Below are positions 1 through 64,000 of a stretch of DNA of 64,000 bases, one piece after another. Source of the stretch: an uncultured Planctomycetaceae bacterium (GTDB lineage: Bacteria > Planctomycetota > Planctomycetia > Isosphaerales > Isosphaeraceae). Below the pieces are notes generated by a model, which saw only the letters and a list, made by a program, of their open reading frames with translations, ran no database searches and had not been told where the DNA came from. Within the stretch, counting starts at the first letter, position 1; every line of letters begins with the position of its first letter. A program made the translations under genes and the position numbers. The stretch lies in contig CAWIAD010000001.1 in assembly GCA_963833985.1 (NCBI GenBank), positions 736,001 through 800,000 of the forward strand, read 5' to 3'.

Positions 1-208
1 CAGCAAGAGGAAGATCAAGCTGATCTTCGAGAACCTGCGCGACGCGGGTATCGCCGCGGAGGATCTGGCGCGAGTCACCGCACCGGTGGGAATGGACATC
101 GGCTCGCAGACCGTACCGGAAATCGCCGTGAGCATCGTGGCCGAGCTCATCGCGCGCCGCAACCTGGGCTCTCCTCAGAGCCGTATCTCCGCTTCAGGGC
201 AGGAATAG
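1..208 (+). CDS. XdhC/CoxI family Moco chaperone, C-terminal fragment (5' truncated by window edge)
   Basis: Own translation of frame 2: SKRKIKLIFENL...RVTAPVGMDIGSQTVPEIAVSIVAELIARR, TAG at 206-208; matches the XdhC C-terminal 'P.G.DIG..T..EIA.SI.AE' motif; Moco gene context. Confidence 0.85.
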   Translation, partial: SKRKIKLIFENLRDAGIAAEDLARVTAPVGMDIGSQTVPEIAVSIVAELIARRNLGSPQSRISASGQE

Positions 209-303
209 TCTAGCCAGCGATGTCCCCCATGCCGTGGCTATCATTGCAGAATCCCTCCCTTTGTCCCATGATGGCCCCGTCGCCTTGGAGCTGAGAGCAC
301 GCC

Positions 304-1174
304 ATGACAGCGACGAGCATTCCCGCCGTGGTTCCGGCCGCGGGCAAGAGCCGGCGGATGGGGCAATCCAAGATGCTGCTGCCCTTCGGCGGACAGCCGC
401 TCATCGGCCGCGTGATCCAGGCATTGCGTCAAGGGGGCGCCAGCCCGGTCCTGGTGGTCACTCCGCCGGTCGACGCGGCGGATGGACCGGGCATTGCCGC
501 GGCCGCCAGCCGGGCTGGTGCCCTCGTGATCACCCCTCAGAAACGGCCGGCCGAGATGCGTGAATCGGCCGAACTGGCCATCGACCGGCTAGCACGCGAT
601 GGTCCGCCGGCCGGCCTCGTCCTCACGCCGGGCGACAGCCCCGGCATCACGCCCACGATCGTCGGCCAGCTACTCGCTCGCTGGAGTGAGAATCCCGGGG
701 CGATCATCGTACCCCGCGCTGGGGTCCGGCGCGCCCACCCCATCGTGCTCCCCTGGGATCTGGCTCGAGAGATTCCCCAGTTGCCCCGGCACGAGGGAAT
801 CAATTCCCTCATGACGACCCACCCGGATCGCGTGGTGGAGCTGGAGCTCGAGCGCTACGGAACTGGCCGACGAGCTGAACACCCCGGAGGATCTGGAGCG
901 CTGGAGACGCCGCGAGAAGCCGCTCTTGACCGTCCGCCTCTTCGCCGTGGCCAAGGAAAGGGCCGGCCGTGCCGAGATCGACCTGGAGATCCCCTTGCCG
1001 GCGACCGTCGCGGATCTTCGCCTGGTCCTGGCGTTGCAGTACCCGGAACTGGCCTCGCTGGCGCCTGGGGTTTCGGTTGCGGTCGAATCGGAGTATGCCA
1101 GCGATACCACGCTCATTCTCCCCGGCGCAGAGGTCGCACTGATCCCGCCGGTGAGCGGAGGCGGAGGGGCATGA
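304..1174 (+). CDS. Molybdenum cofactor cytidylyltransferase (MocA-like NTP transferase) apparently fused to a MoaD/ThiS sulfur carrier; frameshift near 853
   Basis: N-terminal PAAGKSRRMGQSKMLLPFGG motif; after a +1 shift at ~853 the frame continues ATELADELNTPEDL without a stop into TVRLFA...EVALIPPVSGG (ORF 926-1174). Confidence 0.8.
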
Positions 1175-1184
1175 GGAGCTTTTC

Positions 1185-1607
1185 ATGATCGAGATCACAA
1201 CGGGGCCGATCGATCACGCGGCGCTCACCGAGCGTGTCCGCTCGAACCGGGCCGGCGCAGTCTGCACCTTTCTGGGCACGGTTCGCGAGCTGACCGGCGA
1301 CCGGCGGACGCAGTCGCTCGATTATGAAGCTTATCCCGAGATGGCCGCGAAGAAGCTGGCCGAGCTGGATGAGGAAGCACGCCGGCGCTGGCCGGTGATC
1401 GACTTGGCAATCGTACATCGCGTCGGCCATCTGGACCTGGGCGAGATCAGCGTCGTTGTCGCCGTGAGCTGCCCGCACCGCAACGAGGCGTTCGAGGCCT
1501 GCCGCTGGCTGATCGACACGCTGAAAGAGGTCGCCCCGATCTGGAAACGCGAGACCTGGGCGGACGGCAGCCACGAATGGGTTCATCCGGGTTTGAGCGG
1601 ACCGTAG
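1185..1607 (+). CDS. moaE: Molybdopterin synthase catalytic subunit
   Basis: GAVCTFLGTVRE, LDYEAYPEMA, HRVGHL, HRNEAFEAC, LKEVAPIWKRE motifs. Confidence 0.95.
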   Translation: MIEITTGPIDHAALTERVRSNRAGAVCTFLGTVRELTGDRRTQSLDYEAYPEMAAKKLAELDEEARRRWPVIDLAIVHRVGHLDLGEISVVVAVSCPHRNEAFEACRWLIDTLKEVAPIWKRETWADGSHEWVHPGLSGP

Positions 1608-1647
1608 GCCGCTCGAGTGGAACGGCGGCACCAGGGGAACACATCTC

Positions 1648-3705
1648 ATGAAATGGCTCATGGTCTTCAGCGTCCTTTTGGCCTTCTCTGCGCCGGCAAG
1701 CGGGGCGCTGAAGCTGGAAGAAGTGAGGACCGCATCGAACAACGTCCTCGTGGCCTGTTTCAAGAGTACAACGGTGAACCCGAACGAGGTGAACATCGCC
1801 GACCTGTCAGCCTGGAAGCTCAATAGCGAGCCTGTGACGGCCATCCACAAGTTCGTCACCGAGGCTGACGCTTGCGATCATCATATCTACTTGCACGTGC
1901 CGGTCCTTCAGAATGGCAATCGGTACACGCTTCAGACGCCGCACGGCGAAACGACCTTTGTTTTCGACGATCACCGGGTCTTCTGCGAGTCGATCAAGAC
2001 CAATCAGAATGCGTACTCGGCACTTTCGAAGGTGCGCTACGCCAACTTCGCCATCTGGCTGGGCGACGGCGGCCCGCAGCCAATCGACGGTCGTCTGCCG
2101 GACTATACCGTGTTCCGGCTCCCAGGTGGCGAGACCATCGCTCAAGGGACGCTCCGGGAGATTGGGAAGGATGCCTCGTCGGGAGACCACGTCTACCGCA
2201 TTGACCTCTCGGCCGTGCCCGAGGGAGGCCCGTACAGTATTGCCGTGGCAGGCTACGGCTGTTCCTATCCGTTCGGCGTCGGCGGAGACTTCTCGCGCAA
2301 GCTGGCCCACGTGTCATTCCGCGCTCTCTATCATCAGCGTTGCGGCTGCCCGGTGCATGAGCCCTATGCCTGGAACATCCGCATGAAGCCCTGCCACACG
2401 ACCATCTACCAGACCAGCCAGCCGATCGGCGAGGCCCGCCTGGTCGTGAAGGGGACCGAGCCCACGTTCATCGCCTATGGCGGCTATCACGACGCGGGCG
2501 ATGCGGACCGCCGCACCTACCACATGGACGTCACCGCAACCCTGCTGACCACCTATGAAGCGTTTCCAGAGCTCTTCACCGACGACCAGTACAACATTCC
2601 CGACAGGTTCGACGCCCAGTACAACATTGTGGGGAAGGCGAACGGCATCCCCGACATCCTCGACGAGGCGGAATGGGGCGGGATGTTCTGGGAATACATG
2701 CAAGAGCCCTCAGGTGCCATCCACTGGGGCACCGAGACGCAGGGCTATTCGCCGTTCACAACCTACGATCGCGAGACGAAGCGGTTCGGCACCGAGGTGC
2801 TCGACAGGCGCTCGGCCGCCTTCGCGGCCGGCATGTTCATGCACCTCGCCCGCTTGATCCAGACCTACAAGCCGCAGCGCGCCGCGGAGTTGCAGAAGCA
2901 CGCGGAGCTGGCGATGGCGGCCGCGGGAAACGCGGCTCGGCCGTCCCATCGGCTCTATTTCGCGGTGCAGAAATACTTGCTCACAGGTGACGAATCCGCC
3001 CATCAAACCGTCAAGGAGCTGGCAGACGCGGCCCAGGCTTACGCGGGGACGTTCAACAACCCGCCCGAATCGTTCGCCGGCGGAGGCTGGCTGGCCTCCT
3101 TCTTCTTCTCCTACATCGTCGAGAAGAAGCGGCCCACCGATCCTCATGTCGTGTCCCGGTTCAAGGAGGCCATCAAGGCAGCCGCCGAGCGGGAGATGGG
3201 ATTCCTGGCCGCGAACGCCTACCCGGTCGGTACGCCGCTGAATCTGCGGTGGTGGGGCAGCAACGCGGCGCAGGGGCAGTACGCCTACCCATGCCTGCTC
3301 TACTGGTCGCTGACCAAAGATCAAAAATATGTCGATGCGGCCAGCCAGCTCATGGACTACGTCCAGGGGCTCAATCCGCTCGGTAAATGCTACATGTGCG
3401 GGATCGGCTTCAACCGGGTGCACAACCCGCACGACCGCGAATCGGCCTACACCAAGCAGCAGGGCTGGGGCCCCCGGCCGGGTATCCTGGTGTTCGGGCC
3501 GGGCGGGTCGGGCAGGGGAGTGTCGCTCCCCGAGGTCCGGACGCTGCCGCGGGAGCGCAGGTATATCGATAACCGGGGCTCCATCCAGTGGAGTGAATTC
3601 ACCATCTACCAGAGCCTTTGCTTCCCTGCCGCCGTTTACCCCGTGCTGGCGAACGGCGGCAAGTGGGAAGACACTCGTGATCCATTCGCAACAGCACCGA
3701 GATGA
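1648..3705 (+). CDS. Secreted glycoside hydrolase family 9-like protein
   Basis: Signal peptide; GGYHDAGD motif, GIPDILDEAEW, GLNPLGKCYMCGIG, C-terminal WSEFTIY. Confidence 0.75.
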   Translation: MKWLMVFSVLLAFSAPASGALKLEEVRTASNNVLVACFKSTTVNPNEVNIADLSAWKLNSEPVTAIHKFVTEADACDHHIYLHVPVLQNGNRYTLQTPHGETTFVFDDHRVFCESIKTNQNAYSALSKVRYANFAIWLGDGGPQPIDGRLPDYTVFRLPGGETIAQGTLREIGKDASSGDHVYRIDLSAVPEGGPYSIAVAGYGCSYPFGVGGDFSRKLAHVSFRALYHQRCGCPVHEPYAWNIRMKPCHTTIYQTSQPIGEARLVVKGTEPTFIAYGGYHDAGDADRRTYHMDVTATLLTTYEAFPELFTDDQYNIPDRFDAQYNIVGKANGIPDILDEAEWGGMFWEYMQEPSGAIHWGTETQGYSPFTTYDRETKRFGTEVLDRRSAAFAAGMFMHLARLIQTYKPQRAAELQKHAELAMAAAGNAARPSHRLYFAVQKYLLTGDESAHQTVKELADAAQAYAGTFNNPPESFAGGGWLASFFFSYIVEKKRPTDPHVVSRFKEAIKAAAEREMGFLAANAYPVGTPLNLRWWGSNAAQGQYAYPCLLYWSLTKDQKYVDAASQLMDYVQGLNPLGKCYMCGIGFNRVHNPHDRESAYTKQQGWGPRPGILVFGPGGSGRGVSLPEVRTLPRERRYIDNRGSIQWSEFTIYQSLCFPAAVYPVLANGGKWEDTRDPFATAPR

Positions 3706-3765
3706 GCCTTCGCGATTGCACCCCACGCGGCTTGAAAGGCCGGATCAGAGGCCCCTGGCGGACCG

Positions 3766-5514
3766 TCACCGCTCCAGAGTCACGGCCACCAGGAACGGGT
3801 CGCACTCCTTGGCCGAGGAAAGCACGTCGATCGCGGCGATCTCCGCCTCGGGGTGTGGGTTGGTCCAGGTGATCGCGTACAGCCGGACCTTCAGTCCGTG
3901 CCTGGTGTCGGTGTAGTCGTTGGTTCCGGTCCAGGCGGGCACGGCGCCGGTCGGGTCCTCCTGGCGAGACTCCCACTTCCACCAGTTCACGAGGTTCTTG
4001 CCGTAGATGATTGGTATGCGGGTGCTGGTGCCGTCGCCATAGCGCATGATGTATGCGCCGAGCAAGCTTCCGCTCGGCGCTTCCTGCTCAGTGGAGTGCA
4101 GCACGTGAACCAGTCGGGCGTGGGCGTGCACCGGTATGGACTTCACCGTGCGAGGAAGATCCGCGCGAAGTTCTCCCTGCACCTGCACGAATCGCTCGCC
4201 GATCCGGAAGTACGCCCCTCCCAGCTTGTGCACCCCGCGCGGCAGGCGATCGAGATCGTTGCCCAGGCCCGGGTGGCCCGGCCCATCCGCCAGGAAACTG
4301 GTGCCCACGGGATCGAGATCGACGAAGGTCAATCTCTCCTTCAGATCGGGTGCGATCGGTTCATCGGCCATCGACGGGGCATCGCGGGGTACCGACCGGT
4401 CAGGCGCCAGCGCGTAGGTCAGATCAACCGGCTGGCGGTCGGGCGGCACCGGTTCGGGTGACTCCGACGGCACGAATCGCGACCGGCTGAGGGTGAGGAT
4501 GACCGGGGCCGGTCCGAGCTTGCGGAGGACGAAGAAGCCGTTGCAGTCGGTCCTCGCCGGCTTGGGAATTCCGAGGAATCCCTCACCGGGCTGGATCCCC
4601 CGGGTCGGCTCAACCTCCACCATGACCCCGACCAGCGGATGGCCCTGCGGGTCGCGAACATGTCCGGTGAGGGTACGGCCACCGGGCAAGCCTCCTCTTG
4701 TCGGCCCGGGAGGGAAGTGAGGCATGATCGGCGGGTGGGCCGATCGCGGCTCAAGCGGCGGCGGTGGGGGAGGAGGAGGAGGCGCCGGGATGAATGCCTC
4801 TGCTTTCAATCCCCCCTCGTCCTTTCCGGGCGCGCTCCGCAGCAGGAGGACAGGCCTGGCCTCTCCCTGGGCACCAACCATGACGATCCTCCGCGCCACC
4901 CTTGCGTTCGTGCCCGGGTCAGCCAGCGAGATCTCGTGCTCGCCCGGAGCGACGTGGAACTCAAACTGCCCCTGGTCGTCCGTCTCCGTGGCGAGCACAA
5001 CTCGACCGGAATCCGGGCGCGACGGCCCGGTTGCCATGATGCTCGCTCCGGCCAGCGGCCTGGCCGAATCGCGATCGCGCACGACGCCGCGGAGCGGGCG
5101 ACCTTCGATCACCTGGAGGTCCGCGTTTGTATCGCAGCCGGCACGAACGCGAACGCCTTCGATCGCGACAGCCGTGGCCCTGGCGCATTCCGGAACGTCG
5201 ATGAGCAGCATGTTATAGACCCCCGGCGCAACCCCGTCCAGCATGAACCGGCCACCGTCGGGCTGGCTCCTCGTCGTTGGGATTTGTCCAATCAATAAGT
5301 TCTCCTCGACAGGCTCGGCCACCACCTTGGCACCGGCGATGGGCTTCTTCGTGGTGGCGTCCTTCACCGAGCCGATGATCCGTCCGCCGCGCTCTCGATC
5401 TATCGGATCAGGCACTGCCCGCCCTGATCCGTTCTCGCGGTCCTGAGCGGCCGCCATCAAACAGAGCGGTGGAACGAGCGAGAGTGACAGGATGCCGATC
5501 CCGGTCCATCGCAT
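3766..5514 (-). CDS. Secreted protein with carboxypeptidase-regulatory-like (transthyretin-fold) repeats, a poly-Pro linker and a C-terminal beta domain
   Basis: Signal-like MRWTGIGILSLSLVPPLCLMAAA; repeated G.V.D...G.P..GA.V motifs; poly-Pro run. Confidence 0.7.
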   Translation of the reverse strand: MRWTGIGILSLSLVPPLCLMAAAQDRENGSGRAVPDPIDRERGGRIIGSVKDATTKKPIAGAKVVAEPVEENLLIGQIPTTRSQPDGGRFMLDGVAPGVYNMLLIDVPECARATAVAIEGVRVRAGCDTNADLQVIEGRPLRGVVRDRDSARPLAGASIMATGPSRPDSGRVVLATETDDQGQFEFHVAPGEHEISLADPGTNARVARRIVMVGAQGEARPVLLLRSAPGKDEGGLKAEAFIPAPPPPPPPPPLEPRSAHPPIMPHFPPGPTRGGLPGGRTLTGHVRDPQGHPLVGVMVEVEPTRGIQPGEGFLGIPKPARTDCNGFFVLRKLGPAPVILTLSRSRFVPSESPEPVPPDRQPVDLTYALAPDRSVPRDAPSMADEPIAPDLKERLTFVDLDPVGTSFLADGPGHPGLGNDLDRLPRGVHKLGGAYFRIGERFVQVQGELRADLPRTVKSIPVHAHARLVHVLHSTEQEAPSGSLLGAYIMRYGDGTSTRIPIIYGKNLVNWWKWESRQEDPTGAVPAWTGTNDYTDTRHGLKVRLYAITWTNPHPEAEIAAIDVLSSAKECDPFLVAVTLER

Positions 5515-6674
5515 GATCTGGTCCCCCCCGATGTTCACAAGGTGCTCGACGCGGTCGCATGGACCTCGCGCCATGATCAGACATCTGTGCGATGGCCGCA
5601 AGACTTCACGCACAGGGCATCAGGCTCGTAACCTTCGCCCGCCAGAAGTAAGCCTCGGGCGCTGGCCGCCCGCGCGGCCCTGTTCCATCCAGCCCCGCCA
5701 GTCCGCCCCGGCCCGATTGGCTTCGATTTCGGTCCATCGAATCGAAGCCGATCAACGTTAGTCCTTGATTTGCATGGACTTGAAGTGTGTTTCCGAATTG
5801 GCTTCGCTCGGGATCATTTTTTCAACCCGCCCAACGGACGATCGCCCGGACACGGTTGAGTCAGCTTTCGGCCCCTGCGCGCCGCCTGTCCCTGGCGGCA
5901 CGCGTGGTTCTCTCAAACGACCGAATTGTCAAGGAGCCGGCGCTGCACCGTCATGGTTAGTTTACGGTGCAAAGGCCGCGGATCTCACGAACCGTCACCG
6001 GTTTTGATCTCCCCTTGCGGCACCTCAGCCCCTTGTTCCCTGAGGACTCATGCGCGTGCTTTTCTACTCGATCTGCTGCGATCTCGATCCCTCCGGCGGT
6101 GCGGTGTTCTGCATCTGGAACCGTAGAAACTGCTGTAGGAACTGCTCACGGCAGGGGAACGTGCTATGCTGCGCGCTCACGGCCGGCATACGGGACGCCC
6201 AGCGCGATACGACATTCACCGAGGTGCCTGCGGCGCTGGCTCTGCCGGTGGCGATTCCGCGGGACTGAAATCGGGGCACGCCACCGAGGTGTTCGACCCG
6301 GATGACAAAGGAGTCCGCGTCGGGCTCAAGCCTCCCCCGTCCGGCCGCGCCGAGCGGTCTCCCGATCCGCGTGAAGGCGTCACGTTCCTTGACCTGGCCG
6401 TTGACGTACGGGGGGTGGATGGCCACGTGCGCCAGCACGTGGTTCCACAGTCGCAGCCCCCAGCCTCGGGCGCCAGCCTGACCCGCCCTTCGCGGCATCG
6501 CATACGTCGCCAGGGTGATGGCCCGCCTGTACCGGGGTTCAAAAGTGCATGGCCGCGTGCGTGAGGGCGTGGTTTGGGTGGGCGCAGCCTCCCACCTCGG
6601 GCGCCAGCCCGAGCAGGATCCGGTCGCGCACCGGGCATGCAATAGCATGCCCTACTGTTGCTCCGTCCAAGGCG

Positions 6675-7285
6675 TCAAGGAGATCGGTCCAGCCGCAGGC
6701 CCGCAGCCGGCCCTTGCGCTGCATTCGAGCCTGCCACGCTGCCGGCCTTGGCGGCCTTCAGGTCCTCGGCCCGGCCCTGCTCCCGCACGTGCTCGTCCCG
6801 CTTGATCGCCGTGCGGACGCTTACCTCGGGCTCCTCGGCAACGCCCGCGGCCACCGGGTTCAAGTCGACGTGAGGGCAGTGCTCAGAAGAGATGCTTGAT
6901 CGAGAATGGCCAAACGCAGGTACTGTGCCTCGAAGAACGCCCCGCGGCTCTGGTCCTCGCGGTTGGAAAGCCGAGAGAGATTCCTTGAGACACAACACGA
7001 ACGAGCTCAGGCGTTGCAGCCCCGGGCGTGCGGTTGCCACCCACTTGGCGTCTTTCAGCCGACTCTGCACCTAGTGGTTGAAGACCGGCAGGTCCCTGTC
7101 GTGACTTGTCGCAGGGGGAGGAGACGCGCCCAGCACAGCCGTGGAGCAACCTGTTCCTGCGGCCGATCGCACTCTTGACAGCTCGTCAGACGGCGGTCCA
7201 GGGTCGGCGCTGGTTGCGGCGCGTGGCCTGACAGAGCGTAGACGGGTCGACTCAGGCGACATCAACCTGGCACGGGCGGTCGACC
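6675..7285 (-). pseudogene. Decayed Y1 (IS200-like/REP-associated tyrosine) transposase-like gene
   Basis: Fragments across frames: TARARLMSPESTR; VQSRLKDAKWVATAR; NREDQSRGAFFE..LAILDQASLL; VDLNPVAAGVAEEPEVS..TAIKR; in-frame TAG at 7071-7073 and several frameshifts. Confidence 0.65.
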
Positions 7286-7670
7286 CCGACCGGATCTGTC
7301 CACGATGGGACGGCCCAGTCAGCTTCATCGGCTGCGGTCAGCGGCGCTGCCAGACGCAGTGCTTGCCCGTGATCCGGCCACAACTGCTCGATCTCCTTGA
7401 CGGTATGCAAGGCTGCTTCACGTGTCCTTCTGCTTCGCTTCTCACAATCTCAGGTGCAGAAAGGAGCATGCCATTAAGGTCGGCGCGCGGGAGCATCGAC
7501 CTCCGCCTCTTTTATCGGCCCGGCCACAATTCTAAGCGGCCGCAAAGCGACCCCTCTTCGGCACCTGGCCGAAAAATCGCTGCGGTCCCGATCTCTCCGG
7601 CTGGATAATCAAACGGCCTTACACCGGGCATCGGGGCAGGCGCAGCGCGAAAGGGGGCAGGCGCGCGGCG

Positions 7671-8888
7671 TCAGTTGAGCGAGGGCGAGATGGCCGCGTG
7701 CTCCGCGGTGGATGGGGCCTGCGGACTCAGGGTGAAGGCCGCCGGCTTGACGCCCGTCAGGAGATAGTCGACCAGCTCTCTGACGGGCCGGATGGCGGGG
7801 CCGAAGGGGAGCGGCTCGGCGCCGCGGAAGAAGAGTCCGTGCTCGACGTCGCCAGCGAGCGCGGCCGCCAGATGAACCGCAATGCAGAACTGTCCCGCGC
7901 GGGTTGCCGTCGCGGAAGCCGCACGCGATCAGGCAGTTCGAGCCGATCACGCACTGCCGCGCGGCGCCGGCCTGCTGCTGAAGTTCGTCGGCCCGTTTCA
8001 GGTATCGCGCCAGCCAGGGGGTGCACACGGCGCGGGCCGGCAGCCCGGCGTCACTCATGAAGGTGACGATGTCGTCGGCCGTCGCTCCGGCAAGCACCTT
8101 CTTGAAGTTGGGGTGGGCATCGCCCTCCTCGGTGACGGCGAAAGGTGTGCCGACCTGCGCGGCACTCGCCCCGAGCGCAAGCACATGGCGCAGCCGCTCG
8201 TGACTGTTGATGCCGCCCGCCGCGATCAGCGGTATGCGCCCCGGATCAATACCCATCGAGCGGAACAGATCGATCGCTCCGGGAATGACTGCTTCGAAAT
8301 CGAAGCGCGGCTCGTCCAGGTCTTCCAGCCTGGTGGCGCCGAGGTGGCCGCCGGCGAAGAACGGATGCTCGATCACGATGGCGTCTGGCAGCCGGTTCTT
8401 GCGCGCCATTTCTTGAGCACGATGCTGATGCCTCGAACGTCGGAGAGGATGGGAATCAAGGCGACTTCCGGGTAATCGACCGTGAGGTCTGGTAGATCGA
8501 AGGGCAGCCCGGCTCCCATGACAATCGCTTCGGCACCGCTTGCACACGACTGGCGCACGAACGCCGCGTATTCGGACACCGTGCGCATCACGTTGACGGC
8601 AACCAGTCCCTTTCCTCCGGCAATGGCCCGCGCCGCCTTGATTTCTCGGTCCAGTGCGATCAGGTTCACCTCATCGATCACGGCCTTGTCTCGCCCTCGT
8701 CCCGAGCGTTCCATCAGGTCCGGATGATGACGCCGCAGGTCCACGCTGGCGATCGTCCCCATGGCGCCCAGGCGCGCGACACTGCCTGCCAGTCGGTGCG
8801 CCGAGATGCCCACCCCCATGCCCCCCTGGACGATGGGAAGCAGCGTTTTTCCCTTGATGCGCAGGGGAGCAACGTTCTTGAACATCAT
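7671..8888 (-). CDS. Nitronate monooxygenase family flavoprotein (frameshifts near 8405 and 7898)
   Basis: PIVQGGMGVGISAHRLA, GAGLP, AGGHLG, PLIAAGGI, GASAAQVGTPF; stop TGA at 7671-7673 after reframing. Confidence 0.9.
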
Positions 8889-9287
8889 GTTGAGGCTCCT
8901 GGTCGGTAGATCAGGCAGAGGGATGGAGCGACCGGCTCGGTCGTCTTCCTGCGTCGTCGCTTCGTTGAAGGTCGATTCCAGGCCGAGCTCTCGCGGGCCC
9001 GAGGACGTGGCGGCAAAGGCAAGCGGCCGCCTGACTTCCATGGCCGCAAACCGCCGGCCTCCGTCACTGGAGCAAAGTTCGAGACGGATTTCCATGCTCT
9101 AGTGGACAGAATAGGTCACGAATCTCGCCCGAATGAAACAGCCGAGACCGCTCTGGCTGGCACCGAGGCTGCGTACTTCCCCGTCTGTGCCGAGGATGCT
9201 GCCAGATGAGCGTGCAATCGACCCGGAACCGGCGGTAGAATATCGAGATGGCCACCGTCCGCTCCTTCCAGCCCGTGCGAGCGCTCC

Positions 9288-10286
9288 ATGACCTCGTCCG
9301 CCACTTCACTCATCGATTCGTTTGGCAGGGGGCACAACAACCTGCGGATCAGCGTCACCGACCGGTGCAACATCCGCTGCGTTTACTGCATGCCGGAGAA
9401 CCCCGAGTTCCTGCCTCGAACGAAGCTGCTCAGTTTTGAAGAGATCGAGCGTTTCGTGCGAGTTGTCGTGCCTCTGGGCATCGACAAGATCCGGCTTACC
9501 GGCGGCGAGCCGCTGGTCCGGCGCGATATCGATGTGCTCGTCTCCAAGCTCGCGCTCATCCCCGGCATCCTCGACATCGGCCTGACGACGAACGGGATTC
9601 TGCTGGCGCCTCTGGCAGGCCCGCTCTGGAACGCCGGGCTGCGGCGGATCAACGTCAGCCTGGACACGCTGGATCCGGAGCGATTTCAGGCGCTCACGCG
9701 ACGGCCGGGGGTGGAGCAGGTGATCGAAGGCATCCTGGCGGCGCAGAAAGCTGGTTTTCACCCCGTGAAGGTCAACGCGGTCGCAATCAAGGGGAGCACC
9801 GAGGAGGACGTGATTCCGCTGGCACGCTTCGCCCGGGAGCATGGCCTGGAGCTGCGGTTCATCGAGTATATGCCGCTCGATGGCGGATTGTGGGAACGAG
9901 GCAAGGTGCTGCTGGCCGAGGAGATCCTCGAGCGGCTGACTCGCGGGATCGGCCCGTTGGTCCCGGCGCCGGACCAGGATCCCCGAGCGCCAGCCATTGA
10001 TTACGACTACGCAGACGGCCGCGGCCGGGTGGGTATCATCGCGTCCGTGAGCCGGCCCTTTTGCATGAGCTGCAACCGGATTCGGCTGACGTCCGACGGC
10101 AAGCTGCGGAACTGCCTGTTCTCGCTTGAGGAGACCGACATCCGCGGCCTGCTAAGGAGCGGAGCGGGTGACGCTCAGATTACCAGCGCAGTACGAGCGT
10201 CGGTGGCCGCGAAGTGGGAGGGCCATGAGATCAACACGGCGCGGTTCATCCAGCCGGATCGGCTCATGCATTCGATTGGCGGGTGA
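9288..10286 (+). CDS. moaA: GTP 3',8-cyclase (radical SAM)
   Basis: LRISVTDRCNIRCVYCMP, RLTGGEPL, FCMSCNRIRLTSDGKLRNCL, C-terminal MHSIGG. Confidence 0.97.
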   Translation: MTSSATSLIDSFGRGHNNLRISVTDRCNIRCVYCMPENPEFLPRTKLLSFEEIERFVRVVVPLGIDKIRLTGGEPLVRRDIDVLVSKLALIPGILDIGLTTNGILLAPLAGPLWNAGLRRINVSLDTLDPERFQALTRRPGVEQVIEGILAAQKAGFHPVKVNAVAIKGSTEEDVIPLARFAREHGLELRFIEYMPLDGGLWERGKVLLAEEILERLTRGIGPLVPAPDQDPRAPAIDYDYADGRGRVGIIASVSRPFCMSCNRIRLTSDGKLRNCLFSLEETDIRGLLRSGAGDAQITSAVRASVAAKWEGHEINTARFIQPDRLMHSIGG

Positions 10287-10330
10287 TGAGCCCGAAGACG
10301 AACCGGCGCGCCGCAAGCGCGAACATCCGA

Positions 10331-10687
10331 TCACGGCACAGGATGGTGCGAGCCGTGATCGAAGTCACAGAGGGGGTCGTGAGATCGTGTCGACTTCGCG
10401 GCATATGGTGCGATCCCGAAGCGGGCAAGCCAGGCATCTCGCAGGGTCAATACGCAAACGAGGAACACACCGGTACCTACTCCCAGGAACAGGCCGCTGA
10501 CCACCCCGAGTCCGAAGCCGAATTCGGTGGGATCGATGATCTGCCCTGCACCCGCTCCTGGAGAATGGAGCCAGAGCACGAAACCTGGTGCCAGCGTGCC
10601 CACGGCAGCACCCACGACGCCTCCGGCTGCTCCAGCCGCAAACGTGCACGATATGACAGCTACGATCGCCTGCGAGAGTCGAATCAT
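10331..10687 (-). CDS. Small Gly-rich membrane protein
   Basis: Two hydrophobic Gly-rich helices in a 118-aa ORF. Confidence 0.6.
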   Translation of the reverse strand: MIRLSQAIVAVISCTFAAGAAGGVVGAAVGTLAPGFVLWLHSPGAGAGQIIDPTEFGFGLGVVSGLFLGVGTGVFLVCVLTLRDAWLARFGIAPYAAKSTRSHDPLCDFDHGSHHPVP

Positions 10688-10708
10688 TTCGATGATTCCT
10701 GGAGGATT

Positions 10709-11656
10709 CTAGATTTCGAGCAGCTCGTCGGCGGACTGGGCCGAGAAGATGTTCGCTCCCCAGCGCAGGAGCGTATCGGGGTCTGCGGCGCGGAGCCGCT
10801 CGCGCTGGGGTTCTTCCAGCACGCCGAAGCGCTGTTCCAGGAGACGCATCAGCAGGGCGGCCTCACCCTCCTGCCGTCCTTCGATGCGTCCCTGCTGCTT
10901 CCACTCTTCGGTCCATTCGAGCACGCGCTGGGCGATCATGCTTCGTACCTCCTGAAGGTCGTTGACATCCGGCAATTCTACCCCGGGCATGCGACCCGGC
11001 AAGAAGACCCGTTTCAGCCAGACCGCGAAGGCGCGGCGGAGCGAGTCCTGCTCGGGCGATTCGAGCCACAGCACCAGTGCCGCCAGCACCTCCTGCACGG
11101 CTTCGGGGTTGCGGCTGTTCTCGATGCGGAAGAGTGCGGCAGCGAGGTTGCGTAGTCCGGCCAGTTCGCTCTCGGCATAGCGTCCTTCATCGACGAGCAA
11201 GTAGCGGAATTCGGGGCGGTATCGCTCGAGTCCCGCGGGGACAGCCCCGATGAGTTCCGCGAGCGTCTGGGGAGCATCCCAGCGTGGCAGGCCGTTGTAC
11301 AGGACCAGAGGCAAGACTGGAGGCAGCTTTCCCTCGGGGGTGAGATTCCCCGTGCGGATGAGATCCTGGTAGAGCAGTCCCAGGTAGGCCATCAGACGCA
11401 CGGCCATGAACAGGTCGATGGTGGATTGGAACTCGATGAGCAAGTAGACGTAGAGCCATTGGTTTTGCAGGCGGACGCGCCAGACGAGGTCGTCCTCGCG
11501 TTCTCGGAGTTCATCGGCGACATAGCTGCCGCTGACTTTTTCGAGGGTGTTGAAGTCGAGTTCAGCGACCCATTGTTCACGGACGAAGCCGCGCAGCAGG
11601 TCGGTCACCATTTCGGGGTGTGAGAAGAGCAGCTTGTAGCTGTGGTCGTGGTCCAT
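10709..11656 (-). CDS. Rpn family recombination-promoting nuclease/putative transposase (YhgA-like) with DUF4351-like tail
   Basis: HDHSYKLLFSHP, DDLVWRV, YLLIEFQS, LPPVLPLVLYNG, EGRQEGEAALLMRLLEQRFG. Confidence 0.92.
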   Translation of the reverse strand: MDHDHSYKLLFSHPEMVTDLLRGFVREQWVAELDFNTLEKVSGSYVADELREREDDLVWRVRLQNQWLYVYLLIEFQSTIDLFMAVRLMAYLGLLYQDLIRTGNLTPEGKLPPVLPLVLYNGLPRWDAPQTLAELIGAVPAGLERYRPEFRYLLVDEGRYAESELAGLRNLAAALFRIENSRNPEAVQEVLAALVLWLESPEQDSLRRAFAVWLKRVFLPGRMPGVELPDVNDLQEVRSMIAQRVLEWTEEWKQQGRIEGRQEGEAALLMRLLEQRFGVLEEPQRERLRAADPDTLLRWGANIFSAQSADELLEI

Positions 11657-11716
11657 GCAGCCAGTCTACGGCTCAGGAGAAGTACTACGGGAGGAGCGGG
11701 ATCGCGACGACCTAGT

Positions 11717-12856
11717 CTAGATGGTGAACTCCGCCTGACGTACCTGGTAGCGTCGAATCTTCGCCGCGTCCACCTGGAAGCCAACGCCGGGCCGCTCGGG
11801 GACCGAGAAGATGCCGGGAGATGAGAGCTCCATCGGTGGGACCACGTAGTCGTCCACGAACCACCGCGCCGCGGGTTCGATGTCTGTGGGGTACTTGCAA
11901 TTGGCAAGCGTGGCCAGGTGAATGCCGAAGGCCTGGCCCAGGCCCAGCTCGGGCATCGAGCCCACCCAGCAGGCAATCCCTTGCTGGTAGCACAGGTCGT
12001 GGATGAGCCGGGCCGGGCCGAGCCCACCCACGCGCTGCACTTTCAGGTTCACGATCCGGCAGGCCTTGCGGCGGATAGCCTCGGCGGTGAGCTCGTGAGT
12101 CTCCGCTGTCTCATCAAGACAGATCGGCGTTGACACGACCTCCTGAAGCCGGGCCAGGCCGTCCAGGTCGGCCGCCTTCATGGGCTGCTCGATCATGAGC
12201 AGATCGTACGCGTCGAGCTCGCGGAAAACGTCTAGATCGGCCAGGGTATAGGCGCCGTTGCCGTCGACCATGAGCGGGACCTCGCCGAAGTGCTGGCGCA
12301 CGGCGCGTACCAGTTCAACATCGCTGCCCGGCTTGATCTTGATTTTTACCCGGCGATAACCCTCGGCGAGGTGAGTCTCGATGGTCTTGAGCAGCTCGAC
12401 GATCGAGGGATAGAGCCCGACCGCCAGGCCCGACTGCACGCCCAGGCGGACCTGCTCGTCGATCGCGCCAAGCAGGCCGGCGATGGACGCATGGTGCTCC
12501 TGTCCCAGCAGGTCCCAGAGAGCGGTCTCCGCGCCGGCTGCCGCGAATCGACTCCCCCTCCATGAGGCGGCCAGCTCGGCGATCTCCGTCGTGGAATTGA
12601 TGGTCCGGCCGATCAGGGAGGGGACGATGGCGGTTTGCAGATCCTCCCAGCAGCCTTCGGGAGTGTCTGCCGAATAGCCGAAGCTCGCCGGCATCGGCGA
12701 GCTTTCGCCATGGCCGATTCCCGAGGCGGTCTCGACCGTCACGAGGATCGCGTCCTTGATCGATGTCTCTCCTCCTGAGATACGGAACGGCTCCTTGAGG
12801 GGAATCTGTAGGTGGGTGAGCACGACCCGCTCGATCGGATTCGCCGCTGTCGCCAT
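11717..12856 (-). CDS. menC: o-succinylbenzoate synthase / N-acylamino acid racemase (enolase superfamily)
   Basis: KIKIKPG, LMVDGNGAY, IEQP, PICLDE, NLKVQRVGG, WVGSMPE motifs. Confidence 0.85.
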   Translation of the reverse strand: MATAANPIERVVLTHLQIPLKEPFRISGGETSIKDAILVTVETASGIGHGESSPMPASFGYSADTPEGCWEDLQTAIVPSLIGRTINSTTEIAELAASWRGSRFAAAGAETALWDLLGQEHHASIAGLLGAIDEQVRLGVQSGLAVGLYPSIVELLKTIETHLAEGYRRVKIKIKPGSDVELVRAVRQHFGEVPLMVDGNGAYTLADLDVFRELDAYDLLMIEQPMKAADLDGLARLQEVVSTPICLDETAETHELTAEAIRRKACRIVNLKVQRVGGLGPARLIHDLCYQQGIACWVGSMPELGLGQAFGIHLATLANCKYPTDIEPAARWFVDDYVVPPMELSSPGIFSVPERPGVGFQVDAAKIRRYQVRQAEFTI

Positions 12857-13061
12857 GGAAACCTCGATCCACTCGACCCAGCCGGTACCGGTAGTTTGCC
12901 AGCCCGAAATTACGATCACGCGTCCTTCACCCTAACACACAACGCAGGAGATTTCAGCAGGCCTGGTGCCGGCCAAAGATTGCCGTGGCGGACCATGGCT
13001 GGTACACTTCAGTGGTCGCTTGTTGTTGCTGCCATACAGTTTGCCGCCATGGACCGCGACC

Positions 13062-13487
13062 ATGACGCGTCCCCAACCTGACCAGCCGTGGTATCGCGAC
13101 GGCCTGGCGTTTGAGTGCACCAGGTGCGGAGCCTGCTGCACCAGCGCGCCGGGATACGTCTGGGTCACACTCGAGGAGATCGAGGCACTTGCCCGGTTCC
13201 GGGGCGAAACCGTGGACCAGTTCTCGGCGCAGTTCGTCCGCCAGGTGGGCGACCGGTACAGCTTGACGGAGCGTTCGAACGGCGACTGCATCTTCTGGGA
13301 CTCGCATGCTGGATGCACGGTCTATCCCGCCCGTCCGGTGCAGTGCCAGACCTGGCCCTTCTGGCCCGAGAATGTCGAAACACGGAAGGCCTGGAAGCAG
13401 ATCACCCGCATCTGCCCCGGTTCGGGCACTGGCCGGCTCTACACTGTGGAAGAGATCGTGGAGTCGATCGGGAAAGTCCGCTCATGA
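13062..13487 (+). CDS. YkgJ family cysteine-cluster (Fe-S/Zn) protein
   Basis: FECTRCGACC, DCIFW, CTVYPARPVQCQTWPFW. Confidence 0.9.
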   Translation: MTRPQPDQPWYRDGLAFECTRCGACCTSAPGYVWVTLEEIEALARFRGETVDQFSAQFVRQVGDRYSLTERSNGDCIFWDSHAGCTVYPARPVQCQTWPFWPENVETRKAWKQITRICPGSGTGRLYTVEEIVESIGKVRS

Positions 13488-14023
13488 ACGCCGCCGAGGG
13501 AGACTGGCCGCACGTCCCCGCAGGCGCGCTGGCCGAGATTCGCCGCGAACTCGGAAAACTCTACAGCGAACTGGATCAGGCCGTAGCTACGGCCGGGCCC
13601 ATCTGCGAGCTGAGCGGGCGCTGCTGCCGGTTCCGGGAACACGGCCACACTTTGTTCCTGTCGGCTCCGGAGGCGGTCTTGCTGCTGGCTGATGCGCCCC
13701 CGCCCGCCCGACCGCTCGATGACGGTGCCACCTGTCCCTGGCAAGACGCCCGCGGCCATTGCCTGGCCCGAGCTGCGCGGCCGGTCGGCTGCCGGGTCTA
13801 CTATTGCGATCCGGCGTTCGGGGACAAGATCTCGCAGCTCTCCGAACAGTTTCTGACACGGCTCAAGGAACTGGTTCGCCGATACGGCTGGCCATGGAAC
13901 TACGCCCCGCTTCACCGGCACCTGCGCGCGGCCTGGGACACTGCTCGGGAAAGCCACGACAACGCCGCACTTCCGCTTGGCGAGAAGGCCCCAGAGAGCA
14001 GCTCACGAAGTCTTTTTTCTTGA
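13484..14023 (+). CDS. Second YkgJ-like cysteine-cluster protein
   Basis: ATGA overlap with upstream gene; [22 protein letters not shown]. Confidence 0.8.
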
Positions 14024-14048
14024 CATTAACCCAAGCTGCTAATACATT
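14020..14048 (+). promoter_or_regulatory. Sigma70-type promoter for the HU/IHF gene
   Basis: TTGACA (14020-14025), 17-bp spacer, TACATT (14043-14048). Confidence 0.6.
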
Positions 14049-14103
14049 TGAGCCACTCGCCGAGCGCCAAGGGGCTGACCAGGCCTTCGTGGAGATTGCC
14101 ATC

Positions 14104-14487
14104 GTGACCAAGAAAGAGATTGTCAAGAAGATCTCGGAAGATATCGGTCTGACCCAGCTCAAGACCAAGGACATCGTGCAACGAACGCTCGACGCCATCA
14201 TCCAGACCCTCGTCTCCGAAGGCCGCATTGAATTGCGCAATTTCGGGGTCTTTGAAGTCAAGCGGCGCGCTCCGCGCAAGGCCCGCAATCCGCGTACGGG
14301 AGACAAGGTTTACGTGCCCTCAAAGAACGTGGTCACTTTCAAGCCGGGCAAGGAGATGGAAGAACTGGTACGAAAGATGAATCCGGAAAATCTTCCGCTA
14401 TTGGAAGAGGGCTCGGATGCCGATGAAGAAAGCAACGGACCGGTTGAGCCCATCGCTGAGCCTCACGCCCAGACGTCCGCCGAGTGA
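14104..14487 (+). CDS. HU/integration host factor family DNA-binding protein with acidic tail
   Basis: [10 protein letters not shown]...[26 protein letters not shown]...[10 protein letters not shown]. Confidence 0.95.
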
Positions 14488-14698
14488 ACTCCCGGTCCTG
14501 CCGCGGCATTTCGGTGGCGGCGATCCCGGGCGGCTCTGACGGCGGCATGCCCGGCGCAAGGCAGCCTGGTGCCCTACCCGGTGGTTCCTGGCTCGAACCG
14601 AGGCCCAAGTTCTCGTGGCCGAGCCCCCGGATCAGACCCGCTCAAGGAGTGAGCGGATAGACTGCTCCGAGTGCAATTGAAGGCGGGAGGAGCCCGAA

Positions 14699-14932
14699 AT
14701 GCGGAAACTTCTGGCGGCCCTGGCCATCATGGTTGCCACCCTCGCTGTATTCGAGGGTTGTGCACCCATCCCCTTGCCGCACTATGCGGCCTACAAACCA
14801 CGACGGGTCGAAGAACTACTCGTCGATTCGGAAAACCTCCGGCAAGCCGGCGATGATTGGGAGCGATTCTGGCTGCTCGATCAGCCCTCGCATCTGACAC
14901 CATTCCGCACCCACGGCGGCCTCGGGCCCTGA
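14699..14932 (+). CDS. Small putative lipoprotein
   Basis: RBS GGAGGAG; signal peptide ending VFEGC; SENLRQ..DDWERFW.LDQPSHLTP.RTHGG. Confidence 0.75.
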   Translation: MRKLLAALAIMVATLAVFEGCAPIPLPHYAAYKPRRVEELLVDSENLRQAGDDWERFWLLDQPSHLTPFRTHGGLGP

Positions 14933-15134
14933 GCTGATGGCGATGCTGCATCCGGGCTCGGCCTTGCCGCGACGGACCGGGCGGGCTTCCTGAACGGCTT
15001 CGTTCCACCGATCTCGTGTCCAACGAGCTGAGCGCACCGTGACGAGGCCTTCCGCATCAGGTGGCCTTTCTCGCGGTGCGTCAGCGTCTTGCTCGACGCC
15101 GGACTGCACGCGGCCGTTGCTCACGCAAAAGGGC

Positions 15135-16036
15135 TCACGGACTCAGGTGATCCTCGAAGAAACCTTCGACCAGGTCCACGTAGCCCCGGGGATCGGTCTG
15201 GTAAGCCTGAACGTGGTCAACTCCAGGCAACATCCAGGTCAGGCATGACGATCCCACGGCGGTGGCGATCTGGTAGGCCTGGCTCACCGGCACGATCGAG
15301 TCTGACTCGCCGTGGATCAGCAAGAGGGGGCGTTGCCCCCAGGCGTGAGCAGCCTGAATCGGCACCAGGTCGTCGGTTCGCACGCCGTAAATCCAGCGGG
15401 CGGCCGTCAGGATACCGGGGTTGAACCAACCCGGCAGATGGCTGTGCTTGCTGAGCTGGCTCTTGAGCAGTTCGGGGAGGTTCCCGTAGGGGCTATCGAT
15501 CACAGCGACGCGGATCTCCGGATTCTGCGCCGCTTCCAGGAGCAAGGTGGAAGCACCCATCGAGTAGCCCAGCCAGCCGATCCGGTCGTGCGTGAATCCT
15601 TCGGAACTGGCCCAGTTCATCACGGCGCGGAGGTCGGCACGTTCCCTGCGCCCAGCGTCAAGCGTGAAGGATCGCTCTGACCGTGTCCGCGCAGGTCAAA
15701 AAGCAAGACGTCGTACCCGCCTCGATGCAGGTCGCGGCCCAGTGCGGCCATCTCCAGCCAGGAGCTCCACATCCCGTGGACCAGCACGATCAGGTGCCTG
15801 CGCTCGGACGTTGGCAGATACCACCCCCGCAACGTGACCCCGTCGAATGTCCGTACCGACCACGCCTGTGCATCGGCGCTCAACCGCCTGGGGTCGATGG
15901 CCAGCGGGTGATTGGTGGGGTGAGTCAACCGCTCCGCGGTGAACAGCGAGATTCCCACGTAGGACGCAACAAGCACCAGCGACGAGGCCACGAGCAGCAG
16001 CAGGGCCGCTCGCCGGACGCGATTCCGAAGCCGCAT
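15135..16036 (-). CDS. Alpha/beta hydrolase with N-terminal membrane anchor (frameshift near 15645)
   Basis: DGVTLRGWY, VLVHG, FDLRGHGQS in 15620-16036; GYSMGA, LLIHGESDSIVP, DHV in 15135-15623. Confidence 0.9.
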
Positions 16037-16231
16037 GCACCGCCTCCTTGTCCGAATTGACCGAGATGGGAAACTTCTCCTGGCTGCTCTTCCTCAAGTA
16101 GCCGATTTCGGGAATTCTGGCAAGCGGATGCGAGCTCCCGGTGCGCTCGATGAGACGCCGGACGGGGCGGCTCCGGGCGCTCGCGGATCGGTGGGTGACC
16201 CGGCGCCCCCGGCACAACGGCAACCTGGAGC

Positions 16232-16259
16232 TTGACCCGTTTGCGATCAGGACTATTAT
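16232..16259 (+). promoter_or_regulatory. Candidate sigma70 promoter upstream of lpxA
   Basis: TTGACC, 16-bp spacer, TATTAT. Confidence 0.4.
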
Positions 16260-16456
16260 ATTCCGCGATCCGAGGGGCTCAGGATCGTTCCTATCGGTGC
16301 TCAGTTGACGCCATCACGCCGACATCACTTCCCGTCCGAGCGTCCCTGCGGATTCAGCAGCGAGCGCATTTTCTCAAGGGGGAAGTCTGGCACGACCGAT
16401 TCCGGTTGACGGGACAGGACGTCCGCAATCCCCGCCGATCAGGAGGACTATGGGTG

Positions 16457-17281
16457 ATGGCGCTGCTCGATTCCGAACTGGTCCATCCGACCGCCGTCAT
16501 CGACGCCGAAGCGGTGATCGCCCCCGACGTGCAGATCGGGCCATACGCAGTGATTGACGGTCCGATCCAGATCGGCCCGGGATGCGTCATTGAATCGCAT
16601 GCCTGTCTGAGCGGATCGCTGGTGATGGGAAGCAACAATTTCATCGGCCACGGGGCAGTGCTGGGCAAGAGCCCGCAGCATCGCGGCTACCGCGGCGAGC
16701 CGACCAGCATCCAGATCGGCGACCAGAATGTGTTTCGCGAGTTCGTCACCGTGCATCGGGGAACCGTGCAGGGCAACGGCGTGACCGTGATTGGCGACCG
16801 GAACATGTTCATGGTCGGATGCCACGTGGGCCATGACGTGCGAGTCGGAAACGGGTGCACCGTGGTCAACAACGCCCTCCTCGGCGGGCACGTCATGCTC
16901 GAGGATGAGTGCATCCTCTCGGGTCATACGGCGGTGCAGCAGCGCGTGCGGATTGGCAGGCTGGCGATGCTCGGGGGTACCGGCGGCACGAGCAAGGACG
17001 TTCCTCCATTCATCCTCCAGCAGGGATACAACTGCGTGACGGGACTGAACATCATCGGCATCCGCCGTGCTGGCTTCTCGACCTGTTCCATCGACGCGCT
17101 CCGCCAGGTTTTCCGCATCCTCTACCGCGAAGGCCGTCCCCTCTCGTCGGCGCTGGAGCAGATCGAGGCGGATTTCGGACAGGTTTCCGAGGTCGCCGAG
17201 TTTGTCCGGTTCATTCGCGCCTTGCGCAGCGGAATCAACCCGGCGCGCTCCCAGGACCGAGAGAATTTTGACATTCACTGA
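16457..17281 (+). CDS. lpxA: Acyl-ACP:UDP-N-acetylglucosamine O-acyltransferase
   Basis: Hexapeptide repeats; REFVTVHRGT, HVGHD, GLNIIGIRRAGF; AGGAGG upstream. Confidence 0.93.
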   Translation: MALLDSELVHPTAVIDAEAVIAPDVQIGPYAVIDGPIQIGPGCVIESHACLSGSLVMGSNNFIGHGAVLGKSPQHRGYRGEPTSIQIGDQNVFREFVTVHRGTVQGNGVTVIGDRNMFMVGCHVGHDVRVGNGCTVVNNALLGGHVMLEDECILSGHTAVQQRVRIGRLAMLGGTGGTSKDVPPFILQQGYNCVTGLNIIGIRRAGFSTCSIDALRQVFRILYREGRPLSSALEQIEADFGQVSEVAEFVRFIRALRSGINPARSQDRENFDIH

Positions 17282-17318
17282 GCGGGGCTCATCTGAGCGC
17301 AGCGCGCAACCGCCGCAA

Positions 17319-17639
17319 TCAGGACAAGCGGCCCGGCCGCCCTTTCTGCCCCGGGGATGGCGCTCCCAGCTCGCCGTTGGCGGATTTGAGCAGCTCCCGT
17401 CGCACGCGCGCGTACTCCTCCTCGTCGAGTTCCCCCGCGGCGCGTGCCTGCTCAAAGGTCGCAAGCAGCTCCTCGGCCGAGGCCGGCTCGATCTCCTCGT
17501 GAGCCTCGTGCCAGGCGCGGTACGCGACCACCCCGGTCAATGCAAGGGCGGCGAGCACGACGACCAGGCCGACGTTGTACCAGGTCCTGGCCGAGAAAGA
17601 CGCAAGCAGCGCAGCGCGTTCCAGGTCAAGGATCTGCAT
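17319..17639 (-). CDS. Membrane protein with SHOCT-like C-terminus
   Basis: One TM helix, then AGELDEEEYARVRRELL. Confidence 0.65.
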   Translation of the reverse strand: MQILDLERAALLASFSARTWYNVGLVVVLAALALTGVVAYRAWHEAHEEIEPASAEELLATFEQARAAGELDEEEYARVRRELLKSANGELGAPSPGQKGRPGRLS

Positions 17640-17886
17640 CCCGTGTGCTCCTGCTGAAGAGGGCCGCACGATGCAAAGCGGCGACATCCGCGCGGTCCGC
17701 AGGTCGGCAGCCAACCGGATCGCCGCTTTGCTTCACGCCGATGCTTGATTATAATGCCTAACTGGTTCCTTGTGCGCGTCCGGTTCCCTGGCCTTCGGCT
17801 TGGGCTTGTGAACGCGACCACGGCAATCCGATTTCTCGTCTCAGGGAAAGGATTTCCGTTCCACTTTCAGAGGAAGGTTGAACTCC

Positions 17887-18450
17887 ATGAGCCGGCCAAT
17901 CCTCCGCCCGATCGTACTGTGCTTCATGACGGGCCTGGCAGTAGCCCTGTCGCCCTGCCTGGCCTCCGCGCAAACCGCCACAGGACTCGGGATCGGCGAC
18001 ATCACGAGCGACCCGTTCACGTTCTACTACGCTTACTATCTGCCGAATCAGGCCATGCAGGCGATGCGGCCCCGCCCGATTGATACGCTCAACGAGGTTG
18101 CGGCCAACCGTCAATACTATGCCCAGACGCAACGGCAGTCGCTGTATAACCCGATCTCTCCCTACGCTGAAGAATATGATCCGATGCGGCCATACTCGCA
18201 GCAGCAAGGAAGAGAGCGTGTCGCGCAGCCGTTCCGGTTTGCACAGAACTCGTCCAACGCCGACGGCTCCGGGCCCGCGCTGTATTACCACCGGTCGACG
18301 CAGTATTTTCCAGGCATGCGACCCGGGCGTGGGCCAAACTCAAACGTCGCCAAGCTACGTTCGCCCCGGCGAGGCGGTGGCATGGGCGGTGGCATGGGCG
18401 GTGGCATGGGCGGCGGAATGGGCATGCCGGGCATGGGTGGCTTTGGTTGA
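17887..18450 (+). CDS. Secreted hypothetical protein with GGGM-repeat tail
   Basis: Signal peptide ending ASA; Tyr/Gln/Pro-rich body; tail GGGMGGGMGGGMGGGMGMPGMGGFG. Confidence 0.75.
   Translation: MSRPILRPIVLCFMTGLAVALSPCLASAQTATGLGIGDITSDPFTFYYAYYLPNQAMQAMRPRPIDTLNEVAANRQYYAQTQRQSLYNPISPYAEEYDPMRPYSQQQGRERVAQPFRFAQNSSNADGSGPALYYHRSTQYFPGMRPGRGPNSNVAKLRSPRRGGGMGGGMGGGMGGGMGMPGMGGFG
18373..18420 (+). repeat. Coding 12-bp tandem repeat (GGCGGTGGCATG x3 plus one variant)
   Basis: Read directly; encodes GGGM x4. Confidence 0.9.
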
Positions 18451-18536
18451 TCGGCGGCCAGCCCCGTGTGGGGAAGGCCGCGATGGCGAAATCGGCCTCC
18501 TGGCTCGGCCTGGTCCGGCAACGAGAGGAATGCGGG

Positions 18537-19043
18537 ATGGCGGTTGGGCCCGAGCAGCGGTTGAATCCAGAGGAGCGAGCCAATCTCATCGCTTTTCTGG
18601 ATGGCGAGCTTACCGAGACCGAGGCGCGGGTCATCGCCACCAAGCTGAGCCTGAGCCCCACCGCCCGCCGCGAAGTGGATGCGATCAAGCAAACCTGGGA
18701 GTTGCTCGACCACCTGTCGCTCCCCAAGGCCTCACCGATCTTCTCCGAGCAAACCCTGACGTCGATCCGAGCCCTCGAGGCGCGTGCCGGCTTCTGGGAG
18801 CAAACTGCCGGGCGCTGGCTGGCCCAGTCGATTCGGCTGGCTGTTTGCCTGGGCGTCGCGATCGTCTCTCTGGGCATTGGCTTTGCACTGACCCGCTGGG
18901 TGTGGCCGGACCCGCTCGCCCGCCTGGTTCGCGACCTGTCCATCGCCGAACACCTCGATGAGTACAAGGAGGCGGGGTCGTTTGATTTTCTCGAGGAGCT
19001 CGTGAATACCAAAGAGTTCGGCGGTCCCGTGAGCAGCCGCTAG
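18537..19043 (+). CDS. Anti-sigma-factor-like membrane protein
   Basis: NLIAFLDGEL...E....L...P.ARRE...K.TWELLDHL followed by one TM helix. Confidence 0.7.
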   Translation: MAVGPEQRLNPEERANLIAFLDGELTETEARVIATKLSLSPTARREVDAIKQTWELLDHLSLPKASPIFSEQTLTSIRALEARAGFWEQTAGRWLAQSIRLAVCLGVAIVSLGIGFALTRWVWPDPLARLVRDLSIAEHLDEYKEAGSFDFLEELVNTKEFGGPVSSR

Positions 19044-19064
19044 AGTCACTCAGCGTTTTCTTTC

Positions 19065-20150
19065 ATGCGTGTCTTCCTTTCCCGTGCCCTCATCGTGGTA
19101 CTCGTGGCCGCCGCCGTCACACTGGCGATCGGTGCCGGCGATGCAACTCAGGACGAGCGCGCCCGGTTGCTCAGGCTGCCCCCTGCGCGGCGATCCGAGC
19201 TGGTCGAGGCACTCAGGCAGTTCGACCTCCAGCTCACGGCCCAGGAGCAAAGCTCCCTGCGCGAGCTGGATCGGCGCATCGGCCTGCTCTCCGCCGAGGA
19301 CAAGCTTCGCTACCTTGCCGCCATGCGGCGCTTCCATAACTGGCTGGAGACGCTCCCCGAGCTGGATCGAAACAACCTGCTGGCCCGTCCGCCAGGCGAG
19401 CGCATGGCACAGATCAAGGCGCTGCTCTCGAGGTATCCCGTCCCCCGCGAGACAACACCCCCGTGGATGCAGTTCGGCGATGTGGCAGGGACCGGGCCAT
19501 TCGAGGTGGCCGCCTGGTTCAAGATCTGGCAGGAACTGACGCCTCAGCAGAAACGTGAGGTGGAATCCTTGCCCGCAACCGCCCAGCGCAGGGCGAAGCT
19601 ACTGGAGCTCGGCCCGTCCTTGAAGACCATGAGGGAGATCCGCCCGGCTGATTTCAGGTTGGAGGACTGGACCCCCAAGGTTCAGGAGAAAATCTCCGAG
19701 CTCGAGGCTGCCGATCCCGAATTCCGCACCACAGTCGGGAAGGCCGTGCAAGCGGCGCTCAAGCGGCGTGGCGAGACCAAGGAGCAAACGCCACGGGCAC
19801 CTCAGGTCTTGCGCCGGCTGGCAATCAACCTCTACTTCCTGGAACATCCGCCGCGGCCCGTGGATACCGAGCGGCTGGCGCAGTTCGCGGCAGCAATGCC
19901 CCCCTGGATACGCGCCTCGTTTGACTCTCTGGCGCCCGACGAAGCCAGGAGAAGACTGGCCATCATTTACCGGCTCCTCTATCCGAAGGGGGAGTTCGGT
20001 CCCGACCGTACAGGGACACCGGCAGCGCCTGGAGCCCGCAAGGATACGCCAAACCGCGCAGGCAATGCCCTGCGCCCGCCCCCGACGAGTACCAACCGCC
20101 CTGCGCCCGCACCGAAGACGGCACCCCCAGCAGGGCCATCGGTGTACTGA
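19065..20150 (+). CDS. Secreted helical hypothetical protein (DUF3106-like)
   Basis: Signal peptide; repeated helical 'L.P..R..L' segments; Pro-rich tail. Confidence 0.65.
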   Translation: MRVFLSRALIVVLVAAAVTLAIGAGDATQDERARLLRLPPARRSELVEALRQFDLQLTAQEQSSLRELDRRIGLLSAEDKLRYLAAMRRFHNWLETLPELDRNNLLARPPGERMAQIKALLSRYPVPRETTPPWMQFGDVAGTGPFEVAAWFKIWQELTPQQKREVESLPATAQRRAKLLELGPSLKTMREIRPADFRLEDWTPKVQEKISELEAADPEFRTTVGKAVQAALKRRGETKEQTPRAPQVLRRLAINLYFLEHPPRPVDTERLAQFAAAMPPWIRASFDSLAPDEARRRLAIIYRLLYPKGEFGPDRTGTPAAPGARKDTPNRAGNALRPPPTSTNRPAPAPKTAPPAGPSVY

Positions 20151-20181
20151 TTGGTTCGCAATTCCCCCAGGATCTCAGCGC

Positions 20182-21312
20182 GTGACGCCTTCCGATATCG
20201 ACTGGATGAATGTGGCGCTAGCCAAGGCGGAGCTCGGCCGCGGTCTGGTCGAGCCCAACCCGGTGGTGGGTGCCGTCGTGGTCCGGGGCGGCAAGGTGGT
20301 AGGATCCGGCCACCATGCTCACTTCGGGAGCCCACATGCCGAGGTGGTGGCGCTGCGGCAGGCCGGTGAAGCAGCCCGGGGCGCGTCGCTCTTTGTCACG
20401 CTGGAGCCATGCTGCCATCAGGGCAAGACGCCCCCGTGCAGCGAGGCCATCATCCAGGCCGGCATCACCCGGGTCGTCGCGGCCATCCGCGATCCGTTCA
20501 CCCGGGTTGACGGCGGAGGAACGGCCGCTCTCCGAGCCGCCGGTGTGGCCGTGGAAGTGGGGCTCCAGAGTGACCTGGCCGTCCGCACCAATGTGTCCTA
20601 CCTGAAGCGCATCTTTACCGGGCTGCCCTACGTCCTTGCCAAGTGGGCGATGACGCTGGACGGAAAGACCGCGGCCGGCTCCGGCAACAGCCAGTGGATC
20701 TCGTCGCCGGGTTCCCGGACCCTCGTCCACCAGCTCCGCGGACGGATGGACGCGATCGTGGTGGGCATCGGCACCGTGATCGCCGATGACCCCATGCTCA
20801 CGGCCCGACCGGCCGGCCCGCGCGTGGCAACGAGGATCGTGCTGGACAGCCAGGCGCGCTTGCCACTCTCCAGCCAGCTGGTGCGCACCGCCCGTGAATT
20901 TCCTGTCCTGGTGGCAGTGACCCGGCGGGCTCTCGCCGATCGCGTGATCGCCCTGGAAACTGCCGGCTGCGCCGTCATGGCTTTTCCGTCCGAGGAGCGC
21001 GTACCCATCCTGGGGCTCCTCGCCAGGCTGGGAGAGCAAGGAATGACCAACGTTCTCCTCGAGGGAGGCGGCACGGTTGTCGGCTCATTCTTCGACCATG
21101 GACAGGTGGACGAGGTCGAAGTGCACATGGCCCCGGTCGTGGAAGGCGGCGACCACCCGTTCACACCTGTGCGGGGGATTGGCGTCGCCCGCATGAGCGA
21201 CGCCGTGCGGCTGACCGAGCTGCGCTATAGCATCGTCGATGATGACATGCGAGTCCGCGGCATCGTTCTCAAACCGTGGCGCTCGCGGCTGGGTGCTCTG
21301 GGCAGAGAGTGA
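20182..21312 (+). CDS. ribD: Bifunctional riboflavin biosynthesis deaminase/reductase
   Basis: PNPVVGAVVV, HAEVVAL, VTLEPCCHQGKTPPC, KWAMTLDGK, LLEGG. Confidence 0.96.
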   Translation: MTPSDIDWMNVALAKAELGRGLVEPNPVVGAVVVRGGKVVGSGHHAHFGSPHAEVVALRQAGEAARGASLFVTLEPCCHQGKTPPCSEAIIQAGITRVVAAIRDPFTRVDGGGTAALRAAGVAVEVGLQSDLAVRTNVSYLKRIFTGLPYVLAKWAMTLDGKTAAGSGNSQWISSPGSRTLVHQLRGRMDAIVVGIGTVIADDPMLTARPAGPRVATRIVLDSQARLPLSSQLVRTAREFPVLVAVTRRALADRVIALETAGCAVMAFPSEERVPILGLLARLGEQGMTNVLLEGGGTVVGSFFDHGQVDEVEVHMAPVVEGGDHPFTPVRGIGVARMSDAVRLTELRYSIVDDDMRVRGIVLKPWRSRLGALGRE

Positions 21313-23054
21313 AGCCCGCTCCTGACGATCCAGCCATTCCACGGCAACGCTGTGCACGCCAGGGGCAGGCTTGCTCACAACTTCCTGGTCCACGGGATCG
21401 GCCGGTCGTGGAGTGGCCGAGGCACTCTTCGGCGGCCATGGATCGGAGGCCTCCAGCCACGGCGGGCGCGGTTCCGGCTCGGCCATGTACCATTCGCCAA
21501 GGGCACGGCCGATGAAGGCCGCGTCCTGCCCGGTCTCTCCCGCGGGAATGCGCAGCAGGCTTGCCGCGTCGGCCGTGTGGCGCTGGGGAATGCCCGGAAC
21601 CAGCACCCGGCCAAAGACGCGGCGGATCGCCGCCTTGCCGATCCCGGCACCGCGAGCGATCTGCTCCACCCGGTCCAGCCGCACCAGCGCCCGGTGCAGA
21701 AGTTCCGCGTTCTCCGCCCGAAAAAACCTGGCCCGCTCAGCCCGCAAGGCCGGAGTGACGAACAGCGCGGTCTCCGACGGAGCGAGCGGCGGAGCGGATT
21801 CGATAGTGAGCCTTACCGCGCGGGCCCATTGCATTCCGCCGAGCACCAGGACCAGCAAGATCACCCCCAGCAGCCCGCGCACCCGGAGCGCCACAGCGGC
21901 CCCGGTTTGTGCGCCGAGCAAGGCCGACCACCAGCCAGCGCCGAACAATACGGCGCCAACCTGCGGGATGGCGTGATACCAGCCCACCGGACGCAGGCTG
22001 GCATAGGCGAGGTTGCCGCGGAAGAGGTAGGCCAGCAAGGCGCTTGCGACAACGGTCGCCAGGCCGGCCGCCTCCAGCGGCGTGATCGGTCCCAGGTGCC
22101 TCCGTGAGGCGTGCCAGAGCCCCCCGACGATTCCCAGGAGCGCCGCCGCCTGGAACGGCGTGGTTGCCGCGTCCAGGCCCAGGTTGTTGAGGATTGTCGC
22201 CTCGGCCACGGCCTGAACGGCGTTGATCGTTCCCTGGACGGGCCGCGGCCACAGTTCGCGATGCACCTCGTTGACCACCGGGTCCTCGCGCAGATACTGA
22301 ACAGTAAGAGCCAGGATGAACAGCGCCGAGGCGCCCGCCAGACCCATGATTCCCAGCGCCTGCGCCGACAGCGGGGTCGACCGTCCATCCATAATGCCGA
22401 TGCCGCGGCAGGACCCGCCACCAGCCCGCCCGACCAGACCAGCGGTGCCGCAAGCACGCTCAGGCCCGCCACACAGAGTCGCCAGGTGCCGCCCCTGGTC
22501 CGCCAGGCCCGTGCCGCCACCAGAGTGGCCACGATGGCCGCGCCGCACCCCAGCGCCTGGCTGGCGGCGTAGTGGTTCACCGAGGGCAGCATTACCGTGG
22601 TGATCCCCGTGCAGGCCATTGCGCCCAGCGCCAGGTCGGTGTGCCCCGTCTCACCGCGGACCAGCCAGGCCACCAGTAACATCGTCACGGCGAGATTGAG
22701 ATACGAAGCAGCTCGGAGCATGAGGGGCAGATCGACGAGCCTGGGAGTGAGCTGCACGATGAGGTACGTGTAAATGCGAAAGATCGGTATGACGTGGGTG
22801 TTCAGGGGTCTCCAGAGCTGCTCGCGCAGAACGCTGGCATCCACGGCGTCCTCGATGTAGAGAAAGTCGGTGGGGTTGAGTACAAAGTTCACGAGCCAGC
22901 CGGAGAAAAGCCAGGCCGGAGCGGCGAGGATCAGCCCCGCCAGCAGCACGCTCGCGAGCCGGGGGACCGGGCGCTCAAGCCATGCGAGGCCAGGACCAGT
23001 TCTCACGGAATGACAGGCCCCATCCGCACCCCCGCGTGGCAACCCAGGCCGCAT
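21085..23054 (-). CDS. Polytopic membrane protein (possibly GT-C-like); frameshift near 22380, 3' end uncertain because it overlaps ribD
   Basis: Multiple TM helices across ORFs 21861-23054 and 21085-22548. Confidence 0.6.
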
Positions 23055-23278
23055 CTTGAAAGCCGGAGCATCCGCACACCGTAGCCCGGACGAATCGTGG
23101 AGACTTGCTCGAGCCGACGGGACAGTCTGGTCGCGCCCGCGCAGCCGCGCAGACCACGCTCAGAAAAACGCTTCTCCCATGAGACGCAGGCGCTGGCACC
23201 GGTGCAGCACAGGAAAAGTGGGGCATTGCCGCCTCAACCAGGCACGCGTCTCGCGTTCGCGGCCTGGCTGCACATGAG

Positions 23279-23349
23279 CTACCCGGCCAGGATTCGAACC
23301 TGGAAAAACAGGACCAAAACCTGTTGTGATACCGTTTCACCACCGGGTA
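23279..23349 (-). tRNA. tRNA-Gln (anticodon TTG), CCA not encoded
   Basis: Reverse complement TACCCGG TGGTGAAACGGTATCACA ACAGG-TTTTGGT-CCTGT ... CCAGGTTCGAATCCTGG CCGGGTA G folds as a cloverleaf. Confidence 0.95.
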
Positions 23350-23391
23350 ATAGCCCCATCATTCTAGCGGGCAGGCCGCCGAGCGGGAAGA

Positions 23392-24066
23392 CTACCCGGC
23401 CGCGGAGACGCCCGGGCGTGACTTCTGCACCTTGTAGGCCAGGTTCTCAAGCTGGACGCTCAGGTCCACGGCCGCAACGCTCACGCCGGCGGGAACCGAG
23501 AGCGGCACCGGCGCGAAGTTGAGGATCCCCGTGATGCCGCTGGCGACCATCTGGTCGGCGACCCACTGTGCCGCGTCCGCCGGCACGCAGAGCAGCCCGA
23601 GGCTCACCTTGTGCGCCACGACCGCCTTCCGCAGGCCGTCGATCGGTTCCACCTTGAGACCCTCATGCGACTGGCCGATCTTCCGCACGTCGCTGTCGAA
23701 CACGGCCACGATGTGAAAACGCCGCGAGCGAAATCCACGGTACTTGAGCAGGGCTCGTCCCAGGTTCCCCAGGCCGACCAGCACGATCGGCCAGTCGCGA
23801 TCGATCCCCAGAACCTGCCGCAAGGCGCTGATCAGGTCGTCGATCCGGTAGCCCACGCCGGGATGGCCGAATTGCCCGAAGAACGCCAGGTCCTTGCGCA
23901 CCTGTGCGTTCTTGATCGATAGCGGCTCGCCAAGCTGGCTGCTCGAGATGGTTTCCTGACCCTGCCGCTGGAACGACTCGAGCTGGCGAAGATACAGGCT
24001 CACTCGCCCCACCACCGCCTTGGGCGCCAGCTTCCCTCCCTCGAGCGTAGCGTGCGACTCCTTCAC
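23392..24066 (-). CDS. rex: Redox-sensing transcriptional repressor Rex
   Basis: RVSLYLRQL, ISSSQLG, QVRKDLAFFGQFGHPGVGY, VGLGNLGRAL, GILNFAP. Confidence 0.96.
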   Translation of the reverse strand: MKESHATLEGGKLAPKAVVGRVSLYLRQLESFQRQGQETISSSQLGEPLSIKNAQVRKDLAFFGQFGHPGVGYRIDDLISALRQVLGIDRDWPIVLVGLGNLGRALLKYRGFRSRRFHIVAVFDSDVRKIGQSHEGLKVEPIDGLRKAVVAHKVSLGLLCVPADAAQWVADQMVASGITGILNFAPVPLSVPAGVSVAAVDLSVQLENLAYKVQKSRPGVSAAG

Positions 24067-24230
24067 GAGGGATGCCTCCTGATGTGAGATCGACTCAGGG
24101 CAAAATCCATGCTATCACTTGAATGAATCTAATTCCGGATGGCCAGCGGGGTCAAGGGAAAGCCCTCGTCGCAACGAAGGGCCGGAGACGCGGCCACGGA
24201 CGCCGGACCGGCCGGCGCCGCCGGGCTAGA

Positions 24231-25659
24231 TCAGGTCGTCCCCTTTGATGCCGCGGCGCGGTCCACGCGTTGAAACACGAAGCATCCGAGCAGAAACGTC
24301 GGCAAGCCGATCCACTCCTGCATTCCCAGCGCGTCGATCGACACCGTGGCCAGGAGCAGATCGAACACCGAGAGCCAGCCGAAGTAGCATCCCAACGAGA
24401 TCCAGACGCGCTGCGCGTCCTGCCGGCAGCAACCGTCGACGAGCATGCCGTACGATGCCAGCACGAACAGGACCGTGTAGTACTGCGAGAAACCGACCTG
24501 GTAGAACATCACGGTCACGAGTGCCGCCAGGATAGCGGCCGCGGCCGGCCGCAACTGTTCCCGCATCACCCGCAGCCATGTCCAGGCCAGGGCGCCCAGC
24601 ATGGCCAGTGGGGCGAGGCCGTCCAGGTCTTCCCGTAAGCCAATCCAGCCCAGCGGCGAGTAGACCCCTTTCAGGAACCGCCAGATTGATAGGTGGTGCG
24701 ACCCTCGCTGCGCCGCGAACAACAGGGGCCGGAACGTTGATGTTCCCCAGAGCGCCAGGCTGATGCCGAATCCCAGTGCGACGGTTGCGATCGCCGCCAT
24801 CAGCAGCCGCCACGGCGGCCTCCGGCCGTCCATCATCAGGAAGGGGAGCAGCACGACGGGCATGAGCTTGAGCAGCACGCCCATGCCCAGGCAGGCCCCG
24901 CAGAGCACATCGCGGTGGCGAACCCGCGCATGTACCGCGGCCGCGCAAAGCAGCCCCATGAGCACGTCGAAATGCCCGAAGACGGCGATCTCCACCCAGC
25001 AGTACGGCATCCAGAACCAGGCCAGCAGGGCCAGCATCGACCGCGAGGCCAGCGCTTGGCGGTCGCTCTGCGCCTGGATGAGCCCGATGGCAAAGAGCAA
25101 GTAGGCTGTCGCGAAGAGCAGCTTGGGCAGCAGGGGATTGATCAGCGCCGGTAGAGCGAAGAGGTTGAACAGCGGCCCGTACGCGTTCATCGGGTACTTG
25201 CCGAAAGCTCCGTAGGCGTAGAACCAGGGGTCGTGGCCGAGCCAGACCTCGCGCCACATTTGCTGGAAGAAATAATAGTCCTGGATCCCGCCCGTCTCGA
25301 GGGCCAGCGCCAGGAATGCCAGGGCCAGCAGCCCGAGCACGCGGTCCAGCCAGAGCGTATGCTGCTGGCGATCCGCAGCAACGCGCGCTCTGCCGATGAA
25401 CAGCACGATTCCCAGGTGCAGCATTCCGGCAAGGAGTACGGCGTTTGCAAAGGTGTTCCACCGCTGGAGGACCATGTCCAGGGTCAGGGTGCCGTACGTC
25501 CCCTGAATCCAGTGGTTCAAAAGAACCGCGCTCCGGCCCTGATGCGCGCTGCGCGATGACCACCCGCGCCGGGCCCCGCGCCAGGGCGACCCAGGCCAGC
25601 GCGAGCAGGCCATACAGCCCACCCAGTCGCAGGACCTTGCGATGATCGGAAAGCACCAT
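24231..25659 (-). CDS. GT87/DUF2029-like membrane glycosyltransferase (frameshift near 25545)
   Basis: NAYGPLF, FGHFDVL, GVLLKLMP motifs and many TM helices; N-terminus in ORF 24226-25659. Confidence 0.7.
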
Positions 25660-25785
25660 GGCGGGCGCTCACGCGAGGAAGACGATTCACCAGGCCAGGC
25701 CCAGGCATGGAAGCCGGTCTACCAGAGCGTTGGCCATGCAGCTCGAACCACCAGGGGCATCCACACGCAGCAGGCAGCTTGCGGC

Positions 25786-26616
25786 TCAAGCATCGAGATA
25801 CGCCTCACGCTCGATCCCCTTGATGTAGTCAAGCACGGCGTCCAGGGTCTCGACGACCGTGCCGGGCACGCGTCCGCCGTCGTCCAGTTCGCGCAGTAGC
25901 TTGAGGTCGTCAAAGAACTCCGAGGCATCGAGTTCGCGGCGGGTTCGTGAGGAAAGCCCGCGCTCGCGCACCACCATCAGGTCCATGTGGTGCCCGATCA
26001 GCCAGAGGGTCCGCTCGGTGACCGCTCCACGGAGCGCCTCGACGCCGGCCTGGGCGTGATCGTAGGCGTCGATGGCCTTCCCCACATCGTGCAGCAGCGC
26101 CGCAAGCAGGAACTCCTCATCGTACGGACGCACCTCGCGCGCCAGGTGGAAGACCTGGAGACTGTGGTAGAGGGCGTCGCCCTCGGGGTGGAATCGCGGG
26201 TTCTGCTTGACGGCCTCCAGGGGAGCCAGCCTCATCCGGTACAGTGCAAAGCGGTCCAGGCGCTCGGCCAGCGGGACCACCTCCTCGCTTTCCGCGGGCT
26301 CGGGCATCGGCTCTTCTGCCGGATCACCCTGTGCCCGCCGGCTCCTCCAGAGCGTCACGAGCTGGTCGCGGACCTCGCTGTCCGACGGCAAGTCGCCCGG
26401 CCGGACACGGTGCCCGAGCACGGCCGCGGCCTTGCGCTTGGCGACGTAGAAATCGTTCTCCCGCGCCGCGTCGAGCCATTCCAGCGGACCACTCTCGAGG
26501 TCCACGTCTCCGGCCGCCTCCAGCAGCCTGCGAGCCGCCTCCAGCGCGATCTGCTGCCGGAGCCGCTCCGTGGCGGCCGGCAGGCGGTTCTTCTTGCGGT
26601 ACTTGTCGTGCATCAC
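25786..26616 (-). CDS. HD-domain protein with AKRKAA-type N-terminal domain
   Basis: HPEGDALYHSLQV, AALLHDVGKA, HHM. Confidence 0.85.
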   Translation of the reverse strand: MMHDKYRKKNRLPAATERLRQQIALEAARRLLEAAGDVDLESGPLEWLDAARENDFYVAKRKAAAVLGHRVRPGDLPSDSEVRDQLVTLWRSRRAQGDPAEEPMPEPAESEEVVPLAERLDRFALYRMRLAPLEAVKQNPRFHPEGDALYHSLQVFHLAREVRPYDEEFLLAALLHDVGKAIDAYDHAQAGVEALRGAVTERTLWLIGHHMDLMVVRERGLSSRTRRELDASEFFDDLKLLRELDDGGRVPGTVVETLDAVLDYIKGIEREAYLDA

Positions 26617-26716
26617 GCTGATCCGTCCTTACCAGGCATTCTACGAACCTGCGCGGCGACTGGAAATGAGGCAGCCGCGAAGGTATGAACCGCAGGGCGA
26701 GGTGCTCCTGCCGCGT

Positions 26717-27340
26717 TCACCCGGCCGCCACGCACGGTGCCGGGTCGCAGACGACGCTGGTGAGCGAGAGCAGGACACCCAGGCGCGCAAACCGGGTCAG
26801 TATCCGTGGCTCGGCCTGCGCATCGATGGCACGAATGGCGTCAACGACCAGGGCGACCCGGCAGTTCCGCTCCAGCAGACCCTCCACGGCCGCGCTCACG
26901 CAATAGTCGGTCGCCACGCCATAGACGACGAAGACCGGCCGATTGGCCATGTACAGCGCCGCGACCTCAGAGGCGCGGGGATGCGAGAAGCAATCGAACT
27001 CGTGTTTCCAGATCGTGAGGTGGCGTGGAATGGCTGCGGGGACCGCGGCGTGGTCGTCGAGGACCAGGCTGTCGGGCCAGCGTGTCGCCGCGATTCGCTC
27101 CTGGCCCGGCGTTCCAACCATGCAGTGCGGAGGGAATTGCCGGAACTCGGGGTCGTCGGGCGTGTGGGCACAGGCGGTGGCCAGGATGGGGATTCTCTGC
27201 TCGCGCGCGAATGCCGTGAGCCGCTCGAGACGGGGAACGATCTCGGCCGAGCCGGCCATGAACAGGGCTCCGCCCGGGTCGAGGAAATCGACCTGGGTGT
27301 CGACGTCGACGAACACCAGTGGACCACCGAGCATGTCCAT
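26717..27340 (-). CDS. Isochorismatase/nicotinamidase family cysteine hydrolase
   Basis: VDVDTQVDF, FPPHCMVGTPG, VYGVATDYCV. Confidence 0.92.
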   Translation of the reverse strand: MDMLGGPLVFVDVDTQVDFLDPGGALFMAGSAEIVPRLERLTAFAREQRIPILATACAHTPDDPEFRQFPPHCMVGTPGQERIAATRWPDSLVLDDHAAVPAAIPRHLTIWKHEFDCFSHPRASEVAALYMANRPVFVVYGVATDYCVSAAVEGLLERNCRVALVVDAIRAIDAQAEPRILTRFARLGVLLSLTSVVCDPAPCVAAG

Positions 27341-28907
27341 GCCTCCCGTTACCTGAGCACATTGAAGATCGATCGATTGCCTGGAGCCGCTATTCTGCCC
27401 GCTCGCTGCTCTTGCGGAAAAGGGGAGGTGGCGGTTGCGGCGGGCAAGTCGATGCCCGAAAATCAACATTGGGCAGCTCCACGGTCACCGGAAGCTTCCC
27501 CACGAGCGGCGCAGGAGCCGAAGCATGATGAGTCGTCGATCAAGCTGGGTGCTTACCGCGCTTTGTCTGGCCGCGTGTTGTGCTTTCGTCACGGTCGCGG
27601 GAGCGGCTGACAAGCCCGTACCGCCCCGCGTCGAGCTGGCCCCCCGCGTGTTGCCGGGTGAGGCCAACCGCTGGGGCCTGACATTCAGTCTCGACGGCAA
27701 GCCGGTGGCAATACAGGCGCACCCCGTGCAGCTCGAATTCTGGAGTGCCGCCGGCGCGCTCCCGCCACGGTCGTCATCCTACGAGTCTCTGGAGCCACAA
27801 CCGTCCGGTTTCGTTGCCCGTGCCACGGTGCCCGGGCCGGGACGCGCGCGTTTCGAGTTTGTCGACCGCTGGGAGAAGCTTGGCGAGATACTTCTGCTGA
27901 AGCGGACCGTGACGGTTCACGGCAGCGCCGGATCGGCGTTCCTGTCCGCGATCACCCTGGAGCTGGCGCGCCCGGCGTCCTGGCCCGAGCTCGACTGGTT
28001 CGCACCGGGGATGATCTACGGGAGCTTCGACCACCTCAACCCCCACGCGATTGGCGGCCGCGCCCATTATCGGGCCGGCGACTTCACGGTCCGCATCCGC
28101 GAGGACAGGCTGCCGGCACCACTCCTGCAATGCCACACCAGGGACGGCCTCTCGCTGGCCGTGCTCGACTGCCAGCCGCGAGGCGGCACGACCCCGGCCG
28201 ATGCGCGCGACGTGGACGCGCTGACCCTGGTGGACCCGGCGTTCCGATTCGGAGCGATCGGGGCCCAGGAACGAGGTCGGACGATCGAGCTGGGCTACTG
28301 GTTTCCGGGCTCCGAGGGCGAGGTCACCTATGCCGGCAACACTTATCCCGGCGGACAGATGCACCGCTGGCGAAGGCGCTATCATCCGATCCACGACGGA
28401 CTGGTCCAGCAATACGAGATCGCCTTCCGGATCGGTGCGGAGCCCGGCTTCCCCGCGGCCATGAAGGCCGCGTGGAGATGGTCCTGGCGCGCGCTGCGGC
28501 CGGCCGTCGTGGAACACGATCTCGCCGCAGCCCGCCGCAGCCTGGCGAACGCGCTCTCCTCGGTGGTGGTCTCTGTCCATGGCCGGACGGGAATTCCCAA
28601 CTTCATCGAGGCGACGACCCAGGATGTCGAACGTGCCGACCGGCGGGCGGTGCTGGGATTCACCGGCAAGAACCTGGAAGCCGCGCAGGTGCTGCTCCGG
28701 GAAGCCAAGCTCGACGGCGGCCCGCGCGGGCAGATGCTCCGCAGCCAGGCCGAGTCGATCATCGACACGTTCCTGAAGTTGCAAGTCTCGCCACCCGGGG
28801 GCGAAGGATTTGATCTCGACACCGGCCAGGCCGTCTCCGCGCTGGGCGGCGACGAGGTCTACCTGCGCTCGTTCGGGGACGATGTGAAATCGCTGCTGGC
28901 TGCCTAT

Positions 28908-30418
28908 TTCTACTGTATCTCTACGTTCGTAGTTGGTTCTTCAAAGGGGGTAAGAGTTTGCGTGAGTAATGCTGGAAGAATCGGGCGAGCTCGTTGCGTT
29001 CCAACCAACGTGTGGTGCACCGGGAGAGCTTCTCGGGGCTGTTGACGTTGAGACGTTCCTCGATGATCCCTGCGATCAGTTGCCGCAACCGCGGTGACGT
29101 CAATGCCGGTGTCTGTATTTTTTCCCCGCCGCGTCTCCTGATTCAGGAACCACGCGGCCACGAGCGACAAGGTTTGATGGTGATGCCAGGCGATCCAGTT
29201 CCGCACCTGGTAATCGGCCAGGCCCGCCTCCCCTTTGCCCCGCTCCAGGCACTCCTCGAATCCGATGCGCCAGTTTGGCCACCCGGCCAAATTCGATCAA
29301 CGGAGTTTCGGCTTTACTATTTGATAAATAATAATCATGTTTAACAGTTCCATCGGCCTGTTGCTCACGCGTGATGAAGAGGACCTCCTCGAAACCTGCA
29401 CGATTGCCCGGTCCTCGAGATTGGACGCGCCGCTTGATCGCGTCGACCACCAAAGGTCCCTTCTCGCCATCACGGACGTCGAGCCTCGTCCACGCCGATT
29501 CCGGCAGGGCCGCACGCCAATGATCCACACGCATGAAAGGAGCCTTGGGGGGTTGACCCCGCCCCCCATATTCCGGTGGCGGTGCCTCCAGATCGCGGAT
29601 CGTCGTGTTCGACGGAACCGCCAACAGATACTGCTCCCCCCGCTCCCTCAACGCCTGGCGAAAACTCGCGGGACGGCCCATTTCATCGTCCCCCGCCACC
29701 CACGCGTGTGGCAGCAACCCACCTTGCTCATCCAGCATCGCCAGGGCCAATTGATGGCGCGTCTGGAACTTGATGGACTTGGGGACGCCAGCCTTGTTCC
29801 GGCGGTCGCGATCCTTGGCCCATTCCTTGGGCAAGTAAAGCCTTACATTGGTAATCGTATGCTCTTTTCTAGACGCATAAGCCATGTAGACGCCAACCTG
29901 ACAGTTCTCAACCTTCCCCAGCCGGCCGCACCACTGCCGCGCGACGCCCACCGACATAGTCCCTTTCTTGGGGAAGCCCGAAGGGTCGAAGATAATCACC
30001 CCATCCTTCTCGCCCAGTTGCTCGCCGACCTGCTGCGCCAGGATCGTGAGCAGGGGTTGATGATCCCATGGCACGTGCCCGATGAACTTTTGGATTCCTT
30101 GTCGTTCTTGATCGTGGAGATAAGCGATTCCCTCGCCGGTCTTGTGCTCAAGCTTCGACAGCAGACCGGTAACGTACTCGGTTGCATGTCGATGTTGTTC
30201 AGGTTCGCTCAGGGTCGCAGCGAACGGCTCGATGAAGACGTCCAACCGTTCCAGCAGACCATCGATCAAGTCAGGCGACACCTGCGATTGTGCCAGCATG
30301 TCAGCCAACCGTGCTTCGTATCGTCGATCCATGACGCCCTCGCTTCCTTGTAACATCCTTGACGGAAGCGAATATCAGAAAAAACCTTACAGTTCGTCAA
30401 CCCCAGGATACAGTAGAA
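28908..30418 (-). mobile_element. IS701 family insertion sequence
   Basis: 12-bp perfect terminal IR TTCTACTGTATC (28908-28919)/GATACAGTAGAA (30407-30418); 4-bp TSD CTAT (28904-28907, 30419-30422). Confidence 0.93.
28910..30332 (-). CDS. IS701 family DDE transposase (frameshift near 29260)
   Basis: FDPSGFPKKGTMSVGVARQWCGRLGKVENCQVGV, WVAGDDEMG, KGEAGLADYQVRNW.AWHHH. Confidence 0.93.
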
Positions 30419-31480
30419 CTATGAGCGCGAGTGCCGGGCCGGACGCGACCACCCCGAGTGGCTGGCCTGGTGCCGCAGGTTCACGGACTGGCTGCTTACC
30501 CAGCAGCAGGCTGGTGGCGGCTTCCCCCGCTCGTGGCGGCGCACCACCGGCCAGGTGGCCAGCGCCTCGGCGAGTTCCAGCTCCAATGCCGTTCCACTGC
30601 TGGTCCTGATGCACCGGCTGACATCCGAGCCGAAGTACCTGCTTGCCGCCGAACGCGCGGCCGAGGTGAGCTGGAGCAGCGGACAGGACCGGGGGCAGTT
30701 CACTGGCGGGACCATCGACAACCCGGATGTCATCGACAAGGAGGCCGCCGTTCTGGCGCTCGAGGCGTACCTGGCACTGTACGAGGCCACGGGACAGGCA
30801 TGCTGGCTCGATCGTGCTCAAACGGCCGGCGCTGTGGCCGAGACCTGGATTTACCTGTGGAACGTCCCCATGGCCGACGGGCAGCTTGGCGCCGAGTTAC
30901 ACTGGAAGCCGGGCGTACCCACCACCGGCCTGCAACTCATCGCCACCGGCCATTCGCTCGTCGACGAGTACATGGCGGGCTCTGCCGACGAGTACGTCCG
31001 GCTGGCCCGTCACAGCGGAGACCGGCACGATCTCCATGTCGCCCTGATTCTGGCGCACAACACCAAGAGCATGCTGGCGGTTCCGGGCCAGACCTATGAT
31101 CTGGGCACGCCCGGATGGCAGCAGGAGCACTGGAGCCTGGCCCCGCGCCGGGGCGTCGGCTTGCACCGCGGCTGGCTTCCCTGGGTTGCAACCAGCCAGT
31201 TGAACGGCCTTTTCGGGCTCATGGAGCTGGAACGCTCAACGGGCCGGGACGCTCTCGACCTGCCTCCCGGTCCGTGAGGGGCGCAGTCCGAGATCCCGGC
31301 CCATCCCCTGTCGCCGCGCGACGCCGCGAGACAATAATCTCGAGCGGCAATAGAACCTGTAAGTACAGGGCAAGGAGCCGCCCGCTCCTGGTGTTGCACC
31401 TGCCGACGTGTATCGGCGGGTGCCCCTGCGCAGCGCGATTCACGACCAATGGAGCATTGCCTATGATGAACCAACGAGGA

Positions 31481-33466
31481 ATGACAAACCGTCCAGCGCG
31501 CGTGCCGAGCGTCTTTGCACTCTCCGCGCTGCTCTTGCTGGGAGCACCGATGTCCAGCCAGGCCGAGCTGCCGCCCTTGATTCCGCGTGACGTGCTATTC
31601 GGAAACCCAGAGAAGGTCAGCCCCCAGCTCTCGCCCGACGGAACGCACCTGGCGTGGATAGCGCCGGACAAGAAGAACGTGCTCCAGGTCTGGGTCCGGA
31701 CGATCGGCAAGGAGGACGACAGGACCGTCACCGCCGATCCAAAGCGCGGCATTCGCCAGTTCTTCTGGGCCGAGAACAGCAAGATGCTGATCTACCTGCA
31801 AGACAGCGACGGCGACGAGAACTTCCATCTCTTCGGCGCCGACCTGGCTTCGGGCAACGTCCGCGACCTGACGCCCTTCCAGGGAGTCCGGGCGACGCCG
31901 TCGGCGACCGACCCGAACTTTCCCGACACGATCCTGGTGTCGATGAACGTCCGCAATCGCGCCCTGTTCGACGTGTACCGGCTGGATCTCAACACCGGCG
32001 CCCTGGTGCTGGACACGACGAATCCGGGTGACGTCACCGGCTGGGTGGCCGACCCCGCGCTCCAGGTGCGTGCGGCACAGGCCATGACGCCTGATGGCCA
32101 CGCCGTGATCCGCATTCGCGATGACGCGGCGTCGTCATTCCGCCCCTGGCTCGAAGCCGGACCCGAAGATGCCCTGACGCTTCAGGCACTCGACTTCTCG
32201 GGCGATGGCAAGGCGCTTCATCTCATCTCGGCGCTCGGCCGCGACACCGCGGCGGTGGTCAAGAAAGACCTGGCCAGTGGCAGCGAGTCCGAACTGGCGG
32301 CCTCTCCCGACGTGGATGCCGACAGCGTGCTCATCCAGCCGAAGACGCACGTTATTCAGGCGGTCCGGTTCTCACCCGGACGGTCCTCCTGGAAGGTGCT
32401 CGACCCGTCCATCCAGGCCGACTTCGACGGCATTGCCAGGCTCCACGAAGGCGACTTCTCGGTGGTCAACCGCGACAACGCCGACAAGACCTGGCTGGTG
32501 GCCTTCACGAACGACCGGGGCCCGGTCGCCTATTACGCCTGGGACCGCTCCGCCGGCAAGGGGACGTTCCTCTTCGTCCACCAGCCGAAGCTCCAGGGGC
32601 TGAAGCTGGCCGAGATGAAGCCCGTTGCCATCAAGGCGCGCGACAGCCTGACGTTGCACGGCTACCTGACCCTGCCGGTCGGCCTTGAACCGCGCGGGCT
32701 GCCCCTGGTGCTCATGGTCCACGGCGGACCGTGGGCGCGTGATAGCTGGGGCTACAATCCCATGGCGCAGTGGTTCGCCAACCGCGGCTATGCCTGCCTG
32801 ATGGTCAACTTCCGCGGCTCGACCGGTTACGGCAAGACCTTCCTCAACGCCGGCAACAGGCAGTGGGGCAAGACCATGCACGACGACCTCATCGACGCCT
32901 GCAACTGGGCGGTCTCCCAGGGTTACGCCGACCCCAAAAAGATTGCCGCCTTCGGCGGTTCCTACGGAGGTTACGCGGCGCTCGCCGCTCTCACCTTCAC
33001 GCCGGAATACTTCAACTGCGCCGTGGACGTGGTGGGACCCTCAAACCTGAAAACGCTCATCTCCACCATCCCGCCTTACTGGAAGCCGATGCGCTCGATG
33101 TTCGACATTCGCGTGGGCAATGTTGATGACCCGAAGGACGCGGAGCTGATCAAGGAGGCTTCCCCGCTGTTCAAGGCGGACCTGATTCGCCGGCCACTCT
33201 TGGTCGGCCAGGGCGCCAACGATCCGCGCGTGAAGCAGGCCGAGTCCGAGCAGATCGTTGCGGCCATCGAGAAAAACGGCGGACGCGTGACCTACGTGGT
33301 CTACCCGGATGAAGGCCACGGCTTCGCGCGGCCGGACAACCGCATCGACTTCAACGCCCGCGCCGAGGCGTTCCTGGCCGAGCATCTCGGAGGTCGCTGC
33401 GAACCAATGAGCGGCGAGAAGATTCCAGGCTCGACAGCGGTGGTGCGGGAAGTCGGTCGGAAGTGA
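31481..33466 (+). CDS. S9 family peptidase (dipeptidyl aminopeptidase/acylaminoacyl peptidase), secreted
   Basis: LIPRDVLFGNP, VHGGPW, GGSYGGY, GANDPRV, DEGHGF. Confidence 0.95.
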   Translation: MTNRPARVPSVFALSALLLLGAPMSSQAELPPLIPRDVLFGNPEKVSPQLSPDGTHLAWIAPDKKNVLQVWVRTIGKEDDRTVTADPKRGIRQFFWAENSKMLIYLQDSDGDENFHLFGADLASGNVRDLTPFQGVRATPSATDPNFPDTILVSMNVRNRALFDVYRLDLNTGALVLDTTNPGDVTGWVADPALQVRAAQAMTPDGHAVIRIRDDAASSFRPWLEAGPEDALTLQALDFSGDGKALHLISALGRDTAAVVKKDLASGSESELAASPDVDADSVLIQPKTHVIQAVRFSPGRSSWKVLDPSIQADFDGIARLHEGDFSVVNRDNADKTWLVAFTNDRGPVAYYAWDRSAGKGTFLFVHQPKLQGLKLAEMKPVAIKARDSLTLHGYLTLPVGLEPRGLPLVLMVHGGPWARDSWGYNPMAQWFANRGYACLMVNFRGSTGYGKTFLNAGNRQWGKTMHDDLIDACNWAVSQGYADPKKIAAFGGSYGGYAALAALTFTPEYFNCAVDVVGPSNLKTLISTIPPYWKPMRSMFDIRVGNVDDPKDAELIKEASPLFKADLIRRPLLVGQGANDPRVKQAESEQIVAAIEKNGGRVTYVVYPDEGHGFARPDNRIDFNARAEAFLAEHLGGRCEPMSGEKIPGSTAVVREVGRK

Positions 33467-33507
33467 CCGGCCGCAAGGGTGATTGCTCTCTGCTCTCGTC
33501 GTTCCAC

Positions 33508-33538
33508 AAAGGCCCTCGAGCCGTTCGAGGGCCTTTTT
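33508..33538 (+). terminator. Rho-independent terminator
   Basis: AAAGGCCCTCGA-gccgt-TCGAGGGCCTTTTT after the peptidase gene. Confidence 0.8.
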
Positions 33539-34056
33539 CATTGAGGATCATCTTCGAACCAAACAGATTGCCCGGTCTGCCCTGTGTTTCCTGCCAGGCC
33601 TCTGCTCGCACGCTGTGCTCAGCTTATCAGCCCTTCGGCCGATTCCGATGTCCAGGCATGCCGAAGCTCGTGCCGCGCTGGACCGGCTGCTCAACGTGAT
33701 GCGCCGGATTATGGTCCGTTTGCCGGCATATGTCGCCGAGGATCGCGCATTCCTGGCCGAGGCCGAGGCGGTGGTATTGTACGATCCCATCTTCCCCGCC
33801 AACCCGTTCGCACCGTGACTGCCAGGTCTGGTGGGCCGAGCGCACGGAACAATCCGGGAGACACCGGGAGCGCTCATGCTCTATAATGCAAACGAGCTTG
33901 CCGGCCGGGGCGAGCGGTTGACACGGTCACCCGGGCTTGTTTGCGCCGACTTCGAATACGCCCGCGGCATGCTGGCCGCCCGCGCCAGGTGATCGATGGT
34001 TCTCGACCAGTGCGGGGGAGGACCGCATCTGATCGCATTTCCGGAGAGCTTTCCGG

Positions 34057-34560
34057 TTGGCGACCTCCAGGTTCCAGGGGCGCTGGGTTCCTCGCAGCGG
34101 TGGCGCCTTCTCAATCGAAGAGGCTCTGGAATTCGTGAGGTCGCGGGGCGTCAAGATCCCCAGGTACATTGCCTGGTACGTGGCCGAACACGAGGGCCTG
34201 ACCCTGGAGGAGTGCGGCTTGGCCAGCGCGGACGCGATGTATTATCGGAGCGATCAGACCGGCGCCACCGCGGACTTTCTGATCCGGTGGGACGACCTGA
34301 CGATTCGAGGGAGGGTGCCCGTATGGATCAGAGAGGAAGTCTTGCGGAGTGAAGATCATAGCCTTTATGTATGCTCACACGAAGTTTTTGAGATCAGGCA
34401 ATTGAAGAGAGCGATCGCTCATGCCGGCGGCAGCATATCCCTCCGGCGGCTCTGCTCCTTGATCGACCCGGCGTACAATGGTGCGATTCATCATGACGCC
34501 GTCAGGTACAGCGACCGCCTTGTCGAAAAATTCAGGCGGGAGAGGGAAGGGAGTTCATGA
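34057..34560 (+). CDS. Hypothetical protein with HExxE-like motif (possible orphan toxin domain)
   Basis: 167-aa ORF, CSHEVFEIRQL, visibly more AT-rich than flanks. Confidence 0.55.
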   Translation: MATSRFQGRWVPRSGGAFSIEEALEFVRSRGVKIPRYIAWYVAEHEGLTLEECGLASADAMYYRSDQTGATADFLIRWDDLTIRGRVPVWIREEVLRSEDHSLYVCSHEVFEIRQLKRAIAHAGGSISLRRLCSLIDPAYNGAIHHDAVRYSDRLVEKFRREREGSS

Positions 34561-35003
34561 CGATCACGAAAATGACGGAGTTATACCGCAAAGGGGCCTA
34601 TTCCCCGATCAATTACTTCCTTGGACTTCTCGAGCTCATCAAGGAAGGCGCAGACCTGGACCAAACCTTGGGGGCCGTTCCCGAGCCGCTTCTCGGCAGG
34701 ATGATCGGTATGGCAAGAAGGCACAGAGACTCCGCTATCGAGGAACCAGATTCCGAGGAACGGGCGCTCGCCGGGCGGATCATCGAATGGGATAGGAGGC
34801 GATCGATTCCGGTGGGTTCGCTCCCGGGAGCCACGCCGCTCGACGCACAGGGGGCCGACCCGGACCGTCTTCGAGGGTCGGGGACCGGGCCTATCGCTTC
34901 CGGAAGAGCGAAGCGCGATGGAACCAGGTCAGAGAGACAATCGACTATGCGTCAGACAGGCGGGCAGAAGCCTCGCCGGAACGGAAAGACCGGGCCGATC
35001 TGA
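34557..35003 (+). CDS. Hypothetical protein translationally coupled to upstream gene (possible immunity partner)
   Basis: ATGA overlap at 34557-34560; helical N-terminal ~80 aa. Confidence 0.55.
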   Translation: MTITKMTELYRKGAYSPINYFLGLLELIKEGADLDQTLGAVPEPLLGRMIGMARRHRDSAIEEPDSEERALAGRIIEWDRRRSIPVGSLPGATPLDAQGADPDRLRGSGTGPIASGRAKRDGTRSERQSTMRQTGGQKPRRNGKTGPI

Positions 35004-35123
35004 TCTCACGTCACGAGCGCCTTTGTTCTAGAATTCATTCCATCTCGCTCTCCTGGGCGAGCGATCGACGCTGATTACGTTTTTTCCGGATGGGCCTCGG
35101 GAATCTGTTGGGGACGGCATCTG

Positions 35124-36089
35124 ATGCGCGTGCTGATCACGGGCGGGGCAGGGTTCATCGGGTCGCACCTGGCCGAAGCGTATCTCCAGCGGGGCGATGA
35201 AGTCTACGTGCTGGATGACCTGTCGACGGGCAGCATCGACAACATCCGCCATCTCCGCGGCAACGGCAAGTTTCACTACACAATCGAGAGCGTGCACCAT
35301 GCCCCCACGGTCGCCGAACTGGTCGACCAGTGCGACGCGGTCTTCCACCTGGCGGCCGCGGTGGGCGTACGGCTCATCGTCGAGAGCCCGGTGCGGACCA
35401 TCGAGACCAACGTGCACGGCACCGAGGTCGTTCTCGCGGCCGCCAACAAGAAGAAGAAAAAGGTGCTGATCGCGTCCACGTCCGAGGTGTACGGGCTCTC
35501 CACCGATGTGCCATTTCGCGAGGACGGCTGCTTGGTGCTTGGGCCCACCAGCAAGGGCAGGTGGAGCTATGCCTGCTCGAAGGCGATCGACGAATTCCTG
35601 GCCCTGGCGTACTGGCGAGAACGCAAGCTGCCCACCGTGATCGTGCGTCTGTTCAACACCGTCGGCCCGCGGCAGACCGGGCAATACGGCATGGTGGTGC
35701 CCACCTTCATCAAGCAGGCGCTCACGGGACGGCCCATCACCGTGTACGGCGACGGCACCCAGTCGCGCTGCTTCACCGACGTGAGCGACGTCGTCACCGC
35801 CCTGGTCGCGCTCATGGACCACCCCTCGGCCGTGGGGGACGTCTTCAATATCGGGTCGAGCGAGGAAATCTCTATCGAGGCGCTCGCGGCGCGCGTGAAG
35901 ACACTGACCGGATCGAGCTCGGAGATCGTGCGCGTCCCCTACGCGCAAGCCTATGGAGAGGGCTTCGAGGACATGCCCCGGCGCGTGCCGGACATCGGCA
36001 AGATCCACCGCCTGATTGCCTACCAGCCGCGCAAGTCCCTGGATGCGATCTTGCAGGGCGTGATCGAATACTTCCGCGACGCCCCGTAG
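35124..36089 (+). CDS. NAD-dependent nucleotide-sugar epimerase/dehydratase
   Basis: GGAGFIGSHL, HLAAAVGV, ASTSEVYG, YACSK, RLFNTVGPRQ. Confidence 0.95.
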   Translation: MRVLITGGAGFIGSHLAEAYLQRGDEVYVLDDLSTGSIDNIRHLRGNGKFHYTIESVHHAPTVAELVDQCDAVFHLAAAVGVRLIVESPVRTIETNVHGTEVVLAAANKKKKKVLIASTSEVYGLSTDVPFREDGCLVLGPTSKGRWSYACSKAIDEFLALAYWRERKLPTVIVRLFNTVGPRQTGQYGMVVPTFIKQALTGRPITVYGDGTQSRCFTDVSDVVTALVALMDHPSAVGDVFNIGSSEEISIEALAARVKTLTGSSSEIVRVPYAQAYGEGFEDMPRRVPDIGKIHRLIAYQPRKSLDAILQGVIEYFRDAP

Positions 36090-36156
36090 CCACGGCCTTT
36101 CGCCCGGAGCCTGAAACTGAGCCTGAGCCAGGATTGGCGTGCTGGGCCCGCAATGG

Positions 36157-37752
36157 TCATGCGGTGAACCAGCGCTCGAGGTAAGCGGCCAGTCGCGAGG
36201 GCGAGGTCCGTTCTCCTGCCACGAAGCCGAGGTAGCCGTCGGGCCTGACCAGGAACACCCCCGCCGCTGTACCGAAAGCGGATGCAAACGGCTCCCGCGC
36301 GGGGCCGTCGCCGGGTGACCTCAGCTCGACCACGCGGACCAGGTGGCTCCATTTGTCAATCGCTTCGGTGAACTCGGACGCCTGGTCTTTTGAATCGTCG
36401 GTCCGCACCACGAAAAGCGTCAAGGTTGAGGGATCGACCAGGCTTGCCAGCCGCACGTCTCGCCAGCCGGATCCCCCGGCGCCCTCGGCTTGCACCATCA
36501 GCTCCGGGACGCGATCGCCGGCGTGCAGGTGGCCGCCGTGCGCGTGGTGTTGTTCGGAGAGTGGTCCGTGGCGATAATTGATCGCGATCTGGCTCATCCG
36601 CGCCGGGGCGTTCTCACGTACCAGGGATGTGCCGCCAATCCAGGGACCGAGATGAGCCAAGAGCGCATGGACGATGGGATTGTCGCTGCCCATCAGGTCC
36701 GTCAGCCCCTCGGTCTTGCTCAGGACGTCGCGCATCACGGGCAGGCGTTCCTGCTCGTAGGTATCGAGCAGGGCGAGAGGTGCCTGGCCGCGGATCACCA
36801 GGGCCAGCTTCCAGGCCAGGTTGATCATGTCCTGGATGCCCGTGTTCATCCCCTGTCCGCCGGCCGGACTGTGGATGTGCGCCGCGTCGCCGCCCAGCAG
36901 CAGCCGCCCCACCCGGAGATGGGGAACCATCCGGCTGTTGATATGAAACCAGGAGCTCCAGGTGAGGTCGCGAAACCGCGCGGGGATGCTCGATCGCTGA
37001 TCGTAGACCGCCTGCACCTCCTCGAAACCTGGCTCTGTTCCGGCGGCCGGCGCGCCTGGAGGGTTGCTGGCGATGACGCGGAACCGCTCGCCTCCCAGGG
37101 GGAAGACCGCCAGGATGCCGTCCCGGGAAGAGACGATCTGGATCTGATCGCGCGCGAGATCGCCCTCGCAGCTCACGTCGGCCAGGAGATACCGGTTGTC
37201 GAGTGTCTTGCCCTCGAACGGCAGGTCGAGCGTGGCCCGGACCGTGCTATGCGCCCCCTCCGCCGAGATCAGCCACGAGGCCTCCATGAGCTCGAGCCCG
37301 CCGCCTTCATGCCGCAATGCCGCCCTGACGGGGGGAGCACCGTGCGACAGCGTATCCTGGGCCAGGCCGACAAGCTCGACCCCGCGCTCGATGGCCATCC
37401 CCTGCCGCTCGACCGCCTCGCCAAGCACACGCTCGGTCTCGGACTGGGGGACGAGCAGGAGGAAGTTGTAGTGGCTGGCGATCTGGCTGAAGTCCAGATG
37501 CAGGATGGGGCGGCCATCCGCGAAGATCGAGCCGCCCGAAGCTCGATTTCCCCTCCGCACCAGCTCGTCCGCTAGCCCCCGCTGTTCCAGCAGCTCGAGC
37601 GTTCGCGCCTGCACGCCGATCGCCCGGGAAGTCTGCGGCGGACTGGCTTGTCGCTCGATGATCCGCGCGGCGACGCCGAGCCGGGAAAGTTCCAGCGCCG
37701 CGGTGAGCCCGGTGGGTCCGGCACCAACGATGAGCACGGGAGCCGTCATCAT
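36157..37752 (-). CDS. FAD-dependent aromatic monooxygenase (PheA/TfdB family)
   Basis: IVGAGPTGL, GDAAHIHSPAGGQGMNTGIQD, LVRPDGY. Confidence 0.93.
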   Translation of the reverse strand: MMTAPVLIVGAGPTGLTAALELSRLGVAARIIERQASPPQTSRAIGVQARTLELLEQRGLADELVRRGNRASGGSIFADGRPILHLDFSQIASHYNFLLLVPQSETERVLGEAVERQGMAIERGVELVGLAQDTLSHGAPPVRAALRHEGGGLELMEASWLISAEGAHSTVRATLDLPFEGKTLDNRYLLADVSCEGDLARDQIQIVSSRDGILAVFPLGGERFRVIASNPPGAPAAGTEPGFEEVQAVYDQRSSIPARFRDLTWSSWFHINSRMVPHLRVGRLLLGGDAAHIHSPAGGQGMNTGIQDMINLAWKLALVIRGQAPLALLDTYEQERLPVMRDVLSKTEGLTDLMGSDNPIVHALLAHLGPWIGGTSLVRENAPARMSQIAINYRHGPLSEQHHAHGGHLHAGDRVPELMVQAEGAGGSGWRDVRLASLVDPSTLTLFVVRTDDSKDQASEFTEAIDKWSHLVRVVELRSPGDGPAREPFASAFGTAAGVFLVRPDGYLGFVAGERTSPSRLAAYLERWFTA

Positions 37753-39204
37753 GGAAAACTCCGCGAAAGGTCTTACGATCCTCGTCTCGCGATCCCTTGA
37801 TAATGGATTCTTTGCGTCATGAATCCACACAGCCCGCCGTGCTTCAAGGTCGTCGTTCCCTATCGTCAGGCCGGAGTTCGCGTGCTAAGCAGGTTCGCAA
37901 TGGTTCTTTGACAGGCATTCAGTGGGTTGATGCGATCCTGGATGACCGGGAGGCCGCTCTTTGTGGGACACGACTCCCGTGCGCCGTGGAAAGGTGTTGG
38001 TCTTCAGTGGGTGTAACTCCCACCCGGCAACTGGGTCGCTCCAGCCGGTAGCTATCGGAGCGGCGGTGGAGGAGACGAAACCGTCGGAGCCTTCGAGACA
38101 GATGTGTCGCTTGGCGATGCAGCGAACCGACAGGCCGTAACGCGAGTGAACGTTGAGCAGGCCTCGAAAAGTCCAATGTGGTCGCCGACCTTGCTGGAAT
38201 ATGGGGAAGGCCGCCGTCGCTGGGGATGAAAGGGAAACGGTTGGAATAGGCCGCCCCACGAGCGATCAGAACCCAGCGGGCCACCGGGGTATTGACGACG
38301 GCATGTCGGCACACGGAGATCAACACAACACGGGAAACCCCAAGCGGTGAGGGCGCGTGACCCTCAACCGGACGCCCGCGAGGGACCGGCCGGGCTGCCT
38401 GGGGTGGCGGAGAGGCCCGTAGTACCGTCGACGCCGGGTAACTCCGGTCGAGGGAAGGGGCCTTGGTTCAAGGTCAACGCAACAAGCGGCAGACAGCCGG
38501 GAGATTGGCGTGAGTCTATCACCTCCACTGAAGGTCGGGAAGTTGCAGACGGCGTTGCACACCAAAGCGAAGAACGCGCCCAACTATCGGTTCTACGTCC
38601 TGTACGACAAGATTTATCGACGTGACGTTCTGGGATTCGCCTACGAACGCTGCCGTGCCAACGGCGGCGCGCCGGGGATCGACGGCCAGAGTTTCGCCGA
38701 CATCGAGGCGTCCGGGAAGGAACGATGGCTGGACGAACTGGCGGAACAACTTCGTAAGGAGACGTATCAACCCCAGGCGGTGCGGCGCGTGTACATCCCC
38801 AAAGGGGACGGCAAGCAAAGGCCGCTGGGCATTCCTTGCATCAAGGATCGTGTGGTGCAGATGGCTGCGGTGCTGGTCTTGGAGCCGATCTTCGAGGCCG
38901 ACCTGGAGCCGGAACAACACGCCTACCGCCCGGAGCGCAGCGCCCTGGACGCCGTCCGCGAAGTCGAACGGCTGCTCAAGACGGGGCACACCGAGGTGGT
39001 GGACGCGGACTTATCTGGATATTTCGATAGCATACCCCATTCCGAGTTAATGAAATCGGCGTCACGGCGCATCAGCGACGGTCGCGTCCTGCGGCTGATC
39101 AAGATGTGGCTGGAAACACCGGTGGAAGAAACCGACGGGAAGGGGCAGCGCCATCGAACGACCCGGAATAAAGACCAGGGGATGGGTACACCGCAAGGTG
39201 CACC

Positions 39205-41223
39205 GATCACGCCCCCAACAATGTTGCAAAATCGTCCCTGATTCCTGACTCTGTCATTTCCAGATCGCGGCTTCGACCGAAGTACGGGCACGGATGGCAG
39301 CCCCGACTCGATCCCGATCCAAGGCAGGCTGGCGGCCGCGCTCTCGGAGAGGAGGAGTCGACATGATCACGTCCCCACGGAGGCCCACGTTCAGTCCTCC
39401 TGTCACCCGCCACTTCGAGTTCACTCGGCTTCAGGAGCAATTGATCGCGCGTGCATATCAGGTCTTGATCCCGGTCGTTTCGCAGCGCCTGGATCGGCCG
39501 CGACCCAGCCGCAACCACGCGACTGTGGTCCACACTATCCAGTCCAAGGTCGGGGGGGTTTGACAAACCATGATCACGGACAATCTCCGCGTGGCGCTCT
39601 ACGCCCGGGTTTCGGGGGAGCAGCAGGAGAAGGAGGACACGATCGCCAGCCAGCTCGAGGCGGTCACTCAGCGGATCGCCACTGATGGCTTGGAATGCGA
39701 GCCCGAACTGCACTTCGTGGACGACGGCGTCAGCGGTTACATCCTGGCCCGACCGGCACTCGAGCGACTTCGGGACCAAGCCGCCGCTGGAGCCATCGAC
39801 CGCCTCTATATGCTCGATCCGGATCGACTTTCACGCAAGTATGCCTATCAGGTCTTGATCCTTGAGGAACTTATCCGGTGCGGTGTCGAGGTCGTCTTCT
39901 TGCGCAACCCCGTCGGCCGCAGTCCGGAAGCCGACCTGCTGCTTCAGGTCCAGGGAATGATCGCGGAATACGAGCGCGCCAAGATCATGGAGCGTTGCCG
40001 CAGGGGCAAGCAACACGCCGCCCGCCGCGGTTCGGTCAACGTCCTCAGCGGCGCGCCGTACGGCTACCGTTACATCGGCAAGCACGAGGGAGGTGGCGAG
40101 GCGCGTTATCAGGTCCTCGCTGAAGAGTCCCGGGTCGTGCGGAAGATCTTCGAATGGGTGGGTCAGGAACGGTGCTCGATCGGCGAGGTGTGCCGACGCC
40201 TCCGGCGCGACAGTATCCCGACGCGGACCGGGAAATCGGCCTGGGATCGCGCGACGGTCTGGTTGATCCTCAAGAACCCTGCCTACAAGGGGACCGCGGC
40301 CTTCGGCAAGACGCGCTCAGGTGAGTTCAAACCTCAACGCCTCCGCCCGCAGCGAGGCCGCCCCGAACACTCCCGGCGACCGGTCTCACGGGTTGATACA
40401 TCCTCGGAAGATCAAATCTTCATTGAAGTCCCCGGGCTGGTGAGCGAAGACCTCTTCCTGGCTGTCCAGGCCCAGCTTGAAGAGAACCGGCAACGCCGTC
40501 GCGACCGGCCCGGCGGTGGCCGATATCTGCTCCAGGGCCTGGTCGTCTGCAAGCGCTGCGGCTACGGCTGCTACGGCAAGCCGACGAGCCGAGCCGCGTT
40601 CGAGGGCAAGGGTAGGGTCCGCTACGCGTACTACCGTTGCACGGGCTCTGACGCCTATCGTTTCGGCGGGCAGCGCCTCTGCTGGAACAAGCAGATCCGC
40701 ACCGATATCCTTGACGCTGCCGTCTGGGAGGACTTACGAGGTCTCCTGTCCGAGCCGGAGCGGGTCCGGGAGGAGTACGAGCGGCGGCTGCAGGGTGCCC
40801 AGGGCGGGCCGAATCAGGAGGTGGAGCATCTCGGCAAATTGATAAATAATGTGAAAAAGATGATTTCTCGATTAATCGATGCTTACGGCGACGGGTTGCT
40901 CGACAAATCGGAGTTCGAGCCCCGGATCTCGGCGGCAAGGACGCGCCTCTCGAGATTGGCGGAGGAGCATCGACAACGAATCGGCGAGGCCGCCCAAGAG
41001 GCGGAATTGCGACTGGTGATCGGTCAGTTGGAGGAGTTCGCACGTCGCGTCTCGCAAGGGTTGCAAGAGCCGGACTGGGCCACGCGACGGGAGGTGGTTC
41101 GGGCCTTGGTGAAGAAGGTCGAGATCGACGAGCAGGAGGTCCGCATCGTGTATCGGGTCAGTCCGTCCCCTTTTGAGAAAGGCCCCCAACAACGTAGTTC
41201 GCAACATTGTTGGGGGCGTGATC
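39205..41223 (+). mobile_element. Large-serine-recombinase mini-element integrated in the intron RT gene
   Basis: Perfect 23-bp inverted ends GATCACGCCCCCAACAATGTTGC (39205-39227)/GCAACATTGTTGGGGGCGTGATC (41201-41223); GATC at both junctions; removal of 39209-41223 restores the RT frame. Confidence 0.92.
39363..39563 (+). CDS. 66-aa basic protein upstream of the recombinase (candidate directionality factor or regulator)
   Basis: RBS GAGGAGGAG before ATG 39363; RHFEFTRLQEQLIARAYQVLIP; stop 6 bp before the recombinase start. Confidence 0.7.
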   Translation: MITSPRRPTFSPPVTRHFEFTRLQEQLIARAYQVLIPVVSQRLDRPRPSRNHATVVHTIQSKVGGV

Positions 41224-41444
41224 TCACCATTGTTGTCCAACATCTACATGCGACGATTTGTGAAGGGATGGAAGACTGGTGGACACGAGCGGCGTCTGGT
41301 CGCGCGAATCGTCAACTATGCGGACGACTTCGTCATCTGCTGTCGCGGCACGGCCGAAGAGGCCATGACGGTGATGCGGAAGATGATGTCCAGGCTGAAG
41401 TTAACGGTGAACGAGACCAAGACGCGGCTGTGCCACCTGCCTGA
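39570..41444 (+). CDS. Large serine recombinase (resolvase + recombinase + Zn-ribbon + coiled coil); reads through the right junction
   Basis: ALYARVS catalytic Ser, DDGVSG, RPALERL, DRLSRK, APYGY, YLLQGLVVCKRCG...YYRC. Confidence 0.96.
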   Translation: MITDNLRVALYARVSGEQQEKEDTIASQLEAVTQRIATDGLECEPELHFVDDGVSGYILARPALERLRDQAAAGAIDRLYMLDPDRLSRKYAYQVLILEELIRCGVEVVFLRNPVGRSPEADLLLQVQGMIAEYERAKIMERCRRGKQHAARRGSVNVLSGAPYGYRYIGKHEGGGEARYQVLAEESRVVRKIFEWVGQERCSIGEVCRRLRRDSIPTRTGKSAWDRATVWLILKNPAYKGTAAFGKTRSGEFKPQRLRPQRGRPEHSRRPVSRVDTSSEDQIFIEVPGLVSEDLFLAVQAQLEENRQRRRDRPGGGRYLLQGLVVCKRCGYGCYGKPTSRAAFEGKGRVRYAYYRCTGSDAYRFGGQRLCWNKQIRTDILDAAVWEDLRGLLSEPERVREEYERRLQGAQGGPNQEVEHLGKLINNVKKMISRLIDAYGDGLLDKSEFEPRISAARTRLSRLAEEHRQRIGEAAQEAELRLVIGQLEEFARRVSQGLQEPDWATRREVVRALVKKVEIDEQEVRIVYRVSPSPFEKGPQQRSSQHCWGRDLTIVVQHLHATICEGMEDWWTRAASGRANRQLCGRLRHLLSRHGRRGHDGDAEDDVQAEVNGERDQDAAVPPA

Positions 41445-42017
41445 GGAGACGTTCGACTTTCTGGGTTATACCCTCGGCCGGAACTACGACCGACGAACGG
41501 GCCGATCCTACATAGGGTCACGCCCATCGCGGAAGAAGATCATTCGGCTGTGCAGCGAGATCAGTGCGATGACGACGCGCCAGACCACTGGACAGGACGT
41601 CGAGATGCAGATTGGTCGGATCAATCGCAAGTTCCGCGGTTGGTCCAACTATTTTCGCATCGGAACGGTGAGCCCAGCCTATCGCCAAGTCAACCACCAC
41701 GTCCGCTACCGGGTACGTCAGTGGTTGTGTGCGAAGTTCAAGGTGCCGGGTCAGGGGCTCAGACGCTACCCTGACAGATACCTGCACCAGGAGTTGCATC
41801 TTTACCAGCTGCAACGAACCTAGCCGCGATGGTTTCGTGAGCGAACGTGTGAACTCAACCGATGAGACAAGCCTTGTCCGAAAGCTGGATGCGGGAACAC
41901 CGCCCGTCCAGTTTGATGAGCGGGGTGTGGAAACGAGGCCCAGCCGAGCCATCGACTCGAGCCCACCGCGCCACACCTCGACTCTACATCTTGTCACTTC
42001 TTCGATCTGATGGAACC

Positions 42018-42085
42018 TGGAATGGCACGATGAGAATCGTACCCCACGAGAATGGAATGGCACGATTGGAATCGTACCCCACGAG
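42018..42085 (-). repeat. Two tandem GTGG-type REP copies
   Basis: TGGAATGGCACGAT(GA/TG)GAATCGTACCCCACGAG at 42018-42050 and 42053-42085; each has a GGCACGAT/ATCGTACC hairpin. Confidence 0.85.
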
Positions 42086-42368
42086 GAGAGCGGCCAGGCT
42101 TGGCTCTCAGCCCCGGGCAAGCGAACGGCCATCCTGTCCAAAGACTTCTGTGGATTTGCTGAGGCTTGCAAATCGCACGCCCGTCGCTGCGCAGCCCGAA
42201 GCGAGAAGCCTTGCAGGAGATTGGCGGGTTGCGCGGCGTTGACCCACCCTACGAATTTAGATCATATCTCAAGCAAATCAATGCATTATCCAGGACCTTT
42301 CGCAACCGTGCGGAAGCGGTCAAAATCATCGATGAAGATTTGTAGGGTGGGTCAGCGCAGCGCAACCC

Positions 42369-43815
42369 CATAGCGTCCAACTTAAGGAATTTGGCCTAGA
42401 AAAAAAGAAAGGAAGTCCTTAATCCAGTTCGCGTTGTATCGAGCAAGCGCGTCCTGGAAGAAGGAGCTTCCGTTGGGGATCATAAACAAGGTGGCCGTGT
42501 TGTTGCAATCGAGCTTGGGTTCGAAACTCGACGAGATCGGTCGTGCGACGGGCGTGATCCGGCGGCAACGAAAATTCTCGGGCGCGTCGCTGCTCAAGAC
42601 CATGGTTCTGACTGTGATGAAGACGCCTCGCCCCCATACCAACGACTTCGTCGCGACGGCGGCACTGCTGGGTGTGAACGTGACTGCCGAGGCGATCGAA
42701 AAGCGGTTCTCGGAGAAGCTCGTCGCGCACTTGCGCGCGGGTTTGGAACACGTGTTGGAGTCCGTCGTGGAGGCGTCGGCGGCCGGCGTGGCGCTGCTGG
42801 ACAAGTTCACCGCCGTCGTGATCGCCGACAGCACCACGGTGACCTTGCCCGACGAATTCGAGGCGGAATTTCCCGGCTGCGGTGGCAAAACGGGCAGTGG
42901 TAAGGCAGCGGTGAAAATTCAGGTGGCGTGGGAACTGCGCCGCGGTCAGTTGGAGAAGTTGGAGGTCCATCCCGGTCGTCACAGCGACGCCACGAGCGTG
43001 GACGTGGACGCACCAGTGGCCTCCGGATCGCTGACGCTCCGCGACCTGGGATACTTTTGCCTGGAGCGGTTCCGATCCATCGGCGCAAGGAGCTTATTGG
43101 ATTTCGCGTTGGCAACACGGCACGGCCGTTTTCGACGCGGAGGGGCGGCGATGGGAGATGCTGGCGTTTCTCCGACGGCAACCCGCCGGCATGCCGGTCG
43201 ACGTGTCGATCGCGGTGGGCGCGGCGGAGCGTCTGGGATGTCGGTTGATCGCCTTGCGAGTGCCTCCGGAGGTGGCGAACCGACGTCGGCAAGCGGCCTA
43301 CGAAAAGGCTCAAAAACACGGCCGCGTGCCCACGCAAGAACATCTGGACTTGTGCGACTGGACGATTTTCCTGACCAACTGCCTGGCCGCACTTCTGACG
43401 TGGAAAGAGGTCGTGGTCCTGTATCGGACGCGCTGGCAAATCGAACTGCTGTTCAAACTTTGGAAATCTCACAACCACCTCGCCGAGTCGCGTGCACACT
43501 GGACCAGCATGGAACGCCTGGCGTTGTTCTGGGCGAAACTGATCGGCGTGGTGCTTCAGCATTGGCTGCTCCTGACCGCGAACGCGGCCGATCCCCGCCG
43601 CAGCCACTGGAAAGCGGCCCGCGTCATCCGGAACTGGATGGAATCCCTGACCCGAGCGTTGGATAACATCGACGAGCTCATACGCACCTTGAGAGACATG
43701 GCCACGACGATCGCTAGCGTCGCTCAGAAGAAACGTCGGAAGAAACGGCCCAGCCTATTCCAACTCCTTTTGGATCCAGAACTTCTGGAATGGAATCCTT
43801 AAGTTGGACGCTATG
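42369..43815 (+). mobile_element. IS4 family insertion sequence (IS231/IS186-like CAT... ends)
   Basis: 20-bp perfect IR CATAGCGTCCAACTTAAGGA (42369-42388)/TCCTTAAGTTGGACGCTATG (43796-43815); flanking 20-bp near-direct repeat. Confidence 0.92.
42473..43802 (+). CDS. IS4 family DDE transposase (frameshift near 43085)
   Basis: IADSTTVTLP, LRDLGYF, YRTRWQIELLFKLWKS (YREK motif); stop codon lies within the right IR. Confidence 0.93.
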
Positions 43816-44223
43816 GGGTCAGCGCCGCGCAACCCGCCAATCGAGGGAGATTTGTAGGGTGGGTCAGAGCGAGCGCGGCCCACCAAACCCTCTGAGTGAT
43901 CCGTCGTAAACTTCTGGGATCTGGTGGGTTGCGCGGTGCTGACCCACCCTACCAGACTCGTTCTAAGCCAAGGGACACAACATCGAGGGGGTTTCGCGAG
44001 GGTGCGGAGGTGGTCAGAATAATTTGCGACGGCGTCGAGATTGCGGCGATGAGGCACTGGCTGCTTGCGATGCGAGGCCGCAACTCCTAAAACGAATGCC
44101 AATGAATTCAAGGCGATCGAAGGGACAACCCCCTGGGTGAGACCGGATATCCTGGCCAGGGGGTGGTCGCCGTGGTGGCTGAGTTGGTTCGTGCAGCAAA
44201 GGCAGGCTGCCGGGGAGAGACGA

Positions 44224-45465
44224 ATGAGCGATCAGAATCTTGCATCACGCGTCCATGAAGCGATCGAGGCTGGCGAGGGAATTCTGCGGCTGGCACCGAC
44301 GTGGGTGCCCCGCTCGTTCCTGATGCCGGGAGGGCGGCTCAAGCTGTCGCGCGAGGACCTCTATGCCCTGGGCACCCATCGGGGCGGCATCGACGAGCGC
44401 TGGTTCGCCTCCACCACGGCCGCGGCGAACGAGGGCGCTCCGGCCGACGAGGGGCTGAGCTATGTCGTCTACAGCGGAGAACGGTTCACGCTTCGCGACG
44501 CCATTGCCCTGCACGGCCCGGAGATGATCGGCTCGAAGCTCTGGGACGCCTACCAGCGCTGGCCGGTCTACAGCAAGTTCTTCGACAACCTCGGCCCGAT
44601 CCCGCACCACATGCACCAGAACCAGGAGCAGGCCGCCAAGCTCGGCCGCGAGGGGAAGCCGGAAAGCTACTACTTCCCGCCCCAGTTGAACTGGACCGGG
44701 AACAACTTCCCCTACACGTTCTTCGGCCTGGAGCCCGGCACGAGGAAGGACGACCTGAGGAGCTGCCTGGAGCGCTGGAACCAGGGCGACAACGGGATCC
44801 TTGACCTGTCAAAAGCTTACCGGCTCAAGCCCGGTACCGGCTGGCTGGTGCCACCGGACGTGCTCCATGCCCCGGGCTCGCTGGTGACCTTCGAGCCGCA
44901 GTGGGGCTCGGACGTCTTTGGCATGTACCAGTCGATGGTCGAGGGCAGGCGCGTTCCCTGGGAATTGCTGGTCAAGGACGTTCCCGAGGCCTACCACCAT
45001 GACCTGGACTACCTGGTCGATCAGCTCGACTGGGAAAAGAATGTCGATCCTGAATTCAAGGCCCACAACTACCTGGAGCCGATCGTCCGCTCGGGGAGCG
45101 CGGCGGAGGGCTTCGTGGATAAGTGGATCGTCTATGGCACCGTCGACGGCAAGCAACTCTTCAGCGCCTGCGAGCTGACGGTCCTGCCGGGCCGCTCCAC
45201 CACCATCAAGGACCCTGGCGCCTACGGCCTGATCGTGGTGCAGGGAAGCGGCCAGATCGGCGCGATCGAACTGGACAGTCCCAATTTCATCCGCTACGGC
45301 GAGCTCACCAAGGACGAGGTGTTCGTCACCGCGAGGCGGGCCGGCGAGGGAGTTGCGTTCAAGAACACCGGCAGCGAGCCGTTCGTGAGCCTGCGCTACT
45401 TCGGGCCGGACACGCACGCGAATCTGCCGAGCGTCGGCGATCACCGGCACTCGGAAAGGCGTTGA
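44224..45465 (+). CDS. Cupin-fold protein related to class I mannose-6-phosphate isomerases (uncharacterised)
   Basis: KFFDNLGPIPHHMHQ, GKPESYYF, PPDVLHAPGS, FEPQWGSD. Confidence 0.75.
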   Translation: MSDQNLASRVHEAIEAGEGILRLAPTWVPRSFLMPGGRLKLSREDLYALGTHRGGIDERWFASTTAAANEGAPADEGLSYVVYSGERFTLRDAIALHGPEMIGSKLWDAYQRWPVYSKFFDNLGPIPHHMHQNQEQAAKLGREGKPESYYFPPQLNWTGNNFPYTFFGLEPGTRKDDLRSCLERWNQGDNGILDLSKAYRLKPGTGWLVPPDVLHAPGSLVTFEPQWGSDVFGMYQSMVEGRRVPWELLVKDVPEAYHHDLDYLVDQLDWEKNVDPEFKAHNYLEPIVRSGSAAEGFVDKWIVYGTVDGKQLFSACELTVLPGRSTTIKDPGAYGLIVVQGSGQIGAIELDSPNFIRYGELTKDEVFVTARRAGEGVAFKNTGSEPFVSLRYFGPDTHANLPSVGDHRHSERR

Positions 45466-45559
45466 CCCCGACGATCAGGCCGCGGTCGATCGCGCCGCGG
45501 GGGGTGGAACAGATCGAGGCGGCTTGCCGTGCGGGCCGCCTGCACGATGAGGGTTTTGC

Positions 45560-45913
45560 ATGATAAGCTGGACGCTGGTGGTCGTGGCGGTTGTGCTGGT
45601 ACTGGGCGGGCTGTTCGCGGTCCTGGTCGTCTTCAGCCTTTCGCGGTCGGCGTCCGGCGGTGACCTGGAGTGGCAGATTGCCCGGCTGGAGCGAAAGGTC
45701 GAGCTCATCCTCACCCATCTGGGAATCGGACATGATGAGCACGTACCCGAGCCCGTGATCAAGCTGGCGCGGGACGGGCGAACGCAGGAAGCGGTCCGCG
45801 AATACGCCCGGCTCACAGGCGTCAGCGAATCGGTCGCGCGGCGTGAGGTCGAGTTTGTCGAGGAGCGGCTCAAGCAGCCGAAAGCGGGCCCGGCAGGGGA
45901 TGACCGCGGCTAG
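45560..45913 (+). CDS. Membrane-anchored protein with L7/L12-CTD-like motif
   Basis: N-terminal TM; RLERKVELILTHLG; EAVREYARLTGVSESVARREVE. Confidence 0.7.
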   Translation: MISWTLVVVAVVLVLGGLFAVLVVFSLSRSASGGDLEWQIARLERKVELILTHLGIGHDEHVPEPVIKLARDGRTQEAVREYARLTGVSESVARREVEFVEERLKQPKAGPAGDDRG

Positions 45914-45961
45914 TGCCGCGAGGAGCCTTCACGTCGAATCAATCAAAGGAGGCATCGGCGC

Positions 45962-46612
45962 ATGGCAGATCCCTGGATTCAGGAATCCGATGAGCTCGAT
46001 GACGGACAGGGTCCCGGGGCAGGGCTGTTCGGCCGTATCAAGGCCGCGCTGGATCCCGCCGAGTTCCTGCTCTGGGCGGATCGCCCGCGGGGCCCTGCTC
46101 CCTTGCGTGTGCCGGTCGTCCCGGCCGTCTTCATCTCGGTGCTGGCCGGTCTGAGCGGGTTCTCGCTTGCGGCCCTCTTCGGCATGGTGGGTGAAGCCTG
46201 GCTCAAGCCGTGGCGATTGGCCCTGGCCCTGGGGCTCGGCCCCTGCGTCCTGGGGGGGATGATCGTTCTCCATTTGATCTCCGTGCTCGTGCGGCGCTGG
46301 CTGCGCCGCCGCCGGCTGGCGCGCATGATCTACGCGGTAACGGACCGGCGGGCCATCGTGGCCCGGATTGCCAGCGCCGGGGGAGAGATGGAATGGCGCT
46401 GGCTGCGGCCCGGAGAGATCCTCGACACGCGCATCTTCGAGAACCCTGACGGGTCGGGAGACCTCTACTTCATCGGCCAGGAGAGCGATGACTGGCTCTC
46501 CCTGGGGTTCTTCGAGATCCGCCAGGTGAGCTTTGTCGAAGCTCTGGTTCGTGAGGCGCTGCTGGATTTTGAAGGCGACTGGTGGAAGCTGGGACCGGCC
46601 GGCGCCTGCTGA
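45962..46612 (+). CDS. Two-TM membrane protein with PH-like C-terminus
   Basis: EFLLWADRP, two TM helices, YAVTDRRAIV, DGSGDL. Confidence 0.7.
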   Translation: MADPWIQESDELDDGQGPGAGLFGRIKAALDPAEFLLWADRPRGPAPLRVPVVPAVFISVLAGLSGFSLAALFGMVGEAWLKPWRLALALGLGPCVLGGMIVLHLISVLVRRWLRRRRLARMIYAVTDRRAIVARIASAGGEMEWRWLRPGEILDTRIFENPDGSGDLYFIGQESDDWLSLGFFEIRQVSFVEALVREALLDFEGDWWKLGPAGAC

Positions 46613-46670
46613 AGCCGCCTTGTTGCGCGTTATTGGCGTCGTCCCCCCTCTGACTTGCGAGGAAATCCTC

Positions 46671-47741
<1,071 letters not shown>

Positions 47742-47855
47742 CCGGGCATTGTCGAGCCTGGGCCCGAGGCACCCACGTGCCTGGGTGTCCTGGTTCAGGA
47801 CCCCGAGGCATGAGACGTCGTGGTGCGTGAAGTATTTCGTCCGGGAGGAGTTGCT

Positions 47856-48656
47856 GTGCCCAGCCCGTTTCCAGGCATGGACCCGTACCTCGAGAATCCG
47901 GCCCTCTGGCGCGGGGTCCACCACTGGCTGATCACTGCGGCCGCCGAGCAGCTCCAGCCGCAGCTTGTCGCGCGTGGATGTTATATCGACGTCGAAAGCC
48001 GAATCTGGCGGGAAGAGCCGGAACGCGCCGTCTATCTGGATGGGACGCTGCTGGAATCGAATCATTTCGCGGCAGCAATTCCGGGCGAACTTCCCAGGAC
48101 TCTGGTTGCCGACGAACCGGTGCGTGTGCGCGTCCTGGAAGCGGAAGTCCGTGAGGATTACTTGCAGGTCTACGAGACCGCGACACGTCGTTTGCTCACG
48201 GGAATTGAGTTTGTGAGCCCCAGCCACAAGTCCGATAGCGACGCAAGAGAATTCTACCTCCGAAAGCGCAGAGAACTGAGGGCGGCCCTCGTGAATTTCG
48301 TCGAGATCGACCTGCTCCGGGGCGGAAAGAAGGTTGTCCGTCTGCCCGCCCCGCTCCTCACGCGGCCTCGGGGTACGTGCTATCTGGCGAACGTCGTCCG
48401 TGCAGGCAATCCGGATTATGAGTTCTACCCGATCAGCCTCCGCACACGGCTGCCGCGCATCCGCATTCCTGTCCGGCCGGGAGAGCCGGATGTCGTGCTC
48501 GACCTCCAGGCGGCACGCGAGCGCGTCTACGAGGCCGGCGCTTACCAGTCGCGGATCGATTACCAGGCCGAACCGACGCCTCCTTTGTGCGGTGATGACG
48601 CGGCCTGGGCCAGCGAAACCCTCGCGGCCTCGGGCGCTCACCACCAGACCGCTTGA
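47856..48656 (+). CDS. DUF4058 family protein (restriction-endonuclease-like fold)
   Basis: PSPFPGMDPYLE, IEFVSPSHK, VEIDLLRGG, LPRIRIP. Confidence 0.9.
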   Translation: MPSPFPGMDPYLENPALWRGVHHWLITAAAEQLQPQLVARGCYIDVESRIWREEPERAVYLDGTLLESNHFAAAIPGELPRTLVADEPVRVRVLEAEVREDYLQVYETATRRLLTGIEFVSPSHKSDSDAREFYLRKRRELRAALVNFVEIDLLRGGKKVVRLPAPLLTRPRGTCYLANVVRAGNPDYEFYPISLRTRLPRIRIPVRPGEPDVVLDLQAARERVYEAGAYQSRIDYQAEPTPPLCGDDAAWASETLAASGAHHQTA

Positions 48657-48710
48657 GGCATGTCCCGCAAACCAAAGTTCCTTTTCCCCGATGAGACGGA
48701 AGGTGCAACG

Positions 48711-49859
48711 ATGCCCGCTTTGAAACCGCTGAACATCGGCCTGGTTGGCTACGGCTTCATGGGCCGCACGCATTCCAATGCGTACAAGCGCGTGACCGAT
48801 TTCTTCGACGTGCAGTACCAGCCCGTGCTCAAGGCAGTCTGCGGCCGCAGCGAGGCAGGCGCCAGGGCGTTCGCCCAGAAGTGGGGCTACCAGTCGGCCG
48901 AGACCGACTGGCGGCAGCTCGTCGAGCGCAAAGACATCGATGCAATCGACATTTGCACCCCCAATAACACTCACTCCGAGATTGCCATGGCCGCCGCCGA
49001 GGCCGGCAAGATGGTCCTCTGCGAGAAGCCGCTGGCGATGAACCTCGTCGAGGGCCAGCAGATGGTCGACGCGGTGGAGCGGGCTGGCGTGCCCAACACG
49101 GTCTGGTACAACTACCGCCGGGTGCCCGCCGTGACGCTCGCCAAGTTCCTCATTGACGACGGGCGGCTGGGCCAGATCTTCCACTACCGGGCCAACTTCC
49201 TCCAGGACTGGACGATCTCGGCCGACCTTCCCCAGGGAGGCACCGCACTGTGGCGGCTGGACGTCGGGGCCGCCGGCTCGGGCGTCACCGGCGACCTGCT
49301 GGCGCACTGCATCGACACGGCACTGTGGCTGAACGGGCACATCAACACCGTCTGCGCCATGACCGAGACCTTCGTGAAGGAGCGCAAGCACAACCTCACC
49401 GGCAAGGTGGAACCGGTGGGAATCGACGACGCCTGCGCGTTCCTCTGCCGCTTCGAGAACGGCTCGCTGGGGAATTTCGAATCCACCCGGTACGCCCGCG
49501 GCCACAAGGCCCTCTACACCCTGGAGGTCAACGGCGCGAAGGCATCGCTCAAGTGGGACCTGCACGACCTGCACCGGCTCCAGTATTTCGACCACGGCGA
49601 TGATTCGCTGGTGCGCGGCTGGCGGTCGGTGCACGTGACCGACGGCGACATGCCGTACATGAAGCACTGGTGGGTGCCCGGCCTCCAGATCGGCTACGAG
49701 CACACCTTCGTGCACCAGTTCGCTGATTTCCTGGAGAACCTGGCCAGGGGCGAGTCCACCGCGCCCACCTTCCGCGACGCCCTGGCCACGCAGGCCGTGT
49801 GCGACGCCGTGCTCGACTCGGCCGAGCACCAGAAGTGGGAGACAGTGGTGCCGGTGTGA
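48711..49859 (+). CDS. Gfo/Idh/MocA family oxidoreductase
   Basis: [36 protein letters not shown]. Confidence 0.95.
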
Positions 49860-49869
49860 GCGAAATGGA

Positions 49870-50376
49870 ATGGGCGAGCTTATAATGGGTGTGGATTTGG
49901 GGAGCCAAAGCGTGCCGCGACTCACATTTTTTCGACAGAAACGATACGACGGCGGCCTTCGAATGGGTCTTGAGATCGACGGGTTACCGGTCTTGACCCA
50001 TTTCGAGGAGGGCCCGCCTGACTTGCAAGATGACCCTCTGGGCTCTGCCTTGCTCTGGTATGTTGATATTACTTGCTCAGGAAAGACTCTGCCCACCGAG
50101 CCGGAAGCTGCAAGGCAGTGGTTCGAAAAACAGAAATCAACGATCCACGAAGGGTTGGCCCGATTTGCCGACGCGATCCGGGCCGGCACGGATGACGATT
50201 ATCCACTTCAGTGGAGTGACTTTCCTGGACGCCCCGCGGATGTCGATATCAGGCTGGTTTGTTCCTCGATCCGAGGGATCAAGGGCCCTGAGTTCTCCGA
50301 AACCATTCGCGATACTGACTTGCATCTGGTGGACTATCTTGAACGGTTGTCCGAGCCTGTTCCCGTTGCGCGATGA
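49870..50376 (+). CDS. Hypothetical protein upstream of PIN gene (candidate antitoxin)
   Basis: 168-aa acidic ORF ending 9 bp before the PIN gene. Confidence 0.65.
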   Translation: MGELIMGVDLGSQSVPRLTFFRQKRYDGGLRMGLEIDGLPVLTHFEEGPPDLQDDPLGSALLWYVDITCSGKTLPTEPEAARQWFEKQKSTIHEGLARFADAIRAGTDDDYPLQWSDFPGRPADVDIRLVCSSIRGIKGPEFSETIRDTDLHLVDYLERLSEPVPVAR

Positions 50377-50638
50377 GGCGGATCGATGAACCGGCTGAGG
50401 GTGCTGGATACGAATCGTCTGATTGCTCACTGGCGGTCGCGCGAGGGACCGCTCTCGGATTACACTCAGAAGGATGCCTCGGCATGGGCGAAAAGGCTCA
50501 TCGAACTGGCAGGCACTCCCAAGACCGTCACCCCCGTGGTGATCGAGTTCCTCTGCGGTGCGAGAGACGGCCATGAACTGTCCTTGTCCCGCGCGTTCCT
50601 GAACGAATTTGAAATTGTTGATCGTGGAGCGATTCTGA

Positions 50639-51560
50639 GAGGGAGTTCGGAAACTTGGGTGGGCTGGACAGATTTTCTGAATTGAGCAGAATCTTCTCAG
50701 GGGAAGGGTAGTCATCGAACAAGGGCGGAGCCCGATCATGGACGAGCGCACGGCGCGGAAGGCGTATGAGAGCGATCTTACTGACGAAGAGTGGAGGATT
50801 GTCGAACCGCTCCTTCCTGCAGGGAAGTTCGGCGGCCGGCCGCGCACTACAAACATCCGCGAGGTGCTCAATGCGGTCTTCTACTTGTTGCGAACGGGAT
50901 GCGCCTGGCGACTCTTGCCCCACGACTTTCCACCGGCGGGCACAGTCTACGATTACTTTCGAGCGTGGTCCCGTGACGGAACTCTCCAACGAGTTCACGA
51001 CATTCTTCGTCGACGGGTTCGTGTTGCAGCGGGCCGAAACGAGGAGCCCAGCGCGGCGTGCATTGACAGCCAATCGGCAAAGACAAACGAGCAAGGGGGG
51101 ATCGATGGATACGATGCCGGGAAGAAGATCATGGGGCGCAAGCGTCACATCCTGGTGGACACCATGGGGCTGATTCTGGCTGTGGTCGTTCATTCGGCAG
51201 GTATCCAGGATCGGGACGGGGCGAAGGCAGTTTTCGATGCGATCAGGAACGACCTGCCACGGCTGCAGTTGGTCTGGGCCGACGGCGGCTACGCAGGCAA
51301 ATTGGTGGAGTGGGTCAAGAGCGAGTGTGGTTGGGTCCTGGAGATCGTGAAACGAACGGACGACGTCAAGGGTTTTAAGCTCCTGCCCCACCGCTGGGTC
51401 GTGGAGCGAACCTTCGCCTGGTTGGGACGGTTTCGCCGAATGAGCAAGGATTATGAGTTCCATCCAGAAACGTCAGCGTCAATGATTCATCTTGCTATGA
51501 TCAACATTATGGTGCGTCGGCTTGCTGCTGCCTAAACCGCGCAACTTTCCAAACTCCCTC
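50639..51560 (+). mobile_element. IS5 family insertion sequence (IS1031-like)
   Basis: IR GAGGGAGTTCGGAAA/TTTCCAAACTCCCTC (1 mismatch); 3-bp TSD TGA at 50636-50638 and 51561-51563. Confidence 0.93.
50738..51535 (+). CDS. IS5 family transposase (intact)
   Basis: [53 protein letters not shown]. Confidence 0.96.
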
Positions 51561-51778
51561 TGAGGGAAGACTGGGAAAAAGCACGGAACTTTGCCTGCTG
51601 GGTCCCTTCAGATGGTCGCTCACGCGATTTTGCCGATTGCCTGATCGCGGCGATTGCTCGCCGCCTGGGATACGAGGTTCTCTCAAGCGATGACGGCTTT
51701 CCGCGACCAAGGTGAGACAGTGTCGAGAATTGCACCCACGGGTTCCGAATTTGATAAAACGTCAAAGGACAAGCTTCC

Positions 51779-52621
51779 ATGAAATTCGGCATGAACCTGC
51801 TGCTCTGGACCGACCACGTGACCGAGGCACATGACCCGATCATCGACGAGATCAAGGCCCTCGGGTTCGACTCCGTCGAGATCCCCATCTTCTCGACCGC
51901 CGAGCTGGCGCCCTACGAGCGGCTGGGCAAGCGGCTCAAGAGTGCAGGGCTGGCCGCGACGGGCGTCACCGTGATGGGGCCCCAGACCAACCCCATCTCG
52001 TCAGACCCCAAGGTTCGCGATGCGGCCGTGGCGCACCTGGACCGGGTGATGGAATGCGGCCAGCAGTTCGGCTGCACGATCCTCTGCGGGCCGCTCCATT
52101 CGGCCATCGGCGTCTTCTCGGGGACCGGCCCCACCGAGGACGAGTTCCGGTACGGCGTGGAGACGATGCAGCGCGCCGCGGACAGGGCGAAGGCGCGCAA
52201 CATCGTCATGGGGCTGGAATACCTCAACCGCTTCGAGAACTATTTTCTGACCACCACGGCTCAGACCGTGCGGTTCGTGCGCGCGGTGAACCATCCCGCG
52301 TGCAAGATGATGTATGACAGCTTCCACGCGCACATCGAAGAAAAGAACCAGGCGGAAGCCATCGCGGCGTGCGCCGCCGAGACCGTGCACGTGCACATCT
52401 CGGAGAACGATCGGGGCACGCCGGGAACCGGCCAGGTGCACTGGGACCAGGTGTTCGAGGGGCTCAAAAAGACCGGTTACAACGCCTCACTGACCATCGA
52501 GGCGTTCGGCACGGCGCTCCCGGCGCTGGCCGCCGCCACGCGGGTCTGGCGCAGCCTCTTCCCGGACGCCATGGAACTCTGCCGCGACGGCCTGGCGTTC
52601 ATGAAACGGCACGCCGGGTGA
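51779..52621 (+). CDS. D-tagatose/psicose 3-epimerase-like sugar isomerase
   Basis: EYLNRFE, YDSFHAHIEE, HVHISENDRGTPGTG, IEAF. Confidence 0.92.
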   Translation: MKFGMNLLLWTDHVTEAHDPIIDEIKALGFDSVEIPIFSTAELAPYERLGKRLKSAGLAATGVTVMGPQTNPISSDPKVRDAAVAHLDRVMECGQQFGCTILCGPLHSAIGVFSGTGPTEDEFRYGVETMQRAADRAKARNIVMGLEYLNRFENYFLTTTAQTVRFVRAVNHPACKMMYDSFHAHIEEKNQAEAIAACAAETVHVHISENDRGTPGTGQVHWDQVFEGLKKTGYNASLTIEAFGTALPALAAATRVWRSLFPDAMELCRDGLAFMKRHAG

Positions 52622-52731
52622 GCCAGGACGCCGCCGGCGATCCGCTTCGAAAGTGGCGCCGGACGCGATACAATAGTCCGTGTCAGCCAGTCTCGTCCCC
52701 GGCTTCCATCCGCCCAGGCGGCGTCGGTGCC

Positions 52732-54388
52732 ATGTCGCGACCCGGTTTTCGTTCCATGTCCGCGGTGCTCGTCGTGAGCGGCCTTGCCAGCGCGTGGCCA
52801 TTGCCCCTGCGCCCAGCAAGACCAGGCCGTACTCGCGGGAGTTCAGTACCTGCGCGGGAAGGCGGCGGGGCAGCAGGTCGGTGAGACGGCCATGATCGCC
52901 CTGGCACTTCTGAAGGCGGATGCCACCGCCACCGATCCGGTGGTCGCCTCGTGCGTCGCGACCATCCGCAAGCAATTCAGCAGTAGCGGCTATGTCCCGC
53001 AGCGTACTGGCGGCCACGACATCTACGAGGCCGCCGTGGTGGCCATGGCTCTTGCGAACCTGGAAGGCGAGGAGCATCGCGGCGAGCTCAACCTGGTGGC
53101 CACCTACCTGATGGGCATGCAGAAAGCCAACGGCTCGTGGGACTACCTCGCCCGCACCCAGGGCGATTGCTCCATTTCCCAGTACGCCCTGCTCGGGCTC
53201 TGGGAGTGCGACAACTCGGGAGTGACCATTCCCCCCGCGGTCTGGGACCGGGCGGCGAGCTGGTATCTCTCGGTGCAGTCCTCCTCCGGGAGCTGGAATT
53301 ACCACCGCGACCAGCCCGAATACGCCGACAACCTGTCGATGACCGCGGCCGGGGTTGGCAGCCTGCTGCTCTGCAAGCGGCAACTGGAGCGGTTCCGGGA
53401 GGCCAAGCGCGGGCCGAACCCGCTCCTGACGGCCCTCACGCCGGCAGATTCCACCCAGGATTATCACATCTCCACCTCGGTCGGCGCGATCGACCAGGCG
53501 GTGCGCAAGGGCATGTCCTGGCTGGCCGGCAATTATACGACCACCCAGGTCAGCCTCATCGGCCAGTCCATTTACTACGGCCTTTACGGCCTGGAGCGGG
53601 TCGCGGCGCTGGCCGATCGTCAGACCATTGGCCGGGTGGACCTGCTGGAGAAGGCCCGCTCGTTCATCAAGTCGACCCAGAAGCCCGACGGCTCCTGGAC
53701 AGCCCTGCCGCAGAATGACGCGATGAATACGGTGTGGTCGGTTCTGTTCCTGACCAAGTCCACCGCCAAGTCGATCAAGCGGGTGGCGGTCAAGCGGCTA
53801 GGGGCCGGCACGCTGGTGGGCGGGCGGTACCTGCCCAAGGACCTCACTTCCATGACCGTCGCCGGCGGCAAGATCATGAGCCGGCCCATGAACGGCGCGG
53901 TGGAGGGAATGCTCGCCGTGCTCGAAGATCCGCGCGCCCAGTCGGCCGACACGGCCGTGCAGGGGTTGATCGAGCGTTACCTGCGCGAGGGGCCCGAGGC
54001 CTTGCGGCCGTACAAGGACCGTTTCCGCAAGCTGCTCACCGATCGCGACCCCGGGATGCGGCAAGTCGCCGCGTGGGCGCTGTCGCGCATGGCCGAACTG
54101 GACGTGGTGCCCGACCTGATCAAGGCCATCGAGGACCCCGAGGAGAATGTCGTCTCCGCCGCGGCGCTGGGGCTTCAGCTCCTGAGCCGGAAGATCGACG
54201 GCCTCGGTCCCGCCAGCCCGTCGACTCCGGAGCAGCGCAAGGAGGCCGCCATGGCGTGGCGTGCCTGGTACGAGGCCATCCGCCCGCTGGATGCGGACGC
54301 CGACGACGAGGAGGAGGGTATCCGCAAGCCAGCGGGACGCTCCCCTGCGACGAAAACCGCCAACCCCCTGCGGAGCCAGTCACCATGA
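52732..54388 (+). CDS. Secreted prenyltransferase/squalene-oxidase-repeat protein with C-terminal HEAT repeats (frameshift near 52805)
   Basis: QKANGSW, GDCSISQYALLGL, QSSSGSWNY, QKPDGSW repeats; LTDRDPGMRQVAAWAL; signal peptide in the alternate frame from 52732. Confidence 0.8.
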
Positions 54389-55347
54389 GCGCCATCGCCA
54401 CGTCGCAGGCCCCTCATGCCCCTGCCGCGCAGCCCGCCGAGCTGGTCCCCGTGGTGCTGGGCGAGTCGATCTACGACCGGGTCACCTCGTTTCTGATGGC
54501 CGTGGTGCTGGGGGCCCTGCTGGTCGTGGGTCTGATGGGCGTCATTTACGTGACGAACCAGGCGTATGCTTCGCGCGTGACATCGCCACTTCAGATCGTC
54601 GAGGTCTCTGGAGGCGGAGGAGGCAGCCCCGACGGTACGCCCGGATCGACGGAGAAGATCGACGTCGCCGGGGCCGACGCAGCGCCACTGGCGTCGAACA
54701 ACGAAGAGGAAGCGGGCGACTTCGAGGAGCCGGCCGTACAGGCCACTCCGGGCGCCATGCTCGACGCGGCCGCCGAGGCGGGCTCGAGCCTGGCCGAGGT
54801 GGACCTGGGCGCGGTGATGCCCACCGGCGGCACCGTCGCCAGCGGCAAGCGAGCCTCCAAGCTGGGCATTGGCGGCCCGGGACTTGGCTTCGGGCCTGGT
54901 GACGGCGGCGTCGCCCGCGAACAGCGCTGGAGCATCATCTACCCGCCCGATCAGACGCCTGAGGAATATGCCCGCCAGCTCGATGCCCTGGGCGTGGAGC
55001 TGGCCGTGGTCTCGGGCCCGGACCAGCTCACCTATCTTTCAAACCTCTCCAGCCCTGAGCCGACCAAGCGCTTCGGGTCGGGCCGCAGCGACGGCCGGCT
55101 CTATTTCCTCTGGCAGGGCAGGGGGCGCAAGGCATCGGATATTGCCCTCATCCAGAAGGCCGGCATCCCGCTGGGCGAGGGTGTGGTGCTCCAGTTCTAT
55201 CCCCGGCCCGTCGAGGAGCAGCTTGCCCAGCTCGAGGTGCGCTATCGCGGCCGGCAGCCCGGTGAGATCCGCGTCACCCGGTTCGGCGTGGTTCCCAAGG
55301 ACGACGGCTACGGTTTTCAGGTCATCGCCCAGGAGACTCTACGGTGA
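54385..55347 (+). CDS. Single-TM protein with acidic/Gly-rich linker and C-terminal globular domain
   Basis: ATGA overlap; one TM helix; REQRWSIIY...YARQLDALGVELA. Confidence 0.75.
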   Translation: MSAIATSQAPHAPAAQPAELVPVVLGESIYDRVTSFLMAVVLGALLVVGLMGVIYVTNQAYASRVTSPLQIVEVSGGGGGSPDGTPGSTEKIDVAGADAAPLASNNEEEAGDFEEPAVQATPGAMLDAAAEAGSSLAEVDLGAVMPTGGTVASGKRASKLGIGGPGLGFGPGDGGVAREQRWSIIYPPDQTPEEYARQLDALGVELAVVSGPDQLTYLSNLSSPEPTKRFGSGRSDGRLYFLWQGRGRKASDIALIQKAGIPLGEGVVLQFYPRPVEEQLAQLEVRYRGRQPGEIRVTRFGVVPKDDGYGFQVIAQETLR

Positions 55348-55444
55348 CCAGGTTGCGCGTTGCCGGCAATCCGCTCGCTTTTCAAGGACGGCAGCCGCTG
55401 GCCGCCACCTTCGTTTCCCTTTCCGCGCGGAGCTGAGCTTCTGC

Positions 55445-58400
55445 ATGGCGACCCTGGAAGTTCACGACGACGCAGGGCGGGTTCAATTCGTGGAGCTGTC
55501 GCACGACCACCCCGCGCTCTTCGGTACCAGCCCGGCATGCGACATCGTCCTTGCCGGCGAAGGGGTTTTCCCTGTCCAGGGCCGGATTCGCTGGAAGAAG
55601 GGCCAGTACCGCGTCGAGGCCTCGCCGGACGCGGAGTACGTGGTGATCAACGGCCACAAGATGTCATCGTCGAGCCTGCATCAGGGCGACGAGATGACCG
55701 TGGGCCCGTGCCGGCTCTTCCTGCTGCGTGTCGACGAGAATGACCAGGCTCAACACGCGCCCCGGCCACCGAAGCGAAGCGACGAGGAACGGACGCGCGT
55801 GCTCGAGGGACCGGGCCATCTGCACTTCGGTCCGGCGCGAACTGCCCCCGGAACCGGCGGGACGACCGCACCGCGTGCCGCCTCGGCTCTGGAGCGTGAC
55901 GACTGGCTGCGCGATCTGGGAACCACGACCGACCAGGCAGAGGACGAGCGGGAGCTCGACCAGCCCCAGGGGCGGTCGACCGCCGTGGCCCGCCGAGCGG
56001 GCTCACCGCCTGCTGTGGCTCCCGGCGCCTTGGCGGGCGATGGGCTACTGGTCCGCCTGCGAGCCTGGGTCACCGCGCTGCGCGACAGGCGCGCCCATGC
56101 TCCCGGCCGCGAGCGCCTGGTCTCGTCTCCCCTGGTCGTGGGGCTGGTCGCTGCGCTGGGACTGCTTGTTCTGCTGGGGCTGGGACTGCGGTCGATCATT
56201 GCCAGGACGCTGGCGGATCAGCAGTACAATCACGCCGTTGAGCACATGGAGGACGGCGACTATCGGACGGCGATCCGTGATTTCGACGTCTTCATGACGA
56301 ACCATCCCGAGGATTCCCGGGTCGCCAAAGCCAGGGTCTTGCGGGCCCTGGCCAACGTCCGGCAATACATCAGCGTTTCCGGCGGCACGTGGTCGACGGC
56401 TCTCGAAGCCGCGCGAGATGTACGACCAGGTCGGCGGCGACCCGGAGTTCCGAGATGAACGCGTGGAGCTGGCCGAGCAGGTGATCAAGATCGGCGAAGG
56501 GCTCGCCGATCGGGCCCGGCGCTCGGCCGACACGAAAGCCTTGGCCGAGGCGGAGTCGTGCGTTCCATTACACGCGCAGGTGGCCGGCGAGCCGGCGCCG
56601 GCGTTCCTCAAGCGGTCGCGGCTCCCCGGGCTGCTGGACGAGGCGCGGGCCGCGGTGCGCAAGGCCGACGTCCGCGCGCGTGCCCTGGAGGCCATGGACC
56701 GGGCGATTGCCGCCGGATCAGCGTCCGGCGCCTACAAGGCGCGTGACGGGTTGATCGACCGATACGCCGACCTGTCGCAGGATCCGGAGCTGATCCGCCG
56801 CATGACCCAGGCCAACGAGCTGATCCGCCGCGGGGTCAAGGTTGATCCCGCGCAAGAGCGCGGCCACGGTTCCCCGCGCCGAGCCGCTCGGACCTGCGGT
56901 GAGCCTGGTCCTTCGCTCCGGCAGCAGCCGGCCCGCGGCCGCGCCGGCCGCCGACGCCATCGCCTACGCCGTGGCCGATGGCTTCGCGTACGCTCTCGAC
57001 GCCGCAACGGGCGCTCCCCTCTGGCAGGTTCCTGTCGGCCTGGCGGCACCCTACGCGCCCCATCCGGTCGCGGGCGATGCCACGGTACTGGTTGTTGACG
57101 CCCGGCACGACGACCTGCTGCGCCTGGATGCGCGCTCCGGAAAGGTCATCTGGCGGCACGGGCTCGGCGAGCCCGTGGAGGGCCCGCCCCTGGTGCTCGG
57201 CGAGCAGCTCTTCCAGGTATTGCCCGGCGGCAGCATGACGGTCTTGTCCCTGAAATCGGGTGAGCAGGAATCGCGGGTGAACCTGGGCGTGCCGCTCTCG
57301 CGCGGAGCGGCCAGCGACGAGCAAGGCCGCTTTCTCTACCTGCTGGGCCGGCGCGACAGCCTGTTCGTGCTCGCGCGCGAGGGGCTGTCCTGCCTGGCTG
57401 TTGAGTACCTCGGGCATGAGGAAGGCTCGATCGTCTGCTCACCGCTACGGATCGGCCGGTATCTGATCGTGGTGGAGAACGACAGTCCCAGCGACAGCCG
57501 CTGGCGGGTCATGCTGCTGGATGAGGAGGGGGCCAGGGTGCGTCCGGTGCAGCGAGTGGACGTTCCCGGTTGGAGCTGGTCTCTGCCGGCAGCCTCGGGA
57601 TCGGTCCTCTGGGCGACCGGAGACAAGGGCGGAGTGGAGGCATTCGCGCTGGGCGATTACACCAGCAAGTCGCCACTGCGCTCGCTGGCGCGGCTGAATC
57701 CCGACGCGGCCGCTTCGGGGCCCGCGTTCGGCCTGGCGCTCTCCGAGCGCGAACTCTGGCTGGCTGCGGGACGGTCCGGCCGGTTCCTGCTCGACCCTGA
57801 GCGTGGCGAGATCGCGGTCCAGGCGGCCGTGAACCAGACCGGGCCTGCGCTCCAGCCGGTACGGTCCGCGGGACGCCGGGTGATCCTCACCTTCCAGGAC
57901 GCGCGCACCGGCGGGGTCTCGCTCTTCGGCGTCGATCCCCGCCTGGGCTCCACGGCGTGGCAGACCGTTCTGGGAGCGCCCTGGCCCACCGCGCTGGAGC
58001 CGGGGCGCGACGCCGGGGGCGTGCGGTGCCTGGGGCAGAACGGCCGGCGGGTCGCCCTGTCACAGACGCTCTTGAGGACGGGCGGCTTCGTCGAGGTTCC
58101 CTTGCCCCATGCCGGTGAGCTGGTGGTCCCTGCTGGCAAGTTGCTGTCCCTCGGGACGGGCAGCCAGCCAGGCCTGGTGATCGCGCCAGCGCCCGGAGCC
58201 ACGGCGGTGTGGGTTGAGGACGGCAAGGACTCCGGCCAGTGGCGGCCACTTGAACTTCCCTCGGCACTGGCGGCAACCCCGCTGGCCTGGGGAGCGAACC
58301 TGCTGGTTCCCGGCCGCGACGGCCGTGCCTACCTGATCGACCCGGTCACGGCCGAGTCCAGGGCCGAACCGCTGGTTCCCGTTTACAGCCGCGAGCGCAA

Positions 58401-59034
58401 GGGGAACTGGCGGACACCGATTGCGCTCGACCCGGCCACGGTGGTCCTGGCCGACGATGCCGGCCGGGTGCGCAGGCTGGCCCTCCAGGACAAACCGGTC
58501 CCGCGCCTCACGGTCGAGGCCGAGAAGCTGCTGGATAAAGGCCTCATCGCGGACCCGGCCGCGACGGGCGGCAGCGTGGTGGTGGTCACCGCCGACGGGA
58601 AGGTCCGCGCCCTCTCAGCGCGCGACCTCAGCCCGTTGGGCGCCTGGCCGCTGGAGGCCCCACTGCTGGGCGCTCCGGTCGCCGCCGGCAAGCTTTGCTT
58701 CGTGTTCGACACCGCCGGTGGAGTACTGGCCATCAATGCGGAGGGCCGGCGGACCTGGTCCATCAAGCTCGACGCCCCGGTCGCGGGCGTGCCGATGATC
58801 GAGAACGATCGGGTGTGGCTGCTGGACCGCGAGGGACACCTGCACGCCCGGTCGCTCGCCGACGGCGGTGCCCGGCAGCAAGTCGACCTGGGCGTCCTTC
58901 CCTGCGGCGGACTCTTTCCGCTGGAGGGCATGGTTCTGGTCCCCTCGGCGCGGGGGACCGTGCAATCGCTGTCGCTCGATCTGCCACCAGCGAAGAACAA
59001 CGTGACGCGGAGGACCGAACCATCGACACCCTGA
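55445..59034 (+). CDS. FHA-like domain + TM + TPR-like helices + PQQ/BamB-like beta-propeller protein (frameshifts near 56415 and 56850)
   Basis: FGTSPACDIVL...INGHK...LHQGDEMTVG; TM at ~56130-56200; AIRDFDVFMTNHPEDSR; repeated ALDAATGAPLW / LDARSGKVIW motifs. Confidence 0.8.
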
Positions 59035-59066
59035 GCTCCTCCCCAGGCCGGCGCTGCTTGCTGGCA

Positions 59067-61561
59067 ATGATCGTCGCGCTGGCGGTGGCCGCGGTCGCGC
59101 CGGCGACGCGGACGGGGCGGCTGCGTGCCCAGGAACCGGCGCCTGCCGCCAGGCCCCCGGCGGCCTCCGGACCAATCGACGTGAGCGACCCACTGCGGTC
59201 TCCGCCATTCGACCGGCTCACACTGATTGACGGGGCCGTCCTGATCATCGACCCGGTCAGCCCGCGCCCGCTGCCGCCAGTCGAACCGCCGAAATCAAAG
59301 AACAAGGTGCGGCTCAAGGGAAGCAAGACCGAGATCCCGCTGGAAGGCAACATCGGACTTCCCGGCGAGCCTTCGAAGTTCAGGACGCCGGGCGAGGAGC
59401 GTACGGAGGACCAGAGCGAGGAAGAGAAGAACTCGATCAAGGTGCACCTGCTCCAGGAAGCGGAAGTACGCGACTTCACGCTGAAGCGGTCGAATATCAA
59501 GTCGATCGAGTACTTCGAGGACATCCTGCTGGCCGAGGGCGACCGGCTGGTGCTGGCCCGCGAGTTCGCCCGGGCCTTCGAATGTTTCCTGCGCGTCAAG
59601 AGCCGCAACCCGGGCTGGGCCGGGCTCGCCGACCACGTCAACCGCCTGCTCTACGCGGAAGGCAGCGCGGCGTTGATTGTCGGCGACCACGAGCGCGGGC
59701 TGCGCTTGCTCCGCGAGCTGCTGGAGCGAAACCGCAACTTCCCCGGCCTGCTGGATCGAATTGCCTCGGCCTATGGGGGCTGGATCGCCCGGGCGATCGA
59801 CCTGAAGCGGTTCACGAAGGGCCGGCGGTTCCTGCACGAACTCGAGGAGATGGCCCCTGAGCACCCGGTCGTGCGCGACCTCCGGAACCGCTTCATCGCG
59901 CACGCCGGGGAGCATGTGAAGCAGGCCGAGGCCCACACCGGGGCCGAGCGCCTTGACGAACTGGTGGAGGCGGTCCGCGTGTGGCCGGAGCACCAGGCGG
60001 CGCGGACCCTCTATCAGCGGGCCTTTGAGGAGGTTCCCACCCTTGACGTGGCGGTCTGCGACGTTCCCCGGCCGCTCGGACCGTGGCAGCGATCGCCGGC
60101 CGATGCCCGGGTGACCGGGCTGCTGTACTGGCCAATCCTGGCCGGTGACAGCGACGAGGCGCGGGCCGGCAAGGCGCCGGACAGCTTGTCTCGGGACTGG
60201 AGTCCTCCGATCTCGGCCGGCGGCTCAGCTTCCGCCTGCGCGACGGTATCCTGTGGTCCGACCGGTCGCGCCAGGTCACCGCGGCCGACGTCGCCCGCGC
60301 ACTCATCGACCGGAGCGATCCGAATTCGCCGAAGTTTCAGGCGCGCTGGGCCGAGCTGCTCGATCGCGTCCAGGCGACCGAGGACAACCGGGTCGAGGTC
60401 CGGCTCAATCACCCGCTCTTCAAGCTGGGCGACTGGTTCAACTGGCCTGTCGGCCCGGCACACGGCGGGATCGACGGCCGGGTGGCCACGGTGGACCAGG
60501 GTCGGCGGCTGGTCAGCGACGGCCCCTTCGCGTGTGCCACGGCGTCCGATCGGGTCATCGACCTGCGCCGCAGCGAGAGGATCACGGGCGCCGCGGCGGA
60601 CCAGATGAAACCCGGCACCGTCCGCCGGTTGCGGGAGCTGACTTATCCTCATGCCCGGGCGATGGTCGGGGCCCTGGTGCAGGGCGAGGTGAGCATGGCG
60701 GCGCACGTTCCGGTGGACCAGGTGGCGGTCCTCCAGACCAGCGCGGGCATCAAGGTCGGGAAGTACACGGATCCTCTCTTGCACATGATTGCACTGGACG
60801 GCCGCAACCCCGTCCTCAAGAACCGCTCACTGCGGCGCGGGCTGTCGCACGCCATCAATCGCCGGGTCTTGCTGGAGGAGACGCTGCTGCACCGGCCAGT
60901 GGACGCAACGAACAACGTTGCGGACGGGCCCTTCCCCCGGGGCAGCTACGCCGACGCACCGGGCCTCAAACCCCTGGAGTACAACCCGGGCCTGGCCGTC
61001 ATGCTCGTGGCCGCTGCCCGCAAGGAGCTGGGCGGGGCGGCAATCGAGCTGCGTTTCGAGTATCCCGCCATCCCCGAGGCCCAGGCGGTGGCCCCTCTGA
61101 TCGCCGAGGCCTTCCGGTTCGCCGGCGTCCGGATCGAGACGCTCGAGCGCCCCGAATCGCAGCTCGAGACGGAGCTCCGCACCGGCCGCCGGTTCGACCT
61201 CGCTTACCGTGCGGTCCGCTGCGGCGAGCCCGTCCTGGACGCGGGATTGCTGCTCTGCCCGGGCTACGACTCGCCGCCCGATGCCGACGCCCTCGCCTCG
61301 GCGGCCAGCACGCGCATCCTGCAACTCCTGCTCGAGCTCGAGCGTGCCGCCGATGCGTCCACGGCGCGGGGGCTGGCCATCCAGGTTGACCGCGAGTCAC
61401 GTACCGAACTGCCCGTGCTGCCGCTCTGGCAGATGGCTGACCATTACGCCTGGCGCACCCGGCTCACAGGCCCCGGAGAGACCGCCGACCACCTGTACCA
61501 GGGTATCGAGACATGGGAGATCCGTCCTTGGATTGGCAGCGACCCCTGGAAAAAGCCATGA
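59067..61561 (+). CDS. Family 5 ABC-type substrate-binding domain protein with large N-terminal helical region (frameshift near 60185)
   Basis: After reframing: FRLRDGILWSD..VTAADV; GPF; LKNRSLRRGLSHAINR; ELPVLPLWQ. Confidence 0.8.
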
Positions 61562-63297
61562 CCGATTCGTTTCCTGACGGTACGGGAGCAGGGCCGGGCC
61601 GGCGCGTCCGCATTGCGGCGGTCTGCCTTTTCCGCGCGTTGCTGGTCTGCTCGCTGGCATCGCGCGGGTCCTCAGGCATTGAACTCCTGCCGGCGGTCTC
61701 CGGTGAGGACGCCGCCAGGCCAGGCCCCGCACCGGCCGCACCGGCCGCGACGCCAGCCCCTGCTGCTCCCGAGGCGATCGACCGCCAGCCCTACCGGATC
61801 GAGCTTCATCTTGCGTTCGATCCCTCCGCCCGGATCGATGGGGCGCGCCGTACCGCGCTGCTCAAGGAGTGGCTGGCGCAGGTGCGCCGGTTCGTCGGCC
61901 CACCCTGGATCGTCACCGTCGCGGCCCAGCCCAGCCCCCTGGCCAGCGGCGACCTGGAAGCCCTCGAGCCCGAGGCATTCGCCAGGTTCCATACTTCCTT
62001 CGACAAGATCTGGCTGGTTCGGATCGCCTCGGCCTTGACGGGCTCGGGCCTGGAATTCTCCGGCAGAGAGTACGACGCGGCGACGCGCCGCCTCGGGCCA
62101 CTCCAGAAGCACACGGCCTTCGTGCTGGCCGACGCTCCCAGGGCGCTGCTCCAGTTCGCGCTGGAGCTTTTCAGTCCCACCGCGCTCATCACGGGGCAAG
62201 AGGGCGGCCGCGCCTTGCTTCTGGTGCGCGGAGGATCCATCCTGCCAGCCAGCGAGCTGGGCAGGGTCGCGTCCCGGGGGATGGTCTTCTTCCCGGTTCG
62301 CCTCATCACGATGCGCGATCAATCGATTGCCGTCCGGCGCATCGCCTTCTCGTATCTGCTCGTGGAGGAAGCCAATGGCGCCGTCGCGCGGTGCGCCATC
62401 GTCAGCGCACTGCGTGACCCGCTGACACAGCGCGTGGCGCGGCCGAACACGCTGGCGGCGATTGGCATCAAGCCGGGCAACAACACGCTCCGGCTCAGGT
62501 TCATCAGCCGCAACGACAAGTCGCCGGCGGCGGGCTACACGCTCTATGCTCGTACCGTGCCCGACGGCCTGCCCCAGGACCTGGGAATGACGGACCGAGG
62601 GGGTCGGATCGCCTTGCGGCCGGGCTTTGCCCAGGGCCTCGTGGTGCTGCGGCTGGTGGCCGGAACCTCGGAGCCGCTGGTCGAGTTCCCCATCATGCCC
62701 GGCGAGAGTGGCGATGAACGCGAGATCCCCATTGATCCGAAGCCGCTCTCCATCGCCTTTCAGGTGCAGCTCGACGCGCTGCGCGACGAGGTCATCGACC
62801 TGGTGGCCCAGCGCTCGCGGCTGGAGAAACGGCTTGAGGCCCGGCTCCAGGGCGAGGACTACGACGGCGTGGCGGAGGGGCTCAAGGAGTTCGCCCTGCT
62901 CCCCACTCGCGAACTCTTCGCCGAGCGCCTGAACAAGCTGAAAGACGAGGCCACGCGGCAGCAGGCTGAATCCAGAACTCCGGTGCTGTCCAAGAACCTC
63001 CAGGCGCAGTTCAGCGAGTTGCAGGCACTCATCGACCGCTACCTGGAGAACGACGCCTTTCAATCATACACCGAGGCGCTTGAGCGCAAGTCAGCGGAGC
63101 GCGGAGGAGCCCCGGCCGGCAAGAAAGCCGCGGCCCGAAAACCCGCGAGCCCCACGGCTCCGACGGCCGTCACGAACGCGGCTGCCGCGCCGCCGGACCG
63201 GCCCGCGTCCGCGCCCGCGGCGCCCGCTGCTGCACCCGGTTCCGCCCGGAAGCCGGCTGTGCCCCGGAAGCCGGCTTCCGGAGCGCCACCCTTCTGA
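61558..63297 (+). CDS. Secreted hypothetical protein with C-terminal coiled coil and Ala/Pro tail
   Basis: ATGA overlap; N-terminal hydrophobic segment; 579-aa open frame. Confidence 0.75.
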   Translation: MTDSFPDGTGAGPGRRVRIAAVCLFRALLVCSLASRGSSGIELLPAVSGEDAARPGPAPAAPAATPAPAAPEAIDRQPYRIELHLAFDPSARIDGARRTALLKEWLAQVRRFVGPPWIVTVAAQPSPLASGDLEALEPEAFARFHTSFDKIWLVRIASALTGSGLEFSGREYDAATRRLGPLQKHTAFVLADAPRALLQFALELFSPTALITGQEGGRALLLVRGGSILPASELGRVASRGMVFFPVRLITMRDQSIAVRRIAFSYLLVEEANGAVARCAIVSALRDPLTQRVARPNTLAAIGIKPGNNTLRLRFISRNDKSPAAGYTLYARTVPDGLPQDLGMTDRGGRIALRPGFAQGLVVLRLVAGTSEPLVEFPIMPGESGDEREIPIDPKPLSIAFQVQLDALRDEVIDLVAQRSRLEKRLEARLQGEDYDGVAEGLKEFALLPTRELFAERLNKLKDEATRQQAESRTPVLSKNLQAQFSELQALIDRYLENDAFQSYTEALERKSAERGGAPAGKKAAARKPASPTAPTAVTNAAAAPPDRPASAPAAPAAAPGSARKPAVPRKPASGAPPF

Positions 63298-63348
63298 GGT
63301 TGCAGTCGCTATCAAGGACCTGGCCGGAGGTGTGCAAACTGGGCCGGA

Positions 63349-63936
63349 TCATCCATGGGCCGTCGAACCCGCCTCGGCGGTATCGCTCTCCGGCACTGCC
63401 GCTCTGGACTTGCCCCGGGTGAACAACTTCGCCAGCATTGCACCGCCGCGAAAGAGCCGGAGCAACGCGGGTGTGGACAGGTTGTCGATGTGGCTGTACC
63501 AGACCGTGACCATCCGGGTGAACTCGAGCATCTTGTCGAGCTGCTCCCGGGTGTACTGCTCGGAGTCGTCGCCGGCCTTGGCCTCGCGGACGCAGTTCTC
63601 CAGCAGGGCGATGGTCGGATCCATCTCTCTGCGCTTGCGTTCGGCCATGATCACGCGGAACGTTTCCATCACGTCCTTGAGCGCCTCGAAACGGTCGCGG
63701 CGGTCACCGATGATGTGCACGCGGCGGACCACTCCCCACGTGATCAGCTCGCGCAGGCTTGTCGAGACGTTGGAGCGGCTGACGTCGAGCAGCTTGCTGA
63801 TCTCCTCGGCATCCAGCGGGCTGGGTGAGACGAATAGCAAGGCGTGAACCTGGGCCATCGTCCGGTTGATGCCCCAGGCCTGTCCCATCTCGCCCCAGTG
63901 CAGCACGAACTTCTGTGCGGCCGGTGTCAGGTTCAC
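63349..63936 (-). CDS. GbsR/MarR family transcriptional regulator
   Basis: FVLHWGEMGQAWGINRTMAQVHALL, VSRSNVSTSLRELITWG. Confidence 0.92.
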   Translation of the reverse strand: MNLTPAAQKFVLHWGEMGQAWGINRTMAQVHALLFVSPSPLDAEEISKLLDVSRSNVSTSLRELITWGVVRRVHIIGDRRDRFEALKDVMETFRVIMAERKRREMDPTIALLENCVREAKAGDDSEQYTREQLDKMLEFTRMVTVWYSHIDNLSTPALLRLFRGGAMLAKLFTRGKSRAAVPESDTAEAGSTAHG

Positions 63937-64000
63937 GGTCTCTTCCGCAAGAACTGCTGTGACGGTCTCTACGGAAATATTACTCGGGTGAGCAGGCCGG

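Follow-up and report, generated by a model that had tools for sequence, protein, structure and literature searches.

The reverse transcriptase (RT) gene of a group II intron in an uncultured Planctomycetaceae bacterium is broken within its catalytic motif by 2 kb of DNA that encodes a serine recombinase, and the question raised by this locus is whether the interruption is the work of a mobile element, a switch acting on the intron or an accident of assembly. The window, by which we mean the whole 64,000-nucleotide stretch of DNA that was analysed, contains the arrangement set out in Table 1. The insert is best explained as a minimal IS-like mobile element, mobilised by its own large serine recombinase, and its natural integration site as the DNA for the motif G-T-P-Q-G-x-x-I/V-S-P-L-L-A/S-N of group II intron RTs. 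That the element prefers this site is very likely.

Table 1. Features of the interrupted intron, with positions in the window
Feature	Position	Strand	Remarks
Composite group II intron (host)	37979..41988	+	5′ GTGCG to 3′ ...CTCTACA; ~1995 bp minus insert
Intron domains I-IV, 5′ part	38005..38145	+	Rfam group-II-D1D4-4, 98.9 bits (gathering score 49), E 9.8e-22
RT gene, N-terminal piece	38510..39208	+	Ends ...GTPQGAPI; RVT_1 profile 1-127 of 205
Serine-recombinase element	39205..41223	+	2019 bp with GATC counted at both ends; net insertion 2015 bp
Left terminal inverted repeat	39205..39230	+	GATCACGCCCCCAACAATGTTGCAAA; crossover AT at 39206-39207
Small ORF	39363..39563	+	66 aa + stop; candidate accessory/directionality factor
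Large serine recombinase ORF	39570..41444	+	624 aa here; Pfam Resolvase, Recombinase, Zn_ribbon_recom
Subterminal hairpin	41182..41217	+	Inner copy of repeat core in opposite orientation; adjoins right end
Right terminal inverted repeat	41198..41223	+	Crossover AT at 41221-41222
RT/maturase gene, C-terminal piece	41224..41823	+	SPLLSNIY...YADD...GIIM, stop; RVT_1 121-205 of 205, and GIIM
SNP	41238..41238	+	C here; 15 nt from junction; column 19 of 3′ alignment
Intron domain V/VI	41880..41962	+	Rfam Intron_gpII, 36.1 bits (below gathering score 40), E 2.4e-4

The host has the make-up of a group II intron. It begins with GTGCG at 37979, in keeping with the GUGYG of group II introns, its boundaries were set by 13 exact-ended copies in the genome, which share sequence only within these limits, and its ribozyme domains, with that for V/VI matching below the gathering score, flank an ORF with RVT_1 and GIIM domains. 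Each copy occupies a different genome location, always within the same dispersed hairpin-like repeat (cgtgggacacgattcc-intron-tcgtgtcac). The positions of the D1-D4 and D5 matches place the RT ORF between them, in agreement with the preliminary description of this DNA, which had assigned it to intron domain IV. The break that was there drawn between GTPQGAPI and SPLLSNIY is likewise borne out by the reading frames and by the two RVT_1 pieces; past 39208, the RT frame enters the element and meets a stop at 39241.

When intron copies from the same genome are compared, the stretch from 39205 to 41223 is exactly what the occupied ones have and the empty ones lack. The ORF list and Pfam agree with the gene content first reported for the insert: a 66-aa ORF and the 624-aa recombinase ORF, and nothing else between the RT pieces. 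The element has the usual attributes of an insertion sequence, being shorter than about 2.5 kb (2019 bp) and having 26-nt terminal inverted repeats, 11 copies and no cargo. An inverted-repeat search found the two ends (39205-39230 and 41198-41223) to be 96% complementary, and their core, CACGCCCCCAACAATGTTGC, is kept among the elements of relatives; the hairpin at 41182-41217 has 14-nt arms, 93% complementary, with 8 nt between them.

The recombinase shows the domain order of the large serine recombinases, with an N-terminal resolvase catalytic domain (PF00239, residues 8-155, E 3.6e-29) followed by a Recombinase domain (PF07508, residues 185-306, E 2.3e-19) and a zinc beta-ribbon (PF13408, residues 320-390, E 5e-10). 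Alignment of 27 family members leaves Y11, R13, V14, S15, D69, R86 and R89 invariant, and S15 is, by analogy, the presumed nucleophile. The element itself encodes 551 aa of the protein and holds no stop codon for it, and the tail therefore varies with context: at this locus the ORF is 624 aa long, in the inverted copies it ends after 598 aa, and in a model of the circle it reaches 603 aa. The 66-aa ORF, for which a Pfam search returned no family, lies immediately 5′ of the recombinase gene in relatives too, down to 21% identity, and is conserved across phyla at the protein level, with invariant R22, Y32 and P37 and the motif [FY]E..RL.......AYE.L.P. Prediction of a complex between the small protein and the recombinase gave a weak score of 0.57, against 0.00 for the best of three controls, in a range (0.60 or below) that in calibration held only 18 of 157 solved complexes plus both of the mismatched pairs that passed. 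The mark itself was passed by 116 of the 157 solved complexes and by 2 of 215 mismatched pairs. The runs share at least 84% of contacts, and the pLDDT of the partner is at least 70. The small protein is a candidate accessory or directionality factor.

The 10-Mb genome contains 11 copies of the element, 99.95-100% identical, of which seven lie in the RT gene of this intron and are co-oriented with it, two lie at the same site inverted and two are off target. The nine occupied intron copies have identical junctions, and 9, probably 10, of 12 intron sites are filled. The preliminary description had predicted that removal of the insert would give an uninterrupted 432-aa RT with YADD, and had proposed a search of the genome for such an intron and for the empty site, GCACCGATCTCACCA. 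That site is present, and two natural empty copies, at C2:2152285-2154279 and C2:1391320-1393314, each have an open RT of exactly this kind. Only one further RT gene in the genome is uninterrupted at the site, and it reads CT rather than AT at the crossover position. Both assembly contigs begin inside a further copy of this repeat, which shows that repeats troubled the assembler, but an assembly artefact or a chance juxtaposition is exceedingly improbable. Nine complete copies with identical junctions lie inside long contigs, and the same junction motif recurs in independent assemblies of many organisms, including the finished records of Singulisphaera acidiphila (NC_019892) and plasmid pWW53 (NC_008275). 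As far as a comparison of sequences can reach, the misassembled junctions that had been a concern at the outset are refuted.

The copies also define the crossover. GATC is found once in empty sites and at both junctions of occupied ones, with no target duplication; an occupied site is longer than an empty one by exactly 2015 bp, as in conservative recombination at a 2-bp crossover. The two off-target copies lie at unrelated sites that have AT alone in common with the RT site (the junctions at C1:1741772-1743790 read C/AT..AT/G), and the crossover can therefore be placed at AT. It falls inside the GATC that had been put forward as the recombination site, but consists of the palindromic AT rather than of all four bases. 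Several junctions of relatives, and one off-target copy in this genome, have GT, GC, CT or TT in place of AT on one side, and either mismatched crossovers are tolerated or these junctions have mutated since. Phage-type integrases have a non-palindromic dinucleotide, whereas here AT is palindromic and both orientations occur; this sets the element apart from them but does not exclude it from the large serine recombinases. Nor is its specificity absolute, since 2 of the 11 copies are off target and some relatives are without the RT motif at their ends.

We infer the recombination chemistry from membership of this family. The excised element would be a circle, in which the ends, once joined, would make up attP, a nearly perfect palindrome of 52 bp with AT in the middle. 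Dimers of the recombinase, sitting on attP and on the RT site that serves as attB, would cut both at the central AT, exchange partners and reseal, so that 2015 bp are inserted with no target duplication, and the same reaction run backwards would return the RT to its exact original sequence. As AT is self-complementary, insertion is possible in either orientation. Such a target may be well chosen: selection on the RT protein would keep it constant, and it is multi-copy, presumably harmless to the cell and would move with the intron.

Homologues of the recombinase were collected, as the preliminary description had suggested, and in many genomes their flanks prove to be RT genes broken at the same codon. 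In a census by short peptide regular expressions, covering the best 80 of 548 relatives, the RT motif marks an end of 33 of 41 non-duplicate elements in the clade with at least 69% identity, of 31 of 59 in the 41-62% identity band and of 0 of 7 below 41%; it is absent from both ends in 8 of the 41 close and 16 of the 59 distant relatives. Control segments 700 nt away contain the motif in 4 of 198 cases. The RTs concerned belong to at least 10 lineages in several phyla, are 25-80% identical to the one described here and are entered in both orientations. In all eight RT-flank pieces (6 loci), Pfam places the break in RVT_1 at profile positions 111-130 of 205, and GIIM is present on the six downstream pieces; Rfam finds group II domains (classes D1D4-3, -6 and -7) around relatives at 14 of 20 loci. 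Among 24 different flanks on the upstream side and 23 on the downstream side, agreement is confined to codon positions 1-2 (GGnACnCCnCAnGG ... CC..T..T..C.AA), so that it is the motif of the protein that defines the site. These flanks, together with the empty copies in the genome, uphold the original proposal of an integrative element reduced to two genes and specialised for the RT genes of introns.

Some relatives interrupt transposase genes rather than RT genes. The tree drawn in the analysis was made with FastTree and rooted at its midpoint. Others have exchanged or paired flanks (upstream/upstream, downstream/downstream and the pair L059/L060), and recombination between copies therefore occurs. 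The split RT genes are now annotated as pseudogenes beside a generic "recombinase family protein," and a literature search found no published description of an RT-targeting serine-recombinase element.

How so many introns in one genome came to be occupied is a further matter, on which a single SNP is informative. Position 41238 is C in 7 of 7 co-oriented occupied copies, and A in 2 of 2 inverted and 2 of 2 empty copies; the change is synonymous (TCC/TCA, Ser), and SNPs farther from the junction vary among the co-oriented copies. Simple arithmetic gives a chance of about 1 in 128 that nine independent insertions in random orientation would produce this pattern of seven C-type and two A-type copies, a figure drawn from one linked SNP and few further variable sites. 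On balance, we think that the composite of intron and element spread as a unit, by retrohoming. There would have been at least two integrations into the intron, one per orientation, after which the composites may have been copied to new sites as units, the likeliest route being retrohoming with RT supplied in trans from the two empty copies, both of which encode intact RTs (432 aa). The hitchhiking envisaged in the preliminary description, with RT provided in trans, is thereby supported indirectly, through the SNP shared by the seven co-oriented copies, and from this we infer the spread of the composite.

The same SNP and orientation pattern would result from gene conversion between intron copies, in which an occupied copy served as repair template for empty ones and the element and the nearby SNP were transferred with no RNA step. 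Near-identical intron sequence of about 1.2 kb and 0.77 kb flanks the element, the shared SNP lies just 15 nt off the junction while farther SNPs differ, and the flanks of relatives show that copies recombine with one another. Conversion is nevertheless unlikely, as it requires at least six events over a 2-kb heterology, in the short time allowed by 100% identity of the element, and earlier colonisation of all 12 sites. A history with no hitchhiking at all, in which the intron spread empty and an active element later filled the copies by separate integrations with the same target preference, we judge to be quite unlikely. The seven C-type copies all point one way and the two occupied A-type copies the opposite way, whereas a palindromic crossover should give random orientation, as among relatives (21 inverted and 15 co-oriented relative to the RT in the census of the best 80 of 548), and no empty C-type copy is left in the genome. 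It is true that the two orientation classes and two off-target copies point to an element active on its own, and imply at least four separate integrations, that the 99.95-100% identity of the copies makes these recent, and that efficient site-specific integration ought to fill most sites, as is the case here.

A further alternative is a domesticated switch, in which reversible excision or inversion would alternately enable and disable the RT, and with it the mobility of the intron, to the advantage of either intron or cell. Precedents for such a switch are the skin element in sigK and the fdxN element; excision by the serine recombinase would restore the RT exactly, the empty copies show that such a sequence is possible, and the conserved small protein is a possible directionality factor. 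However, with its multiple copies, its off-target landings, its occurrence in many RT lineages and phyla and the presence of some relatives in transposase genes, the element shows the pattern of a selfish element and not of a host-tuned switch. Neither a circle junction nor an excision product nor an in-situ inversion was seen in the short soil-metagenome contigs that are the only public runs with this sequence, and the empty copies carry A at 41238 and are therefore not excision products of the seven C-type copies. The excision-controlled switch suggested earlier thus finds no echo in these data, and we regard it as very unlikely.

A bolder reading is tentative, and possible rather than probable. 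The element may belong to an ancient family of minimal serine-recombinase elements, spread over many phyla, whose members are obligate parasites of other mobile elements, with sub-lineages re-aimed at the motif of group II intron RTs (most of them) or at those of IS256-, IS3-, IS91- and possibly IS200-type transposases. In this genome, it may have multiplied via RNA as the cargo of an intron with a broken RT, borrowing RT in trans from intact copies, and the small protein may allow the recombinase both to insert and to excise. Independently of this reading, a DNA element that selects as its landing site the catalytic motif in the mobility gene of a second selfish element is a clear example of a parasite of a parasite among bacterial genomes, and could either restrain the spread of group II introns or ride on it. 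Its family is a source of compact serine integrases (551 aa) whose natural site is well defined and about 40 bp long, and related enzymes that appear to have shifted to other sites provide material for the study of how large serine recombinases choose and change their targets. If retrohoming of the composite is correct, group II introns in natural genomes can take along and amplify 2 kb of foreign DNA.

The closest parallels are the clostridial transposons whose movement depends on a large serine recombinase, Tn4451/Tn4453 (TnpX) and Tn5397 (TndX), which are 6-21 kb long, carry resistance or conjugation cargo and have a non-palindromic GA crossover. The element resembles them in having a large serine recombinase as its sole mobility enzyme, in the lack of a target duplication and in a 2-bp crossover common to ends and target, and it may also form a circular intermediate by joining of its ends. 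It differs in its size of 2 kb, its two genes, its near-perfect 26-nt inverted repeats, its palindromic AT and its RT-motif target; we know of no preference of these transposons for a gene that belongs to some other mobile element. Serine integrases of the phage type, and the elements that are excised from conserved genes during development (phiC31, Bxb1, SPbeta SprA/SprB, skin SpoIVCA in sigK, XisF/fdxN), form large prophage-like systems that have a single attB in the genome and a crossover that is directional and non-palindromic, and TP901-1 and SPbeta have small directionality factors. The domain architecture is the same here, a conserved coding sequence is likewise hit, with exact restoration expected on excision, and the adjacent small protein, as a candidate directionality factor, recalls those of TP901-1 and SPbeta. 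Unlike in the phage-type systems, attB is multi-copy, belongs to a second selfish element and accepts the insert either way round.

The IS607 family is similar in being made up of small IS-like elements with a serine recombinase and no target duplication, and the catalytic domain of its transposase is C-terminal. In the accounts cited, its TnpA is described as having an N-terminal DNA-binding domain and very little target specificity, and as lacking terminal inverted repeats (PMC6188088, PMC4058570). Measured against this description, the present element falls outside the family, with its N-terminal catalytic domain followed by Recombinase and zinc-ribbon domains, its inverted repeats and its specific target. 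Group II twintrons are RNA-splicing elements nested in a partner. In IStrons, at least as the cited account presents them, an RNA-splicing element is nested in or fused to its partner (PMC4227781). With both, the arrangement described here has in common a mobile element within a mobile element and a spread that is possibly shared; the difference is that here an element with a DNA recombinase breaks the mobility gene of its host at a fixed codon.

The reverse transcriptase (RT) gene of a group II intron in the window is split by an element of only two genes, a 66-aa open reading frame (the small ORF) without a Pfam family and a serine recombinase with Pfam Resolvase, Recombinase and Zn_ribbon_recom domains. 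The preliminary description of a two-gene serine-recombinase insert splitting the RT was right in all details that could be checked. No stop codon terminates the recombinase frame within the element, and the length of the ORF is set by its context: 624 aa in the window, 598 aa in inverted copies and 603 aa with the element ends joined. In a model of the joined ends, the recombinase stop overlaps the ATG of the small ORF. Just within the right end lies a hairpin (41182-41217, with 14-nt arms and an 8-nt loop) containing an inner copy of the terminal repeat core in opposite orientation, an arrangement also seen at the right ends of close relatives; it may serve as an extra binding site or form an RNA structure.

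Features of the intron and the element in the window (plain coordinates), element copies on C2, one of the two contigs of the assembly, and split transposase genes at two loci of recombinase relatives (L135, L139)
Feature	Coordinates	Observation
Group II intron	37979-41988	5' start GTGCG
group-II-D1D4-4	38005-38145	Rfam match, 98.9 bits
RT/maturase, left piece	38510-39208	ends ...GTPQGAPI; RVT_1 profile positions 1-127 of 205
Element	39205-41223	2019 bp; termini are 26-nt inverted repeats, 96% complementary
RT/maturase, right piece	41224-41823	begins SPLLSNIY; RVT_1 positions 121-205, and GIIM
Intron domain V/VI	41880-41962	Rfam match, 36.1 bits, under the family gathering score of 40
Element, 7 copies		RT of the window's intron, identical junctions; orientation to RT as in window
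Element, 2 copies	C2:1012719-1014737; C2:2144980-2146998	same RT site; inverted relative to RT
Element, 2 copies		unrelated sites; orientation to RT not applicable
Transposase pieces, L135	1564-2253; 3930-4295	IS256-type
Transposase pieces, L139	1998-2384; 3813-4271	IS256-type

Relatives of the recombinase (E <= 1e-60) are found in 30 of the 121 genomes of the order, this one included, and in 19 of its 53 genera, many genomes having several copies each. Among GTDB representative genomes there are 548 stretches coding for a relative, the best 80 of which were retained; in this set, close relatives come from Isosphaeraceae and other Planctomycetota, for example Singulisphaera acidiphila (82%), and relatives at 45-58% from Chloroflexota, Alpha-, Beta- and Gammaproteobacteria, Acidobacteriota, Phycisphaerae and Spirochaetales. 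Several relatives lie on contigs of around 2.0 kb, as collapsed repeats do. The element ends are marked by an inverted-repeat core, CACGCCCCCAACAATGTTGC, or by variants retaining ACAATGTTGC. The comparison of homologue flanks proposed in the preliminary description was carried out by scanning 180 nt at each expected end for the motifs [TSAVC]PQG and SP.[LM][ASG]N, 21 loci fetched twice by different routes having been removed beforehand. An RT motif was present at one or both ends in 33 of 41 loci with at least 69% identity to the window recombinase (8 had no motif) and in 31 of 59 at 41-62% identity, where 3 had an IS256-type motif, 16 had neither and 9 could not be assessed at a contig end. 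All 7 loci below 41% were without a motif, and control segments 700 nt further out gave an RT motif in 4 of 198 cases. Pfam searches of flank ORFs at six distant loci identified RVT_1 in all 8 pieces, with the break at profile positions 111-130 of 205, and GIIM in all 6 downstream pieces, together with HNH in one of these and RVT_N in one upstream piece. Rfam group II intron domains (classes D1D4-3, -6 and -7) were found in 14 of 20 related loci. This comparative flank evidence bears out the proposal of a serine-recombinase mini-element specialized on group II intron RT genes, a reading that is well supported at the level of sequence.

The RT flanks of the relatives belong to at least 10 lineages that are 25-80% identical to the window RT. 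Across the distinct flanks (24 upstream, 23 downstream), agreement is restricted to codon positions 1 and 2 (consensus GGnACnCCnCAnGG...AT...CC..T..T..C.AA), and thus the recognized DNA would be held constant by selection on the RT protein.

The occupied site exceeds the empty site by exactly 2015 bp without duplication, the empty site having a single GATC and the occupied one a GATC at each junction. The junctions of an intact off-target copy read ...GGCGGC/AT/CACGCC... and ...GGCGTG/AT/GGTTCC..., and AT is the only sequence that they have in common with the RT site, which places the crossover at the AT inside GATC. Both this crossover and the absence of an orientation preference follow from the junctions. 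When joined, the element ends would form a near-perfect palindrome centered on AT, and a palindromic crossover, which abolishes directionality, fits the occurrence of both orientations here and among the relatives. In the clade of at least 69% identity, 14 elements are inverted versus 7 co-oriented to the RT, the remainder having upstream flanks on both sides (3), downstream flanks on both sides (2) or a motif at a single end (7). Another genomic RT gene, 36% identical and uninterrupted, has a good left arm (CCACAAGGCGGGGTT) and CT at the crossover position, a single case that would fit a need for matching central bases. In a sub-lineage at four loci of one genome (L039, L073, L074 and L075 of G069), the repeat core has GACGCC instead of CACGCC, and the elements are found recurrently in a palindromic non-coding repeat, ...GCCCCCGGAGGGGGCGTC/AT/TGCATTAGCCTGGGGCGTCAGCCCC, whose left flank resembles their own element end.

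That genomes are rearranged by recombination between copies is evident from mismatched flank pairs. Flanks of the same type, upstream or downstream, lie on both sides of L033, L041, L063, L066 and L069, and two elements around 15 kb apart in opposite orientation (L059 and L060, contig C63 of G011) have the flanks of two RT lineages swapped, as an inversion of the intervening segment would be expected to produce.

In the genome surveyed (10.16 Mb, 2 contigs), the element is present in 11 full copies, of which 7 are 100% and 4 are 99.95% identical. Both contigs begin within one further occupied intron, which is thereby cut. The uninterrupted intron that the preliminary description had proposed to look for is present in two copies, with the site sequence GCACCGATCTCACCA and an open 432-aa RT including YADD in each. 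The intron has 13 5' ends (one from a decayed relic), each at a different place, from which it follows that the copies arose by separate insertions. Every copy is embedded in one dispersed hairpin-like repeat, cgtgggacacgattcc/intron/tcgtgtcac. This repeat, the target of the intron, is around 80-110 nt long, occurs at around 40 places in the genome and has hairpin arms of the type GTGGGACACGA...TCGTGTCAC, with the intron located in the loop; in the window, it occupies 37900-37978 and 41989-42100, directly upstream of a gene for an FAD-dependent aromatic-ring hydroxylase (36157-37830, minus strand).

Few sites vary among the intron copies. At 41238, 15 nt to the right of the junction, C is present in all 7 co-oriented copies and A in both inverted and both empty copies; among the copies with C, additional derived SNPs are shared within each of two pairs. 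Serine-recombinase integration leaves flanking bases unaltered, and with an AT crossover the orientation should be random at each event; by our own arithmetic, nine independent hits would give this pattern of orientation and SNP with a probability of around 1 in 128. The simplest history would be one integration per orientation class, after which the intron-plus-element unit would have been copied to new sites, the favored route being retrohoming with RT from the two intact intron copies. Group II introns tolerate cargo in domain IV, and in engineered introns the RT can be supplied in trans. The same pattern of 41238 and orientation would result from gene conversion among the intron copies, a less probable alternative to retrohoming. 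Hitchhiking of the element with the intron is likely, though inferred.

Two other origins were rejected: segmental duplication as the source of the 7 co-oriented copies, as their outer flanks differ, and excision from copies with C at 41238 as the source of the empty ones, as these carry A. The suggestion in the preliminary description that the element acts as an excision-controlled switch of intron mobility is unsupported. Public soil-metagenome contigs, which are short (best run 0.47 of sampled words), include none that spans the stretch and neither the 39208/41224 joint nor the circle joint, and so have no bearing on excision in this organism; among them, loose ends at 39208 and 41228 run into other RT-like flanks.

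In a decayed relic of the intron (C2:4627216-4628493), a deletion extends from the 5' part of the intron into the element, and the residual element is 81-88% identical versus 94-97% for the intron parts. These values hint that the site held an older, or another, lineage of the element; the relic is too degraded for the association to be dated. Nesting reaches a third layer with a 1.28-kb insertion sequence (IS; C2:2147541-2148825) inserted into the 3' part of an intron that already bore an inverted element. It has 3 copies in the genome, a single long ORF of 411 aa and GGGCTCAGACGC repeated at both sides. A separate IS of around 1455 bp in the window (42365-43819) has perfect 24-nt inverted repeats and a DDE_Tnp_1 transposase over two overlapping frames (42434-43666 and 43158-43802); its host is a palindromic repeat of the GGGTTGCGCGGCGTTGACCCACCCTAC type that recurs at 42219-42368 and 43816-43959.

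Translated searches show that, across the family, the small ORF immediately precedes the recombinase. Its product, annotated as 'hypothetical protein' in Microvirga and Acaryochloris plasmids, has the core motif [FY]E..RL.......AYE.L.P, and R22, Y32 and P37 are invariant in an alignment of 30 sequences down to 21% identity. Prediction of a complex with the recombinase gave weak support, with a score of 0.57 versus 0.00 for the best of 3 controls. Of 157 solved complexes, 116 reach the mark, as do 2 of 215 mismatched pairs; at 0.60 or less, only 18 of these solved complexes do so, together with both passing mismatches. At least 84% of contacts are shared between the runs, with a partner pLDDT of at least 70. 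An accessory or directionality factor would be at most a reasonable guess. One copy of a 20-nt direct repeat lies in the small ORF (39452-39471; ..AYQVLIP..) and the other, identical at 19 of 20 positions, in the recombinase catalytic domain (39842-39861; ..YAYQVLIL..), and the conserved AY..L core of the small protein resembles that segment.

In a FastTree phylogeny of 78 recombinases, RT-flanked elements occupy a 66-row clade (46 rows scored RT), and small groups with other sites are nested in it. IS256-type transposase genes are interrupted close to their C terminus, between VVGIFPNEEA and ITRLIGAILLE, by a monophyletic trio of elements with recombinases 50% identical (L135, L139 and L140; the sources are Azospirillum brasilense, an uncultured alphaproteobacterium and a Limnocylindria MAG). 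Pfam Transposase_mut ends at profile positions 362 and 359 of 379 in L135 and L139; the assignment of L140 is by motif alone. In Skermanella aerolata, a relative (L110) splits an IS3-type rve transposase gene; in one uncultured deltaproteobacterium, two (L153, L154) split diverged IS91-type (Y2_Tnp) genes; and in a Francisellaceae MAG, one (L112) adjoins the C-terminal part of an IS200-type (Y1_Tnp) gene. Sulfatase, Fic and ATP-grasp genes contain other copies that are plainly off target. Of seven annotated plasmid regions, 4 (L159, L161, L162 and L165) have clear inverted-repeat ends. Pfam searches of 20 flank pieces from the plasmid relatives revealed no split mobility gene; L162 adjoins a complete IS110 transposase gene and L159 an RND adaptor gene. 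Several sub-lineages thus seem to be aimed at mobility genes of other elements, but, given these four plasmid relatives, not all.

A frameshifted homologue, 52% identical, lies next to the xyl/ben genes of the TOL plasmid pWW53 (NC_008275.1:75913-83510), inverted inside an RT of group II intron type (KGTPQGAV / VISPLLANIYLHYV). The annotation table has only 'recombinase family protein' fragments, the split RT being recovered by our own translation. The element has been in public records for years under no other label. No paper on pWW53 with a group II intron was found in a search that did not extend to the original plasmid papers. Titles and abstract openings, outside ISfinder and subscription journals, contained no serine-recombinase element in intron RT genes, and passages of PMC4853749 mention xisF-type recombinases only and are off topic. 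Undescribed as judged from such titles and openings, the lifestyle of the element is unusual; in kind, it is a large-serine-recombinase transposable element.

Follow-up and report, generated by a model that had tools for sequence, protein, structure and literature searches.

Whether an intron found inside a small repeated hairpin is guided to such hairpins, and by what, is the question raised by this locus. In the window (the whole 64,000-nucleotide stretch of DNA analysed), a group II intron with the ends GTGCG...CTCTAC occupies positions 37979..41987 of the plus strand. It splits a REP into a 5' half (37963..37978, plus strand), comprising the GTGG foot, the 5' stem arm and the loop, and a 3' half, ATCTTGTCAC (41988..41997, plus strand). 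The original prediction described a nesting of recombinase element within intron within REP, and this nesting is real. We consider it probable that a recently active endonuclease-minus (En-minus) IIB intron retrohomes here by RNA–DNA pairing, with REPs as its main target, and that its lineage retunes EBS1. The basis of this reading is observed: the sites, their register, the EBS covariation and the repeat nature of many targets.

The intron itself is 1,994 nt long, a length that the recombinase element raises to 4,009 nt, and possesses GUGYG...AY ends, domains I, V and VI, and an RT/maturase ORF. It matches RF02003 with 98.9 bits, and its IEP scores 360 bits on TIGR04416 (cut-off 300). The RT/maturase gene, encoding 432 aa when uninterrupted, is present as a 5' part (38510..39208, plus strand) and a 3' part with the YADD motif and the maturase domain (41221..41823, plus strand); RVT_1 and GIIM domains are recognised, and a search of the IEP for an endonuclease domain found none. 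Domain V, with an AGC triad and a 5-nt loop (GAACA), and domain VI are located at 41882..41987 on the plus strand. Both the EBS1–IBS1 and EBS2–IBS2 pairings of structural class IIB are present. The IEP is an RT-X protein without an endonuclease and is kin to the class F (g2–g5) references, with 50.6% identity to Ni.ha.I1, 47% to an A. caldus g3 fragment and 30% to a g1 locus, the comparison covering only these two class F and one g1 references. The features of class C (IIC), namely an absent EBS2, a short EBS1 and insertion after a stem-loop, were not found. On these sequence features, the intron is a class F-like group IIB intron without an endonuclease.

Thirteen intron copies, counted as 5' ends, exist in the genome, and 12 of them split a GTGG REP at one register, those introns being 99.7–100% alike and their adjacent flanks 78–99% alike over at most about 280 nt; the remaining copy occupies a site that forms no hairpin but matches the EBS perfectly. 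The near-identity of the copies points to recent mobility. In public runs, the best share was 0.34; they yielded short contigs only, mostly from relatives, and no spliced or empty junction, which speaks neither for nor against. The target repeats carry the GT(A/G)G foot, short stem and 2–5 nt loop by which REPs are defined (PMC6006769), and form a multicopy, intergenic family arranged in clusters of inverted pairs. Genome-wide, 172 free copies in 75 clusters were counted (1 in the control), 165 of them outside predicted genes. This count and the common register bear out the predicted homing into a multicopy intergenic family.

In the window, the ligated exons, GTGGGACACGACTCCC joined to ATCTTGTCAC, give ungapped alignments with both free REPs of the minus strand (42022-42047 and 42057-42082), as had been proposed for the neighbouring copy (two matches, compared with none in 100 shuffles). 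These two free REPs (42022..42082, minus strand) belong to the GGGT subtype, mismatch EBS2, and are inverted partners of the occupied copy. The predicted GTGG-led hairpin of the ligated exons is weak in the window's copy, at -2.9 kcal/mol as DNA versus -5.7 in the neighbouring free REP. Upstream lies a cassette of the composite REP cluster (37885..37962, plus strand) with 31 BLAST matches genome-wide, seven of which have an intron within 110 nt downstream; a TTGACA-type promoter in this cassette was rejected by the promoter scan. In two congeners, G009 and G001, the same REP flanks a RAYT-like gene and lies directly upstream of its orthologue, respectively. The encoded protein reaches 57.8 bits on NF047646, below the cut-off of 80, with no Pfam Y1_Tnp match.

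The pairing elements were assigned by covariation; single-sequence folding of 38170-38330 was uninformative (z of -0.22), and a consensus fold failed to resolve domain I. Two TGGAAT hexamers lie in domain I at the coordinates originally noted, each at the tip of a stem-loop in local folds. EBS1 is assigned to the one at 38195-38200 (plus strand), in the loop of the GCCGACC...GGGGAAGGC hairpin (38184-38212), which the prediction had named only in passing. This loop and the final six bases of the exon covary, with 265 of 330 pairs formed across 55 relatives against 104.9±9.0 after shuffling (maximum 143 in 10,000 shuffles); the count leaves out 18 rows in which the hairpin pattern was not found, and the rows are related to one another, with several drawn from a single genome, so that p-values are too strong. 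The hexamer at 38242, which had been favoured, is not EBS1: it sits in a second hairpin (CGGT-TGGAATA-GGCCG, within 38232..38258, plus strand) whose TGGAATA loop (38242-38248) is kept in 32 of the 33 relatives with the hairpin regardless of the exon (AGAATA in one), and pairs with just 46 of 198 exon positions. Nor is this loop alpha': alpha (GTCGCTC, 38035..38041, plus strand, in the loop of Ib) is the complement of 38260-38266, and relatives show compensatory changes; alpha' (GAGCGAT, 38260..38266, plus strand) was assigned by that complementarity. A candidate EBS3 A opposite the +1 T pairs in 19 of 31 rows without covariation, and is mostly mismatched in this genome.

The prediction overlooked EBS2, whose GTCC core (38171-38174, plus strand) pairs with GGAC at -13..-10. 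Here, 111 of 165 pairs are formed, compared with 91.8±3.4 after shuffling; in more distant introns, the figures are 59 of 105 and 35±4.4, with the register off by one. In the occupied 5' half, IBS2 (GGAC) lies at 37966-37969 and IBS1 (ACTCCC; consensus ATTCCR) at 37973-37978, both on the plus strand. EBS1 pairs 6/6 (G-U allowed) at 10 of the 13 sites, and 4/6 at one other site and at the window's copy, where the predicted value is thus recovered. GGAC is present in 13/13 occupied sites versus 54/172 free REPs.

In this reading, EBS1 pairs with ATTCCR at -6..-1 and EBS2 with GGAC at -13..-10, giving a 10-base signature that one subtype of the intergenic GTGG REP family mainly supplies in this genome. 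The insertions therefore fall outside genes, where the loop of the REP has its 3' edge. Reverse splicing may proceed into single-stranded DNA with priming at the replication fork, as established in other En-minus introns (PMC4424553). No replication strand bias of the insertions was detectable (8/13 vs 22/54, p 0.22; weak GC skew). Insertion into a REP would presumably cost the host little, and in this sense the REP may be the harmless target that had been envisaged.

Beyond this genome, the lineage is found mostly in Isosphaeraceae-type planctomycetes. The GG(A/T)C core is kept in 24 of the 30 foreign rows of the clade (support 100/99) versus 0/22 more distant rows, while about 19 forms of EBS1 occur in the clade. 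The lineage probably holds EBS2 on a core found alike in the inverted repeats and the REPs of Y1 (HUH) transposases, with EBS1 retuned to the repeat family of each host. A GGG[AT][CG][AG] motif, of the GGGGWSAS-like TIRYT type, is found in 21 of the 30 clade targets. Of 32 distinct target 15-mers, 11 are present three or more times within one of the 67 Y1-transposase loci, against 1/22 for distant introns and none for reversed motifs or for three sets of random DNA; the other 21 are untied to a Y1 locus within this limited set. In eight of nine loci inspected, picked for having matches, the target repeats bracket Y1_Tnp genes in inverted orientation. The repeats reach 114, 109 and 27 copies per genome; low-copy targets have five copies in G145 and G020 and four in G148.

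It is unlikely that the pattern reflects a filter rather than adaptation, with insertion at any GGACnnnATTCCR and survival of intergenic copies only, REPs being most of the intergenic matches. Consistent with a filter, 50 of the 85 perfect sites in the genome are non-REP and empty, 39 of them in predicted genes; one copy does occupy a non-hairpin site; and occupancy among intergenic perfect sites, 9/34 for REPs versus 1/12 for non-REPs, does not differ significantly (p 0.25). Such a filter accounts for the single-genome pattern and probably operates too, but it gives no account of why some 19 EBS1 sequences of one clade settle beside a single GG(A/T)C core, which in many cases belongs to Y1-transposase repeats.

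A stronger form of the retrohoming reading is rather improbable. The clade would then be a specialist parasite of HUH repeats, with EBS2 anchored on the transposase-conserved core and EBS1 tracking the host repeats; the intron may exploit the single-stranded DNA or nick of the transposase in place of an endonuclease, and the serine-recombinase element would in its turn be a parasite of the RT gene and ride in trans-mobilised 4-kb copies, giving three tiers of site-specific parasites.

We regard it as quite unlikely that, in the style of class C, the REP hairpin is extruded, read by the RNP and entered at the loop. Twelve of the 13 sites are indeed hairpins split at the loop edge, and some relatives (L038, L058) reside in inverted dimers. 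However, IBS2 lies in the stem, where folding would mask it; use is confined to the subtype that matches EBS2, although the other also folds; and the intron carries EBS2 and an AGC triad, unlike IIC introns. Recognition of the hairpin itself is unsupported, given the non-hairpin copy with its perfect EBS match and the many relatives' targets that form no local hairpin or fold weakly at the junction.

Exploitation of an HUH transposase, with TnpA binding or nicking at the repeat to expose single-stranded DNA or a 3'-OH primer, is very unlikely. The targets are Y1-transposase-associated repeats, the IEP is devoid of an endonuclease domain, and 6 of 17 listed intron 5' ends, from five relatives, lie less than 2.5 kb from a Y1 match (one an unrelated, IS-like Y1). 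Yet a burst of 12 near-identical copies occurred here with no Y1 gene within 3 kb of any free REP, and no cognate RAYT orthologue was found in this 96% complete genome by Pfam, motif or protein search (best identity 34%). It is highly improbable that one insertion was spread by duplicating or recombining the REP cassette, or that the assembly erred around 4-kb repeats: the upstream cassette is common to 7/13 copies, two loci have flanks 97–99% alike over about 100–140 nt, SNPs are shared between copies as a mosaic and both contigs break within an intron copy, but the 16-nt 5' exons are of eight kinds, the flanks are far more diverged than the introns with nothing common beyond about 280 nt, and 24/31 cassette matches lack an intron.

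The literature searched gave no account of group II introns that home into REP or TIRYT repeats; one may be given by Simon et al. 2008, which reportedly defined class F. Ordinary RNA-guided retrohoming is most likely the mechanism here, as in RmInt2 of Sinorhizobium meliloti (class D, IIB), which homes into the inverted repeats of ISRm17 (PMC4615759). Both are En-minus IIB introns with EBS1/EBS2 pairing and several copies per genome; in both, the target is the repeated end sequence of another mobile element, and 4-bp EBS2 pairing suffices. Unlike RmInt2, the present intron has a class F-like IEP, its targets are Y1 (HUH) REPs and TIRs, scattered without their gene and numbering tens to hundreds, and EBS1 switches from one repeat family to another across a whole clade. 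Class F (g2–g5) contains Ni.ha.I1, So.us.I2, Ge.ur.I1 and Pe.th.I2 (PMC3552965, Table S2; PMC3753933). The RT-X protein and the uninterrupted intron fit the sizes listed there, and the 5-nt domain V loop (PMC3753933; also in class E) and the EBS1 hairpin frame are shared; however, that listing gives several targets as 'putative non-coding sequence' and none as a REP or TIR. The class F EBS2 is described as dispensable for in vitro splicing, with a homing role only proposed (PMC3753933), whereas here the EBS2 match predicts the occupied REPs.

Class C introns insert after terminators or at attC sites (PMC4424553, PMC8919778); the present intron resembles them in being En-minus and in landing at abundant non-coding palindromes outside genes, but it uses a 6-nt EBS1 with EBS2 and splits the hairpin. 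Several IS elements (ISPpu9, ISPpu10, ISPsy8, ISPa11) target REPs (PMC1525189), likewise as a safe multicopy landing site, but these are DNA transposases, in contrast to an RNA-guided retroelement. In a table of the same paper, the group II intron of P. putida is linked to REPs in just 2/9 copies. The repeats themselves are like REPtrons (RAYT), with a GTGG-footed hairpin beside a RAYT-like gene, and TIRtrons (TIRYT), with GGGGWSAS-type inverted repeats around Y1 genes (PMC3733652, PMC6006769). In the main text of those two papers, group II introns in such repeats are unmentioned ('intron' gave no match in one and two unrelated matches in the other).

The targets of bacterial group II introns are described as being of three styles, namely homing sites, terminators and attC (PMC4424553); in the clade, homing is directed in many hosts at Y1-transposase REP and TIR families, with an underlying chemistry that is most likely standard. 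About 19 EBS1 variants on a near-fixed ribozyme constitute a natural library. Because occupied and empty REP subtypes differ in their match to EBS2, the genome lends support to the proposal that the class E/F EBS2 selects DNA targets (PMC3753933). The landscape of 172 sites allows target rules to be tested directly, and points to a small En-minus targetron scaffold.

The recombinase element is a 2,015-bp insertion (39205..41223, plus strand) in the RT gene, between the codons for PQGAP and ISP, and is bounded by 23-bp perfect terminal inverted repeats that include GATC (39205-39227 and 41201-41223). A search of 300 other genomes, drawn from across the phylum, did not detect its end pattern. 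No description of serine recombinases targeting intron RT genes was found in the literature searched, and RT terms gave no match in PMC10083194 or in eight supplement files. The element is carried by 10 of the 12 recent intron copies, nine whole and one cut by a contig end, so that the RT is probably supplied in trans by the two copies free of it, or becomes available once the element is excised. Its insertion is aimed at the PQGG motif of the RT in 52 of 68 metagenome junctions. Within the element, an 89-aa ORF (39294..39563, plus strand) without a Pfam or NCBIfam match is followed by the large serine recombinase ORF (39570..41444, plus strand; Resolvase, Recombinase and Zn ribbon), the frame of which extends beyond the right end of the element into intron DNA.

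The group II intron in the window begins with GTGCG at 37979, ends with CTCTAC at 41987 and matches the Rfam model D1D4-4 at 98.9 bits. It is located between a FAD-monooxygenase-like gene on one side and a frameshifted DDE_Tnp_1 transposase (42434-43802) on the other, the latter directly downstream of the REP cluster; a tRNA gene lies on the minus strand at 23279-23349. As originally predicted, the ligated exons rebuild a GTGG-led hairpin; it aligns with two free copies at 42022-42082. The repeat agrees with the definition of REPs in PMC6006769, and IS elements are known to insert into REPs (PMC1525189). Throughout the 10.2 Mb source genome (G000, contigs C1 and C2), 172 free copies with at most five mismatches are grouped in 75 clusters, versus a single match in the reversed-genome control, and many form inverted pairs approximately 74 nt apart. 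According to a purpose-built hexamer gene caller, which assigns 80% of the genome as coding, 165 of the 172 free REPs lie between genes, as do all 13 occupied sites.

The genome contains 13 intron 5' ends. Twelve copies are 99.8-100% identical across the first 542 nt, and the thirteenth is an older, deleted copy with 95% identity. Twelve copies break the REP at one register, with the consensus GTGGGACACGATTCCR before the insertion site and DTCKTGTCAC after it. Homing into REPs is a well-supported reading of the sequence comparisons, with a corrected EBS1; they do not establish a role for the hairpin itself. The exceptional copy, C2:1011493, occupies a non-hairpin stretch approximately 55 nt from a REP, yet matches both guides perfectly, and the occupancy of intergenic perfect sites is 9/34 for REPs versus 1/12 for non-REP sites (p 0.25); 50 perfect non-REP sites are empty, 39 of them inside genes.

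Two TGGAAT loops exist in domain I, and the original prediction took the one at 38242-38247 as EBS1, mentioning the other only in passing. Related introns from other genomes, with mapped boundaries, were aligned as rows; 18 rows in which no hairpin pattern could be detected were left out, as were those inserted at the 3' end of another intron, and one mis-registered row scoring 0 was retained. The loop at 38195-38200, situated in a GCCGACC...GGGGAAGGC hairpin, varies together with the last six exon bases, forming 265/330 Watson-Crick pairs in 55 foreign rows, against 104.9±9.0 with shuffled exons (maximum 143 in 10,000). In contrast, the 38242 loop is nearly invariant among the 33 rows carrying it, and its TGGAAT pairs at only 46/198 exon positions. 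Because only the 38195-38200 loop covaries with the exon, EBS1 is assigned there, and the original choice is wrong. In G000, it pairs 6/6 at 10 of the 13 sites, 4/6 at two, including that of the window, and 3/6 at the old copy. The 38242 loop is not alpha' either, since compensatory changes show that alpha (38035-38041) pairs with an alpha' at 38260-38266. The conserved hairpin bearing this TGGAATA loop (38232-38258) is found only in close relatives, and its stem shows compensatory changes. Some related introns (L054, L055, L073 and L040) form tandem arrays, in which the CTCTAC end of one copy is exactly where another begins.

EBS2, newly identified in this intron, is GTCC at 38171-38174, complementary to GGAC at positions -13 to -10. 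Five bases give 111/165 pairs versus 91.8±3.4 in 33 close rows, and 59/105 versus 35±4.4 in 21 distant rows with the register moved by one base. GGAC is present in 13/13 occupied sites versus 54/172 free REPs (Fisher p 8e-7, inflated by non-independence), and the commonest REP subtype, GGGT, with 61 copies including the neighbours in the window, is never occupied. According to PMC3753933, class E and F introns can splice without EBS2, for which a role in homing is suggested; the pattern in G000 fits that role.

Two clean intron copies encode an intact RT/maturase of 432 aa without an endonuclease, the closest of three references being the class F intron Ni.ha.I1 (50.6%), and the sizes agree with Table S2 of PMC3552965. 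The simplest reading is standard retrohoming, in which the lariat RNA would pair with the target via EBS1 and EBS2, then reverse splice into single-stranded DNA, with priming at the replication fork. The last two steps are established for En-minus introns (PMC4424553, in part) and are inferred here; no replication strand bias is detectable among the intron insertions. Separate insertions are favoured, since the copies differ more in their flanks than in the introns, and no more than about 280 nt of flank is shared. Meanwhile, the SNPs among the copies are mosaic, showing either exchange among copies or a phasing error. G000 also contains an orphan intron 3' end (G000:C2:500129) and, at G000:C2:4726874, another group II RT gene, which is distant (36% identity).

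A tree of 58 5' RNA segments, with the EBS1 loop removed, yields a starred clade of 33 rows, 30 of them foreign, with 20 listed forms of EBS1, or 19 once one row is corrected. Excluding from both counts three rows that carry the second hairpin (that of 38232-38258) outside the clade, GG(A/T)C occurs in the IBS2 register (the exon bases facing EBS2) in 24/30 foreign clade rows versus 0/22 more distant rows. This core resembles GGGGWSAS, the motif given for the inverted repeats of TIRYT transposases in the parts of PMC3733652 and PMC6006769 consulted. A set of 67 Y1-transposase loci came from 11 genomes, 60 of the loci being the top scorers among 176 hits. Three or more occurrences within one of these loci are seen for 11 of 32 distinct target 15-mers, and the other 21 show no tie to any locus of the set. 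The controls give 0 for reversed motifs, 0 for three random-DNA sets and 1/22 for distant introns. Target repeats bracket the Y1 gene in inverted orientation at 8/9 loci, all picked for having matches, and four proteins from bracketed loci are confirmed as Y1_Tnp. Genome-wide, the relatives' target repeats reach 114, 109 and 27 copies, others only 4, 5, 5 and 13. A preference of the clade for HUH-transposase repeats is supported by these counts. A more distant intron in Thermoguttaceae (L019, L020 and L022) is directed at the opposite strand of repeats of the GGGGACA type, which are also present in Y1 loci; this repeat class was apparently taken up independently there. RmInt2, which occupies inverted repeats of ISRm17 (PMC4615759), is the nearest precedent. 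The P. putida intron is REP-associated in 2/9 copies according to PMC1525189. The literature searched, which lay outside the class F-defining paper, gave no account of group II introns that home into repeats of the REP or TIRYT kind.

The exact REP pattern is present in 8/13 congeners; a search of 107 further genomes of the family gave no match. In the congener G009, REP dimers lie on both sides of a gene whose product has HUH and tyrosine motifs, and the orthologue in G001 has one internal stop and a REP pair just upstream. The G009 protein reaches E 1e-15 with the REP-tyrosine-transposase model, below the model's cut-off, and has no match to Pfam Y1_Tnp; no cognate transposase gene for the GTGG REP was found in G000. 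A multicopy IS-like Y1 family (~355 aa) occupies about 16 places in G000 without a link to this REP. Another REP family, of the GTAG type, is represented at about 42240-42375 by two degenerate copies in inverted orientation, with its RAYT at G000:C1:530064. TIRYT and RAYT genes accompanied by repeat arrays are present in G000 too (G000:C2:3098982, C2:2427284, C2:6400696 and C1:1082471); the arrays are identical or similar to related introns' targets elsewhere but unused by the G000 intron.

The RT gene in the window is interrupted by a 2,015-bp element (39205-41223) that is bounded by inverted repeats of 23 bp and encodes a large serine recombinase; it is inserted at GATC within PQGAP/ISP. Eleven whole copies exist in G000: nine interrupt the intron, of which seven are forward and two inverted, and two lie elsewhere. 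In a tenth intron copy, truncated by the start of a contig, a single end of the element can be seen. A synonymous SNP is common to 7/7 forward copies and absent from the clean intron copies and the inverted ones, which suggests that the intron-element composite spread as a unit, with RT supplied in trans. One intron copy measures 5,304 nt (G000:C2:2143754); besides an inverted element, it has another insert of ~1.3 kb in its maturase region. The RT site used by the element is also hit in other genomes. Among 80 listed metagenome loci (L278-L357) from at least 142 matches, dropping 4 short ends and 8 duplicates leaves 68 distinct usable ends, and 52 of these adjoin PQGG/xSP codons of diverse group II RTs. 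The element inserts there in both orientations, across many unrelated intron RTs, and its terminal repeat mimics the PQGG/xSP codons.

Follow-up and report, generated by a model that had tools for sequence, protein, structure and literature searches.

The C-terminus of the large serine recombinase described here depends on the recombination state of its element, as an earlier note on this DNA had claimed. The tail of an integrated copy varies with the flank, whereas the tail read in the circular form is conserved. Comparison of the family makes it highly probable that this circle tail is a selected part of the recombinase protein.

An element with attP inside its recombinase gene

The window, i.e. 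the whole stretch of 64,000 nucleotides analysed here, comes from an uncultured Planctomycetaceae bacterium. It contains a 2,015-bp element made up of a small gene and a large serine recombinase gene, whose insertion splits the RT gene of a group II intron at the PQG motif. Both junctions carry GATC (39205–39208 and 41220–41223) and lie within a 26-nt inverted repeat with 96% complementarity (repeat pair I3). Removal of the 2,015 bp in silico yields an RT of 432 aa with a single terminal stop, in which the motif GTPQGAPISPLL is restored. The features are as follows.

38005–38145, + strand: part of domain 1 of the group II intron RNA, the element's host (Rfam RF02003, 98.9 bits)
38510–39207, + strand: 5' half of the intron RT gene with the PQG motif at its end, left half of attB (Pfam RVT_1; rejoins the 3' half to give the 432-aa ORF)
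39205–39230, no strand: attL with GATC, AT crossover at 39206–39207 and left inverted-repeat arm
39208–39366, + strand: circle-only C-terminal tail of the recombinase, 52 codons and TGA (family comparison, joined forms L081 and P0156, AlphaFold)
Within the tail, + strand: conserved core at about 39229–39288, predicted beta-strand at 39247–39261, and a distal part under weak constraint
39363–39563, + strand: small conserved ORF of 66 aa, candidate recombination directionality factor (RDF)
39570–41222, + strand: core of the large serine recombinase, 551 codons, reaching the crossover without an element-encoded stop
41198–41223, no strand: attR with right inverted-repeat arm (encodes QHCWGRD), GATC and AT at 41221–41222
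41223–41444, + strand: incidental read-through of 73 codons in an alternate frame of the RT 3' half, varying among copies and relatives
41223–41823, + strand: 3' half of the intron RT/maturase gene, right half of attB (Pfam RVT_1 and GIIM)
41880–41962, + strand: group II intron 3' domains (Rfam RF00029, E 2.4e-4, 36.1 bits, under the gathering score of 40)

Since off-target copies share only AT with these sites, we place the crossover at the symmetric central AT (39206–39207 / 41221–41222) and not at the whole GATC. A 2-bp core between inverted-repeat arms is typical of large serine recombinases, and the protein has the matching domains: Resolvase, Recombinase and Zn_ribbon_recom were found with Pfam, together with a coiled coil, in agreement with the fold matches of P0156. 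The crossover lies within the recombinase reading frame, and the first codon of the tail is 39208–39210. The element is thus an integrative element of IS size with attP inside its own recombinase gene.

The earlier note had described a recombinase with no stop of its own, whose frame meets the right junction at residue 551. Indeed the frame is open from 39570 to 41444 (624 aa) and passes the junction at Asp 551 (GAT, 41220–41222). Also as predicted, in the in-silico circle it runs on to TGA 39364–39366, giving a recombinase of 603 aa whose stop overlaps the small ORF's ATG at 39363 as ATGA.

No sigma-70 promoter or terminator was found in 39100–39700. A strong local hairpin lies at 41180–41224 (z -3.9), where part of the att arm is repeated internally, immediately upstream of attR; it is not a feature of the whole family, as z below -2 was found in only 7 of 41 elements, four of them from the Planctomycete clade. 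Downstream, at 42365–43819, lies a DDE transposase element with perfect 24-bp terminal inverted repeats and a frameshifted ORF. It sits among REP-like palindromic repeats (42219–42368 and 43816–43959) that recur many times in the genome.

Integrated copies end in whatever the flank supplies

This genome carries 11 full-length copies of the element, which are near-identical (0–1 differences, one with a 1-nt insertion). Seven are located in the intron RT in the orientation of the window copy and encode 624 aa, two are inverted in the intron RT (598 aa), one lies at an unrelated site with only the central AT in common (573 aa), and one lies at another site and has the 1-nt insertion. AT is present on both sides in 10 of the 11. 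Because copies in one genome give 624, 598 and 573 aa, the integrated tail is simply what the flanking DNA provides. In relatives it measures 0–372 residues with a median of about 35, and in two of them (L034 and L055) the junction codon is followed at once by a host-derived stop. A protein search with the recombinase, in which E 1e-50 was passed by 7,999 of the 8,000 candidates scored, gave the same picture: the circle tail is absent from the best 120 matches, 113 of which have unrelated tails after a QHCWGR-type motif. We therefore dropped the idea of a second specific form defined by the 73 borrowed residues, since integrated tails change with target and orientation; a fixed host-derived end as in Mx8 does not occur here. 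The possibility that one of the tails ends in a degradation tag was likewise discarded, no common terminal residues being visible by eye in 24 elements.

The insertions may result from catalysed recombination of attP with attB, of which the sequences give indirect signs: filled and empty sites coexist, the empty-site joint appears in 2 of 4 runs, and a circle contig (L081) is available. The genome itself holds two empty copies of the intron, both intact. At about 4,627,200–4,628,500 of contig C2 lies a diverged, internally deleted intron copy; of a related recombinase (76% identity) it has kept the 3' part together with attR and nothing else. Contig C1 starts in the 3' half of RT and C2 at an inverted attR; as both begin at element/intron junctions, one more copy may sit in an assembly gap.

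The circle tail is conserved across the family

We collected 95 loci, namely the window, 79 genomic loci (best of 548 found), 3 viral loci and 12 of 32 plasmid records. Five were too short, leaving 90 that were scored. A DNA-only profile of the arms, blind to the tail motif, called 62 of these; 11 more were accepted by eye, partly via the tail motif, which gives 72 called loci without L102. The 17 uncalled loci are mostly contig ends or have divergent arms. A phylum search over 301 genomes, with at most 4 candidates scored per genome, gave 1 other genome and did not enter the comparison. Family members are not independent of each other; the tail pattern, however, recurs in separate clades.

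The crossover falls in one and the same codon phase at 61 of the 62 blind-called loci, which span several phyla. The exception, L102, has a frameshift in an A-run before att that puts the crossover out of phase, and its left end retains the tail motif. The first eight codons of the tail are fixed by the inverted-repeat arm. Past the arm, codons 9–24 are stop-free in all 31 non-redundant blind-called elements, against 6 and 17 for the other frames, and in 41 of 41 when the rescued loci are included. At one locus (L026) a stop occupies tail codon 8, with the motif intact behind it.

Selection estimates by pairwise counting, with non-independent pairs and a bootstrap over codons, gave pN/pS values for codons 9–28 of 0.41, 0.49, 0.56 and 0.46 in four clades, the intervals lying below 1 in all four. 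In the other forward frames the values range from 0.9 to 2.7; one reverse frame shadows the low values of the tail, as expected from shared third positions. For comparison, omega is 0.21 in a stretch of the recombinase body and 0.61–0.75 in the distal tail. Identity of the left-end DNA by codon position is 0.44, 0.56 and 0.31, tail indels in DNA-only alignments of close clades are multiples of three, and pairwise protein comparison yields a mean score of 33 among circle tails compared to 15 among integrated tails. The peptide reads approximately NNxAK, a hydrophobic-alternating stretch and IxR..L, and was found in Planctomycetota, Chloroflexota, proteobacteria, a cyanobacterium and Actinomycetota.

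Could the left end be conserved merely as DNA, for binding sites or a promoter, with the open frame as a by-product? Some of the data would suit such neutral read-through: 52 codons without a stop are weak evidence when taken alone, since 21% of base shuffles of the window frame are also stop-free, codons 1–8 are fixed by the arm, and joined forms are rare in the searches (0 of the 120 best protein matches, 1 exact form among 175 tail matches). It is the family comparison and not the single window frame that excludes chance: the 41 elements have no stop in codons 9–24 while shuffles average 27, with a minimum of 15 in 500. The codon-position pattern, the frame-specific pN/pS and the in-frame indels point the same way, so that the codon tests largely refute this explanation, which we regard as highly improbable. 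The earlier note had named random circle tails or stops before att as results that would speak against it; the tails instead are conserved and probably under purifying selection. Stops 68–190 codons upstream of att do occur at 4 of 72 loci. As they are located inside the conserved body, these loci fit broken copies.

Several further features of the sites were noticed. The RT gene adjoins the element at 40 of 72 loci, 18 in the same orientation, 20 inverted and 2 with both. Core dinucleotides of attL and attR are equal at 46 loci and unequal at 26, and some elements (L007, L052) have the RT 5' half on both flanks, which suggests recombination between copies or mismatched integration. An alphaproteobacterial subgroup (L099, L100, L107) has a different shared target sequence, a GT core and no adjoining RT, and may thus have changed its target. 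At none of the 72 loci is the crossover dinucleotide preceded by T (window position 41220), so the junction codon can never be a stop, whichever dinucleotide the target donates. The arm symmetry is broken at the position equivalent to 41220 in 12 loci with an A-starting left arm, mostly from one clade. In distant members (L078, L104, L105, L106, L108; 37–45% identity) a further gene separates the tail from the small ORF; its annotation in L104, L105 and L108 is ribbon-helix-helix/CopG; called elements reach about 2.2–2.26 kb.

Joined forms in nature

We scanned metagenome and viral contigs for the attP palindrome as a mark of circle junctions. Nine metagenome matches were obtained, of which one (L081) is family DNA and eight have no recombinase match; viral contigs gave none. 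L081 is a contig of 2,114 bp with a 123-bp terminal repeat and represents a circle of 1,991 bp or a tandem junction. It is 99.9% identical to the element integrated in L034, apart from which its recombinase has a 1-nt insertion, and its frame continues through attP into the predicted tail. A search with the tail profile returned 175 matches. The one exact joined form, P0156, is a recombinase fragment on a 1,509-bp contig with the predicted Planctomycete-type tail at its end. P0131 has one additional codon where the recombinase C-terminus meets the tail, either a variant joint or an insertion beside another copy's end. The remaining 173 lack a match to the recombinase C-terminal profile and are read as host frames entering attL. 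Joined forms with the conserved C-terminus are thus present in nature in L081 and P0156, both from relatives. The assembly of this genome contains no attP junction of its element, and no circle junction was seen among the joints listed for the four runs, which cover contigs of relatives at low depth.

Predicted structure of the tail

P0156 was modelled with AlphaFold in two forms of 472 and 295 aa. The alignments had no full-length rows that pair a distant core with its own tail, and placement of the tail depended on the rows; A5 and A6 were used, A3 and A4, with misplaced tails, were left out. Both models show disorder across attP (pLDDT below 50) and in the distal tail. The tail core reached a pLDDT of 72 in the 472-aa model and of 76 and 84 in the 295-aa model and is modelled as a paired beta-strand followed by a short helix. 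It is predicted to pack back as a beta-strand beyond the canonical fold, onto the C-terminal (zinc/DBD2-coiled-coil) half. The folded part of P0156, which lacks the catalytic N-terminus, matches the integrases of SPbeta, LI, Bxb1 and phiC31. These solved structures align only up to about residue 400 of 472, before att, and hence the canonical fold is complete in the integrated enzyme, the predicted strand being an addition of the circle. Judged from the sequences, joining of the ends brings in a linker formed by the att arms and, from the left end of the element, some 20 conserved residues.

The small ORF and translational coupling

The small ORF is inherited together with the recombinase, being present at 70 of 72 loci. 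Its 66-aa product carries the motif FExxRL..L..AY..L.P and has no match in Pfam or NCBIfam, while matches in the Atlas are clusters of hypothetical proteins only. The idea that the tail and the small protein are homologous mimics was dropped: their profiles show no similarity, at a probability of 0.1. The small gene ends 6 nt before the recombinase start, so both proteins are probably co-produced in either state. Should the small protein be an RDF, some other means of distinguishing the two states would then be needed.

The tail might serve mainly for coupling, such that a ribosome that has completed the recombinase on the circle starts again at ATGA on the small gene. Overlap of stop and start is indeed found in the window and at 30 of 72 loci, in Planctomycetes, Pseudomonas/Burkholderia and two further lineages, and the length of the distal tail is constant in the overlap clades despite its weak amino-acid constraint. 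Counting non-redundant elements, however, only 10 of 41 have the overlap, and in 12 of 41 the tail extends past the core of the small ORF. Moreover, the small ORF has its own upstream GGAGG, and coupling would leave the conserved tail residues unexplained. We consider coupling as the main function very unlikely. Of the two features that the earlier note expected to be conserved after circularisation of homologues, the open tail frame has held up; the ATGA overlap, on which its translational coupling was based, is real in part of the family, far from universal, and on these sequence counts at most a clade feature.

A possible role in directionality

A role of the tail in directionality or stability, the switch envisaged by the earlier note, is plausible by analogy with characterised recombinases. 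According to the accessible text of PMC12286644, the DBD2 sheet gains a strand from most RDFs, and in SCCmec recombinases this site could be blocked by C-terminal strands. On this basis, and on that of the models, we favour by a little over an even chance that the circle-only strand makes the enzyme insensitive to the RDF and biased towards integration. The strand would most likely occupy or reshape the edge of the DBD2 sheet, the docking place of directionality factors. Translated from the circle, the enzyme would integrate regardless of the adjacent small protein, and the tail-less enzyme from an integrated copy would excise with the help of that protein. Integration would in this way strip the recombinase gene of its own integration-promoting piece.

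A less probable explanation, though one to be taken seriously, is that, much as in Mx8, the enzyme depends on the tail for full activity or stability, whichever direction it works in. The weak integrated enzyme would make excision rare, a burst of strong enzyme from the circle would ensure reinsertion, and direction would be set by the small protein or by transcription. All evidence for conservation of the tail fits this equally well, and the tail packs onto the domain in both AlphaFold models. According to the part of PMC4701971 that treats Mx8, integration replaces 112 residues by 13 and the product is less active, which favours such control of activity. On the other hand, the canonical fold is complete without the tail, and the 11 near-identical copies show recent movement, so that integrated genes need some activity.

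The polarity could also be the opposite, with the tail acting as a brake or fused RDF-like strand on the circle-made enzyme at attP or other sites, and the tail-less enzyme from chromosomal copies performing integration. Such a tail would resemble most RDFs, which add a beta-strand to DBD2 (PMC12286644, in the text available), in that it is predicted to add one itself. An element arriving in a naive cell, however, has the joined gene only, so that the joined form would have to integrate, and we hold this polarity to be quite unlikely.

Relation to known systems

In Tn4451 and Tn5397, transposons with the serine recombinases TnpX and TndX, a circle is the intermediate, the core has 2 bp and several targets are tolerated. 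Circle formation there builds a promoter and is not known to build an enzyme C-terminus. The split of SSV1-type archaeal integrases takes away a major part of the integrase protein. These are tyrosine recombinases, whereas the present element retains the whole canonical fold. What the SSV1 type has in common with it, as far as the consulted sections of PMC5861418 and PMC4383910 go, is that the own att site interrupts the integrase gene upon integration.

Att sites inside integrase genes are indeed already in print, at least in the excerpts on which we draw, for Mx8, SSV1, the rumA ICEs and Goe14. The Int gene of myxophage Mx8 likewise contains attP, and integration swaps the C-terminus and alters activity as a molecular switch (PMC4701971, PMC6070905, PMC4383910, in the passages concerned). 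Mx8 Int is a tyrosine recombinase with a fixed host-derived end of 13 residues, while here a serine recombinase receives arbitrary host ends. The streptococcal rumA ICEs have serine integrases with att inside the integrase gene, and differ in being conjugative with one chromosomal target, as described in the relevant part of PMC4701971.

Another close case is Bacillus phage Goe14 (bioRxiv 10.1101/2021.11.22.469490). In the preprint text at our disposal, a large serine integrase has attP in its C-terminal coding region and is shortened upon integration; its authors speculate that integration is the task of the long form and excision that of the short one. This phage is large, has spoVK as its fixed site in the host and loses 131 aa, and neither an RDF gene nor a selection test is in view in that text. 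The present element, by comparison, has about 2 kb, inserts in either orientation and also off target, and carries a conserved tail core of about 20 residues and a small conserved gene.

The best NCBIfam matches of the recombinase are SCCmec CcrB/CcrC and XisF (E about 1e-29), at scores well below the curated cut-offs of these equivalogs (103/900, 86/900 and 102/375 bits). AlphaFold models of the SCCmec enzymes presented in PMC12286644, in the portion used here, show additional strands at the C-terminus, by which the RDF site could be blocked; in Ccr these strands would seem to be part of the ordinary gene product and not added by circularisation.

In literature listings and the openings of abstracts, and by terms in Durrant et al. 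(PMC10083194), we found no description of the intron-targeting element family; the supplementary tables of that paper could list members. The principle of att within an integrase gene is known. What the present family adds are the signs of selection on the tail across phyla, in an intron-targeting element of about 2 kb. In the published serine-integrase cases, as far as their accessible text goes, tail swapping has been described and speculated on and not tested, whereas here the comparison of circle tails points to selection.

How large serine recombinases choose their direction when an RDF is lacking, or in spite of one, is an open question, which the available part of PMC12286644 raises for enzymes with extra C-terminal strands. 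A single 2-kb element provides a natural pair of enzymes with and without the strand and makes this question directly testable. Database entries of the family are integrated copies with arbitrary host-derived ends, so mining for integrases would assay an enzyme without its own C-terminus. If the strand does act against the RDF, these 20 residues could become a portable switch for engineered integrases. For the family itself, we put forward as a tentative and rather doubtful proposal that this very large group of minimal, intron-parasitising elements sets its direction by the geometry of its genes: circularisation would add an anti-RDF strand that excludes the RDF encoded by its neighbour gene, and integration would remove it.
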